A stretch of 32,000 nucleotides of DNA from the NCBI GenBank assembly GCA_963704755.1, contig OY969938.1:4110001-4142000 (forward strand). Direction: 5' to 3'. The notes under the pieces were generated by a model. That model saw nothing but the letters and a program-made list of their open reading frames with translations, searched no databases and was not told the DNA's origin. A program made the position numbers and the translations under genes. The DNA is from an uncultured Chloroflexia bacterium. GTDB taxonomy: Bacteria > Chloroflexota > Anaerolineae > Anaerolineales > Anaerolineaceae. Of the stretch, positions 1 to 32,000 are shown one piece after another; within the stretch, counting starts at the first letter, position 1; every line of letters begins with the position of its first letter.

Positions 1-111
1 ATGGGGGAACAGATCCGGGCGGTATTGCCCACCCTGGGCGCATTTATCCGCACCAACCCGGACGAGACCTGGCAGAAGATCGAGCAAGAAAACTTCGCCC
101 AGGTCAAATAA
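1..111 (+). CDS. 3' end of an unidentified CDS (last 36 codons; runs off the left edge)
   Basis: Frame 1 is open from base 1 to TAA at 109-111 (...FIRTNPDETWQKIEQENFAQVK*). A terminator hairpin follows. Too short to assign a family. Confidence 0.4.
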   Translation: MGEQIRAVLPTLGAFIRTNPDETWQKIEQENFAQVK

Positions 112-182
112 AAAGGATGTGTTACTACTCCGGTTAGTTCGGAAATTCGGGGTGTTAGTCGAGTAGTTACAAAGATGTTTAA

Positions 183-234
183 ATTATGATCCCGTGCGGT
201 GAAACCCACGGGATCATAATTTAATATTTTTTTT
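183..234. terminator. Bidirectional intrinsic terminator between convergent genes
   Basis: Perfect 14-bp inverted repeat attatgatcccgtg (183-196) / cacgggatcataat (207-220) with a 10-nt loop. It is followed by ttaatatttttttt (221-234). It sits between the + CDS ending at 111 and the - CDS ending at 233. Confidence 0.7.
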
Positions 235-844
235 AGCCGGCTATTTCCGGCAGGCCCAATAACGCGGCGACTTCACAGACCGTCTCGGATTGCAACCCCT
301 GGTTATAAGCAGTTTCCATATCCTTGAGCATTAGATCGGTCACGTCCTGGAGCATGGCGCGTTTTTCCTCGGATGTGAGGTCGGCTCGTTTGCGGGTGAT
401 CTCGATTTCCGGGTGGTTGGATTTCCAGTTGGCCATCCATTCGTGCGCCGCAAAAGGCCGTTCGATCCAGGAGCCGATCAATTTGAAATCCCCTTCCATG
501 AAAGCGGCTACCGGGATGCTGTGAATATCCTGGCTGGTGAAGTATTCACGGATGCGCAGCCACTGCCGGCGGATGTAGATACGCAACTCCATCCTGGGTG
601 AGGCCTCGGCAATGCGGGCCAGGATGGGCAGGTTCATCAAACAATCGGTGCACCATTCCTCGGTCAACACGGCCATGTAAATCTGGCGGTCAAGGGACTT
701 GAATTGGTCTTGCTCGGCTTTGGTCAGGTGGACCTGGTCGTAACGCCGCCGCATAGCCTGCTTGTGGGTATCCATGGTCTCGATAAAGTCAGATAGGGTC
801 AATCCATAATCCCATACATTGCGGTCGATTGGGAAACCTGCCAA
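233..844 (-). CDS. Thioredoxin-family protein (WCxDC redox motif)
   Basis: Translation contains ...YMAVLTEEWCTDCLMNLPILARIAEASPRMELRIYIRR..., typical of the roughly 190-aa thioredoxin-like family. I prefer the TTG start at 844, preceded by GGAGGA with a 5-nt spacer. The track ORF extends to another TTG at 880, and an ATG at 775 is also possible. Confidence 0.75.
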   Translation of the reverse strand: MAGFPIDRNVWDYGLTLSDFIETMDTHKQAMRRRYDQVHLTKAEQDQFKSLDRQIYMAVLTEEWCTDCLMNLPILARIAEASPRMELRIYIRRQWLRIREYFTSQDIHSIPVAAFMEGDFKLIGSWIERPFAAHEWMANWKSNHPEIEITRKRADLTSEEKRAMLQDVTDLMLKDMETAYNQGLQSETVCEVAALLGLPEIAG

Positions 845-1130
845 AGCAATCCTCCAATATTTTTGTTTCGTTCGGGGCAATGCAACCCCGGCATAGCCGA
901 TCGTGCTGTTTTTATTTCCCCGGCTTATAGTTAATTTTAACTCACATTTCGTATTATTCCAGCCGGAAAATCGAGGCTGTACCGGCGGCCGGCTGGTGGC
1001 TTTATGGCCTCTTTAAGACCTGCGCTGTGCCAGGAGATTGGCTGGCGGATCGGTACTTTCCCTCCCGCCAGCCAAAACTGATTTAAAGATACCCCCTGTT
1101 GGGACCTCTTTCGTGGCCCCTGGCAAGCGA

Positions 1131-1763
1131 TCAACTGCCGTAGGCTTCGTCGTAGTCGGCCATGGCCGCTTCAACCACTTTCATCGCGCGGGATGCGTCA
1201 TAGACTGCTTCGATAAAGGTCTGGTTTTCTTTGCCGGGCACTAACTTATAGGTGCCAAAGTAATGGCGCAGGCGCTCGACCAAAACGCTGGGCAAGTCGC
1301 TGACGTCATTGGCATTTTCCCAGAACTTATCGTTGGCCAGAACGGCAATGATCTTGTCATCCGCATCGCCGTTGTCGATCATCAACAGGCCACCGACAAC
1401 CCGGGCGTTCAAAATGATCTCGGATTTGGTGATGGGCCGTTCACTGATGACACAAATATCGAGCGGATCACCGTCACCACGGCCGGCCGTGGGAGACAAA
1501 TCACCAACGCGTTTGCCGCAATATGTGCGTGGAATAAACCCGTAGAGCGTAGGAGGTTGCGAAGAGCTGCGCTGTGGGCGGTCCACTTTCAGGTAACCGG
1601 TCGTCTTTTCAACTTCGTACTTGACCAGATCGAACGGTGTAATTTCGATGTAGGCAGTGACGACTTGGGGTGGGTTTGGGCCAACTTCAAGCCCGTGCCA
1701 CGGGTGTGGTCGCCAGCGATAAAAAGGATTGGGAAAAGTCAAATTAGTCACCTCAAAATACAT
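1131..1763 (-). CDS. ppa: Inorganic diphosphatase (family I pyrophosphatase)
   Basis: [45 protein letters not shown] and DDKIIAV motifs match the family I PPase fold. The ATG at 1763 has a weak RBS; a TTG at 1742 behind GAGGTG is an alternative start. Confidence 0.9.
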
Positions 1764-2335
1764 TACAGGTTTAGTCTAATTATATCCTATACCATCGTTA
1801 TCACCTGGGATAAATATTGATTTCTGGTAATCACCCAGGCACAGGGTTCTTCTGGCCGGTCGTTAATGAGATTGACATAGAAATTACACAAATTTCTAAT
1901 TCGATCTGAATTGAATCTAAACAAGTCTGGCCTATATTATCACTGTGGTTTTCCCCTGGGCCGACATAGCAAATATTCCTTTTTGATTTCGGGGCAGCCT
2001 TCCATCGCAATAGCAATCCAGGGGAAGGCCCATCTTAAATTCGCCCGATTTCTGGGGCTTGATATTCCTCGAGAAATACATTCCTGGTGCCCGGCGCATC
2101 AGGTCAAACTTCAGCCACAAATCCTTATAACGCCTTTTGGCATAACATGGGAACCAGAAGCAAGCGGTTTTTTCGCCCCTCGTTTCTAGAAAGCCGTTTC
2201 CGCCTTTCCTGGTGACCGGCCAACGATCGCATAAGGGGAAGTGGGAGAATCCGTAGGCCTGACTGCTTCCAAAATAGTATCTGGATTCCTTGCGGCCTGA
2301 GGATCAACAAACCAAGAAATTGGAAAGTTTCTTGT

Positions 2336-2366
2336 TTGACAGGATAAGAACTTAAAAAAATATAAA
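2336..2366 (+). promoter_or_regulatory. Candidate sigma70-type promoter for the 2391 gene
   Basis: TTGACA at 2336-2341. A/T-rich -10 candidates are aatata (2359-2364, 17-nt spacer) and tataaa (2361-2366, 19-nt spacer). Sequence match only. Confidence 0.3.
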
Positions 2367-2390
2367 TGAGGATACAAAACAGGTACTTCG

Positions 2391-3335
2391 ATGAAATCAA
2401 AGAAATCAACCTTTAACTTGCTTGTTGATTTTGTCTTATTTATTGGTTTTTTGGTTTTGTTCTTTCTAGACTTTACCGGGCTCAATTTGCACCAGTGGTT
2501 GGGGGTCGCCATGGGAGGGGTGGTGCTGTACCACCTGGTGGGTCATTGGAAATGGGTAGTGGCGGTGGTTAACAGCGTCAAACAGGCAGCGGGCAAGAAG
2601 GTGGGGCTGTTTTTTGCCCTGGATACAGCTATTTTGTTTGGCCTGACCTTGATTTTAGTCAGCGGGTTAGCCATCTCCTCCTGGTTTAATCTCCCCCTGA
2701 CAAACCCGGGCGCATGGGTTGATTTGCATATTTCTTTATCGATCATGACCCTGGTTCTAATCGTGGTCAAGATCGGGCTGCACTGGCAGTGGATTGTGAA
2801 AAATATTGGGCGGGGTTTCTCTTCTGCGCGGCCTCTTGCAGCCCGACCGCTGCCGGTCAGCACACAAATTGACCGCCAGAGGATCAGCCGGCGCCAATTT
2901 TTGACCTTGATGGGCGTAGTTTCGCTCGCCGCTTACTTATCCATTCGCAACGTTTTGAGAGTTGAGGATCCGCTGGTTGCCAAGGCATCCTATACAGGAA
3001 CAGAGGCGGGCCAGGGGGCAGCCCAGGATCCCGGTACGGCCGCCGGGTCACTGCCCTCCACCGGTTCCAACTCAGCCACAGGCATTGTCGTTGGGGAAAT
3101 ACAACCAACGAATACGGAATTACCTGCAAACGAGCAGTTTTCTTCAAGTACGGAATCCCAGGCCACCCGTTCTGCCGGACCATCGGGTGCGGATTCCTTG
3201 TCTCAGCAGAGCAGTTCAGGGCTATCCGAAACATGTTCTGTGCGCTGTAACCGGGGCTGTTCTTATCCCGGCCATTGCCGCCGCTATGTTGATACGAATT
3301 CCAACGGCAAATGTGATCTGGGCGAATGCGTATAG
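2391..3335 (+). CDS. DUF4405-like (cytochrome b-like) polytopic membrane protein with a Cys-rich C-terminal module
   Basis: Four N-terminal TM helices carry conserved His (LHQW, YHLVGHW, DLHISL, GLHWQW). Next comes an internal RISRRQFLTLMGVVSLAAYL segment, then a low-complexity Ser/Thr/Gly/Ala linker. The C-terminus is CSVRCNRGCSYPGHCRRYVDTNSNGKCDLGEC. Confidence 0.6.
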   Translation: MKSKKSTFNLLVDFVLFIGFLVLFFLDFTGLNLHQWLGVAMGGVVLYHLVGHWKWVVAVVNSVKQAAGKKVGLFFALDTAILFGLTLILVSGLAISSWFNLPLTNPGAWVDLHISLSIMTLVLIVVKIGLHWQWIVKNIGRGFSSARPLAARPLPVSTQIDRQRISRRQFLTLMGVVSLAAYLSIRNVLRVEDPLVAKASYTGTEAGQGAAQDPGTAAGSLPSTGSNSATGIVVGEIQPTNTELPANEQFSSSTESQATRSAGPSGADSLSQQSSSGLSETCSVRCNRGCSYPGHCRRYVDTNSNGKCDLGECV

Positions 3336-3342
3336 GCAATTC

Positions 3343-3384
3343 TTGCGGGCGCCGCGTTTTCCATCTGATACCCGGCGCCCGCAA
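3343..3384 (+). terminator. GC-rich hairpin downstream of the 2391-3335 gene (possible terminator, no U-tract)
   Basis: 12-bp stem ttgcgggcgccg (3343-3354) / cggcgcccgcaa (3373-3384). No T-run follows. Confidence 0.35.
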
Positions 3385-3436
3385 CTTGACACCTGACACC
3401 TGCCACTTAATCACCGAATCACTGAATTACTCTCCC

Positions 3437-3464
3437 TTGACTTCTTCCCCAAAACCCGTATAAT
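3437..3464 (+). promoter_or_regulatory. Near-consensus sigma70 promoter of the T-box/trpS transcript
   Basis: -35 TTGACT (3437-3442), 16-nt spacer, -10 TATAAT (3459-3464), immediately upstream of the T-box leader. Confidence 0.65.
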
Positions 3465-3470
3465 ATTTTG

Positions 3471-3797
3471 AAAGCAATACAAGAAAGACGTTGACGAGGA
3501 CGAGTACGCACCATCAGGACGGTACAGAGAGCAGGAACCGGTGAGAACCTGCCCGAACAGTGATGCGGAATGGACCTCTGAGTCGCAGGGTGAACACTTT
3601 GTAAGTAACCCGAGCCGGAGTTGCCACCGTTATCAAGGTAAAGGGTATCGTCAAGGTTGATTTGACCGTACTCGAAAAGAGTGAGGCTGGCTTTTTCCCC
3701 TGTGTGCATCACCAGGGGATTTTTTTATAACAGCGGCCTAACCGGGGTGGCACCACGGACCTGAGTTCGTCCCCAAGGACTCAGGTCTTTTTGTTTT
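3471..3797 (+). promoter_or_regulatory. T-box riboswitch leader, tryptophan specifier (UGG)
   Basis: Stem I elements run in canonical order: GA motif tgacgagga, AG bulge cagagagc, distal loop ggtgagaa. The specifier loop is gcggaa-TGG-a, with UGG at 3571-3573 followed by the conserved purine. An F-box-like ccgtta and Stem III (3697-3718) follow. The T-box sequence is aaccggggtggcaccacgg (3739-3757). Its UGGC bulge complements a G73-CCA acceptor end, as expected for bacterial tRNA-Trp. The terminator is ggacctgagt (3756-3765) / actcaggtc (3778-3786) + tttttgtttt. Confidence 0.9.
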
Positions 3798-3814
3798 AAT
3801 CTACGGAGGTAACC

Positions 3815-4864
3815 ATGAACCAACCTAACAAGCGTATTTTGGCAGGGCATCGCCCAACCGGACCGCGCCATATCGGCCACCTGGTGGGGACATTGACCAA
3901 TTGGGCCAGGCTGCAGGACGAATACGAATGCTTTTTCCTGGTAGCCGACCTGCACGTGTTGACCACCGACTTCGAGCACCCCGAAGTGGTGCGCCAGAAC
4001 TCGCTCGAAGTTGTGGCCGACTGGCTGGCGGCCGGGATCGATCCGCAGCGCAGTACCCTGGTGCTGCAATCGGCGGTGGCCGAACACAGCCAACTGGCCG
4101 TTCTGTTGAGCATGCTGGTGAGCGAATCGCGCCTGCGCCGGGTGCCCACTTATAAGGAGCAGGTCAACCAGCTCAATTTGCAGCCCTCCTTGGGCCTGTT
4201 GACGTACCCGGTGCTGCAGGCAGCCGACATTTTACTCTACAAAGCCAGCGGTGTGCCGGTCGGCGAAGACCAGCTTCCGCATATCGAGCTTTCCCGTGAA
4301 ATTGCCCGCCGGTTCAACCAGCTCTACGGAGCGACCTTCCCTGAGCCGGAAGCGCTGCTGTCCAAAATGCCGCGCCTGCCGGGCACCGATAACCGCACCA
4401 TGCATTTTTCGTACGGCAACACCATTTTGTTGAAAGATACTCCCGAGGAGACCACCCGCAAGGTGATGGAAATGTACACCGACCCGACCCGCATCCACGC
4501 GGATGACCCCGGTCATGTAGAAAATAACCCGGTCTTCACTTACCTGGAACAATTCGACTCGGATTCCGAGCAAGTCGAGGAATTCAAATCGCGTTACCTG
4601 GCCGGCAAAATCGGTGATGTGGAAATCAAAAAGGTACTGGCCCGCAGCATCAACACTGCCCTGGAACCCATCCGCCAACGGCGGGCGAAGCTAATCAACC
4701 AGCCGGCCTACCTGCGCGATGTGCTTTACCTGGGCAGCCTAAAAGCGCGCCAGATTGCACACGAGACCCTGGACGAAACCCTTACCAAAATGGGGCTGAC
4801 CCTGGGCCTGGCGTTGCAGCCAGAAAATGCGAACCTGGATTACCCCAAAGGCGCATTCTGCTAA
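3815..4864 (+). CDS. trpS: Tryptophan--tRNA ligase (class I aaRS), with a divergent KMSKS position
   Basis: GGAGG RBS at 3804-3808. HIGH motif is PRHIGHLVG. GLLTYPVLQAADILLY and VPVGEDQLPHIELSREIARRFN are TrpRS signatures. A Trp-specific T-box lies upstream. The KMSKS position reads TMHFS (4397-4411). Confidence 0.9.
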   Translation: MNQPNKRILAGHRPTGPRHIGHLVGTLTNWARLQDEYECFFLVADLHVLTTDFEHPEVVRQNSLEVVADWLAAGIDPQRSTLVLQSAVAEHSQLAVLLSMLVSESRLRRVPTYKEQVNQLNLQPSLGLLTYPVLQAADILLYKASGVPVGEDQLPHIELSREIARRFNQLYGATFPEPEALLSKMPRLPGTDNRTMHFSYGNTILLKDTPEETTRKVMEMYTDPTRIHADDPGHVENNPVFTYLEQFDSDSEQVEEFKSRYLAGKIGDVEIKKVLARSINTALEPIRQRRAKLINQPAYLRDVLYLGSLKARQIAHETLDETLTKMGLTLGLALQPENANLDYPKGAFC

Positions 4865-4995
4865 AGACATATCCGGAAAATACCATTGGGTGTTTCTTGT
4901 CGCATTGCCGCCAAAAAACACCCAAAGGAATTTTAGAAAAGTACCTGTGAAGAAAACGCGAAATTCAAACCCAAAAACAGCAATAGGAGTAGATA

Positions 4996-6381
4996 ATGGA
5001 CGACCAACGAACCCGCTTTATCCTTTCGGAAAATGACCTGCCGAAATTTTGGTACAACATGCTGGCCGATAGCCCGGTAGCCCCCCAGCCGGTGCTGCAT
5101 CCGGGTACGCTCGAACCGGTCACTCCGGACTTTCTCAACGTGCTCTTCCCAATGGAAATAATCATGCAGGAGGTCAGCACCGAACGCTATATCGAAATTC
5201 CCGAAGAAGTCCGCGAAGCCTACAAGCTCTACCGGCCTACGCCGCTGATCCGGGCGCGCCGCCTGGAAAAGAAATTGGGCACCCCGGCGCACATCTATTA
5301 CAAATACGAAGGCGCATCGCCTTCTGGCAGCCACAAGCTCAATACCGCGCTGCCCCAGGCCTTTTACAACAAGGTTTCTGGCACCCGCGCGCTGACCACC
5401 GAGACCGGCGCCGGGCAGTGGGGTTCGGCTCTGTCGATGGCCTGCAATTTCTTCGACCTGGACCTGGAGGTCTATATGGTCAAGGTTTCTTATCAGCAAA
5501 AGCCTTACCGGCGCTACCTGATGGAGACCTACGGCGCGCAGGTGTTCGCCAGTCCCACCGACCGGACCAACGCCGGGCGGGCCATGCTAGAAAAGGATCC
5601 CAACAGCCCCGGCTCGCTGGGATTGGCCATATCCGAAGCCGTGGAAGTGGCGGCCACCTCCAATGGAGCCAAGAAATATTCGCTCGGCTCGGTTTTGAAC
5701 CACGTGCTGATGCACCAGTCGGTGATTGGCGAGGAATCGCTCAAACAAATGGACATGGCCGGCGAATACCCGGACGTGGTCATCGGCTGTGTCGGGGGCG
5801 GGTCGAATTTCGGTGGGATCGCCTATCCCTTCCTGCGCGAAAACCTGCTGAACGGCCAGCGCACCCGCCTGCTGGCGGTCGAACCGGCGGCGGCCCCCTC
5901 GCTGACCCGCGGGGTGTACGCCTTCGACTACGGCGATACGGCCCAGATGGCCCCGGTGGTGAAGATGTATACCCTGGGCCATTCTTTCATCCCTGCCTCG
6001 ATCCATGCCGGCGGGTTGCGCTATCACGGCATGGCGCCCTCACTGTGCCTGCTGTACGACGCCGGTTTAATCGAGGCTGTGGCCGTGCACCAGAAATCTA
6101 CCTTCGAGGCGGCCATCACCTTTGCCCGTACGGAAGGGATCCTGCCTGCCCCTGAGTCGGCCCACGCCATCCGCGCCGCTATCGACGAAGCCCTGGCGGC
6201 TAAAGAGAGCGGGGAGAAGAAGGTGATCTTGTTCAACCTGTCCGGTCACGGCAATTTCGATTTGACCGCGTACGATGCGTACAATAACGGCCAACTGGAA
6301 GATTACGAACTGCCCGAAGAAGAAATCCAGGCCATCCCCGGCCGTTTGCCCAAAGTGCCCACCTCGGTCGCAGCCGATTAA
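4996..6381 (+). CDS. trpB2: TrpB-like PLP-dependent enzyme (tryptophan synthase beta paralog, TrpB2 type)
   Basis: At 461 aa it has the long TrpB2-type N-terminus. It carries the PLP-lysine motif [21 protein letters not shown] and [16 protein letters not shown] lies before the ATG. Confidence 0.9.
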
Positions 6382-6411
6382 GGCCGACCTTTCTGTTTCT
6401 CCTCCTTACAT

Positions 6412-6443
6412 GCAGCGGGATCCCCGGACCAGGATCCCGCTGC
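6412..6443 (+). terminator. Hairpin downstream of trpB2 (possible terminator, no U-tract)
   Basis: 12-bp stem gcagcgggatcc / ggatcccgctgc with an 8-nt loop. A second 12-bp hairpin agcgtagctcgg / ccgagctacgct follows at about 6470-6506. Confidence 0.4.
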
Positions 6444-6516
6444 GGAGTTAAAGCCCCGGCTAATTTTCGGGTAGCGTAGCTCGGATTTCAAACCCGAGCT
6501 ACGCTTGGTCAGGCAA

Positions 6517-7215
6517 GCCCCTGGCTTTCAAAACTCGGTTTCGGGCTGGCGTTGAAGGGCGGCCTCGGCCGACGGAACGGAGGTGAGACCGGGCCGAACA
6601 ATACGTCTTACTTCTAAATTTTGCCAGTTTGCCTTCTATTAAGAAGAACTTAACGCCTTCCCCCTTTATGGGGGAAGGTTGGGATGGGGGCTAACGCCGG
6701 TCAACCAGGGCTTCATTGGGTTATCGAGGACAGGCCAATCTCCGGCGTAGGTAGTGTGCCTCTACAATAGATGGTTACTTGGCTACCCAAACCGGGTTCT
6801 AAAATTGGTGTTGAAGAGCGGCCTCGGCCGACGGAACGGAGGTGAGACCGGGCCGAACAATACGTCTTACTTCTAAATTTTGCCAGTTTGCCTTCTATTA
6901 AGAAGAACTTAACGCCTTCCCCCTTTATGGGGGAAGGTTGGGATGGGGGCTAACGCCGGCCAACCAGGGCTTTATTGGGTTATCGAGGACAGGCCAATCT
7001 CCGGCGTAGGTAGTGTGCCTCTACAATAGATGGTTACTTGGCTACCCAAACTGGATTCTAAAATTGGCGTTGAAGAGCGGCCTCGGTCTGGAGACCGGGC
7101 CGAACAATAAGTTTTAATTCTGCCGGGTATCGAGTTATCCGCTTTTAGGAGGGGCTTAACGCCTTCCCCCTTTATGGGGGAAGGTTGGGATGAGGGCTAA
7201 CGCCGGTCAACCAGG
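6517..7215. repeat. Tandem direct repeat, 259-nt unit, about 2.6 copies (family A)
   Basis: gttgaag(g/a)gcggcctcgg recurs at 6551, 6810 and 7069, a period of exactly 259. Units 1 and 2 are near-identical; unit 3 is truncated and remodelled. Each unit has the hairpin ccttccccc-tttat-gggggaagg plus a ttgggatggggg tail. The ORF track shows no ORF of 60 aa or more. Confidence 0.9.
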
Positions 7216-7222
7216 TAAATAA

Positions 7223-7262
7223 AATAACAACCAGGCGCACCATAATGTGCCTGGTTGTTATT
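7223..7262 (-). terminator. Intrinsic terminator of the ccm operon
   Basis: 14-bp stem aataacaaccaggc (7223-7236) / gcctggttgttatt (7249-7262). On the minus strand the hairpin is followed by TTTTATTTAC. It lies 29 nt downstream of the ccmD stop. Confidence 0.7.
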
Positions 7263-7290
7263 CGTGCGAACAATTAGGATCTATCAGTGT

Positions 7291-7485
7291 TTATCTGTGT
7301 GTGTCTGTGGCCAAAATTGACTGCTTATCCGGGTCTTCCTGTTTTTCCAGATCGGCCAACATTTTTTCGTCCTGGACCAGGTTGCGCCAGCGTACGACCA
7401 GGCTGATCAGGTAGATCAGCAAGATGCCAAAAATGACCACGTAGCCGGCCACAAAATAGGAGAGGGTATTTGCAGGAGTATCCAT
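7291..7485 (-). CDS. ccmD: Heme exporter protein D (CcmD-like small single-TM protein)
   Basis: 64 aa with one TM followed by basic residues (YFVAGYVVIFGILLIYLISLVVRWRN). It sits immediately after ccmC, with a GAAGGAGA RBS. Confidence 0.65.
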   Translation of the reverse strand: MDTPANTLSYFVAGYVVIFGILLIYLISLVVRWRNLVQDEKMLADLEKQEDPDKQSILATDTHR

Positions 7486-7501
7486 GACTATTCTCCTTCA
7501 C

Positions 7502-8200
7502 TCAAGATTGTAACTTCAATTTTAGTTCTTCGACCCGCGTGGCCAGTTTCCCCAGGCGGTAGCGGTGCCAGAGCAGGTCCAGGTAGCCCACGGTGAATAC
7601 GAACAGGCTGAACATGAACGTTTGCAGCATACGGGGGGTCATGTCGAAAGAGCCGGTCGCGGAGGGATCGCTGCCGCCGATGACCACCGGGTGGATGGTG
7701 CGGAACAGGCGGATCGAGAAGAAAGTCAATGGAACGCTGATGAACCCGATGATAGCGTAAACTGCCCCAAAGCGGGCGCGCCGTTCGGGCTCCTCGATGC
7801 CGGCGCGCAGCATCATGTAGGCAAAGTAGATCAACTCCATAATGGTGACCGTGGTCAGGCGCGGGTCCCAGGTCCACCAGGTGTTCCAGATCGGGCGTGC
7901 CCAAATCGAGCCGGTGATAATCGTAATCAACGTGAAAGCAATCCCAATTTCAACAGCGGCAACAGCGACCAGGTCCAGGATCATTTTCTTGTTGATCAGG
8001 TAAAACACGCCCACCACAGCGGCTACCCCAAAACTGAGCATTCCAATCCAGGCCGAGGAAACGTGGAAATAGAACACCTTCTGGACGAGGCCCATCACGG
8101 CCTCGACCGGCGCGTAGAAAAAAACCATCGCTGCGGCGGCCAGCAGAAGGAGGACACTCAACACGTCCAGGTAAGTTAATAATCTAGGCTTTTGCTCCAT
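7502..8200 (-). CDS. ccmC: Heme exporter / heme-handling protein CcmC
   Basis: WWD motif WARPIWNTWWTWDPRLT and a multi-TM profile. I chose the ATG at 8200 (GGAGG plus 8-nt spacer) over the TTG at 8215 used by the track. Confidence 0.9.
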   Translation of the reverse strand: MEQKPRLLTYLDVLSVLLLLAAAAMVFFYAPVEAVMGLVQKVFYFHVSSAWIGMLSFGVAAVVGVFYLINKKMILDLVAVAAVEIGIAFTLITIITGSIWARPIWNTWWTWDPRLTTVTIMELIYFAYMMLRAGIEEPERRARFGAVYAIIGFISVPLTFFSIRLFRTIHPVVIGGSDPSATGSFDMTPRMLQTFMFSLFVFTVGYLDLLWHRYRLGKLATRVEELKLKLQS

Positions 8201-8231
8201 CGCGAACACCTCCAAAAAACAGGGATCACTC

Positions 8232-8915
8232 TCACTCTTCTACGACACTATCGAAAACCATGAAGGCAACCGAAGTGAAAATAATGTCATAGGTTACCAG
8301 TATTGTAAACCAGGGCTGGATCTGGTTCCAATCCAGGCCTTGCAAATAGCCGCCGGTAGCCTTGACCGCCGCAACTACCACCGGGATCGCCACCGGAAAA
8401 AGCAGGATCGGCAGCAAGACATCCCGCGTACGAGCCTGGACGGCCATGGTGGAGAGCAGGGTGCCGATAGCAATGTAGCCCTCCGAACCCAGCAGGACGA
8501 TCAGGAACAAACCGGGGATGAACAGGTTGACGTTGTACAGCAAACTATAAATGGGAATGACGATAATGGCAATCACCAGCATGAAAATCCAGTTTGCCAG
8601 GGTCTTGCCCAGGTAAATCGCAGCCCGGTCCACCGGGGCCAGCAGCAGACCGTCCAGGCAGCCGCGATCCTTTTCGATCGCCATCGAGCGGTTCAACCCG
8701 AGCTGGCCGGCAAAAATGAAGGTCACCCACAACACCCCCGAAGTGACGTTGGAGAGAGTACCCGGCTCCAGCTCCAGGGCAAAGTTGAAGATGAAGATCA
8801 CCAGCAGGGCAAATACCAGCATGGCCGAAAGCAGCTCACGGCTGCGCCATTCGGCCCGCAGGTCTTTCCAAACCACGGCCTGCAGGGCGTTCAAAAACGG
8901 GGTCAATGCATTCAC
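8232..8915 (-). CDS. ccmB: Heme exporter permease CcmB
   Basis: 227-aa six-TM protein with a CcmB-like N-terminus (VVWKDLRAEWRSRELL). Its start overlaps the ccmA stop (ATGA, 8912-8915). Confidence 0.85.
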   Translation of the reverse strand: MNALTPFLNALQAVVWKDLRAEWRSRELLSAMLVFALLVIFIFNFALELEPGTLSNVTSGVLWVTFIFAGQLGLNRSMAIEKDRGCLDGLLLAPVDRAAIYLGKTLANWIFMLVIAIIVIPIYSLLYNVNLFIPGLFLIVLLGSEGYIAIGTLLSTMAVQARTRDVLLPILLFPVAIPVVVAAVKATGGYLQGLDWNQIQPWFTILVTYDIIFTSVAFMVFDSVVEE

Positions 8916-9658
8916 AAGGTTGCTCCGCCGGCTTTTGCATATTGTCCCTGGGGTTCATCCAGGGCACCACGATAATAGTTCAATAGACCCTGGGCCTGTA
9001 CCTGTTCGCGGGATGCGCTGGCGACGAAGTTGCCGCGGGTCAGCACGTCGAAGCGCGAAGCCAGGTCTTCCACCCGGGCCAGGTCGTGGCTGGCCATCAC
9101 CACTGTGCGGCCGCGCACGGCCACCTGGCGCAAGATGACGTCCAACATATTGCAGGCATCCTGGTCCAGCCCGGTGTGGGGCTCATCCAACAGGAGGACT
9201 TGCGGGTCGTGCAGAATGGCCCGGGCTATGGCCAGGCGTTGCTGCATACCGCGCGAAAAGGTTCGCACCAGGTCGCGCCGGCGTGGGTACAGTCCGACGG
9301 TTTCGAGTACTTCCTCGATCCGCTCCGGCAGCCTGGGCACCGAATACATGCGCCCGTAGAATTTCAGGTTCTCTTCGGCACTCAAGTCGCCATACAGCAG
9401 CGGCTGGTGGCTGACCACACCCAGATGCTTGCGCACCGCGGCGGCCTGGTGCGGCAGTTCGTATCCGGCGATTTGGACCTGTCCCAGCGACTGGCGAGCC
9501 AGAGAGGATAAAATCCGTAGAAAAGTGGTCTTCCCGGCCCCATTCGGTCCGAGAATGACCACAAATTCGCCGCTCGCAACGCTGAAATCCAGCCTGCGCA
9601 GAACCACCTTGGGTCCAAAGCGTTTGACCAACTGGTGGGCCTCGATCATTTCAGCCAT
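8912..9658 (-). CDS. ccmA: ABC transporter ATP-binding protein CcmA
   Basis: Walker A GPNGAGKTT, signature FSRGMQQR, Walker B LLLDEP. Identity is inferred from its position directly upstream of ccmB and ccmC. Confidence 0.85.
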   Translation of the reverse strand: MAEMIEAHQLVKRFGPKVVLRRLDFSVASGEFVVILGPNGAGKTTFLRILSSLARQSLGQVQIAGYELPHQAAAVRKHLGVVSHQPLLYGDLSAEENLKFYGRMYSVPRLPERIEEVLETVGLYPRRRDLVRTFSRGMQQRLAIARAILHDPQVLLLDEPHTGLDQDACNMLDVILRQVAVRGRTVVMASHDLARVEDLASRFDVLTRGNFVASASREQVQAQGLLNYYRGALDEPQGQYAKAGGATL

Positions 9659-9662
9659 GCAG

Positions 9663-11585
9663 TTAACCCCCCAGGATGGATTTCAGTTGGTCTTTTAGCT
9701 CTGCACGGCGCTGCTCGTAGGCTTCTTGCGGAATTTCACCGGCTTTATAGCGATCGTCCAGGGTGATAATCGCATCCATAATTTCATCGGGCAGTCCCTC
9801 TGCGACCGGATCGCCTTCCGCCTCATCAGCCTGGGCTTCCCGGCGGTGCTGGACGAAGAGCCAGTAGCCAAGCCCGATCAACGCCAGCACCAGAACGGTC
9901 AGCCCGATGGTCAGGCCGAGGCCCTGTGTGCTCAGGCCAGTGTTACCCACCGCAGAGGACGCCTTACCAGACAGGCTCAGGTCCAGGGTGGAGCCGGCAG
10001 CCAGGCTGGTGGCTGAATAGAAATCGATCATCTGGCCCTGAACTTCACTGTTGCCCATCGATTGAACCTGGCTGCTATCCAGGTTCATGCCGCCCTCAGG
10101 CACCATGACCACGACCGAATTGACCGGCAGGGGGATGGGCACGGAGATGTCCATCTTGCGCTGGTATGGCAGCTCGTAGGCGAACAATATCTGCGTACCT
10201 GAACCAGGCGTGACGCTTTGGGTGTCCGAAAAACCGTTGTCGGTTTGCAGATAACGAGCCCCCAGGCTGCCGTCCTGGAACTGTAAATTAGTGGCGCCTT
10301 GCGGAAGCTGGTAATCCACCACCCCTTTGGTGGTAGAAGGACTGACGATGACCTGGGTGCCGGTATTGTTGAGCACGAACAACTCGGCGACCTGGACGAA
10401 CTGCGGATCGCTGAAATCGAAGAACACGTGCATCCGGTCCACGCGCAGTTTGGAGGCGTCCGTGGTGGTCTCATAAATGCTGATCGGCAATTGCACCGAG
10501 GTCGCGCCCGGCTGATCGGTGCTGTGGAACACGTCCGAGTTGAACGTCGTGCCCTGGTAGTCCACCGATGCCATGTAAGCCCGGCTTTCACTCAGTTCCA
10601 CTTCAGGGAAGGTGAAGCTGCCATCTGCGGCGGCGGTAGTCGTTTTGACGAATGCCTGGTTCATGCCGTCGAATGCGGTCAGCGTGACGGTCATGCCTGG
10701 CGGGACACTGCCGCCGGAGCCATTGGTCACCGTACCGGTAATGGTGATGTTGCCGGATATAACCGCTGTCGTTCCCGGCTGGGCCGTTGCCTCAGGCTGG
10801 GTTGTTGTGCCCGGCTGGGTTGTCGCCTGGGCGGCTGTGGTAGGGCTGCCGGGTGTACCGGCGGCCTCTGCCAGGCTGCCGGCGCTGCTGTTGAAACTCA
10901 AAGAGCGTACGTATTCAGCCGCGGCCGTGATCTGGTCCTGGCTGAGTGAAGATGCAAAGGAGGGCATTTCCCCGTTCCCGGTCTGGATCACGGTGGCCAT
11001 ATCGGTGATCGACAGGGCGGCCAGGGTGCCGGGTTTGTCGATCCAGCCTGGGATACCGCCGGCGCCTTCACCGTGCGCCCCATGGCAGGACTGGCAGTTG
11101 GCTTCGAAGACTGTTTTGCCCTGGTCAAGAGTATCCTGGCTCATTGAAAGGGATATGGCGTACGCAACCACGTCCCAGCGCTGGCTGGCATCCAGGACAC
11201 TGCTGAAGGGCGGCATAAAGTTGCTCATATTGCCGTTGGTGACCATCTGGAACCAGTCCACCGGGCGGGAATCCTGTGCTATAGTGGCGTCGCCCAACGC
11301 GGGCACGGTTACCTGCAGTTGAGCAGCCTGCGGCCCATCGCCCATGCCGGTGGCGCCGTGACACGCAGCGCAGTGTTGTTGAAAGAGCGCCTGGCCGTTC
11401 TGCGGGTTTGGCGCAGCGGCCGGCAGCAAATCACTGCTGATGGTGGGGAGAGCATTCTGTGAATTGAAGGTCTCGGCGTTGGGGGGAGGGGTGATGTCAG
11501 AGGCCAGGGAAAATGAGCAGCCCACCAGGCTGACGCCCAGGGTGAGGCTGAAGAGGACGGTGAAGGGGATTTTGCGAATTCTCAT
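9663..11585 (-). CDS. Diheme c-type cytochrome lipoprotein with a large beta-rich extracytoplasmic domain, C-terminal TM anchor and short cytoplasmic tail
   Basis: Two CxxCH motifs (CAACHG, CQSCHG), each with a downstream MP ligand motif (NFMPPF, GEMPSF). Lipobox LVGC follows MRIRKIPFTVLF, so I start at the ATG at 11585 rather than the track start at 11639, which would overlap the upstream gene. It also has a Thr/Pro/Gln linker, a carboxypeptidase-regulatory-like segment (ITITGTVTNGSGGSVPPGMTVTL) and a C-terminal TM. Confidence 0.8.
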   Translation of the reverse strand: MRIRKIPFTVLFSLTLGVSLVGCSFSLASDITPPPNAETFNSQNALPTISSDLLPAAAPNPQNGQALFQQHCAACHGATGMGDGPQAAQLQVTVPALGDATIAQDSRPVDWFQMVTNGNMSNFMPPFSSVLDASQRWDVVAYAISLSMSQDTLDQGKTVFEANCQSCHGAHGEGAGGIPGWIDKPGTLAALSITDMATVIQTGNGEMPSFASSLSQDQITAAAEYVRSLSFNSSAGSLAEAAGTPGSPTTAAQATTQPGTTTQPEATAQPGTTAVISGNITITGTVTNGSGGSVPPGMTVTLTAFDGMNQAFVKTTTAAADGSFTFPEVELSESRAYMASVDYQGTTFNSDVFHSTDQPGATSVQLPISIYETTTDASKLRVDRMHVFFDFSDPQFVQVAELFVLNNTGTQVIVSPSTTKGVVDYQLPQGATNLQFQDGSLGARYLQTDNGFSDTQSVTPGSGTQILFAYELPYQRKMDISVPIPLPVNSVVVMVPEGGMNLDSSQVQSMGNSEVQGQMIDFYSATSLAAGSTLDLSLSGKASSAVGNTGLSTQGLGLTIGLTVLVLALIGLGYWLFVQHRREAQADEAEGDPVAEGLPDEIMDAIITLDDRYKAGEIPQEAYEQRRAELKDQLKSILGG

Positions 11586-11605
11586 GGATAGTTTCGAAGA
11601 AATTT

Positions 11606-12145
11606 CTATTGGGTGACCGGATGGCCGCAGCGCGAACAAAAAACGTCCGATTTTTGAATGGGGTTACCGCACTTGGGGCAGAAACCGATGCTTTTTTCCA
11701 GGCGGTCGCGCCGGTGGGCAGCGATGGCCAGCTCAATCTCGTCTGGGGTGGGGATATCTGCTGGGATAACCGCGGAATCGGCCCGCCGGGCGGCGATAGC
11801 CGCCTCGATGCGGTCTTCGATCGAGCGGGACGGCTTGAGCGGGGCCGGCTCGATTTCATCCAGCTTGTGCAACACATCCGCTCCCTGGGCCATGAGCAGG
11901 GAACGCTGGTCAGGATAATCCTCGGCCGGAATCTTGCCTAATGCATTATCGAAATCCAGTTCCTGCAAAGCGGCCAGGACCCGGTCTCTTTCGGCCATGA
12001 GAGATGAGCGCAGTCTTTCTGCGTCACCGACCGCTTTTTGTTCGGTGACCAGCTTTTCGTCTTTGGTTTTAAGCAGCGGCTGGCTGATGTAGATCCCCAC
12101 CGCCAGGGTTAATGCTGCAATCATAAATATCGATCCAAGATCCAT
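11606..12145 (-). CDS. Membrane-anchored protein with a CcmI-N-terminal-like helical motif and a C-terminal zinc ribbon
   Basis: N-terminal TM (IFMIAALTLAVGIYI). The motif LQELDFDNALGKIPAEDYPDQR resembles the CcmI/CycH N-terminal region. The C-terminus is CPKCGNPIQKSDVFCSRCGHP (CxxC-x11-CxxC). It lies inside the ccm cluster. Confidence 0.5.
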   Translation of the reverse strand: MDLGSIFMIAALTLAVGIYISQPLLKTKDEKLVTEQKAVGDAERLRSSLMAERDRVLAALQELDFDNALGKIPAEDYPDQRSLLMAQGADVLHKLDEIEPAPLKPSRSIEDRIEAAIAARRADSAVIPADIPTPDEIELAIAAHRRDRLEKSIGFCPKCGNPIQKSDVFCSRCGHPVTQ

Positions 12146-12174
12146 GCAATGAATGCTCCCAATGAGGATGGTCT

Positions 12175-12738
12175 TTATTCGAGTAGCGGATCAATCGCCG
12201 ACTGTATTTCAGCCTGAGTGTCGAATGGCCCGGTTTTTACAAACGCAAGGCGTCCTTGCTTATCGAGAATATAGGTTTCGGGCACACCGGTAATACGGAA
12301 AATCTGTGAGATTTTCGTTTGCAGGTCCGGCCCATTGGTGTAGCTGATTCCATACTGGCTCAGGTAACTCTTGGCTTCCGGCTCGGTATCCACCCAATCG
12401 ACCCCCAGGAAGACCACATCGCTGCGGTTTTGATAATACTGGAAGGCCAATTCCATTTCCGCGGCTTCTTGAGCGCAAGGCTGGCACCAGGAAGCCCAAA
12501 AGTTGATTACCACGACCTTGCCGTGCATATCCGCGGTGTTGTAAACATTCCCCTCGAAATCAGTCAGTTGGAAGGCCGGGACGTTTTGCCCGATGACGAT
12601 TGGGCCGGCCTGCACACGTCGCAGTCCCAGGCCAATCATAACCAGAAAACCGACCAGAACGAAAAACGCAATCCCAATCACCCAGACAGGTAAATGTTTG
12701 TGCTCTGATTCGGTTTCATTTGCGACTGGGGTTGACAT
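12175..12738 (-). CDS. ccmG: Thiol:disulfide oxidoreductase (TlpA/ResA/CcmG family)
   Basis: N-terminal TM anchor plus the thioredoxin fold motif INFWASWCQPCAQE. GGAGGAG RBS. ccm cluster context. Confidence 0.85.
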   Translation of the reverse strand: MSTPVANETESEHKHLPVWVIGIAFFVLVGFLVMIGLGLRRVQAGPIVIGQNVPAFQLTDFEGNVYNTADMHGKVVVINFWASWCQPCAQEAAEMELAFQYYQNRSDVVFLGVDWVDTEPEAKSYLSQYGISYTNGPDLQTKISQIFRITGVPETYILDKQGRLAFVKTGPFDTQAEIQSAIDPLLE

Positions 12739-12772
12739 ACAAATTACTCCTCCGGAATTTCTTAAAAATGAG

Positions 12773-13306
12773 CTACTGGCGTTTTTTCAACTCTTCCTCC
12801 AGGCGGAGGTAATAGGGGTCTTCCGGCACATTGGGCTGTTCGGCTGGGGGTGTAACCCGATTGACCAACGCCTTTTTGCGCATGCGGCGCATAACAGTGT
12901 ACACCAGGATGGCTCCGGCGATCAGGAATAGCGGTGGAAGTATGTAAACCAGCCAGTTCAGTCCTTGCCGGGGTGGCACGGCGAGGACCCGTTCGCCATA
13001 TTGAGCAACGAAATACTGCTTGATTTGGTCGTCCGACCAGCCGGCAGCCAGTTTTTGGCCGATCAGGCCGCGCCACTGGGCGCAGGCGGTGGTTCCGCAT
13101 ACGTCCAGGGGGATATTTTCACAGACCGGGCAATACAACTGGCTGGCAACCCGGTTGACATCGTCCGCGGAAGGCGTTGGGGATTGAGCAGCGGCCTTTT
13201 GGGTGACCATCCCGGCCGCGACCAGCACGACCAGGGCCACGAGCGGGATCAGCCAGCCCGGGGATGGGAAATCGAACTTTTGGGTCTTACAATCGCCATC
13301 AGGCAT
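12773..13306 (-). CDS. ccmH: Cytochrome c-type biogenesis protein CcmH
   Basis: LYCPVCENIPLDVC (CcmH CxxC motif), AAGWSDDQIKQYFVAQYGERVLAVPP and a C-terminal TM. I start at the ATG at 13306, which overlaps the ccmF stop as ATGCCTGA. The longer track ORF (to 13414) would run inside ccmF. Confidence 0.8.
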   Translation of the reverse strand: MPDGDCKTQKFDFPSPGWLIPLVALVVLVAAGMVTQKAAAQSPTPSADDVNRVASQLYCPVCENIPLDVCGTTACAQWRGLIGQKLAAGWSDDQIKQYFVAQYGERVLAVPPRQGLNWLVYILPPLFLIAGAILVYTVMRRMRKKALVNRVTPPAEQPNVPEDPYYLRLEEELKKRQ

Positions 13307-15362
13307 GGCTGTGCCCCGTGGATAACACGTTGCGACGCACCGTGGAGCGGGCAGGCGCTTTTTCTTTGTCCGGCCAGGCCGCGACCATGGTGCCAAAAAT
13401 GAAGACGAAACCACCCAGCCACAGCCAGTTCACCAGTGGGTTGTGGTAGATCTTGAAAGTGACCCCCGAAGAGGAAATCGGCTGCCAGTTGACCAGGATG
13501 AGGTACAGGTCGTCTTCCATGGTGCTGCGATTTCCTGGAATGGTCATGGACTGCTGTGATTCGTAATAATAATCCTGGCGCGGGTGTAAAACCCCAACCA
13601 GTTGGTTGTCTTTGAACACCGAGAGCGTGGCACGGGCCACGTTACGCCCATCGGCCGTATCGAAAACGTCCAGTTGGTCGAAGCGTACGGTATAGCCATC
13701 CAACTGCATGGTGCCGCCCGGGGCAAGGGTAGCCTGGGTTTGAGTCTGGAACATATTGATGCCAATCACACCCAGGGCCATCAGGATGACCCCCATGTGG
13801 ATGATATACCCGCCGTATCGGCGGCGGTTGCGGCCGATCAGGCGCACCAGGGCGACCGGCAGGATCTCTCCGGCGCGCCGGTGGCGGGCCATCATACCGC
13901 GGTAGAACTCATACAGGGTGACCAGCACTACGTAAGCGCACAGCCAGAATCCCAGCAGGGCGGCCCAAAGATGGACGCCGCGAATGTAGATGTAAGCCAG
14001 GACGACCAGCGAAACCAGGAAAGGTTTCCACAAAGCTTTCCCCAGGGTCTTGATGGTCGAATGGCCCCAGGCCGAGAGGGGAGCCACACCCATCAAGAGC
14101 AGCAGTCCGGCGAACAATGGGCCGGTCGCGCTCTGGTAGAAAGGCGGCCCTACGGTGACTTTCTGGCCGGTGAACAGTTCGGAAACCAGCGGGAAAATAA
14201 CACCGGAGAAGCATACGACCAGGATGCCCATGAAGAGCAGGTTGTTGACCAGGAACAGCGCCTCGCGCGAGAGCAGCGAAGTCATTTCACCTTCCGAGGA
14301 CAGGGTGTTCCAGCGGTAGAGCAAGAGCGATAGTGAAATCGTGAAGGTGATGCCGATGAAGGCGAAGAACATCGGGCCAATCGCGCTTTGAGCGAAGGCA
14401 TGCACCGAAGAGAGCACGCCAGAGCGGGTCAGGAAGGTACCAAAGATGACCAGCGAATAGGTCAGTATGATCAAAATCATGTTCCAGCGCTTGAAAATGC
14501 CTTTTTTCTCCTGGATCATGACCGAGTGCAGGAAGGCGGTCCCGCTCAACCAGGGCATAAAGGCAGCAATTTCAACCGGGTCCCAGGCCCAATAGCCTCC
14601 CCAACCGAGGACGTCGTAAGCCCAGCGGCTGCCCAACAGCAGCCCCAGCGAGAGGAACAGCCAGGCGACCAGCGCCCAGCGGCGAGTGATGCGGATCCAT
14701 CGGTCGTCGCTGCGCCCGGTCACCAGGGAAGCGATGCCGAAGGCGAAGGGGATCACATTCGAGACGAAACCCAGGTAAAGCATGGGCGGGTGGATGATCA
14801 TGCCCGGATGGCGTAACAGCGGGTTAAGCCCGTTCCCATCGGCCGGGGTAAAGAGATGGGCCCCGGTTGGCTGGAACATGGCCATGAAAGGAGTGTTGGC
14901 GCCAATCTGCCACAGTCGCGAGAAGGGATTCTCGAAAAAGAGGATCAGGGAGATGAAAAAGGCCAGGGTGACCAGCGAGACAATAATCACCCAGGGCAGG
15001 AATTCGTGGTCACGTTCCCATTTGCGCAAGGTGACCGCGCTGGCGAACGCTGACATCAGCCAGGCCCAGAAGACCAGCGAGCCGGCCTGTCCACCCCACA
15101 AAGCCGTAACTTTCAGGTAAAGGGGCATACTATTGCTGGTAACGCTGTAAACGTACTGGATCTGGTATTGGCCGGTCACCAGCAGGGTGATGATGGCGAT
15201 AGCTGCCAGGCTGACCAGGGGGAAGGTTAGCAGTTGGGCTTTACGGCCGCTTTCTACCCAGGCCAATGAATTGGTCCGGGCACCATAAAAGGCCGAGATC
15301 ACCCCATAAATTGAGACGATGAACGCAACAACCAGCGCTCCAAAACCTAAATTCGCAACCAT
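13299..15362 (-). CDS. ccmF: Cytochrome c heme lyase subunit CcmF
   Basis: 687-aa polytopic protein with the WWD motif WGGYWAWDPVE. AGGAGA RBS. Confidence 0.9.
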   Translation of the reverse strand: MVANLGFGALVVAFIVSIYGVISAFYGARTNSLAWVESGRKAQLLTFPLVSLAAIAIITLLVTGQYQIQYVYSVTSNSMPLYLKVTALWGGQAGSLVFWAWLMSAFASAVTLRKWERDHEFLPWVIIVSLVTLAFFISLILFFENPFSRLWQIGANTPFMAMFQPTGAHLFTPADGNGLNPLLRHPGMIIHPPMLYLGFVSNVIPFAFGIASLVTGRSDDRWIRITRRWALVAWLFLSLGLLLGSRWAYDVLGWGGYWAWDPVEIAAFMPWLSGTAFLHSVMIQEKKGIFKRWNMILIILTYSLVIFGTFLTRSGVLSSVHAFAQSAIGPMFFAFIGITFTISLSLLLYRWNTLSSEGEMTSLLSREALFLVNNLLFMGILVVCFSGVIFPLVSELFTGQKVTVGPPFYQSATGPLFAGLLLLMGVAPLSAWGHSTIKTLGKALWKPFLVSLVVLAYIYIRGVHLWAALLGFWLCAYVVLVTLYEFYRGMMARHRRAGEILPVALVRLIGRNRRRYGGYIIHMGVILMALGVIGINMFQTQTQATLAPGGTMQLDGYTVRFDQLDVFDTADGRNVARATLSVFKDNQLVGVLHPRQDYYYESQQSMTIPGNRSTMEDDLYLILVNWQPISSSGVTFKIYHNPLVNWLWLGGFVFIFGTMVAAWPDKEKAPARSTVRRNVLSTGHSHA

Positions 15363-15523
15363 ACGTTCTCCTGATCCGGATTAATTGTACCTGCTCTGGC
15401 TCGGGCAAGAAATCCTCATTTCCACTTCAAGTTCAGGTTTCTCACCACCCGCCCGAATATTACCGATTAATCCTTTTAGAATGCATATGTTCCCTGAGAA
15501 AAGCTGCCTGTCAAAAGCGTTTA

Positions 15524-15565
15524 GCCGTCCGCGGGAAAAGTAGGCCTACTTTTCCCGCGGACGGC
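15524..15565. repeat. Perfect 42-nt palindrome in the ccmE-ccmF spacer
   Basis: gccgtccgcgggaaaagtagg (15524-15544) is the exact reverse complement of cctacttttcccgcggacggc (15545-15565), with no loop. A second, imperfect T-tract hairpin lies at about 15590-15640. Confidence 0.85.
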
Positions 15566-15727
15566 AGCTTTCTTCCCAAAATGGGATAGCGCAGGTTTTT
15601 TTGTTTTTCGACCTTTCCAGGCGCTGAAAAACAAAACACCTGTGTTCCATCCCAAAGGGAACCGGGTAACTAAGAATGATCGACCGGAGCGTGCTCCGGG
15701 TTATTGGAGTAGAGTCCATCCGGGTGG

Positions 15728-16250
15728 CTAACTGTTGGCTGCCTGGTCTGGCAGGGCATCCTGATACTTGGTTGGGCATTTTAGCAAAAGTTCATCTGCA
15801 TGAAAAACGCCGTCCGCACCCAATTTACCGGTCAAGATGGCTTGGGCTTCATTCTTGAGCAAATCAGGCCTTACCCCGTTGTAAACCACTTTCAAACGAG
15901 GTGAAGTAGTGTCGAGGACCGCCTGGTGTAAAACAGTTGCCAGGCCACCCATTTGATCGATTTCTTTATTATCCCCAGGGATATTTGCGATCTCAAACTG
16001 GAGCGTCAGGGTTTGTGGATCGTATTGGATCGTGTCGCCGATCACTGCACCAGAAAACACGCAGGTCCTGACCGGAAACCGAAGTGGATTTATCTTGCAA
16101 CTCTGCTACGGTTAAAAAGTACTGGGCGCTGGCCTTAGCCGATGATGCGATCAGATAGATAATAGCCGCGATAATTAACGCGCCGCCCACGATGAACTTC
16201 CCGCGACCGTGCCGGGCAGGTTTTGCGGTGGTCTCATGCGCCGTTGACAT
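15728..16250 (-). pseudogene. ccmE: Heme chaperone CcmE, split by a 1-nt frameshift; Cys variant of the heme-binding site
   Basis: The N-terminal ORF holds the TM plus YFLTVAELQDKSTSVSGQDLRV. The OB-fold ORF holds SGAVIGDTIQYDP...VVYNGVRPDLLKNEAQAILTGKL...LLKCPTKY. They join cleanly if one base is removed from the A4 run at 16054-16057. Start is the ATG at 16250 behind GGAGGAGG. Confidence 0.8.
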
Positions 16251-16618
16251 ATAACCTCCTCCATGGATCAACTGCCACCAGTAAATAAGGCAGATCAGGC
16301 TTGCTTATTTAGCATACACCGTTGGCCAGGGGGACCCCCTTGCCGTTAGCGGCTTGTACGCCAGCCTTATTAATTCTTTCATGGCTAGATTAATCCGAGA
16401 TTAGATCACCAGAAAATTATGATGAGAAACACAGGCTGAAAATCCCAGGCTTATTGAAGAAGCTCCAGAAATTACCGTGTTTTCCCATCGGGCTAAAACG
16501 TTCCACGACGGACCAGGTTTTTGGTCGTTATGCCAATCGGACGTATTATACCCGATTTACTCCGGCAAGTATGTGCAAAAAGTCACAATGTGCAGGTTGT
16601 CCCTAAAAGAAAGGAAGA

Positions 16619-17305
16619 TCAGCCCTGGTGCCAGCGTTGCAAAAAAAAAGGCAATATTTCGAATAAATCCTTCATAATTTCACGGGTGTGCTGTTCGAAA
16701 AATGTCCAGTTGTCGTAGGCTTCACCGCCCTGGTTATTGACCAGGTCGGTTACACCGCGCAAGACCAGGCAGGGCAGCCGGTTTCGGGCAACCGTCCAGG
16801 CGATAGCGCCCGACTCCCAATCCGAGGCGGCAGCGTTGTACTGGCCCAACAAAGTATCCACTTCCAGCGGATCGATGTCCCGGTCGGCCGAGATGAGCCG
16901 GCCGCGGCGGACGCCTGCGGGCAAATCCGGTCCCAGCCAGGCCAGGTCTGGGGCAGTGGTATAGGCCGCCAGGGCTTCCTGGGCATCGCCCATGCGCTCG
17001 TAGATGTCGTACACCAGCAGTTCATCGGCCAACAGGATTTCGCCGCGCTGGATCTTCCCCTCGAACCCGCCGCAGGTGCCCAGGTTGATGACCAACTGCG
17101 GCTGCCAGCGGTCGATACCGTATTGCATCGAGGCCGCCGCTGAAATTTTTCCCCAACCGCCTTGCATCCAGATCACCTGGCTCTGGTCGATATGCTGATC
17201 GATAAACTGGCCGAAGGGGGTAATCCCTTTCTGGTTTTGGGGCAGCAGGCCCTGAATTACCTGCCATTCTGTATCGGCGGAGATGGTGACCAGGAATTCC
17301 GCCAT
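16619..17305 (-). CDS. Nucleoside phosphorylase superfamily protein (MTA/SAH nucleosidase-like)
   Basis: GGWGKISAAASMQ...LVINLGTCGGF...DWESGAIAWTVARNRLPCLVLRGVTDLV matches the PNP_UDP_1 / MtnN-like pattern. Its start overlaps the upstream stop (TAATG). Confidence 0.65.
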   Translation of the reverse strand: MAEFLVTISADTEWQVIQGLLPQNQKGITPFGQFIDQHIDQSQVIWMQGGWGKISAAASMQYGIDRWQPQLVINLGTCGGFEGKIQRGEILLADELLVYDIYERMGDAQEALAAYTTAPDLAWLGPDLPAGVRRGRLISADRDIDPLEVDTLLGQYNAAASDWESGAIAWTVARNRLPCLVLRGVTDLVNNQGGEAYDNWTFFEQHTREIMKDLFEILPFFLQRWHQG

Positions 17306-18543
17306 TACCCGGTTTTCCTGGTAAAGATATCGTCGCCGCTGAGGTCAACGTGATTATTGCGCAGCAGGTTGACCAATCGTTTGCGGCCGATGGCTTCATG
17401 GCGGGCCGGAATCTGGTGGGCCGCATGCCAGGCTATTTCGGCTATTTCGAAGGCGGCGTTCGGGCGGCCCAGTTGACAGGCGCGTTCGGCTCGCTGGTGC
17501 AAGAGTTCGGCGCCGTTCATGGTCAGGTGGCTCAGGGCTTCCAGGATCTGGATCGCGTTTTCCACCCGCTCACCGGCGCCGTTGTTGACCACGTAATCCA
17601 TGTTGCCGGCTTCCTGACCGGGCAGCACGTCGATCAGCAGCATTGGCAGGCCGCAAGCCAGGGATTCGGTGACGACCAGCCCGCCGGCTTTGCACATGAT
17701 CAGGTCGGACGCGTGCATCAGGTTGGGCATATTTTCGGTGTATTCGAACAGGTGCAGCGGAATGTGCCAGTGAGAGTCTTCGAGTTCCTGGTAAAGCTCC
17801 TGATCTTTACCGCACACCACGATCAATTGGACCGGGAAGCCGGAGTGGTTGATGATATTGAGCGATTCTTCCAACCCCTGCACCCGTTTACTCCCGACGG
17901 CCAGGATGGTCAGCAGGTCGGGATTCCAACCCAGTTCACGGCGCACCTCCTGCTTGGGGCGCTCATCCTGAGAAAGGGCCGGGTGGACCGGGATACCGGT
18001 GATGGTGATTTTTTCGGGAGCCACGCCGGCTTCAATGGCCAGGTCCCTAACCGTTTCAGTAGGCACCATCAGGGAATCGACGTGCGAATGGAACCAAATG
18101 TGATGGACGGTTGCCAGGTCGGTAACGACCTCGATCAAGGGCACGTAGGTGTTCAATATGGTGAATAATGAGGTCAAGGGCGCCTGGTAGAGCGGGTAGG
18201 TGGACAAAATCACGTCGGGGCGAATACGGCGCATCACATCCCGCATTACATCGAACAGCATAACGGTCAAAGCGCTCTCCATCAAAGCGCTGGTGACGGT
18301 GAAGTCGGAAGCGTCGTAGCCCAACCGGTACAGTTCCGGCGCACGCCGGACCATTTTGTCGTAGTCGGATTGGCTGTCGCGCAGTAAGGCCGGAGTGCGT
18401 TTGTCATCCAGGGGGTTGGCCACTTCGATCTCAACTGCATCCTCATATCGTTCCAATAATGCAGCCTGGAGCGCATTGGCGGCGCTGCGATGACCAAAAC
18501 CGGCGTCAGCCGTCAAAATGAGAACGCGTTTTTTATGATCCAT
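17305..18543 (-). CDS. MGDG-synthase-like / GT28-family glycosyltransferase (diacylglycerol glycosyltransferase type)
   Basis: The N-terminus KRVLILTADAGFGHRSAANAL is typical of the MGDG_synth domain. The C-terminus has a GT28-like KAGGLVVTESLACGLPML. Confidence 0.8.
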   Translation of the reverse strand: MDHKKRVLILTADAGFGHRSAANALQAALLERYEDAVEIEVANPLDDKRTPALLRDSQSDYDKMVRRAPELYRLGYDASDFTVTSALMESALTVMLFDVMRDVMRRIRPDVILSTYPLYQAPLTSLFTILNTYVPLIEVVTDLATVHHIWFHSHVDSLMVPTETVRDLAIEAGVAPEKITITGIPVHPALSQDERPKQEVRRELGWNPDLLTILAVGSKRVQGLEESLNIINHSGFPVQLIVVCGKDQELYQELEDSHWHIPLHLFEYTENMPNLMHASDLIMCKAGGLVVTESLACGLPMLLIDVLPGQEAGNMDYVVNNGAGERVENAIQILEALSHLTMNGAELLHQRAERACQLGRPNAAFEIAEIAWHAAHQIPARHEAIGRKRLVNLLRNNHVDLSGDDIFTRKTG

Positions 18544-18553
18544 GGTTGCCTGT

Positions 18554-19069
18554 TTAGTTTTCCGCCGGGAGGTGACCGGTCAGGTAATCTTCCAGCAAAG
18601 AAAGCGCTTTATGAGCCGACTGGGCTTTATTGGCGACCCGGTCGCCTTGCCAGGTGAACTGCCAGGCCCAATTTCCGTCCGGTGCGCTCATGCCCAGCCA
18701 GACCAGGCCCACCGGCTTACCGGGCATCCCGCCGCCAGGTCCGGCAATTCCGCTGATCGATAGGGTGATGAGTTGTTCGATCGGGATTTCATTACCGGAG
18801 AAGACCCTCCGGGCGCCAATGGCCATTTCGATTACCGTCTCGCGGCTGACCGCGCCGTAGCGGTCGAGGGTTTCCGGGTGAACGCCCAGGATCATGCGTT
18901 TGGCTTCGTAGGCATAGGCCGTTACTCCGCCCAGGTAATATTCGGATGAGCCGGGCACATTGGTGACCAGGTCGCTGACCAAACCTCCGGTACAAGATTC
19001 GGCTACGGCCAGTTTAAGGCCGCGTTTGAGCAGCAAAGGCCCGATGATTTTTTCGACTGGTTCTCCCAC
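18554..19069 (-). CDS. pncC: CinA C-terminal domain protein (nicotinamide-nucleotide amidohydrolase PncC-like)
   Basis: LAVAESCTGGLVSDLVTNVPGSSEYYLGGVTAYAYEAKRMILGV...SGIAGPGGG is the CinA_C signature. I start at the GTG at 19069 behind AGGAG. The 414-aa track ORF is an unsupported upstream extension overlapping the opposite-strand GH1 gene. Confidence 0.85.
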   Translation of the reverse strand: MGEPVEKIIGPLLLKRGLKLAVAESCTGGLVSDLVTNVPGSSEYYLGGVTAYAYEAKRMILGVHPETLDRYGAVSRETVIEMAIGARRVFSGNEIPIEQLITLSISGIAGPGGGMPGKPVGLVWLGMSAPDGNWAWQFTWQGDRVANKAQSAHKALSLLEDYLTGHLPAEN

Positions 19070-19393
19070 GATAACTCCTGAATGCACTCTGGAATGGTGG
19101 CACGGTATTCGAGCTTCCGCAACAGTTAAATTATAACCGAGTATAATTGGGTCGAAAATTACCGTGGTCCCCCTGCAAATGGCAATCTTGACCCCGGTGT
19201 TGCCAATACAGCCCACCCTGGCAAAAGTCGCCAGGGCCTGAGATGACAAAAATCCTGGCTTCCATCCGGTGAAGATGGAAAAGCCATATACCCCTGCATG
19301 GAGCAGGGTCAGCGGGGACACGAGTTTCATTGCCGTAGGACCATCCATTACGTGCGCCTGGCCCGGGTTGGACCCACGAGGAGAGAAGCTACC

Positions 19394-20722
19394 ATGCCAC
19401 AAGCCACATTCCATTTTCCTGTCGGGTTCCTGTGGGGAACCGCAACCGCCGCACACCAGGTGGAGGGCAGCAACACCAATAACAACTGGGCTGCTTGGGA
19501 GGCCGAACCCGGCCGGATTATCCAGGGCCAAAAGGCCGGCCTGGCCTGTGACTGGTGGGGCGGGCGCTGGAAAGAAGATTTCGACCGGGCCGCCGAGACC
19601 GGCCAGAATGCCCATCGTTTTTCGGTAGAATGGAGCCGCATCCAACCCAAGCCGGATGTGTGGGACGAGGATGCCCTGAATTATTACCGCGAAATGCTGC
19701 GTGGCCTGGCGCACCGCGGGTTGACTCCTATGGTGACCCTGCATCACTTCACCGACCCGCTCTGGCTGGTGGAGCAGGGCGGTTGGGAGAACCCACAAAC
19801 ATCGATTTTATTCGAGAAATATGCCGGCAAGGTGGTCGAGGCGCTCAAAGAATACGTCACTTTGTGGGTAACGATCAATGAGCCCAATGTATATGCCTAC
19901 GGGGGTTATCTCAACGGCGGCTTCCCGCCCGGAAAGAACGACATGGGACTGGCGTTTAACGTCACAGCCAATTTGATCCGCGGCCATGCGGCCGCTTACC
20001 GCACCATCCACGCCCTGCAGCGCGAAGCTCGGGTGGGCATCGCCTTGAACTACCGCAGTTTTGCCCCGGCTCACCCGGCTTTGCCTTTCGACAGTTGGAT
20101 GGCCCGCTTTCTCTTCGACAACTTTAATGGAAGCTTTCTGAATACCCTGGTCAACGGGCGGCTGCGGTTTGCGTTCAAGAGCGAACAAATCCCGGAAGCG
20201 ATCAAGACCCAGGACTTCGTCGGCGTCAATTATTACTCGCGCGACCAGGTCAGCTTCCGGCCGCTGGAACCCCAGGCGCTCTTTCATCACCTCTCCTACC
20301 CGCCGGGATCCGATTTGAGCGATAACGGATTCATCGCGAATGTGCCCCAGGGAATGCACGAAGCGCTCAAATGGGCCAACGGCTTCGGGCTACCGATGCT
20401 GGTGACCGAGAATGGGGTGGAAGACAGCGACGATGACCTGCGCCCGCGCTACACCATCCAACATATCCACCAGATCTGGCGGGCAGTCAATTTCAACTGG
20501 CCGATCAAGGGCTATTTCCACTGGTCACTGGTGGACAATTTCGAATGGGAGCGCGGCTGGACCCAACGTTTTGGTTTGTGGGGCCTGGATACCGAAACGC
20601 AGGCGCGCATTCGCCGCACCAGTGTGGACGTGTACGCCGCGATTTGCCGCGAAAACGGTATCGCTTCCGAGATGGTCCAGCGCTATACGCCCGAGATTTT
20701 TAGTAAATTATTTCCGGAGTAA
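19394..20722 (+). CDS. Glycoside hydrolase family 1 beta-glucosidase
   Basis: FLWGTATAAHQVEG, TLHHFTDPLW, WVTINEP (acid/base Glu) and LVTENG (nucleophile Glu). I chose the ATG at 19394 behind GAGGAGAG over the track start at 19298. Confidence 0.9.
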   Translation: MPQATFHFPVGFLWGTATAAHQVEGSNTNNNWAAWEAEPGRIIQGQKAGLACDWWGGRWKEDFDRAAETGQNAHRFSVEWSRIQPKPDVWDEDALNYYREMLRGLAHRGLTPMVTLHHFTDPLWLVEQGGWENPQTSILFEKYAGKVVEALKEYVTLWVTINEPNVYAYGGYLNGGFPPGKNDMGLAFNVTANLIRGHAAAYRTIHALQREARVGIALNYRSFAPAHPALPFDSWMARFLFDNFNGSFLNTLVNGRLRFAFKSEQIPEAIKTQDFVGVNYYSRDQVSFRPLEPQALFHHLSYPPGSDLSDNGFIANVPQGMHEALKWANGFGLPMLVTENGVEDSDDDLRPRYTIQHIHQIWRAVNFNWPIKGYFHWSLVDNFEWERGWTQRFGLWGLDTETQARIRRTSVDVYAAICRENGIASEMVQRYTPEIFSKLFPE

Positions 20723-20727
20723 GGCAG

Positions 20728-21294
20728 ATGGTCGAGTTGTGGTTATTGCGACATGGCGAAACGGACTGGAACCGTGAGGGTCGTTATCAGGGCCAAACGG
20801 ATGTCCTCTTGAATGACACCGGCCGCCGCCAGGCTCTGGAGGTTTCCAAAACATTGCCCGGGACGACTTTCGCCGCCATCTTTTCCAGTGACTTGCGCCG
20901 GGCCGCGGAAACGGCCGAAATCCAGGCCGCGGTTCTAGGGCTGCCGGTGCAGCTCGACCGGCGCTTGCGCGAGGTCTGCTTTGGCGAGTGGGAAAGTCAG
21001 CTCGTGCGGGAAGTACAAAAAGGGCGTGACTTGCGCGAGCAATCGATACCTGTGGATGCCCGTGCGCCGGGGGGTGAATCTATCCTGGAAGTGGCGGCAC
21101 GTACGGCAGCCGCCGCCGACGAGATGGATCGGCTTTACGCCGGCCGGCGTGTGCTGGTGGTAGCGCATGGATTGAGCCTGGCCACGCTGATCTGCCAGGC
21201 GGAAGGCGTACCGCTCGCACAGGCATCGGCACATACTCCGCGTAATTGCGTGCCCCAGGTGATCAAATGGGGTCAGGGACTTTCCGATCAGTAA
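20728..21294 (+). CDS. Histidine phosphatase family protein (phosphoglycerate mutase-like)
   Basis: LLRHGETDWN catalytic RHG motif and a later VVAHG. Starts 5 nt after the GH1 stop. Confidence 0.85.
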   Translation: MVELWLLRHGETDWNREGRYQGQTDVLLNDTGRRQALEVSKTLPGTTFAAIFSSDLRRAAETAEIQAAVLGLPVQLDRRLREVCFGEWESQLVREVQKGRDLREQSIPVDARAPGGESILEVAARTAAAADEMDRLYAGRRVLVVAHGLSLATLICQAEGVPLAQASAHTPRNCVPQVIKWGQGLSDQ

Positions 21295-21302
21295 TTTACG
21301 AG

Positions 21303-21359
21303 GGAGAGTGTTTTTGTTGTTTTTCGTGCTTCACGCGAAAAACAACAAAAACACTCTCC
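21303..21359. terminator. Long T/A-tract hairpin between convergent genes (bidirectional terminator candidate)
   Basis: Arms ggagagtgtttttgttgtttttcg / cgaaaaacaacaaaaacactctcc (24 bp) flank a short loop. A second hairpin cgaacagttgaa / ttcaactgttcg (21405-21433) overlaps the stop of the 825-aa gene. Confidence 0.6.
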
Positions 21360-21422
21360 TTTCCTGGGAAAGCTGAGTTTTTTAAAATTTCTTTCGATGT
21401 AGAACGAACAGTTGAATATACT

Positions 21423-23900
21423 TCAACTGTTCGGCGGTTCTTCGTCATCATCGTCATACCAACGGCCGGGGTTGGGCGGGGTTGCGGGATGGGAGGGCAG
21501 CAGGGGGAACTTCAACAAACCTTTGCGGTAGAGCAGCAACCCGGCTACCCCCAGGGCAATTATTTCGACGCCGAACAAACCCAGCAAATAGAGCCGGTAG
21601 CGGGCCAAATTGGATGGCGGGGATTGGGTCTGGCCTCCGGCTGGGGGAACTTCAGTCGCGGCTGAAGCGGTCACACCCGGCGCGTTGGGGGTCGCACTCG
21701 CCGCGACCGGGTAACCGTTTTCATCCAGTACGGTAGATGAGGTGCCACTTTGGACCGGGTAACCCGTTCCCGAAACAGGCGTCCGGCTGGCGGTCAGCTC
21801 GGCGGGCGATGGCGTGGCGGTTCGAGTCTCTGTGCCGGAAGATGTGCTGCCGGCCGGGTAAGCGCTGCTCAGGCTGGAAGAAGTATTGTTGCCGGCCGGA
21901 TAAGCGCTACTCAGACTGGATTGGGTGCCCGAATAAGTGGTGGTGATGGTAGGCGTGCGGGAGGGAAAGCTGGTGCGGGTGTGGGTGGGCGTGGGTGAGC
22001 GGTAAATGATCGCTGTGGCCGTACGGGTACGCGTCTTGGTGCGGGTAAGGGTGATCGTCCGCGTGGGTGTGATGGTACGGGTCAGTGTGATGGTGCGGGT
22101 AATGGTGGGGGTATTCGCCGCGGTTGGCTGTTGCGGCAGCAGCCCGACCACGAAGGGGGTAAAGAACAGGTCGTTGGAGAAATCAGGACGCCCTTCATTG
22201 TCGATGCTGACCCGGATCTCCTTGGCGGTGGTATCACAACTCGTCGCCTGGCCGGTGTGGCCGGTCGTCAACCAGGCAGGCGAATCGCTGGCCGGGTCGA
22301 GCCACCAGAGCGGGAACGCAGCCGGGTCCGGGCTGGCGCAGTAGCTGGTCGATGCAATAGCGCTGGTACAGGCAGAGGTGATCTGGTCGTAGCGGAAGGA
22401 CAGATCCAGGCTGCCCGGAGCCGGGTCATCCGCCTGAGTGAACACGTCATAATAGTTGGAACAGGCAGTCAGGTTTTCCGGCGATCCGCCGGTGAAGGGA
22501 ACGTTGCCCGGGCTGCCGTTGCCGTGATTGAGGATGTACAGGCCATAGTCGCCCTGCCCGTCGGCGTGTTGGAAGGACACCAGCCCGCCGAATGCGCTGG
22601 ACCTGCTGGCCGTGACGCTGACCAACTGGCCCTGGACGCCGGGAGCACCGTTGTTAGTCAGGATCGGCGCACCCAGGCGTTTGGCGGCTGCGACCGTGCA
22701 GCCTTGGACGGCGCTGTCGGTCGGGACGCCCGCTCCCCAGAAGTTGTGATCCACCTGGCCGCCGGCATCGCCGCACTGGACCTGGACCCCATTTTGGTTG
22801 GCGTACAGGTTATTGGCGACAGCCGTAACCGTCCCGGTCGTGTTTTCGGCCAGCAGGGCATAGCCGGCGTTGCTGGTGATATTATCGAAGCTCAGGCTGA
22901 CGTTGGCGGTATCGTCGGCCAGGATGTGAACCGCGTCGCCCCCGCCGGTCAGGCTGGCGGATTGGATGGCGACAGGTGCGCTGCTATTGATCTCGACCAG
23001 GTCGCGATCGGTGCTGCCGCCGCAATTGCCGTCGTCGATGGACAGGTTTTGCAGGGTGATGCCGGCGTTGAGCGCGAGCATGGGGTTGTCGCAGCCCTGG
23101 CCGGCATAAGTGATGCGGGCGTTGTTCAACCCTTGCAGCGTCAGGGGCTGGTCCAGTACCACGGTGTTGCTCTTGATCTGGTAGCTGCCCAGGATGTTGA
23201 TGACGGCCGAGTCCTGACCGGCCAGGGCATCGGCTGCGTCCTTCAGCCCGGTGCCGTAGCCGCCGTTGGCGTCACTGCCGGAGTTGACGTAGCAGGGGGA
23301 ATAAGAGCTGCAATTGTTTGCGTCACTCGCCACATAAACAGAAGGCTGGATTGGAATAACCGTTATGGTGGTGGAAGCCTGGATTGGGTTTGACCATTCC
23401 TGACTGCTGTCGGTACGTTGATACGCCCAGGCGCCGACCGCTTTGGTAATGCTGGCGGTATTCCCGATGCGGAAGTTGTAATCGATCGAATCGCTGAAAG
23501 GTGAACCCGGAATTGTGGCAGATGCTGCACCAATCAGCGTGTACCCGTCAGCGGCACCACATTGAGATTGCCCATCACTTTCGGAAAGTTGGGTAATTCC
23601 GGAAATGGTTGAGGAAATCAATTCGAAACTGGAGGTACCCCATTCATTGGGTGCATAAAAACAAGCCAGAAAGTCTGGTTGATCGGCAACTGTATCGAAT
23701 TGAAAACGCATACTTACCGTTTGACCGGCGACACACCCGGTCGAGGGGCAAGCGGAAGGGTTTAGAAGCGTTAATGCGGTCGTTTCAACCGATTGGGCCG
23801 CCGAGGAGCGAATCCCAAATACGGACAGGGCCAGAATCACCAGCAGGGCCAGCCTGGCAGATATGTGCGTAAATATAGAATGTTGTGTGGATTTAGACAC
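21423..23900 (-). CDS. Secreted, C-terminally membrane-anchored protein with right-handed parallel beta-helix repeats
   Basis: Signal peptide (RLALLVILALSVFGIRSSAAQS). Central Gly/Asn/Asp-rich repeats are typical of pectin-lyase-fold beta-helices (NITSNAGYALLAENTTG, ANNLYANQNGVQVQCGD). A Thr-Arg periodic linker and Ser/Thr-rich AYPAG repeats follow. A C-terminal TM (LYLLGLFGVEIIALGVAGLLLY) and an acidic tail close the protein. Start is a GTG at 23900 with a weak RBS. Confidence 0.7.
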   Translation of the reverse strand: MSKSTQHSIFTHISARLALLVILALSVFGIRSSAAQSVETTALTLLNPSACPSTGCVAGQTVSMRFQFDTVADQPDFLACFYAPNEWGTSSFELISSTISGITQLSESDGQSQCGAADGYTLIGAASATIPGSPFSDSIDYNFRIGNTASITKAVGAWAYQRTDSSQEWSNPIQASTTITVIPIQPSVYVASDANNCSSYSPCYVNSGSDANGGYGTGLKDAADALAGQDSAVINILGSYQIKSNTVVLDQPLTLQGLNNARITYAGQGCDNPMLALNAGITLQNLSIDDGNCGGSTDRDLVEINSSAPVAIQSASLTGGGDAVHILADDTANVSLSFDNITSNAGYALLAENTTGTVTAVANNLYANQNGVQVQCGDAGGQVDHNFWGAGVPTDSAVQGCTVAAAKRLGAPILTNNGAPGVQGQLVSVTASRSSAFGGLVSFQHADGQGDYGLYILNHGNGSPGNVPFTGGSPENLTACSNYYDVFTQADDPAPGSLDLSFRYDQITSACTSAIASTSYCASPDPAAFPLWWLDPASDSPAWLTTGHTGQATSCDTTAKEIRVSIDNEGRPDFSNDLFFTPFVVGLLPQQPTAANTPTITRTITLTRTITPTRTITLTRTKTRTRTATAIIYRSPTPTHTRTSFPSRTPTITTTYSGTQSSLSSAYPAGNNTSSSLSSAYPAGSTSSGTETRTATPSPAELTASRTPVSGTGYPVQSGTSSTVLDENGYPVAASATPNAPGVTASAATEVPPAGGQTQSPPSNLARYRLYLLGLFGVEIIALGVAGLLLYRKGLLKFPLLPSHPATPPNPGRWYDDDDEEPPNS

Positions 23901-23989
23901 GGGATTTTCCCGGTAAGAGCAAAATGGTTTGGCTTCCCCACGTGCAGGGCGGGGCGATTTCCCCGGTTGCTTTGATTATACCTGAGAAA

Positions 23990-24875
23990 CGAGTTGCGAT
24001 TTATCACTTCGTAGGGCATCCGTAGGGTGGGTGGAGGGCTCCTTGAGGTTGCAGTGGAATCACCGGGTGTTTGATATCCTGAATTCGTGCCCGCAACCCA
24101 CCATTCGATCAAGTTTCTACTTGTCGGGATGGTTGGTTGCGGGCAGCTTGTAGGTTGGGTTGCGGGCTCAAGCAGAATGCCGGCGATTTGTTGGATTGTG
24201 TAACATCCCAGGCTCTGCCCGTAACCCAACATTGTGCCTGGGTATTGCCTGTGTTCGGGTGCGGGCAGGGTCTGGGTGGGTTATATGTTTTGCCTAAAAA
24301 CCAATGTTGCGATAGAGCCCGCAACCCAACCTACGAAAGGTCCGAGCTAAAAGCTCATGGCTAACGGCTAACAGCTTCTTTCCTACCGGTGGGTTACGGG
24401 CAAGGCCCGGATCACGACGCCATCCGGTGAATCGCCGGTAGTATATTCGAGCCCTGCACCCACCCACCATATATTGCGAGCTAAAAGATAACGGCTCATC
24501 ACCTGCCGGTGGGTGCAGGGCAAGGCCTGGATGGGGATACCAACCGGTGAATCGCCGGCAGTATATTCGAGCCCTGCACCCACCCACCATATATTACGAG
24601 CTAAAAGCTAATGGCTAACGGCTATTCACCTGCCGGTGGGTTACGGGCAAGGCCTGGATCACCACGCCATCCGGTGAATAGCCGGCAGTATATTCGAGCC
24701 CTGCACCCACCCACCATATATTGCGAGCTAAAAGCTAACGGCTCATCGTCTTCCGGTGGGTTACGGGCGAGGCCTGGATGGGGATACCAACCGGTGATCC
24801 GCCGGTGTTATTTTCGAGCCCTGCACCCACCCTACATTTACGCGAGCTAAAAGCTAAAAGCTAATCGCTAACGGC
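23990..24875. repeat. Array of alternating inverted 14-mers; 120/127-nt monomers forming an about 245-nt higher-order tandem unit (family B)
   Basis: ggtgggt(tac/gca)gggc occurs at 24388, 24508, 24635 and 24755. gccctgcacccacc occurs at 24451, 24571, 24698 and 24818. Loop variants alternate a-b-a-b. Diverged relatives lie in both orientations at 24089-24330. Confidence 0.9.
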
Positions 24876-24877
24876 TC

Positions 24878-25612
24878 TTAATGCAACACCTTGCTCAAAA
24901 AGGCCTTGGTGCGTTCCTGGCTGGGGTGGGAGAATAAAACTTCCGGCGTGGCTTCTTCGATAATTTGCCCGCCATCCATCAGGATGGCCCGGTGGGCGGT
25001 GGCACGGGCAAAGCCCATCTCGTGCGAGACGACCACCATGGTCATGCCTTCCTGAGCCAGGGCCAGCATCACGTCCAGCACTTCCTGGATCATTTCGGGA
25101 TCCAAGGCGCTGGTGGGCTCGTCGAACAGCATGATTTTGGGGTTCATTGCCAGGGCGCGGGCGATAGCCACACGCTGCTGCTGTCCGCCGGAGAGTTGAG
25201 CGGGGAAGGCATCGGCTTTATCGGGAATGCCTACCTTGGCGAGCAATTCTCGTCCGATCTTGACCGACTCGTCTTTGGAGCGTTTGCGCACGATGCGTTG
25301 GGCCAGCAGGACATTGTTCAGCACACTCAGGTGCGGGAACAAGTTGAACTGTTGGAAAACCATGCCGACTTCGGTACGCACGGCGTTGATGTTCTCGGCG
25401 CTGTCGAGGGGAATGCCGTCCACGATGATCTTGCCCGCGTCGAATTCCTCCAGGCGGTTGATGCAGCGCAACAGGGTCGATTTTCCCGAGCCGGACGGCC
25501 CGATAATCACCACCACTTCGCCTTTGCTCACGTCCAGGCTGACCCCTTGCAGGGCGTGTACATCCCCAAAGTGCTTGTGGATATTTTCAATATGGATGAT
25601 CGGTTCGGCCAT
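24878..25612 (-). CDS. Polar amino-acid ABC transporter ATP-binding protein
   Basis: Walker [10 protein letters not shown], signature [15 protein letters not shown], Walker [12 protein letters not shown]. GlnQ/HisP-like length and sequence. Confidence 0.9.
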
Positions 25613-25615
25613 GGC

Positions 25616-26428
25616 TTATTTCTCCAGACGGGTCCTGCGTTCGAGGTAGTTGATCAGGCGCGAGGCCAGCAAAGTCATGATCAGGTAAAGCAGGGAGACC
25701 ATGATCCAGGGTTGGATGGAGATGAAGTTGGCGGCCATAAATTCGCGGCCTCGCCGGACCATGTCGGATACCGAGACCACACTGACCAGGGAGGTATCCT
25801 TCAGCAGGGTGATGAATTCGTTGCCGACCGGGGGCAGGATCACCCGCACGGCCTGGGGCAGGATGACGTAGCGCATGGACTGGAAGTAATTCATCCCCAG
25901 GCTGCGAGCGGCTTCCATCTGGCCCTTGTGAATGCTTTGGATGCCGGCCCGGTAGACCTCGCTCATGTAAGCGGCGTAGCAGATGGTCAGGCCCATAATG
26001 GCCATCACATTGGGGTTGGCTTTGTAGCCGGTCAAAGCCGGGCTGTGAAGTGAGGTACCCAGTTGGATAAGAATGGATGGAAAAGCAAAATACCAGAAAA
26101 ATAGCTGTACCAATACCGGGATACCACGGATCACATCGACGTAAACGGTCATGAGGCCGCTAAGCAGTTTTAACCTGGACATGCGCGCCAAAGCCACCAG
26201 CAGGCCGATAACGAGCACCAGGGCGAACGAAATCAGCGTCATGGTGATGGTCACGACCACGCCATCGCTGACAAAGACCAGGACGCGTTTGTACGGGTCG
26301 GGCTGGCCGAAGACCAGCAGTAAGATCAGGGCAACTACGGCCGCCACCAGCAGCCAACCGTTATCCCAGGTCGTTTTTCGGGAAGGCTTGGTGTTGCTCG
26401 GTGTGGTTGGGAGGGCGTTCGATTGCAT
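25616..26428 (-). CDS. Amino-acid ABC transporter permease (HisM/GlnP family)
   Basis: Multi-TM protein with the EAA-like loop MEAARSLGMNYFQSMRYVILPQA. GGAGGA RBS. Its stop is 3 nt from the ATPase start. Confidence 0.9.
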   Translation of the reverse strand: MQSNALPTTPSNTKPSRKTTWDNGWLLVAAVVALILLLVFGQPDPYKRVLVFVSDGVVVTITMTLISFALVLVIGLLVALARMSRLKLLSGLMTVYVDVIRGIPVLVQLFFWYFAFPSILIQLGTSLHSPALTGYKANPNVMAIMGLTICYAAYMSEVYRAGIQSIHKGQMEAARSLGMNYFQSMRYVILPQAVRVILPPVGNEFITLLKDTSLVSVVSVSDMVRRGREFMAANFISIQPWIMVSLLYLIMTLLASRLINYLERRTRLEK

Positions 26429-26675
26429 ATTTTCCTCCGGGACAAAAAAATATGGCTCTTTCGTTTCTGGCGGGTGGTCCTTCCAGGTTGGGAGGTGTGG
26501 ATGGGTTTCGCCTGCCCACGCATCCCAAATCCGGGTATTTTCCCGTCTAAAACGGGAGAGCCAATAATATCAAGCTGGTGGTACGAAAGGGCGCACTAAA
26601 AAGCTGTCAGGTTTTTGTGGTTGGAAATGGGCTTCGCCCATTTCCAACCACAAATTAACAAACTCTGAGTACTCC

Positions 26676-26709
26676 TTACAAAAGCAGGGGCGCGACCAGG
26701 CGCCCCTGC
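26676..26709 (-). terminator. Intrinsic terminator/attenuator after the substrate-binding protein gene
   Basis: On the minus strand GCAGGGGCG-cctggtcg-CGCCCCTGC is followed by TTTTGT. A second 19-bp hairpin lies at 26614-26654. They sit between the SBP and permease genes. Confidence 0.6.
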
Positions 26710-26766
26710 TTCTATGTACTAGGAAAAGAAAAAGTCAGTCGAGTGTATGGCCATCAATATGTGCGA

Positions 26767-27690
26767 CTATTGGTTCGCCGCCAGCCATTTTTGCTGCAAA
26801 GCGTCGATCGTGCCGTCGTCTTTGAGTTCTTTCAAGGCCGCATTGATCGGATCTACCAGGTCGGAACGGTTGTTGCAAATGGCAATGCCGTACAATTCGT
26901 TGGTGAAAGGTTGGCCGGCCGCGACCATTTTCTCGGGGTTCTTGTCGACAAAACCCATGGCGGTGGGGTAATCGGCGATGACCGCGTCCACCTGCCCATT
27001 GGCCAGGTCGAGGAAGGCCAGGTCAACGGTGTCGTAGGGTTTGTAATTAACGTTGGGGATCTTCTTGGCTTCGATCTCACCGGTGGTGCCCAATTGGGCC
27101 GCTACCGTCTTGCCCGCCAGGTCATCTACCGAATTGATGCCTGAGCCGGGAGTGGTGATCACGATCTGTCCGGCGCTCATGTAGGGGTCGGAGAAGAGCA
27201 TTTTTTGTTTGCGCTCGTCGGTGATGGTGATGGCGGAAATGCCGGCGTCGAACTGGCAGGCGGCCAGGCCGGTTTCGAGCGAATCGAAGATGATGTTCGT
27301 CCACTCTATCGTAAAGCCTTCTTTTGCGGCGATGTCGTTCATCAGGTCGATGTCGAAGCCGATCAGGTCTTTGCTGGTTTCATCCACCATCTCGAAGGGC
27401 GGCCAGGTGGCGTCGGTGCCGACCCGGACAGTGGTGCCGGCCAGGGATGAAGCGCCGGCCGGGTAAGCGCTACCCGCCGGGGCTGCGCTGGTAGCGGCGG
27501 CTTCACTCGTTGTGGGTGCTTCAGTGGCAGCCGGGTAGGCGTTGCTTGCCGGCGCTGTGGTCGATGTGCTTTCAGCAGGGTATCCGGTGCTGGGACCGGA
27601 GGCCGTAGGCGTTGCTGCGGGCGCACAGGCGGCCAGCACCAGCGTCAGCAGCGTAAATACAGATACAAGAATGAGTGTCAGGCGTTTCAC
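26767..27690 (-). CDS. Amino-acid ABC transporter substrate-binding lipoprotein (SBP family 3) with a long Ala/Thr/Ser/AYP linker
   Basis: The mature domain has VGTDATWPPFE, GFDIDLMNDIA and DAVIADYP motifs. I start at the GTG at 27690 (GGAGGA plus 5-nt spacer), giving MKRLTLILVSVFTLLTLVLAAC with lipobox LAAC. The track extension to 27870 lacks support. Confidence 0.85.
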   Translation of the reverse strand: MKRLTLILVSVFTLLTLVLAACAPAATPTASGPSTGYPAESTSTTAPASNAYPAATEAPTTSEAAATSAAPAGSAYPAGASSLAGTTVRVGTDATWPPFEMVDETSKDLIGFDIDLMNDIAAKEGFTIEWTNIIFDSLETGLAACQFDAGISAITITDERKQKMLFSDPYMSAGQIVITTPGSGINSVDDLAGKTVAAQLGTTGEIEAKKIPNVNYKPYDTVDLAFLDLANGQVDAVIADYPTAMGFVDKNPEKMVAAGQPFTNELYGIAICNNRSDLVDPINAALKELKDDGTIDALQQKWLAANQ

Positions 27691-28079
27691 GAGTTTCCTC
27701 CAAAAAGGCTTGTAGAACTGGATTTCATTTGTGATATCAATGGGAAAACCAGGCTCGGGACTTTTAGATCCGGTTTTCAAGATTATACCATTTAAAGAAT
27801 CGGGCCGGTTTACCGATTCGGGTGGGGGTGATGACGTTGGGTTGTGTTGATGTTTATCAAGATCTAGCAACTTAAAGAATCCCCAGCTTCATTAAACAAG
27901 GCGAGAATCGGCGACCGAGGTCGCGGCAACAAATACGCGAAGCCGCCGGCGAGCAGGTTTGGAATGGGAGGAGGTATTAGCTCCAGCCGTTTCCCCCGTT
28001 ACGCCAGGTGACGGAAAAATGGTGTATGGTAACCGGGTAGGCGCAAATTCCCAGCTTCGAAAGCCGGGCTACTACGAGG

Positions 28080-28894
28080 GAGCCCCACGAAAGTGGGGCT
28101 TGGTGTACCTGTAGCAGTGACCTCGGTCGCCAACGCGCAGACCCACCCGGGCACCCGGAACCAGGGAGCCCATCCTGGCCGGCGCAAAGAATCCCCCCTT
28201 GGCCCCCTTTGCTGAGGCTGTGAAGAATCTCCTGGCCTGCTTTAGCAGCTATGGGCGTTCGGGCTCCCAAGAATTTGTCGCGTATCCTGAAATCTTCACA
28301 GCCTCCAAGGGGGGAAAGTCCTGGGTTGCACAAGGTGCAGGCAATATTCAATTAGGTGCAACCCGAATTGAGCCCCACGAAGGTGGGGCTTTGTGTACCT
28401 GGTGCAGCGACTTCAATCGCCAACGCGCAGGCCTACCCGGGCACCCGGAACCAGGGAGCCCATTCTGGCCGGCGCAAAAATCCCCCCTGGTCCCCCCTTG
28501 CTGAGGCTGTGAAGAATCTCCTGGCCTGCTTTAGTCGCTATGGGGGTTCGGGCTCAAAAAATCTGTCGCGTATCCTGAAATCTTCACAGCCTCCAAGGGG
28601 GGAAAGTCCTGGGTTGCACAAGGTGCAGGCAATATTCAATTAGGTGCAACCCGAATTGAGTCCCACGAAGGTGGGGTTTTGTGTACCTGGTGCAGTGACC
28701 TCGGTCGCCAACGCGCAGATCCACCCGGGCACCCGGAACCAGTGAGCCCATTCTGGCCGGCGCAAAGAATCCCCCCTGGTCCCCCCTTGCTGAGGCTGTG
28801 AAGAATCTCCTGGCCTGCTTTGGTAGCTATGGGGGTTCGGGCTCAAAAGAATCTGTCGTATATCCTGAAATCTTCACAGCCTCCAAGGGGGGAA
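28080..28894. repeat. Tandem direct repeat, 288-290-nt unit, about 2.8 copies (family C), with nested inverted repeats
   Basis: gag(c/t)cccacgaa starts at 28080, 28370 and 28658. Each unit has the hairpin agccccac-gaag-gtggggct and the long-range helix gaggctgtgaaga / tcttcacagcctc (e.g. 28504-28516 / 28581-28593) extended by C-run/G-run pairing. Each unit also has the stem gggttgcac / gtgcaaccc. Indels between copies break every ORF. Confidence 0.9.
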
Positions 28895-29011
28895 TAGATT
28901 GCCAATTCTTGCCCCCTTGCTAAAGAGGGGGTTCATGAATTGGCTTGGATATTCGCGCAGGCCCATCCAGGCATCCGACTTTGAAAGCCGGGCTACGGTA
29001 GGTACGGATAT

Positions 29012-30874
29012 TTATTCGAGTTGGCTGCGCAAAGACAGGGCTACCTCTTCGGTGATGCCTTTGATGCTCATCAGGTCTTCCACACTGGCATCGCGAATGG
29101 CGTCGATGCTGCCGAATTTAATCAGCAGGGCCTTGCGGCGGGCCGGGCCGATCCCGGGGACGGCGTCCAGGCGGGAGGCCAGGCCGGCTTTGCCGCGCCG
29201 GTTGCGGTGGGCGGTGATGCCAAAGCGGTGCGCCTCGTCGCGGATGCGCTGGACCAGGTAAAGCCCTTGGGAGTGGCGCGGGAGCACGATCGAATCGCTC
29301 TTGCCGGGCAGAAATAGCTCTTCCTGTTGTTTGGCCAGGCCGGTCACCGGTACCTCTTCGAACAGCCCGAACTCCTTGAGCACCTTCTCGGCCCGCCCCA
29401 GTTGGCCCTTGCCGCCATCGACGATCAGCAGATCGGGCAAAACCGCGAAGGACGGGTCCAGTTTGGCGCCCGGACCGCGCTGCTCCTGGGCGGCCAGGTA
29501 GCGCTTGAAGCGCCGGGTAAGCACCTCTTCCATGCTGGCGAAATCGTCCGGCCCCTCTACCGATTGGATGTTAAAGCGCCGGTAGAGCGATTTGCGCGAG
29601 ACGCCTTGCTCGAAGACCACCATGCTGCCGACCGAGTAGGTGCCCTGGGTGTTGGAGATATCGTAGCATTCGATCCGGTTGGGCGGTTCGGGCAGGTTGA
29701 GGGCCGCCTGGAGTTCGGCCAGGGCTTCGCTCTGGTGGTTGGTATCGTTTTCCCATTGGGTTTTCAGCGAGCGCAAGGTTTCCACGGCGTTCTCGGTGGC
29801 CATCTGGACCAGATCCTGGGGCGTCCCTTCGTGGGGTACGATCAGCTCGACTTTCGGCCCGCCCCGGCTGGCCCGCAGCCATTGCTGGATAATGTTGGCC
29901 TCCTCGACTTCCTGGGGCAACAACACCTGGTTGGGTATGCTGGCAGCCTCGGAATAGAATTGTTTAATGAACTCCTCGATCACCTCAGTGTCAGGCTCGT
30001 CCTGGGCGCCTTCAAGAATGTAATACTCGCGCCCGATCAGCTTGCCGGAACGGATGAAGAAGACTTGCACACAGGCTTCGCCATCGTCGCGGGCCATGGC
30101 GATTACATCCGAATCGATCTGGTCGTCGGAAATGACTTTTTGCTTCTCGACCACCCGTTCGATGGCCTGGATCTGGTCGCGTAGGGCGGCGGCGCGCTCG
30201 AAGCGCAGCTCTTCGGAAGCCTGGGCCATTTCACCCTGCAGGCGCTCGACGATCACACCGGTGCGGCCTTCCAGGAAATCGCACAGGTCCAGGATCATCC
30301 GCCGGTAGGCAGCCTGCTGGATGGCGCCGATGCACGGCCCGGTGCACAACTTGATATCGTAGTACAGGCAGGGGCGCGCGTCCTGGCCGGTGATTTCCCG
30401 GTCGCAGGTCAGGTAGGGAAAGATGTGCCGCAGTACGTCCAGGGTCTGGTGGACGGCCCACACACTCGTGTAGGGGCCAAAATAGCGCGAGCCGTCTTTG
30501 ACCATCTGGCGGGTGACGGTCACTTTGGGGAAGGGGTCGTTCAGGTGGACTTTGATATAGGGGTAACGTTTGTCGTCTTTAAGGCGGATGTTATAACGCG
30601 GGCGATGCTTCTTGATCAGGTTCATTTCCAGGATCAAGGCTTCCAACTCCGAACCGACCACAATCCACTCGAGATCGACGATATGCTCCACCAGTTTACG
30701 GGTCTTGAAATCGCCCTCGTGGTTCGAGTGGAAATAAGAACGCACCCGGTTCTTCAGGTTGATCGCCTTGCCCACGTAGATCACCTGGCCACGGTCGTTC
30801 TTCATAATATAACAGCCGGGTTTATCGGGCAGGGTGCTGAGAATACCTCTAATGTGTTCGCTAATATCAGGCAT
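29012..30874 (-). CDS. uvrC: Excinuclease ABC subunit C
   Basis: N-terminal GIY-YIG (PGCYIMKNDRGQVIYVGKAINLKNRVRSYF), a UVR domain, and a C-terminal RNase-H-like endonuclease plus (HhH)2 (GIGPARRKALLIKFGS). Full length at 620 aa. Confidence 0.95.
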   Translation of the reverse strand: MPDISEHIRGILSTLPDKPGCYIMKNDRGQVIYVGKAINLKNRVRSYFHSNHEGDFKTRKLVEHIVDLEWIVVGSELEALILEMNLIKKHRPRYNIRLKDDKRYPYIKVHLNDPFPKVTVTRQMVKDGSRYFGPYTSVWAVHQTLDVLRHIFPYLTCDREITGQDARPCLYYDIKLCTGPCIGAIQQAAYRRMILDLCDFLEGRTGVIVERLQGEMAQASEELRFERAAALRDQIQAIERVVEKQKVISDDQIDSDVIAMARDDGEACVQVFFIRSGKLIGREYYILEGAQDEPDTEVIEEFIKQFYSEAASIPNQVLLPQEVEEANIIQQWLRASRGGPKVELIVPHEGTPQDLVQMATENAVETLRSLKTQWENDTNHQSEALAELQAALNLPEPPNRIECYDISNTQGTYSVGSMVVFEQGVSRKSLYRRFNIQSVEGPDDFASMEEVLTRRFKRYLAAQEQRGPGAKLDPSFAVLPDLLIVDGGKGQLGRAEKVLKEFGLFEEVPVTGLAKQQEELFLPGKSDSIVLPRHSQGLYLVQRIRDEAHRFGITAHRNRRGKAGLASRLDAVPGIGPARRKALLIKFGSIDAIRDASVEDLMSIKGITEEVALSLRSQLE

Positions 30875-30943
30875 ATGTTCTATTATAAAGGAAAGCGGCG
30901 AAAATTTCGACCGCCTGGACGATGCGGATGGACTCGAAGTATG

Positions 30944-30992
30944 TTATGGGGTATTTGGGGGCTTGCTGCGCAAGCCCCCAAATACCCCATAA
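30944..30992. repeat. Perfect 23-bp-arm inverted repeat in the divergent uvrC / oxidoreductase promoter region
   Basis: ttatggggtatttgggggcttgc (30944-30966), loop tgc, gcaagcccccaaataccccataa (30970-30992). Confidence 0.85.
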
Positions 30993-31080
30993 TTAAAAAC
31001 ATTTTAGCGCTCTCGACTATGCTTTCGGGCCGCCTGCTCTTATAATGAGCGGTGTACACCCGTCTCAAGGAACCCAAAAT

Positions 31081-32000
31081 ATGAAACAACTTTTACAATA
31101 CATGCGCAACGGAACGACCGTCGTCGAGGAAGTGCCTGCGCCGCAGGTCCGCCCAGGGATGGCCCTGGTGCAGACCGCCGCCTCGCTGGTCTCGGCCGGC
31201 ACCGAGCGCATGCTGGTCGAATTTGCCGAGAAAAACCTGGTCGATAAAGCCCGCTCGCGGCCCGACCTGGTCCGCCAGGTGCTGGACAAAGCCCGTCGAG
31301 AGGGGATCCTTTCGACGATCGAGTCGACGTTCAACCGCCTGGACCAACCCATGGCATTGGGTTATTCCTCGGCCGGCGTCATTGTGGACGTGGGCCGCGG
31401 GCTGGAGGGGTTCAAGCCCGGTGACCGGGTGGCCTGCGCCGGGGGCGGGTACGCCGTCCACGCCGAGTACGAAGTGGTGCCGCAAAATTTACTGGCCCAT
31501 TTGCCCGGACCGGTCGATTTCGAATCGGGGGCTTTTGCTACCCTGGGGGCGATTGCCTTGCAAGGGTTCCGCCAGGCCGGGACTCAGGTGGGCGAGCGGG
31601 TGGCCGTGATCGGCCTGGGTCTGCTGGGCCTGCTGGCGGTGGAGATTGCCCAGGCGGCCGGCTGCCAGGTATTTGGGGTGGATACCAACCCCCAGCGCGT
31701 AAAGCTGGCAGCCCAATTAGGCGCGACCGCGGTGATCCGGGAAGGCGCCGAGGAGAGCGGGCGCAGTTATTCGCAGGGGCGCGGCTTCGACGCCGTGCTC
31801 ATTTGCGCCGATACGGCCTCAGACGACCCGGTCAAACTGGCCGGGGAGCTGGCCCGCGATCGGGCCGCGATCGTGGCCATCGGCGCGGTCGGGCTGGACA
31901 TTCCGCGCAAGATTTATTACGAAAAAGAGCTGAACCTGGTGGTCTCCCGCTCCTACGGCCCGGGCCGCTACGACCCAGGGTACGAAGAGGGCGGCAAAGA
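31081..32000 (+). CDS. Zinc-type alcohol dehydrogenase-like (MDR superfamily) oxidoreductase, 5' part (runs off the right edge)
   Basis: Not in the supplied track because there is no stop in the window. The frame is open from the ATG at 31081. MKQLLQYMRNGTTVVEEVPAPQVRPGMALVQTAASLVSAGTE...GYSSAGVIVDVG...GDRVACAG...VAVIGLGLLGLLAVEIAQAAGCQVFGVD shows an MDR catalytic domain followed by a Rossmann GxGxxG. Confidence 0.65.
   Translation, partial: MKQLLQYMRNGTTVVEEVPAPQVRPGMALVQTAASLVSAGTERMLVEFAEKNLVDKARSRPDLVRQVLDKARREGILSTIESTFNRLDQPMALGYSSAGVIVDVGRGLEGFKPGDRVACAGGGYAVHAEYEVVPQNLLAHLPGPVDFESGAFATLGAIALQGFRQAGTQVGERVAVIGLGLLGLLAVEIAQAAGCQVFGVDTNPQRVKLAAQLGATAVIREGAEESGRSYSQGRGFDAVLICADTASDDPVKLAGELARDRAAIVAIGAVGLDIPRKIYYEKELNLVVSRSYGPGRYDPGYEEGGK

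Follow-up and report, generated by a model that had tools for sequence, protein, structure and literature searches.

A 259-nt tandem repeat with one predicted intrastrand triplex motif per unit between trpB2 and ccmD of an Anaerolineae bacterium

Results

In an Anaerolineae genome (Chloroflexota), the intergenic spacer between trpB2 and the ccm operon is home to a 259-nt unit in 2.6 head-to-tail copies (6547-7215, ~670 bp in total), each of which carries a single 35-nt motif that is predicted from its three arms to be an intrastrand triplex motif. We regard the array as probably a lineage-specific macrosatellite, that is, intergenic DNA that was duplicated in tandem around the triplex motif, in which an indel and a replaced block would be repair scars and which would have no dedicated function. 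All coordinates refer to the window, which is the whole stretch of DNA that was analysed (32 kb, part of a 4.87-Mb contig).

The locus and its relatives

The spacer that hosts the array is ~900 nt long and runs from the stop codon of the TrpB-like gene trpB2 (4996-6381, plus strand; stop codon at 6381) to a small ccmD-like ORF of the ccm operon (7291-7485, minus strand, ending at 7291), the two genes being convergent. An earlier sequence-only reading of this DNA had reported that there is no ORF of 60 aa or more within 6382-7290, and none was found. The genes of the window are housekeeping genes coding for a thioredoxin-like protein, a pyrophosphatase, TrpS (behind a T-box), TrpB2, CcmA, CcmB and CcmC, cytochromes c, PNP, MGDG synthase, CinA, an ABC transporter and UvrC. 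No recombinase, transposase, integrase or reverse transcriptase is encoded across the 32-kb window.

Strong hairpins were detected on both sides of the array. A perfect 12-bp hairpin (6412-6443, plus strand; DNA fold -15.9 kcal/mol, z = -6.3) lies directly past the stop codon of trpB2 and is kept in the syntenic relative L001 with one compensatory change from A-T to G-C (blastn 77.6% over 58 nt). This hairpin is probably the trpB2 terminator and lies outside the array. The inverted-repeat search found a second strong hairpin 5' of the array (6473-6505, plus strand; fold z = -5.5), which has no counterpart in L001 or in the second relative, L002. These are the two strong hairpins that had been noticed ahead of the array from the letters alone. 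On the other side, a 17-bp hairpin (7223-7262, minus strand; fold z = -6.4 on the minus strand and -7.3 on the plus strand) is followed on the minus strand by TTTTATTTA and is probably the ccm operon terminator, forming the right-hand limit of the array. A likeness of the 3' part of the unit to this ccmD terminator (CAACCAGG ... TA(G/A)TGTGCCT), which is apparent by eye, is no more than putative, as the similarity between flank and unit was not above that of shuffles.

The gene order is kept in both relatives, with trpS-trpB2 facing ccmD-C-B-A and TrpB2 identities of 88% (L001) and 85% (L002). The trpB2-ccmD spacer is 290 nt long in L001 and 75 nt long in L002, and neither a tandem repeat nor a triplex motif was found in the 21 kb of either locus. 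These short, motif-free spacers indicate that the array, placed between two terminator-like hairpins, is specific to the source lineage.

Architecture of the array

Tandem Repeats Finder reported a period of 259 with 97% matches (6547-7086, score 1038), and the borders of the units were taken from the repeat search together with a MAFFT alignment. Unit 1 (6547-6805, 259 nt) and unit 2 (6806-7064), both on the plus strand, differ at six sites, all of them transitions (97.7% identity), which bears out their earlier description as near-identical. Unit 3 (7065-7215, plus strand) stops after 151 nt and is an older, more divergent copy. The word TGG(C/T)GTTGAAG(G/A)GCGGCCTCGG begins at 6547, 6806 and 7065, with spacings of 259 and 259, so that the period and the recurring word pointed out previously are real. 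Neither flank showed similarity to the unit above that of shuffles, which places the limits of the array at 6547 and 7215. The other 31 kb of the window yielded no further copy of the unit, and the repeat search detected no terminal inverted repeats on the unit. Each motif copy is bracketed by a pair of TAACGCC words (6651/6692, 6910/6951 and 7157/7198), and this 7-nt direct repeat, too, had been described correctly at all three copies.

Unit 3 differs from the other units in the loop of the first hairpin and in a central block. In the alignment, the loop of units 1 and 2 contains a 16-nt segment, CCGACGGAACGGAGGT (6569-6584 and again 6828-6843, plus strand), in place of which unit 3 has TCTG (7087-7090), a net loss of 12 nt after which later spacings are 247. 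As had been claimed, the replacement gives a clean hairpin, CGGCC(T)CGGTC-TGGA-GACCGGGCCG (7078-7102, plus strand), with a fold of -11.0 kcal/mol and z = -3.4, compared to a DNA fold z of only -0.5 for the unit 1 version. The stem of the first hairpin persists despite the 12-nt loop indel. The second difference is a 33-nt block, present in one version in units 1 and 2 (6616-6648 and again 6875-6907, plus strand, from the alignment) and in another in unit 3 (7122-7154, plus strand), with 13 of the 33 bases matching between versions. The replaced block is of equal length and sharply bounded, with an identity of 13/33 versus 49/53 and 60/61 in its flanks, which substantiates the equal-length central replacement proposed for this unit. 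Neither version recurred in the fetched loci or in other parts of the window. An exactly equal-length replacement of 33 nt is not predicted by simple slippage.

Outside the 35-nt motif, the unit had no homologue in the 186 fetched loci, in plasmids, in phages or in the rest of the window. An exact 37-mer gave no match in the genome contig collection, which therefore does not include the source genome. With Rfam 15 at the gathering threshold, the only match in the whole window was the T-box at 3482-3777. When E values up to 10 were admitted for 6300-7400, the best match was rmf at 19.9 bits compared to a gathering score of 45 (E = 0.45), and the Rfam check suggested along with the sequence-only reading thus yielded no relevant family. 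The tRNA/tmRNA scan was negative, the promoter/terminator scan detected no sigma-70-like promoter in the units, and RNA folds of the whole unit were no better than shuffles on either strand (z -1.2 to -2.0). At the protein level, nine stop-free fragments of 31-78 aa gave nothing below E = 0.19 in Pfam and a 65-aa fragment found no candidate among 5.8 billion proteins. Each unit has stop-free minus-strand stretches of 63-78 aa, and neither the 12-nt indel nor the 33-nt swap shifts their frame. Coding on this strand was nevertheless rejected, as these stretches lack both a homologue and any start codon ahead of their last 25 codons. Protein-level hits and a match to a mobile element had been named beforehand as observations that would speak against the repeat as described, and neither was found.

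A triplex-type motif in each unit

The motif has the form CCTTCCCCC-TTTAT-GGGGGAAGG-TTG-GGATGGGGG and is 35 nt long, with one copy per unit; as an oligonucleotide it is CCTTCCCCCTTTATGGGGGAAGGTTGGGATGGGGG, and an example of a third-arm mutant is GGATGGGGG changed to CCATCCCCC. Its hairpin, CCTTCCCCC-TTTAT-GGGGGAAGG, occurs three times compared to 0 expected from shuffles. Copy 1 (6656-6690, plus strand) consists of the pyrimidine arm CCTTCCCCC (6656-6664), the loop TTTAT, the purine arm GGGGGAAGG (6670-6678), the loop TTG and the reverse-Hoogsteen arm GGATGGGGG (6682-6690), with 9 of 9 triads. Copy 2 (6915-6949, plus strand) has the same sequence and likewise 9 of 9 triads, and copy 3 (7162-7196, plus strand) ends in the tail GGATGAGGG and has 8 of 9 triads, with one mismatch. 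The longer tail string is TTGGGATGGGGG in units 1 and 2 and TTGGGATGAGGG in unit 3. The C5/G5 hairpin had been attributed to every unit and is present in each; an identical G-tail had been attributed to them as well, and this part did not hold, the tail of unit 3 being GGATGAGGG and not GGATGGGGG. The tail GGATGGGGG is the mirror of the purine arm GGGGGAAGG with one A replaced by T. Set against the reversed GGATGGGGG, GGGGGAAGG gives five G·G, one T·A, one A·A and two G·G.

Four classes of intrastrand triplex motifs have been defined (Holder et al., 2015; PMC4666352). Class II has, in this order on one strand, a 5'-pyrimidine arm, a purine arm and a reverse-Hoogsteen arm-3', the third arm running antiparallel to the purine arm and forming G·G-C, A·A-T or T·A-T triads (PMC4666352). 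Arms are 6-15 nt and loops 1-6 nt long, and at most one mismatch is admitted if the arm is longer than 7 nt (PMC4666352). The window motif agrees with this definition in order, in the sizes of its arms (9 nt) and loops (5 and 3 nt) and in its triads, with 0 Watson-Crick mismatches and with 0, 0 and 1 triad mismatches across the three copies. Judged by its sequence, the hairpin with its G-tail belongs to the class II purine-motif intrastrand triplex motifs and has the architecture of BoxC/PIT/TM_ECO. In single-stranded DNA, the third arm could fold back on the hairpin through the predicted reverse-Hoogsteen triads.

Distribution and co-variation of the motif

The exact 23-nt hairpin CCTTCCCCCTTTATGGGGGAAGG was found in at least 120 metagenome contig stretches; GTDB representative genomes have it at 64 places, spread over at least eight phyla as judged by record titles. 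The motif is multi-copy, with more than 180 places over both collections, and the chance expectation for a 23-mer in 596 Gb is ~0.02 by our own arithmetic. By title, the genome matches include Dehalococcoidia, Anaerolineae, Omnitrophota, Rickettsiales, Caulobacter, Rhizomicrobium, Chitinophaga, Ignavibacteriales, Elusimicrobiota, Planctomycetaceae, Arenicellales and Acidimicrobiaceae. The G+C content of the loci with the 23-mer ranges from 38% to 71%. After the hairpin, nearly all matches continue with TTAGGATGGGGGT or a close variant, and the second loop is TTA in most related elements and TTG in the window. In the plasmid and phage collections there was no match other than the motif itself.

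Contigs with the 23-mer also carry sister elements in which a different arm is followed by its own mirrored tail, namely GGGGGAGGA with AGGTGGGGG, GGGAGAGGG with GGGTGAGGG and AAAGGGGGG with GGGGGGATT. In total, ~20 variants of the purine arm were observed, each with its own matching tail. Tails with 9/9 triads follow 278 of 732 pyrimidine/purine 9-bp hairpins (counted per strand in 187 sequences, consisting of the 186 fetched loci and the window), compared to 2 with shuffled flanks and 67 in the unmirrored register. This mirror co-variation, a pattern across related sequences, is independent evidence of putative selection on the three-arm fold or on a factor that reads that fold.

The same observation bears on the tail, which the sequence-only reading had taken to be G-quadruplex-capable. 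The likeness to a G-quadruplex consists of G-rich tracts on one strand; the motif, however, has only three tracts of G3+, one of which is base-paired within the hairpin. The canonical pattern (four G3+ tracts with loops of 1-7 nt) fails in all three units and only a two-tetrad G2+ pattern fits. A mirrored relation between tail and arm is predicted by a triplex and not by a quadruplex, which makes the quadruplex reading the weaker one.

Only 27% of the motifs lie within crude ORF calls, which span 86% of the DNA. Motifs are fewest between divergent genes (6, versus 20 between convergent genes), and in the crude ORF calls their orientation is the same as that of the upstream gene in 65 cases and opposite in 31, a ratio of ~2:1. 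Inverted tail-to-tail pairs with a sister subtype are frequent in some contigs (L003, L028, L062). Flanking direct repeats of 5 nt or more were found for 11 of 118 scorable non-redundant motifs, compared to 12.3 in the control, and given this lack of excess TAACGCC is not a general signature of the motif and is uninformative on insertion. Five of 205 motifs (2.4%) lie inside arrays with a period of at least 60, and such arrays make up ~2% of non-coding DNA; given the intergenic position of the motif, an enrichment in long-period arrays is not convincing.

Discussion

The motif of the array belongs with a documented class of bacterial repeats, and this class replaces the combination of a G-quadruplex and a cassette swap by which the DNA had been described. 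The closest known system is TM_ECO, the earlier BoxC or PIT element (Hoyne et al., 2000, as cited in PMC4666352), with the consensus CCCTCNCCC N3-6 GGGNGAGGG N3 GGGNGAGGG. TM_ECO has 3,610 occurrences in 262 proteobacterial genomes, is always intergenic in E. coli K-12, frequently forms inverted pairs of two subtypes and has no link to mobile-element genes (PMC4666352). The window motif shares with it a C-rich arm of 9 nt, a loop within the 3-6 nt range, a G-rich arm of 9 nt, a loop of 3 nt and a third G-rich arm of 9 nt. Its family is also intergenic, near-identical, often arranged in inverted pairs and without a tie to transposons, phages or plasmids. The arms, however, are CCTTCCCCC/GGGGGAAGG/GGATGGGGG and not CCCTCNCCC/GGGNGAGGG/GGGNGAGGG, so that the motif falls outside the TM_ECO consensus; the second loop is TTG as opposed to TTA in type A of TM_ECO, and blastn found no match to the window motif in 5,426 E. 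coli genomes. As far as sequence tells, the window motif is of the TM_ECO structural kind and, given its differing arms and the lack of an E. coli match, forms a separate sequence subfamily. The hosts also differ, those of the window-motif subfamily being Chloroflexota plus at least seven more phyla according to record titles. The class had been described in Proteobacteria and Cyanobacteria and is now extended to Chloroflexota and several other phyla; the string 'Chloroflex' is absent from the text of PMC4666352. A further difference is that the window motif lies inside a 259-nt direct tandem array, and no such array is described in PMC4666352.

Other known repeats resemble the array in part. 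REP elements and BIMEs (REPINs) are likewise short GC-rich intergenic palindromes, often 3' of genes, sometimes in inverted doublets and in mosaic clusters. In contrast to these, neither a RAYT-type transposase nor a conserved 5' tetranucleotide was found here, and the motif is defined by an additional third arm, the mirror of its purine arm. REP elements are usually lineage-specific, whereas the sequence of the window motif is common to several phyla. From a macrosatellite or VNTR with units >100 bp the array shows no essential difference, as its copies are head-to-tail with a partial last unit, intergenic, absent in close relatives and graded in age; its special trait is the presence of one triplex-type motif per unit.

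Contiguous head-to-tail copies, a partial last unit and graded divergence point to local tandem duplication. The triplex motif and the hairpins, as stable single-strand structures, may promote replication slippage or template switching. A first duplication would have produced the pair consisting of unit 3 and the forerunner of units 1 and 2, and a later one would have separated units 1 and 2, implying at least two events. The older copy could then have gained its 12-nt loop indel and 33-nt replacement as ordinary repair or slippage scars, and no dedicated cellular function would attach to the array. The step from motif to duplication is one that we infer by analogy from published instability and polymerase stalling: TM_ECO loci show more rearrangement than intergenic control sites, and DNA polymerase is stalled by PIT elements in vitro (PMC4666352). 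A stable TM_ECO triplex, for its part, was observed in isolated single strands only (by CD and NMR) and escaped detection both in duplex DNA and by footprinting in vivo (PMC4666352).

The main rival to local duplication takes the 259-nt unit for a composite dispersed or mobile element of the BIME or MITE type and the array for its local pile-up; we consider this unlikely, although several observations in other loci agree with it. Motif-bearing units of ~125-240 nt are dispersed elsewhere (in L090, four copies lie 1-3 kb apart), short tandem arrays occur in L092 (period 203) and L122 (period 233), and L080 and L042 have closely spaced motifs at contig ends, with spacings of 233 and 145 nt. The 7-nt direct repeat TAACGCC around the window motif also resembles what such an element could leave, but flanking repeats proved to be no motif-wide trait. 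The unit, moreover, has no terminal inverted repeats, its copies are contiguous with a partial last one, the remaining 31 kb of the window hold no other copy, no transposase or integrase is encoded nearby, and plasmids and phages match the motif only. It is improbable that the hairpin and G-tail work at the RNA level, in a small structured RNA encoded by each unit or in an array that serves trpB2 or the ccm operon as a structured 3' UTR. There are several hairpins per unit, the first stem has outlasted the loop indel and motifs tend to be co-oriented with the upstream gene. Against an RNA, there was no Rfam match up to E = 10, the unit fold stayed at z -1.2 to -2.0 and no promoter-like site was found; in addition, the array is set apart from the neighbouring genes by a conserved terminator-like hairpin at one end and by a hairpin with a T-run at the other, and it is missing from L001 and L002. 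Published work points in the same direction, as PIT elements have neither promoter nor terminator activity (earlier work cited in PMC4666352) and RNA does not adopt purine-motif triplexes (PMC4666352).

An assembly artefact, with the copy number expanded or collapsed, is very improbable. Stable non-B repeats are hard to assemble and motif arrays do occur at contig ends (L080, L042, L122), but the units here are not identical, units 1 and 2 differing at six sites and unit 3 to a large extent, and unique flanks anchor them within the 4.87-Mb contig. The sequence-only reading had favoured a variable cassette between conserved ends, which in its full form would be exchanged by a dedicated, phase-variation-like mechanism; we give this hardly any credence. 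The 33-nt block is indeed sharply bounded and of equal length, at 13/33 identity versus 92-98% in the flanks. The case comprises one block in one truncated, older copy, however, and the equal length of a single event is indistinguishable from coincidence. No donor or second copy of either version exists in the window or the fetched loci, genes for a recombinase or a reverse transcriptase are lacking nearby, and there is no coding or RNA context in which variation would count.

If the link between motif and duplication is true, arrays of the macrosatellite type favoured here would mark hypervariable intergenic sites. Such sites could then help in the typing of strains and would be difficult for polymerases as well as for sequencing and assembly. 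A broader proposal, which we hold to be doubtful, is that the 35-nt module is constrained in sequence and fold, spreads between phyla or is kept by conserved machinery, and seeds long-period tandem arrays in this genome. Spread or maintenance is suggested by the identical 23-mer at 38-71% G+C in at least eight phyla and by the co-variation of tails with arms. Seeding is suggested by the window itself, in which all five triplex-type modules lie inside two of its three macrosatellites; array C (28080-28894), too, holds a triplex-type module, on the minus strand.

Other arrays of the window

A second long-period array was identified in the window at 28080-28894, consisting of 2.8 copies of a 288-nt unit with 92% matches. 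Two of its units carry a class-II-type triplex module (a pyrimidine arm, a purine arm and a third arm mirroring the purine arm) on the minus strand, at 28480-28603 and 28769-28893. The module is laid out as TCCCCCCTT, followed by a structured loop of 95-96 nt and then AAGGGGGGA-cc-AGGGGGGAT, and modules of this kind gave 0 matches in 30 shuffles of the window. With these two modules, the window has five triplex-type modules, all of them within two of its three arrays. The 288-nt unit also displayed a good RNA fold on the plus strand (z = -4.8).

The third array (24360-24864) is located directly downstream of an ABC-transporter ATPase gene and can be described as approximately four copies of 120-127 nt, or as two of 247 nt, with 81-87% matches. 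A 14-bp stem (GGTGGGTGCAGGGC/GCCCTGCACCCACC) enclosing an inner hairpin is present in every unit and the double unit folds with z = -4.1 on the plus strand. Neither a triplex module nor an Rfam match was detected in this array.

Distribution and variants of the motif in other genomes

The exact 23-nt hairpin of the main-array motif (pyrimidine arm, loop TTTAT and purine arm) was found at more than 180 places in loci fetched from other genomes and metagenome contigs (L003-L186; e.g., L003 912-998, L028 7117-7204, L062 2861-2950), on contigs of 38-71% G+C representing at least eight phyla by record title. Among the AT-rich contigs of a single sample, copies lie 3-4 kb apart, and most are paired tail to tail with an element of a sister subtype, TCCTCCCCCC-TTGT-GGGGGAGGA plus TAAAGGTGGGGGG.

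Composite units of 125-240 nt, each containing two different triplex motifs, were present in three loci: as four dispersed copies in L090 (153-6278), and as short tandem arrays with a period of 203-233 in L092 (8855-9258 and 11099-11440) and L122 (3948-4540). L092 also contains a further array of 1.1 kb (11494-12617), whose period is about 52/104/156 nt.

In a motif variant, the second loop, which separates the purine arm from the mirrored tail AGGATGGGGG, holds an additional GC-rich hairpin (e.g., aggggcccgccgcgaagcggtggg); this was seen at L004 5538, L016 9018, L025 6795, L047 13938 and similar GC-rich loci.

Right edge and coding potential of the 259-nt array

The 259-nt array ends with CAACCAGG (7208-7215), an 8-mer repeated 12 nt on (7228-7235) within the stem of the hairpin that probably terminates the ccm operon, and TA(G/A)TGTGCCT is common to the 259-nt unit (6752, 7011) and this hairpin (7243). 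These common words may mark a junction formed at microhomology or reflect distant relatedness, but a local alignment scored no better than shuffles.

One minus-strand frame (6502-7196) is open for 63-78 codons per 259-nt unit, and unit 3 keeps this frame through its 12-nt indel as well as its 33-nt swap. A coding reading was nevertheless rejected and the open frame judged to be due to chance, because it has no start codon before its last 25 codons and no homologue.

Other features of the window

A T-box leader (3482-3777; Rfam RF00230, 106 bits) is located upstream of trpS (3815-4864) and a TrpB-like gene (4996-6381). Two long ORFs, of 314 aa (2391-3335) and 825 aa (21423-23900), matched no Pfam family at E up to 1e-5. 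An 18-nt tandem repeat lies inside the 825-aa ORF, at 22037-22102.

Follow-up and report, generated by a model that had tools for sequence, protein, structure and literature searches.

A 1-kb non-coding array in the window, by which we mean the whole 32-kb stretch of DNA analysed here, is very probably a BIME-like cluster of REP elements, whose REP-RAYT system is widely distributed among the Anaerolineae (Chloroflexota). The region is palindromic with a higher-order tandem structure, as the original prediction had proposed, and comprises seven hairpins, six of them intact, and four tandem units. It also matches a REP/BIME class of its lineage, an outcome that the prediction had named as counting against it, with hairpins of the same family flanking RAYT genes; we therefore regard the array as an ordinary kind of element and not as a new structured array.

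Genomic context of the array

The gap of 977 bp at positions 23901–24877 separates the gene of an ABC transporter ATPase from that of an 825-aa secreted or surface protein, both on the minus strand (Table 1). The ATPase gene is the last of an SBP-permease-ATPase operon, which lies upstream of the array. Translation of the 825-aa ORF showed a signal-like N-terminus, T-rich repeats and a TM segment at the C-terminus; a Pfam search with this protein gave no match, and its 55 homologues (query excluded) share 35–53% identity, all those with a taxon name coming from Anaerolineae. The gap had been predicted to be non-coding, and none of the five ORFs inside it had a Pfam match at E < 0.1. The units are likewise not codon-periodic, since the 127-nt unit breaks the reading frame. 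Two other long-period intergenic tandem arrays occur in the window (6547–7086 and 28080–28894) which, by reading, bear no evident likeness to the REP hairpin family.

Outside the repeat array, 75 nt upstream of the GTG start of the 825-aa gene, we read a −10-like box of the TATAAT type, GGTATAAT. The orthologous genes have an equivalent box 48–72 nt upstream (TGTATAAT in locus L001, GGTATAAT in L002 and L003), and the box is probably the promoter of the 825-aa gene; a consensus promoter scan did not pick it up. The promoter that had been expected in the gap would thus lie within it (23975–23982, minus strand) but outside the array itself, where a promoter and terminator consensus scan returned nothing exceeding shuffle expectation.

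In the three orthologous UvrC / ABC operon / surface-gene loci (L001–L003), the corresponding spacers measure 571, 157 and 134 bp and hold no arms of this family. The array would therefore have been inserted at this locus and then amplified locally.

Architecture of the array

A search with the hairpin pattern returned 12 matches (six hairpins on both strands) compared with 0 in 100 shuffles, and no match elsewhere in the 32 kb; in each intact hairpin the stem measures 14 nt and the loop exactly 49 nt. Positions 24022–24334 contain a REP, an orphan arm and a REP-iREP doublet, degenerate copies that correspond to the older-looking relatives predicted upstream, and units u1–u4 are four iREPs in one shared orientation. 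GTAG tags are present at 24022 and 24150, and CTAC tags at 24331 and 24832.

The first REP, H-3, matched a profile HMM made from non-window family members only (E = 1.1e-5). The following segment includes inverted repeat I2 (27 nt, 81% complementary, halves 4 nt apart) and a slightly degenerate orphan arm, GGTTGGTTGCGGGC (24131–24144), which mirrors the right arm of H-3 and is likely the leftover of an inverted partner (iREP). The doublet reads GTAG, arm 24154–24167, 49-nt loop, arm 24217–24230 and a 21-nt linker, followed by a degenerate arm at about 24252–24267, a 49-nt loop, arm 24317–24330 and CTAC. Its outer 20-mers are 100% complementary, it matched the HMM at 24150–24232 (E = 2.2e-7) and 24291–24334 (E = 1.4e-3), and its DNA fold gave z = −3.4 and −3.6; arms 24154–24167 and 24217–24230 pair with one G-T, as had been noted. 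The linker at 24335–24387 is homologous to those of the young units.

Among the young units, the predicted arms were found as described, with the exact 14-mer GCCCTGCACCCACC at 24451, 24571, 24698 and 24818, its exact complement at 24508 and a TTAC variant at 24388, 24635 and 24755. The same agreement extended to monomer lengths of 120, 127 and 120 nt (the fourth unit measures 123 nt), to the alternation of two loop motifs (a-type and b-type) and to the spacer motif beginning CGAGCTAAAAG, with five occurrences against 0 expected. The 7-nt length difference corresponds to one additional GCTAAYG heptamer, found in the linker of u2, and every linker carries a small heptamer microsatellite. The u1 hairpin has a TAC/TGC bubble in its stem, and u2 has a perfect 14-bp stem (DNA fold z = −3.6 and −3.0). 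In u1–u3 the tag has decayed from CTAC to CACC. The edge unit u4 retains an intact CTAC (24832–24835), and its linker (24836–24877, four heptamers) abuts the ABC ATPase stop codon; its 20-mer 24816–24835 is 95% complementary to 24022–24041 (inverted repeat I4). Overall, the units are 75–93% identical. An a-b dimer as the true repeat unit, as originally proposed, is supported by the 93% identity of u1 and u3 and by tandem-repeat analysis (TRF: 87% matches at period 247, 81% at period 120), but not by u2 and u4, which at 79% are no more alike than neighbouring units (81–84%).

Table 1 Features of the array and its surroundings (positions in the window; a full stop marks features without strand).
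Feature	Positions	Strand	Evidence
825-aa secreted or surface-protein gene	21423–23900	-	ORF call; array upstream of gene
Putative −10-like box of the 825-aa gene, GGTATAAT	23975–23982	-	Read in sequence; position kept in 3 orthologous loci
REP H-3: GTAG head 24022–24025, left arm GGTGGGTGGAGGGC, 49-nt loop, right arm GCCCGCAACCCACC	24022–24102	+	Repeat search; profile HMM
Palindromic linker and orphan inverted arm	24103–24145	.	Inverted repeat I2; arm listing
Complete REP-iREP doublet, REPIN-like, tags outward	24150–24334	.	Inverted repeat I3; HMM; DNA fold
Linker with CGAGCTAAAAG and GCTAANN heptamers	24335–24387	.	Direct-repeat family D2
u1, a-type loop: iREP hairpin 24388–24464, 43-nt linker	24388–24507	-	Tandem-repeat analysis; 93% identical to u3
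u2, b-type loop: hairpin 24508–24584, 50-nt linker	24508–24634	-	Inverted repeat I6
u3, a-type loop: hairpin 24635–24711, 43-nt linker	24635–24754	-	Tandem-repeat analysis
u4, edge unit, b-type loop: hairpin 24755–24831, tag, 42-nt linker	24755–24877	-	HMM 24755–24835, E = 9.8e-5
ABC transporter ATPase	24878–25612	-	Pfam ABC_tran, 1.6e-39; synteny with L001–L003

A REP hairpin family in Anaerolineae

The hairpins belong to a family with the signature GTAG-G(T/G)TGGGT-NNN-GGGC, loop, GCCC-NNN-ACCCA(A/C)C, with the GTAG tag at one end. A relaxed hairpin pattern recovered 13 hairpins in 12 Chloroflexi-type loci (Longilinea, Bellilinea, Ornatilinea apprima and Anaerolineaceae MAGs), an unbiased set; stem position 2 was paired (T-A or G-C) in all 13, and 11 of the 13 had GTAG/CTAC at exactly one end, compared with 3 of 48 matches from other phyla. 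When a single 18-mer arm was searched for, its partner not being required, matches were found in at least 120 metagenome contigs; among the matches listed, the partner arm lay within 80 nt in 93 of 131 instances and was nearly always GTTGGGTTTCGGGC, giving an identical TC/TC bubble.

Copies occur at several loci per MAG or genome, and 115 of 135 family hairpins lie outside long ORFs. Both orientations relative to neighbouring genes occur (22 versus 13 in co-directional contexts), which fits a DNA element rather than an RNA signal. Loops are mostly 31–37 or 48–51 nt long, with a short-loop form (35 nt in total, loops of 0–12 nt) in about 21 of 93, and their sequences are unconserved; the window hairpins, at 77–81 nt, exceed the 20–40 nt with a short loop expected of REPs. 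Tandem higher-order arrays characterise the family, being found in L041 (233 nt × 2.0), L233 (172 nt × 2.5) and L231 (271 nt × 2.1), each with alternating tandem REP/iREP clusters; Ornatilinea apprima and RAYT-adjacent loci are among those carrying such arrays of family hairpins.

A family profile HMM built without window sequences matched the 32 kb only at 24022–24835, with E values of 2e-7 to 1e-4 for the tagged copies; in a search space of 64 kb, a chance origin of these matches (E = 2e-7) is unlikely. The young unit u3 reached only E = 0.21, and u1 and u2 gave no match at E up to 10. No further family copy was found in the 32 kb besides this cluster. The composite of arm and linker (GCCCNNNACCCANC N9-14 CGAGCTAAAAG) had 0 matches in 185,579 representative genomes and 0 in the scanned metagenome contigs; judging from these searches, the window's subfamily, like its linker, is confined to the source genome.

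Association with RAYT genes

The link to RAYT-type transposases that the original prediction had raised was found: ten arm-selected metagenome contigs carry a gene of about 180 aa matching the NCBIfam model NF047646, 'REP-associated tyrosine transposase' (194 bits against a cut-off of 80, E = 1e-57). In each of the ten, tagged family hairpins flank the RAYT gene; in contigs that show both flanks, the order is GTAG-hairpin, RAYT, hairpin-CTAC. The rest of the loci analysed, which comprised about 0.6 Mb of sequence belonging to other phyla, had no NF047646-type gene. Three RAYT loci selected by protein instead (L231, L232 and L233) also have family REPs on both sides, with multi-REP clusters next to the gene in L231 and L233. 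Most RAYT contigs of the family are about 1 kb long. The 32-kb window holds no RAYT gene, the flanking arrangement being known from family loci in other contigs. The Anaerolineae RAYTs are 54–58% identical to cyanobacterial ones, and outer arms almost identical to those of the family occur in a Synechococcales MAG.

A 136-aa Y1 transposase in L127, reached with an IS200-type probe and labelled RayT by JGI, was also considered and set aside: its many homologues are flanked by another structured repeat of about 100 nt, and it is a second Y1/repeat system unrelated to these hairpins.

Stem pairing and register

The stems had been predicted to stay complementary while their sequence changes. Within the window this was not confirmed: 10 of the 14 stem pairs are invariant across the six intact hairpins, pairing is lacking in 11 of 18 cells at the three central positions, and covariation was not above shuffles (76 of 500 for the covariation score, 164 of 500 for the percentage of cells paired). 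At the family level, pairs change identity at position 2 (T-A or G-C), position 12 (G-C, C-G, A-T or T-A) and position 14 (C-G or G-C), whereas about 87% of 165 hairpins lack pairing at positions 9 and 10, which form a conserved mismatch bubble. The family stem is thus laid out as 8 bp, a 2-nt mismatch bubble and 4 bp, the unpaired stretch reaching up to 3 nt in the window copies. Maintenance of pairing itself, as claimed, therefore applies to the flanking stem segments across the family (positions 2, 12 and 14), but not to the central triplet cited for it, which overlaps the bubble and whose positions, in or next to it, are mostly unpaired here.

Three of the four young hairpins have a 3-nt central mismatch, TAC opposite TGC, and folding of neighbouring arms in either register, as originally proposed, is therefore perfect only for arm 24508. 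The GTAG/CTAC tag and the isolated copies elsewhere show that only one register is biologically meaningful, running from the left arm through loop and right arm to CTAC, and that the two registers are not interchangeable. As DNA, the bubble-bearing hairpins folded no better than shuffles (z = −0.8 and −0.7).

Comparison with known systems

In E. coli, the HUH/Y1 enzyme TnpA-REP binds and cuts single-stranded REP hairpins, and it is only for E. coli that such RAYT binding and cleavage has been shown (PMC3333891, PMC3479197). The Anaerolineae elements share with the E. coli REP/BIME-2 and TnpA-REP system (REPtron; Ton-Hoang 2012, PMC3333891; Messing 2012, PMC3479197) an imperfect palindrome with two mismatched stem bases, a conserved GTAG 5' of the hairpin foot, REP and iREP split by linkers, tandem clusters whose copies are alike within a locus, an extragenic location and a Y1/HUH transposase gene with the repeats on its flanks. 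They differ in having 14-nt arms and loops of mostly 31–37 or 48–51 nt, where the whole E. coli element measures 30–40 nt, and in arms that are nearly identical across several genera; moreover, the young array of the window runs head-to-tail in a single orientation, whereas classic BIME-2 alternates REP and iREP.

Outward-tagged inverted doublets (24150–24334, L015 and L150) and a RAYT bordered by the locally most abundant repeat are reminiscent of the Pseudomonas REPIN-RAYT system (Bertels and Rainey 2011, PMC3116915; Bertels 2017, PMC5581495), albeit in another phylum and with another REP sequence, and many Anaerolineae RAYT contigs end at about 1 kb, as expected for repeat-bracketed genes. 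The GTAG REP superfamily (Di Nocera 2013, PMC3733652) is similar in its tag, its association with transposase genes and its occurrence as singles, dimers (head-to-head, tail-to-tail and head-to-tail) and grouped elements. Its stems span 5–13 bp and its loops 2–20 nt, so that the loops of the window (49 nt) and of the family (31–37 or 48–51 nt) are far longer (PMC3733652). The only Chloroflexi hosts in that survey are Chloroflexus aggregans and Thermomicrobium roseum, and the Anaerolineae family is absent from its 24 families, according to text and supplements (PMC3733652). The subterminal hairpins of IS200/IS605 are likewise imperfect, and a Y1 HUH enzyme recognises them in single-stranded DNA; the IS ends, however, are direct and travel with the transposase gene, whereas the Anaerolineae hairpins are dispersed without it, and the family RAYT protein scored 194 bits on the RAYT equivalog against 29.6 on the IS200 model (below its cut-off of 55). 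We found no published description of this Anaerolineae REP family in the literature searched, and we regard it as a new instance of a familiar type of element.

Alternative explanations

The cluster could have been exapted, its hairpins serving in RNA to stabilise 3' ends, to attenuate, or to insulate the ABC operon and the surface-protein gene from one another; such a role would be added to the REP identity, which is retained, and we consider it unlikely, though conceivable. The array starts right behind the ABC ATPase stop codon, where no canonical minus-strand terminator was seen and where the Longilinea orthologue has a hairpin with a T-run, both array strands fold more stably than their shuffles (z = −3.2 and −4.8), and the GTAG survey reports that in other bacteria REPs influence termination and the stability of mRNA (PMC3733652). 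Against this stand the orthologous loci without the array, the mixed orientation of family members relative to genes and the poor DNA folding of the bubble hairpins. The original prediction leaned towards a tandem structured ncRNA or cis-regulatory leader of the 825-aa gene, kept by compensatory evolution, which we regard as highly improbable. The long stems, the covariation seen across the family at positions 2, 12 and 14 of the stem and the G-T pair in hairpin 24154–24230 are compatible with it, but that pair would become a C-A mismatch on the transcribed (minus) strand, and covariation within the window did not exceed shuffles. Furthermore, the conserved TATAAT box lies between array and gene, and the array is therefore upstream of the likely promoter; its absence from orthologues, the mixed orientation and the unconserved loops also speak against an RNA. 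Rfam holds no family for the array, whether at gathering score or at permissive E values: the sole match in the whole window at gathering score was a T-box at 3482–3777, the array region at E up to 10 gave only miRNA-type matches at chance level, and ten related loci gave no match.

Head-to-tail units of 75–93% identity, heptamer microsatellites in the linkers and the other long-period intergenic arrays of this genome would suit a plain minisatellite, grown from a chance palindrome by slippage or unequal crossing-over without any mobile-element system. This is very unlikely, given that arms, tag and bubble are those of a family which spans many genera and flanks RAYT genes, and that the cluster contains a complete nested doublet whose 20-nt tagged ends are perfect; slippage probably accounts for the amplification step only. 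Integron attC sites have 5'-RYYYAAC (R'') ... GTTRRRY (R')-3' at the hairpin foot, with cassettes between the sites and an IntI integrase nearby or elsewhere. The arm cores GTTGGGT and ACCCAAC are compatible with the consensus letters GTTRRRY and RYYYAAC, the loops are variable, and tagged inverted ends of 18–20 nt could also belong to MITEs of a conventional inverted-repeat insertion sequence. We nevertheless rejected integron identity because the boxes run in the reverse of the attC order on both strands (GTTGGGT ... ACCCAAC), and in the other register they adjoin the loop and not the foot. The units hold no cassette ORFs, no integrase was found among the seven window ORFs scanned, and the only recurrent gene between tagged ends is the Y1/HUH RAYT, not a DDE transposase or an integrase; MITEs, or a cassette array without integrase, are thus extremely improbable. 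A CRISPR array, which has direct repeats of 24–48 nt and unique spacers of similar length, was rejected as well: the 14-mers are inverted, and the 120-nt unit is repeated whole, 'spacers' included.

Proposed history and implications

For the BIME-like REP cluster, we propose that REP and iREP copies were inserted into an originally short spacer (about 135–160 bp) between terminator and promoter, after which one iREP with its linker would have been amplified in tandem to four or five copies, either driven by RAYT or via unequal recombination. By analogy with the E. coli system, the hairpins would form on single-stranded DNA, where RAYT would recognise and cut them. Later, heptamers may have slipped in the linkers and the tags of u1–u3 decayed from CTAC to CACC. 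These units no longer have an intact CTAC tag and individually give weak matches to the family profile; RAYT may have had no part in their amplification. Most likely, the cluster does nothing specific for the genes on either side; at most, it would supply 3' hairpins for the ABC operon transcript and push the operon further from the surface-protein promoter.

It is quite unlikely that the family is a distinct REP class, with loops constrained in length (0–12, 31–37 or 48–51 nt) and free in sequence, and with arms and RAYT conserved across Anaerolineae genera and cyanobacteria-like. If so, the loop could serve as a structural spacer of measured length that accommodates a RAYT dimer or a host protein, or loops could instead take up foreign or templated sequence, and the similarity between phyla could reflect a REP-RAYT partnership that benefits the host and is either ancient or transferred.

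As a REP cluster, a conspicuous 1-kb non-coding array is explained as a known kind of element, and an Anaerolineae REP-RAYT system is defined by the simple signature given above. Clusters of this type break short-read assemblies, enlarge intergenic regions and risk being confused with regulatory RNAs. Their long, length-constrained loops and the conservation of their arms across genera offer a point of comparison for REP-RAYT biology beyond the Proteobacteria.

Structure of the array

The gap between the ABC-transporter ATPase gene and the surface-protein gene is non-coding, as the original prediction held, its ORFs giving no Pfam match at E < 0.1. Tandem Repeats Finder placed an array at 24382–24857 with a period of 120 nt (3.9 copies, 81% matches) or, alternatively, 247 nt (2.0 copies, 87% matches). 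The predicted arms were recovered in place: exact copies of the 14-mer GCCCTGCACCCACC lie at 24451, 24571, 24698 and 24818, its exact complement at 24508, a TTAC variant of the complementary arm at 24388, 24635 and 24755, and degenerate arm copies at 24026, 24089, 24154, 24217 and 24317. A scan for arm, 35–65 nt, arm detected six hairpins in the array (counted on both strands) versus none in 100 shuffles, and no match elsewhere in the 32-kb window.

From arm to arm, the young units u1–u4 measure 120, 127, 120 and 123 nt, lengths that differ because heptamer copy number varies in the linkers. Each linker holds a GCTAANN microsatellite of 2–4 copies (GCTAAAA, GCTAACG, GCTAATG or GCTAATC), one extra heptamer making the 7-nt difference, which shows slippage superimposed on amplification of the repetitive extragenic palindrome (REP). 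An a–b dimer had been proposed as the true unit; u1 and u3 are 93% identical, and u2 and u4 have the second loop type in common yet reach only 79% identity overall, so the dimer is real for the loops and only in part for whole units. Units u1–u3 are 81–93% identical among themselves and 75–79% identical to u4; their tag has decayed to CACC, and their arms show additional differences. The array also includes one complete inverted doublet with perfect 20-nt ends (24150–24334) and an outer pair of a REP and an inverted copy (iREP); the 20-nt ends of this outer pair, at 24022 and 24835, retain 95% complementarity.

Coordinates of features in the window and in other loci
Feature	Position or loci	Strand	Evidence
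ABC-transporter ATPase gene	24878–25612	minus	Pfam ABC_tran, 1.6e-39
825-aa ORF (surface protein)	21423–23900	minus	no Pfam domain
Array gap	23901–24877		between the two genes
Units u1; u2; u3; u4	24388–24507; 24508–24634; 24635–24754; 24755–24877	minus	
Linkers with heptamer microsatellite	24465–24507; 24585–24634; 24712–24754; 24836–24877		
Family HMM match	24150–24232		E = 2.2e-7
Family HMM match	24022–24105		E = 1.1e-5
Family HMM match	24755–24835		E = 9.8e-5
Family HMM match	24291–24334		E = 1.4e-3
(G/T)GTATAAT box, window copy	23975–23982	minus	
Second Y1 family, examples	L127 2300–2986; L215 3740–4700; L218 760–1640; L221 3740–4620		
Synechococcales palindromes	L011, L012, L016, L022, L032, L048, L051, L056, L078, L079, L084, L088		

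A family of tagged hairpins in Anaerolineae

The arm-plus-linker pattern of the window's subfamily had no match in 185,579 representative genomes or in a metagenome collection. A relaxed pattern (TGGGT-N3-GGGC, 35–65 nt, GCCC-N3-ACCCAMC) matched hairpins in Longilinea, Bellilinea, Ornatilinea apprima and several Anaerolineaceae MAGs, with arms near-identical across those taxa (GTTGGGTTTCGGGC and GCCCTCAACCCAAC) and loops unrelated in sequence. GTAG or CTAC stood at exactly one end in 11 of these 13 Chloroflexi-type hairpins versus 3 of 48 matches in other phyla. The single 18-mer arm GCCCTCAACCCAACCTAC, used as query, retrieved at least 120 metagenome contigs; among the matches listed, a partner arm lay within 80 nt in 93 of 131 instances, almost always as the TTC variant, and loop lengths clustered at 0–12, 31–37 and 48–51 nt. 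Alignment of 47 such hairpins showed the outer 7 bases of the unconstrained left arm to be invariant and a TC/TC mismatch to be kept in about 90%; the loop is conserved in length, not in sequence. In a complete element two hairpins form an inverted doublet and both tags face outward, in the order GTAG, arm A, loop, arm B', linker, arm B, loop, arm A', CTAC.

Within the window, a profile HMM trained on 106 hairpins of the family, all from outside the window, matched the array region only, on strands agreeing with the GTAG/CTAC tags; u3 gave only E = 0.21, and u1 and u2 were unmatched at E up to 10. The array is made up of hairpins from this GTAG-tagged palindrome family, which forms tandem clusters in related genomes as well (172 nt × 2.5 in transposase locus L233, 271 nt × 2.1 in transposase locus L231, 233 nt × 2.0 in Ornatilinea apprima); REPs of L233 carry the same TAC central triplet as the window arms.

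Stem pairing

The specific evidence cited for stems that stay complementary while their sequence changes did not hold up in the window, where 10 of 14 pairs never vary, a two-sided change occurs once (G-C to T-A, hairpin 24154–24230), pairing fails in 11 of 18 cells at the three central positions, and no covariation measure is distinguishable from column shuffles. A TAC/TGC triple mismatch marks three of the four young hairpins, which fold as DNA no better than shuffles (z about −0.8); folding is better in the perfect hairpin u2 and in the older hairpin 24150–24234 (z −3.0 to −3.6).

Of 165 distinct tagged family hairpins, about 87% have mismatches at stem positions 9 and 10. Position 2 takes T-A or G-C, and position 14 C-G or G-C; position 12 can be G-C, C-G, A-T or T-A and forms a Watson-Crick pair in 88% of the 76 hairpins without the search arm. 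With the mismatch kept and positions 2, 12 and 14 varying as pairs, the family thus has a conserved bubble between stem segments that covary.

Association with RAYT genes

On four independent contigs, outward-facing tagged arm pairs 600–730 nt apart enclose a homologous ORF of ~180 aa, whose product matches Pfam Y1_Tnp and NCBIfam NF047646 'REP-associated tyrosine transposase' (RAYT; equivalog, E = 1.1e-57, 194 bits, cut-off 80); the IS200 model scored 29.6 bits, under its cut-off of 55. Ten arm-selected contigs carry the RAYT gene and an eleventh a divergent Y1 gene, with tagged hairpins directly beside the gene in every case; the other fetched loci had no RAYT gene. In the reverse test, L231, L232 and L233 (an Anaerolineaceae MAG), picked solely by protein-profile search, had family REPs on both sides of RAYT, with multi-REP clusters beside it in L231 and L233. 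The array's hairpin family therefore flanks RAYT genes, the kind of transposase that the original prediction had raised, here on other contigs.

At L100 (54–721), a GTAG-tagged family hairpin precedes the gene of a divergent 185-aa Y1 protein (motifs PGYDY...MPNHVHGII...WQRNYHEH), and more than one Y1 lineage may be tied to Anaerolineae GTAG REPs. A second Y1 family (136–137 aa, Pfam Y1_Tnp, some JGI-labelled 'RayT') is very abundant, 75–95% identical across hundreds of metagenome contigs, and is bounded on both sides by its own ~100-nt multi-hairpin repeat (...GGGATAAATCCC...GAAGCCCTGCGGGC...GTCGGCTTCAGCCGAC...), which is unrelated to the GTAG hairpins.

Anaerolineae and cyanobacterial RAYTs share 54–58% identity (Limnoraphis and Capilliphycus 56–57%). 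The Synechococcales MAG GFS_9157 holds many copies of a ~86–89-nt palindromic element with outer arms GTTGGGTTTGGGGC / GCCCCAAACCCAAC, one base off the Anaerolineae REP arm, and two inward-facing GTAG-tagged palindromes inside (GTAGGGGCATGGC). Either common descent or transfer would account for the likeness of RAYTs and outer arms.

Genomic setting

Homologues of the 825-aa protein, 35–53% identical, occur in Longilinea arvoryzae and in others named Anaerolineaceae, Bellilinea or Thermanaerothrix. Three orthologous loci preserve the gene order (UvrC, solute-binding protein, permease, ATPase, surface protein). Between ATPase and surface gene they have spacers of 571, 157 and 134 bp, in which none of the array arms occurs, and a (G/T)GTATAAT box lies 48–75 nt upstream of the surface gene in all four loci, the window included. 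By this comparison, the array was inserted or expanded at a site upstream of the likely promoter and is not a conserved leader.

In the closest relative, the site is occupied by a different palindromic element: the 571-bp spacer holds, at L001 7560–7870, nested long perfect palindromes, for example GGGTGTTTTTGATGTTTTTT...AAAAAACATCAAAAACACCC, another having GACAATGTCAC inverted repeats on both sides. The window has a second intergenic tandem array (6547–7086, reaching ~7215; period 259, 2.1 copies, 97% matches, and part of a third unit), which has units of a CTTCCCCCTTTATGGGGGAAG hairpin followed by GTTGGGATGGGGGC, with no evident similarity to the REP family except one arm-like 14-mer. A third (28080–28894; period 288, 2.8 copies, 92% matches) occupies the spacer that separates uvrC from the solute-binding-protein gene; in the closest relative this spacer holds a different array (L001 3880–4630; period 135, 5.6 copies). 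Long-period arrays seem to build up in the same spacers in this lineage. The solute-binding-protein ORF (26767–27870) has 367 aa from a TTG start, and the three orthologues have 248–279 aa; with a Pfam SBP_bac_3 match that begins at residue 148, the ORF reflects either an N-terminal extension or an over-extended call. A T-box leader at 3482–3777, upstream of ORF 3815–4864 (Rfam RF00230, 106 bits, E = 8e-23), is consistent with a Chloroflexota host.

Proposed history and relation to known REP systems

E. coli TnpA-REP binds a GTAG-tagged imperfect hairpin and cuts and rejoins REP clusters (BIMEs) in vitro (PMC3333891; PMC3479197). By analogy, the insertion would have been RAYT-mediated, on single-stranded DNA. 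The outer REP/iREP pair may have come first, then the nested doublet, then tandem amplification of one iREP with its linker, and finally heptamer slippage; amplification could have proceeded via RAYT (models in PMC3333891) or by ordinary unequal recombination.

No role for the neighbouring genes is indicated: the array is lineage-specific, and family members occur in both orientations relative to genes (22 versus 13 in co-directional contexts). The Rfam search that the original prediction proposed, run on the window and ten related loci, returned no family matching the hairpins. Secondarily, the hairpins may play a part at the 3' end of the ABC operon transcript.

The Anaerolineae family differs from known systems in its loops (31–51 nt versus 2–20 nt in the GTAG survey, PMC3733652), its near-identical arms across genera, the head-to-tail young units of the window, and a host range beyond that survey's only Chloroflexi, Chloroflexus aggregans and Thermomicrobium roseum; we found no paper describing REPs in Anaerolineae. 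It nonetheless has the main defining features of REP/BIME–RAYT systems. Its palindromes are GTAG-tagged and imperfect, two stem bases being mismatched as they are in E. coli REPs (PMC3333891); across the family they form inverted doublets as well as tandem clusters, and the same repeats bound a RAYT gene.

Follow-up and report, generated by a model that had tools for sequence, protein, structure and literature searches.

What occupies the intergenic gap between uvrC and a polar amino-acid ABC transport operon in this Anaerolineae genome: an overlooked gene, a structured RNA, or repetitive DNA? Within the 32,000-nt stretch analyzed here in full (hereafter the window), uvrC (29012–30874, − strand) lies on one side of the gap and the genes for the substrate-binding protein (SBP), permease, and ATPase (24878–27690, − strand) lie on the other, the flanks that the original prediction had named. 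The gap proper spans 27691–29011 (~1.3 kb): the most likely start codon of the SBP gene is the GTG at 27690, which has a GGAGGA ribosome-binding site ahead of it. At its core sits a tandem array that is probably non-coding, lineage-specific repetitive DNA of the REP/BIME/MITE kind and not a gene—a BIME-like mosaic of selfish palindromes, expanded by tandem duplication.

Anatomy of the Array

Tandem Repeats Finder placed the array at 28080–28894 (period 288, 2.8 copies, 92% matches, score 1416), and a direct-repeat search put the copy starts at 28080, 28370, and 28658 with spacings of 290 and 288 nt, reproducing the three units and periods first read from the letters. Mean column identity of the three units is 92% (MAFFT). 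The parts are as follows.

28080–28369, no strand: unit 1, 290 nt, a 237-nt body and a 53-nt tail
28370–28657, no strand: unit 2, 288 nt, a 235-nt body and a 53-nt tail
28658–28894, no strand: unit 3, truncated, a 237-nt body with no tail
28605–28657, identical copy at 28317–28369, none after unit 3: 53-nt tail or linker with hairpin (c), GGGTTGCAC/GTGCAACCC
28371–28390, also 28081–28100 and 28659–28678: hairpin (a), 8-bp G+C-rich stem with GAAG loop, then TTTGTGT on the + strand
28503–28593 (unit 2), 28214–28305 (unit 1), 28792–28883 (unit 3): central 91-nt MITE-like hairpin with arms GAGGCTGTGAAGA/TCTTCACAGCCTC
28491–28603 (unit 2), 28192–28315 (unit 1), 28780–28893 (unit 3): outer palindrome TCCCCCCTTG/CAAGGGGGGA around the MITE-like hairpin

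Unit 3 tracks units 1 and 2 for 237 nt, to 28894, and diverges beyond; it is nearest to unit 2 (15 substitutions and 2 gaps). The bodies of units 1 and 2 differ at 20 sites and by 2 gaps (8.5%), whereas their tails are identical (53/53), a disparity expected by chance in ~1% of cases and examined post hoc. Variable columns make up 2 of 48 in the arms of the long hairpin, 0 of 53 in the tail, and ~14% elsewhere; such uneven conservation within the array could reflect constraint instead of gene conversion. The window holds no further copies of the unit.

The stems originally described proved real, with one limit. Hairpin (a) reads AGCCCCAC/GTGGGGCT at 28081–28100 and 28371–28390, and in unit 3 (28659–28678) two of its pairs have become G–T through two C>T changes. 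Helix (b), GAGGCTGTGAAGA/TCTTCACAGCCTC, is a perfect 13-bp pairing in three of three units, encloses 65–66 nt, and is extended by TCCCCCCTTG/CAAGGGGGGA. Stem (c), which had been assigned to each unit, does pair and encloses 24 nt, but is limited to units 1 and 2, while stem (d) is present as CCGGGCACCCGG.

With head-to-tail direct copies, a constant period, and no array at the orthologous site of relatives, the locus has the makeup of a VNTR-like minisatellite. An assembly artefact is ruled out because the copies differ by 6–8%. Nor is this a CRISPR array: the 237-nt “repeats” are far too long against 24–48 bp, and the two 53-nt “spacers” are identical. By inspection, an integron attC cassette array was likewise rejected (no suitably arranged RYYYAAC/GTTRRRY core sites, no integrase).

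Coding Potential and RNA Structure

Open reading frames of 95–124 aa overlap the array on both strands, as they would if the repeats encoded a repetitive protein or small peptides. The 290- and 288-nt periods, however, shift the frame between units, stops occur in every frame within two units, the array ORFs have no Pfam match, and a six-frame translation of two units matched none of 5.8 billion proteins at E ≤ 1e-3. The protein reading is effectively refuted, and the initial judgments that the region lacks coding potential and that indels break any frame between copies both stand.

Known RNA families are rejected as well. At gathering score, the 4227 Rfam families, which take in T-box, HEARO/omega-RNA-type, and large non-coding RNAs, gave nothing in the array and only a T-box (3482–3777) in the whole window; at E ≤ 10 over 27700–29100, the sole matches were noise: snoR41, at 21.7 bits where the cut-off is 40, and 20 nt of RsmY. 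ARAGORN found no tRNA or tmRNA in the array. The original prediction had matched it to no family, and neither did these scans.

A new RNA is a separate matter. Either the full unit or just the 53-nt tail joined to hairpin (a) could be a small structured + strand RNA gene antisense to the flanking genes, making the array a set of tandem sRNA paralogues that end at hairpin (a). Specifically, unit 2 folds better on the + strand (−131.3 kcal/mol, z = −4.9, 0 of 200 shuffles as good) than on the − strand (−124.0 kcal/mol, z = −3.2); hairpin (a) is G+C-rich and precedes TTTGTGT on the + strand; both of its unit 3 changes leave G–U pairs on that strand and A–C mismatches on the other; and the invariant tail lies directly upstream of it. 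Folds well below shuffles on both strands are nonetheless as expected of DNA palindromes over a one-strand RNA, and the predicted folds of the two strands contain G–U pairs at about the same frequency. Compensatory pairs among the copies number zero on either strand, a count with almost no power given only three copies, ~92% identical, and no diverged homologues. Single changes in predicted pairs break more often than they keep them (10 against 6 on the + strand, 13 against 4 on the − strand). Consensus scans gave no promoter-like or terminator-like signal above chance—no promoter-like site within the units and no terminator-like site at all—and hairpin (a) failed the terminator scan. Rfam, Chloroflexi-1 (RF01698) included, has no match to the array, and species-representative genomes and metagenome contigs yielded no homologue. 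We hold a small-RNA locus to be improbable, and the multi-helix RNA raised as an option at the outset gained no positive support from covariation, signals, or relatives, in which the array is absent.

Genomic Context and Relatives

Three groups of relatives (~82% UvrC identity) keep the gene order of the locus—uvrC, SBP, permease, ATPase, and a ~950-aa protein—without the array. The uvrC–SBP spacer is 220 bp in one set (L006–L009) and contains an extra LPG_synthase_TM gene in another (L025–L027), and unit-like sequence is present in neither. Tandem Repeats Finder found 0 long-period arrays in ~57 kb of syntenic DNA of relatives against 3 in the window. Even the closest relatives sampled share only ~82% UvrC identity, so a missing array in them reveals little about a function in this lineage. 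The array as a decayed LPG_synthase_TM gene (compare L025 and L027) was rejected: tblastn gave noise only and no remnant in the window.

Dispersed copies of the unit in related genomes or metagenomes, the first check suggested for this locus, did not materialize. Whole-unit copies were absent among helix-pattern matches from species-representative genomes and metagenome contigs (a set to which the source genome does not belong), and from plasmids, phages, and viral contigs; only MITE-like hairpin ends matched. In the literature, the helix word turned up only in eukaryotic primer sequences with no relation to the array.

One word in the gap bears on transcription.

27781–27791, − strand: ATGGTATAATC, an extended −10 promoter-like word common to the L006 spacer, with a putative promoter role

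It is the sole intergenic match of at least 11 nt common to the window and the L006 spacer, and is likely the promoter of the ABC operon. Lying between the array and the SBP gene, it would place the array upstream of the likely promoter and outside the operon leader. An ABC operon 5′ leader or riboswitch is thus unlikely: this promoter-like word separates the array from the SBP gene, and relatives are without the array. Situated between the end of uvrC and the likely ABC promoter, the array would be transcribed only by uvrC read-through, on the − strand.

Such a position invites a role in cis, of the sort proposed for REP and BIME elements in enterobacteria: the array might insulate the ABC operon from uvrC read-through, stabilize the 3′ end of uvrC, or serve as a binding site for gyrase or a nucleoid protein. 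It falls exactly between a gene 3′ end and the next promoter-like word, its hairpins are very stable on the − strand as well, and a terminator scan found no canonical intrinsic terminator after uvrC, so that the array hairpins could act as one. REP functions in termination and mRNA stability are summarized elsewhere (PMC3733652). Yet relatives manage with a 220-bp spacer and no array, a single hairpin would suffice where three 288-nt copies are not required, and the copies are diverging at 6–8%; we give a useful role on the − strand little credence. If the array is instead repetitive DNA of the REP/BIME/MITE kind, as we favor, whatever effect it has would come incidentally from its hairpins, which may pause or end read-through or shield the uvrC 3′ end, and a selected function would probably be lacking.

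REP-Like Hairpins at the Array Edges

Related words had been predicted to bracket the array, and they do occur: GAAAGCCGGGCTAC at 28059–28072 and 28983–28996 (17/18 as an 18-mer), and A(A/T)TCCCAGCTTC at ~27880 and ~28044. They belong to a set of spacer pieces.

28050–28072, − strand: REP-like GTAG-headed hairpin R1, GTAGCCCGGCTTTCGAAGCTGGG, 8-bp stem and 3-nt loop, 7 nt from the start of unit 1
28975–28996, − strand: REP-like GTAG-headed hairpin R2, GTAGCCCGGCTTTCAAAGTCGG, same orientation as R1, starting 16 nt past the uvrC end (29012)
27880–27892, no strand: half-site of the REP-like hairpin, AATCCCCAGCTTC, without partner arm, read from the sequence
27910–27944, − strand: inverted degenerate unit fragment, 80% complementary to unit positions 18–52
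28901–28944, no strand: hairpin GCCAATTC...GAATTGGC with inner CCCCCT/AGGGGG stem, directly past truncated unit 3
28954–28977, + strand: weak direct fragment like unit positions 55–78, 83% over 24 nt, alone not significant

The inverted fragment accounts for a word at ~27913 that had been noted as the reverse complement of a unit word, and TTGCCCCCTTG in the 28901–28944 hairpin has a second possible partner in the last arm of unit 3. R1 and R2, 924 bp apart, are both GTAGCCCGGCTTTCRAAG hairpins, and a relative on the + strand (6471–6503) adjoins a second, unrelated tandem array, array A. Matches to the GTAGCCCGGCTTTCRAAG hairpin number 3 in the 32 kb where 0.01 would be expected, and REP-like copies overall 3–4 against 0.01–0.12.

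GTAG is a hallmark of REPs, which form clusters (PMC3733652). Only the flanking hairpins are 20–40-bp imperfect palindromes ending in GTAG; the 288-nt unit has no conserved GTAG-headed hairpin. REPs alternating at regular short spacing, as in a BIME, are not what the units offer, these being 288-nt direct repeats. The original prediction had set the array against a simple REP hairpin, although its own bracketing words are GTAG-headed REP-like hairpins, and for that reason “REP/MITE mosaic” suits the locus better than “single amplified MITE.”

The same tag recurs in array B (24315–24877), which is composed of a second GTAG-tagged palindrome.

Transposase processing of intermediates is a model proposed for REP arrays and BIMEs. 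On this view the DNA is of the same kind, but a REP-associated tyrosine transposase (RAYT) or the transposase of the MITE itself would have built the array in place of general recombination, targeting the GTAG hairpins or hairpin ends and producing head-to-tail copies through circular or hairpin intermediates. The direct orientation of the REP-like hairpins that bracket the array, with another at the array A edge, and the makeup of array B fit such a process, and the count of unrelated arrays, three in 32 kb here and none in relatives, suggests genome-specific activity. The window, however, holds no transposase, Y1/HUH and RAYT included; the units are 288-nt direct repeats and not alternating REPs; and the REP-like hairpins bracket the whole array, not individual units. 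We consider a transposase-built array unlikely.

MITE-Like Ends of the Central Hairpin

Scans with the arms of helix (b) covered species-representative genomes and metagenome contigs with a pattern that demanded identity to 22–24 nt of the array, and returned 5 genome loci and 15 metagenome loci. Among these matches are three subfamilies of hairpin elements (74–99 nt) with common ends AGGCTGTGAAGAAAT, found in Planctomycetota genomes and other metagenome contigs (L001, L002, L004, L010–L019, L022–L024) at distinct loci with unrelated flanks. The elements are bounded by 5-bp direct repeats (CGGAG, CTCCG, CCCAA/CCCAG, CTCAG, CCGAG, CTGAG), with 4–5 of 5 flank bases matching at 11 loci of the family; these varying repeats are evidently target-site duplications. 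At L004 and L023, the flanks of the element are themselves inverted repeats and the duplicated target forms the loop, which marks these as insertions into hairpin loops; members of the family often lie within older hairpins. The array hairpin is similarly nested, within the palindrome TCCCCCCTTG/CAAGGGGGGA.

How close is the array hairpin to this family? In its right arm, GAAATCTTCACAGCCTC, 17 nt agree without exception with the L001 and L004 elements, and its left end matches 14 of 16 family positions with one deletion against the consensus. The 91-nt hairpin thus carries MITE terminal inverted repeats, 22–24 of whose bases were demanded by the search pattern, so that the resemblance is partly built into the search. 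It also has MITE size and fold, being non-coding, under 300 bp, and one long hairpin (91 nt; 113 nt once the outer palindrome is counted). A unit profile run against all fetched loci (nhmmer) hit L004 (E = 3e-4) and L001 (E = 4e-3) in the MITE-like part only. A control scan with hairpin (c) gave six unrelated hairpins with no common extension, and within the window AGGCTGTGAAGAAAT-type ends are confined to the array.

Other features depart from the family. A 5-bp target duplication is absent around the array hairpin in all three copies (TGCTG left, CCAAG right), and its interior has no kinship with any retrieved element. Plasmid searches matched no annotated parent IS of the retrieved MITEs, and a lone family end at 3388–3403 of L002 has neither a partner end nor a nearby transposase. 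The MITE-like character proposed from the start is nevertheless borne out for helix (b), which has the terminal inverted repeat of a hairpin-element family dispersed in other phyla.

Proposed History of the Array

We propose that the array arose in three steps. First, a short mobile palindrome bounded by AGGCTGTGAAGAA...TCTTCACAGCCT would have inserted downstream of uvrC into a pre-existing intergenic palindrome, TCCCCCCTTG/CAAGGGGGGA, at a time when the spacer contained GTAG-headed REP-like hairpins already. A ~290-bp segment comprising the nested hairpin and several smaller palindromes may then have been copied head to tail. Hairpin-rich DNA favors template switching at stalled forks and unequal recombination, and these are the likely mechanisms of copying. 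Finally, the copies would have diverged by 6–8% through drift, while the 53-nt tail was probably homogenized by gene conversion and the last tail lost or replaced.

Known Systems and Implications

REP clusters and BIMEs (bacterial interspersed mosaic elements) of enterobacteria and pseudomonads, associated with RAYT transposases, resemble the array in being intergenic, non-coding, tandem mosaics of imperfect palindromes, typically downstream of genes, and GTAG-headed hairpins occur at this array's edges too (REP definition in PMC3733652). They differ in that BIMEs consist of 20–40-bp REPs, alternating and ~30–100 bp apart, whereas the array is a 288-nt composite in direct orientation, flanked by GTAG hairpins instead of formed by them, with no RAYT in the 32-kb window. 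The AGGCTGTGAAGAAAT MITEs share with the array hairpin their size (74–99 nt, 91 nt here), the terminal inverted repeat, the 17-nt right end (L001, L004), and nesting in an older palindrome (L004, L023), but they are dispersed, whereas the array hairpin, lacking a target duplication and one left-end base and having an unrelated interior, is seen only inside the tandem unit.

BrickBuilt of Porphyromonas gingivalis combines a minisatellite and a MITE (PMC4596501). As in the array, tandem repeats are joined to a MITE within a bacterial element confined to intergenic DNA; there, a 23-nt minisatellite lies inside a MITE with 19 dispersed copies, whereas here a MITE-like hairpin lies inside a 288-nt unit at one known locus. 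IS1397, ISKpn1, and some IS110/IS1111 members insert into REP or hairpin loops. The retrieved MITEs at L004 and L023 likewise sit in loops of pre-existing hairpins and the array hairpin is equally nested, although the 5-bp duplication and AGGCTGTGAAGAAAT ends are no obvious fit to these elements. Copies of Chloroflexi-1 (RF01698) lie consecutively in the genome, and they share with the array side-by-side, hairpin-rich units in a Chloroflexota genome. This RNA is listed in PMC2864571. The array, however, fails to match its covariance model, has a unit several times as long, and shows neither covariation nor promoter or terminator signals.

For annotation, the 1.3-kb “gap” would best be labeled repetitive palindromic DNA, with no missed gene, riboswitch, or new large RNA. 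These data also record REP-like (GTAG) and MITE-like palindromes from Anaerolineae, a group with few descriptions of this kind of element, and the helix scan uncovered a cross-phylum MITE family that enters hairpin loops with a 5-bp duplication.

The window carries three unrelated long-period arrays, with periods of 259, ~125, and 288 nt. Three such intergenic arrays in 32 kb against none in relatives hint at lineage-specific palindrome amplification. A bolder extension, which we regard as very improbable, is that one active genome-wide system in this Anaerolineae lineage amplifies REP/MITE palindromes into tandem arrays of these three periods, each adjoining or made of GTAG-tagged hairpins, and that the 288-nt units are independently transcribed structured RNAs or DNA binding platforms with a cellular role; were that true, a new class of tandem, non-coding elements derived from MITEs would have come to light in bacteria. 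If copy number varies, the arrays would be useful as strain markers.

Array anatomy and genomic setting

The window derives from an Anaerolineae (Chloroflexota) chromosome whose closest other UvrC matches, labelled Bellilinea, Longilinea, Anaerolineaceae or Chloroflexota, are only ~82% identical. Two sets of genes flank the array, and the remaining window genes are housekeeping (TrpRS behind a T-box, a PALP enzyme, ccm genes and others).

24878-27690, - strand: polar amino-acid ABC system (substrate-binding protein, SBP; permease; ATPase)
29012-30874, - strand: uvrC

Tandem Repeats Finder recovered the predicted repeats as a single array spanning 28080-28894, with 2.8 copies at a period of 288 (92% matches; score 1416), and the repeat search returned the same unit starts (28080, 28370 and 28658) and spacings (290 and 288 nt) as the original prediction. 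Mean column identity across the three aligned units is 92%, and the 32-kb window holds no further copies. Two refinements emerged: a full unit comprises a ~237-nt body and a 53-nt tail, and unit 3 ends early, after 237 nt. The tails are identical (53/53) while the bodies differ at 15–20 sites, a pattern spotted post hoc that uniform divergence would produce with ~1% probability. The small indels between units call for caution, as an apparent ccmE frameshift within a T-run indicates that the assembly may contain homopolymer indel errors. Specifically, ccmE (15728-16271, - strand) seemingly occupies two overlapping frames (15993-16271 and 15728-16060) and becomes continuous again once one T is dropped from a TTTT run near 16050; the split is either a true frameshift or a long-read homopolymer error.

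All stems described earlier were found in the sequence:

Hairpin (a): 8 bp with a GAAG loop
Helix (b): 13-bp perfect helix, GAGGCTGTGAAGA/TCTTCACAGCCTC, with 65-66 nt between its arms, lengthened by TCCCCCCTTG/CAAGGGGGGA
Hairpin (c): 9-bp stem, GGGTTGCAC/GTGCAACCC, in units 1 and 2 only
Word (d): CCGGGCACCCGG

The bracketing words proved real too, as did the inverted fragment (27910-27944). This fragment and a weak one at 28954-28977 are decayed pieces of the unit in the array flanks, which suggests repeated turnover at the site.

Gene order (uvrC, SBP, permease, ATPase, ~950-aa protein) is conserved in three groups of relatives. The uvrC–SBP spacer measures 1321 bp here (27691-29011) and holds the array; in one set of relatives (L006-L009) it is 220 bp of unrelated DNA (L006:7864-8083), and in another (L025-L027) it contains an LPG_synthase_TM gene of 315–337 aa on the opposite strand:

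L025:11978-12925: LPG_synthase_TM gene in spacer
L027:11883-12896: LPG_synthase_TM gene in spacer

Spacer content varies among Anaerolineae relatives (LPG_synthase_TM gene, 220 bp, or array). Their loci contain no unit-like sequence, and ~57 kb of their syntenic DNA contains 0 long-period arrays vs. 3 in the window. We rejected the array as a remnant of the relatives' LPG_synthase_TM gene, of which the window bears no trace. The sole intergenic match of ≥11 nt with the L006 spacer, ATGGTATAATC (27781-27791, - strand), is an extended -10-like promoter word, which would leave the array outside the operon leader, with the uvrC 3' end on one side and the probable ABC promoter on the other. Selection of the array in cis, as an insulator or stabiliser, seems to us improbable, and any cellular effect would probably arise incidentally, as read-through from uvrC runs into stable hairpins.

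Coding potential and RNA folding

The array had been called non-coding, and the searches bear this out: ORFs overlapping it have no Pfam match, and six-frame translation of two units matched none of 5.8 billion proteins (E ≤ 1e-3). We regard a protein-coding array as extremely implausible. The Rfam search proposed for it matched the array to no family; at gathering score the whole window yielded a T-box only, and at E ≤ 10 the array region yielded noise only. That T-box leader (3482-3777, + strand; 106 bits, exceeding the gathering score) lies directly 5' of a gene (3815-4864) for a class I tRNA synthetase of the Trp/Tyr type. ARAGORN gave no match, and consensus scans found no terminator-like sites and a single promoter-like site, where 0.9 were expected.

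Unit 2 folds far more stably than its shuffles (z = -4.9 on the + strand, -3.2 on the - strand). RNAalifold on the three bodies returned no compensatory pairs; single changes kept pairs in 6 cases and broke them in 10 on the + strand (4 and 13 on the - strand). With only three copies at 92% identity this covariation test has little power, and such signal as exists does not point to a conserved RNA fold. Tandem sRNA genes on the + strand are doubtful, yet this reading is kept alive at low probability by three features: the body varies least in the arms of its long hairpin (2/48 columns vs. ~14% elsewhere), the tail is invariant, and unit 3 carries two changes in its hairpin (a), both of which yield G-U pairs on the + strand only.

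A MITE-like central hairpin

We scanned species-representative genomes and metagenomes, collections that both exclude the source genome, for the helix (b) arms (in the genomes, as an inverted repeat 50–80 nt apart). Five genome loci (Planctomycetaceae, two contigs of one MAG; Planctomycetota; Phycisphaeraceae; Pseudomonadales) and 15 metagenome loci emerged, and the rest of the 288-nt unit is absent from all of them. Most matches form three subfamilies of 74–99-nt hairpin elements with common ends, AGGCTGTGAAGAAAT, and differing interiors; one subfamily recurs, near-identical, at six separate loci whose flanks are unrelated. At 11 loci 5-bp repeats bound the element, with left and right flanks agreeing at 4–5 of 5 positions, and the pentamers vary by locus (CGGAG, CTCCG, CCCAA/CCCAG, CTCAG, CCGAG, CTGAG; roughly CNNAG/CTNNG). 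Because flanking repeats that are direct, not inverted, result from transposase target-site duplication, the elements are MITEs.

Family members occur at L001, L002, L004, L010-L015, L017-L019 and L022-L024 (e.g., L010:1168-1251, L004:1796-1904), from Planctomycetota genomes as well as other metagenome contigs, in at least three subfamilies. Several copies occupy the loop of an older hairpin. At L004 and L023 the DNA beyond the duplication is an inverted repeat, and excising the element restores a hairpin with the duplicated pentamer as its loop, which shows that the family inserts into hairpin loops. L002:3388-3403 is a lone right end, ATTTTTTCACAGCCTC, with no partner at ≤4 mismatches across the 7.2-kb contig.

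The array's central hairpin (91 nt) shares the length class and ends of this family and is, like its members, nested within an outer palindrome. Its right arm, GAAATCTTCACAGCCTC, is identical in L001 and L004, the similarity spanning ~24 nt, though the resemblance is partly built in, as the scan pattern demanded 22–24 bases. A unit profile search reached L004 (E = 3e-4) and L001 (E = 4e-3). In a control, a hairpin (c) scan of viral contigs gave six hairpins sharing only the required bases, so the method itself does not account for the extensions shared among helix (b) matches. The central hairpin's interior is unrelated to those of the MITEs, and it departs from the family on one defining test, having no 5-bp target duplication around it. 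On balance, it is fairly probable that the hairpin belongs to or descends from this family. Of the two identities first proposed, a MITE-like element gains from these ends; a multi-helix RNA has no positive support.

REP-like surroundings and further arrays

The original prediction set the array apart from simple REP hairpins; the bracketing words are themselves GTAG-tagged REP-like palindromes. On the - strand, the word GAAAGCCGGGCTAC is the head of GTAGCCCGGCTTTC(G/A)AAG, an imperfect palindrome with a 7–8-bp stem and 3-nt loop. This pattern has 3 matches (0.01 expected), and a looser one 4 (0.12 expected):

28050-28072, - strand: REP-like hairpin bracketing the array
28975-28996, - strand: REP-like hairpin bracketing the array, same orientation
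6471-6503: third REP-like hairpin, just before a second tandem array (start 6547)
6523-6538: a relative, just before 6547 (flanking hairpins of the second array: 6471-6503 and 6516-6541)

The second array (6547-7215; 259-nt period, ~2.6 copies, 97–98% identical) is unrelated to the first and lies between convergent PALP-enzyme and ccmC-like genes; each unit bears the hairpin CCTTCCCCC-TTTAT-GGGGGAAGG. A third (24315-24877) has 4–5 copies of ~120–127 nt with a higher-order period of 247 nt. Its building block is a GTAG-tagged palindrome (GTAGG(G/T)TGGGT..GGGCTC) that also occurs in inverted form upstream (24022-24041, 24088-24145, 24150-24169). This third array has the look of a classical BIME-style REP cluster and fills a 977-bp spacer 3' of the ABC ATPase gene (119–320 bp in relatives).

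REPs are GTAG-headed, clustering sequences tied to REP-associated tyrosine transposases, RAYTs (PMC3733652). Amplification of the same DNA by a RAYT-type transposase is an unlikely alternative, if a less remote one than selection in cis; no transposase genes were found in the 32-kb window.

Origin of the array

The explanation we favour, with some confidence, is that the array is selfish palindromic DNA, pieced together as a mosaic specific to this lineage. A MITE-like hairpin would have entered an older palindrome within a REP-bearing spacer; a ~290-bp segment would then have been copied head to tail; and the copies would have drifted 6–8% apart, the tail being partly homogenised and the last tail lost. 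In the way it works, the array compares with REP/BIME clusters and MITE-derived minisatellites. It differs from a strict BIME, in which REPs alternate, in that its units are direct 288-nt repeats. A bacterial combination of MITE and minisatellite is documented in BrickBuilt of P. gingivalis (PMC4596501), although the nesting of the two is opposite in the array.

Three long perfect palindromes also occur in intergenic DNA, at 15524-15565 (21 bp, loopless), 21303-21359 (24 bp, 9-nt loop) and 30944-30992 (23 bp, 3-nt loop; just 5' of the uvrC start), with no sequence kinship to one another or to the arrays. About 500 bp at the start of a well-supported GH1 glycosidase gene (19298-20722, + strand) also fall within the CinA ORF (18554-19798, - strand), and the true CinA start is probably further downstream than that of the mechanically called ORF.
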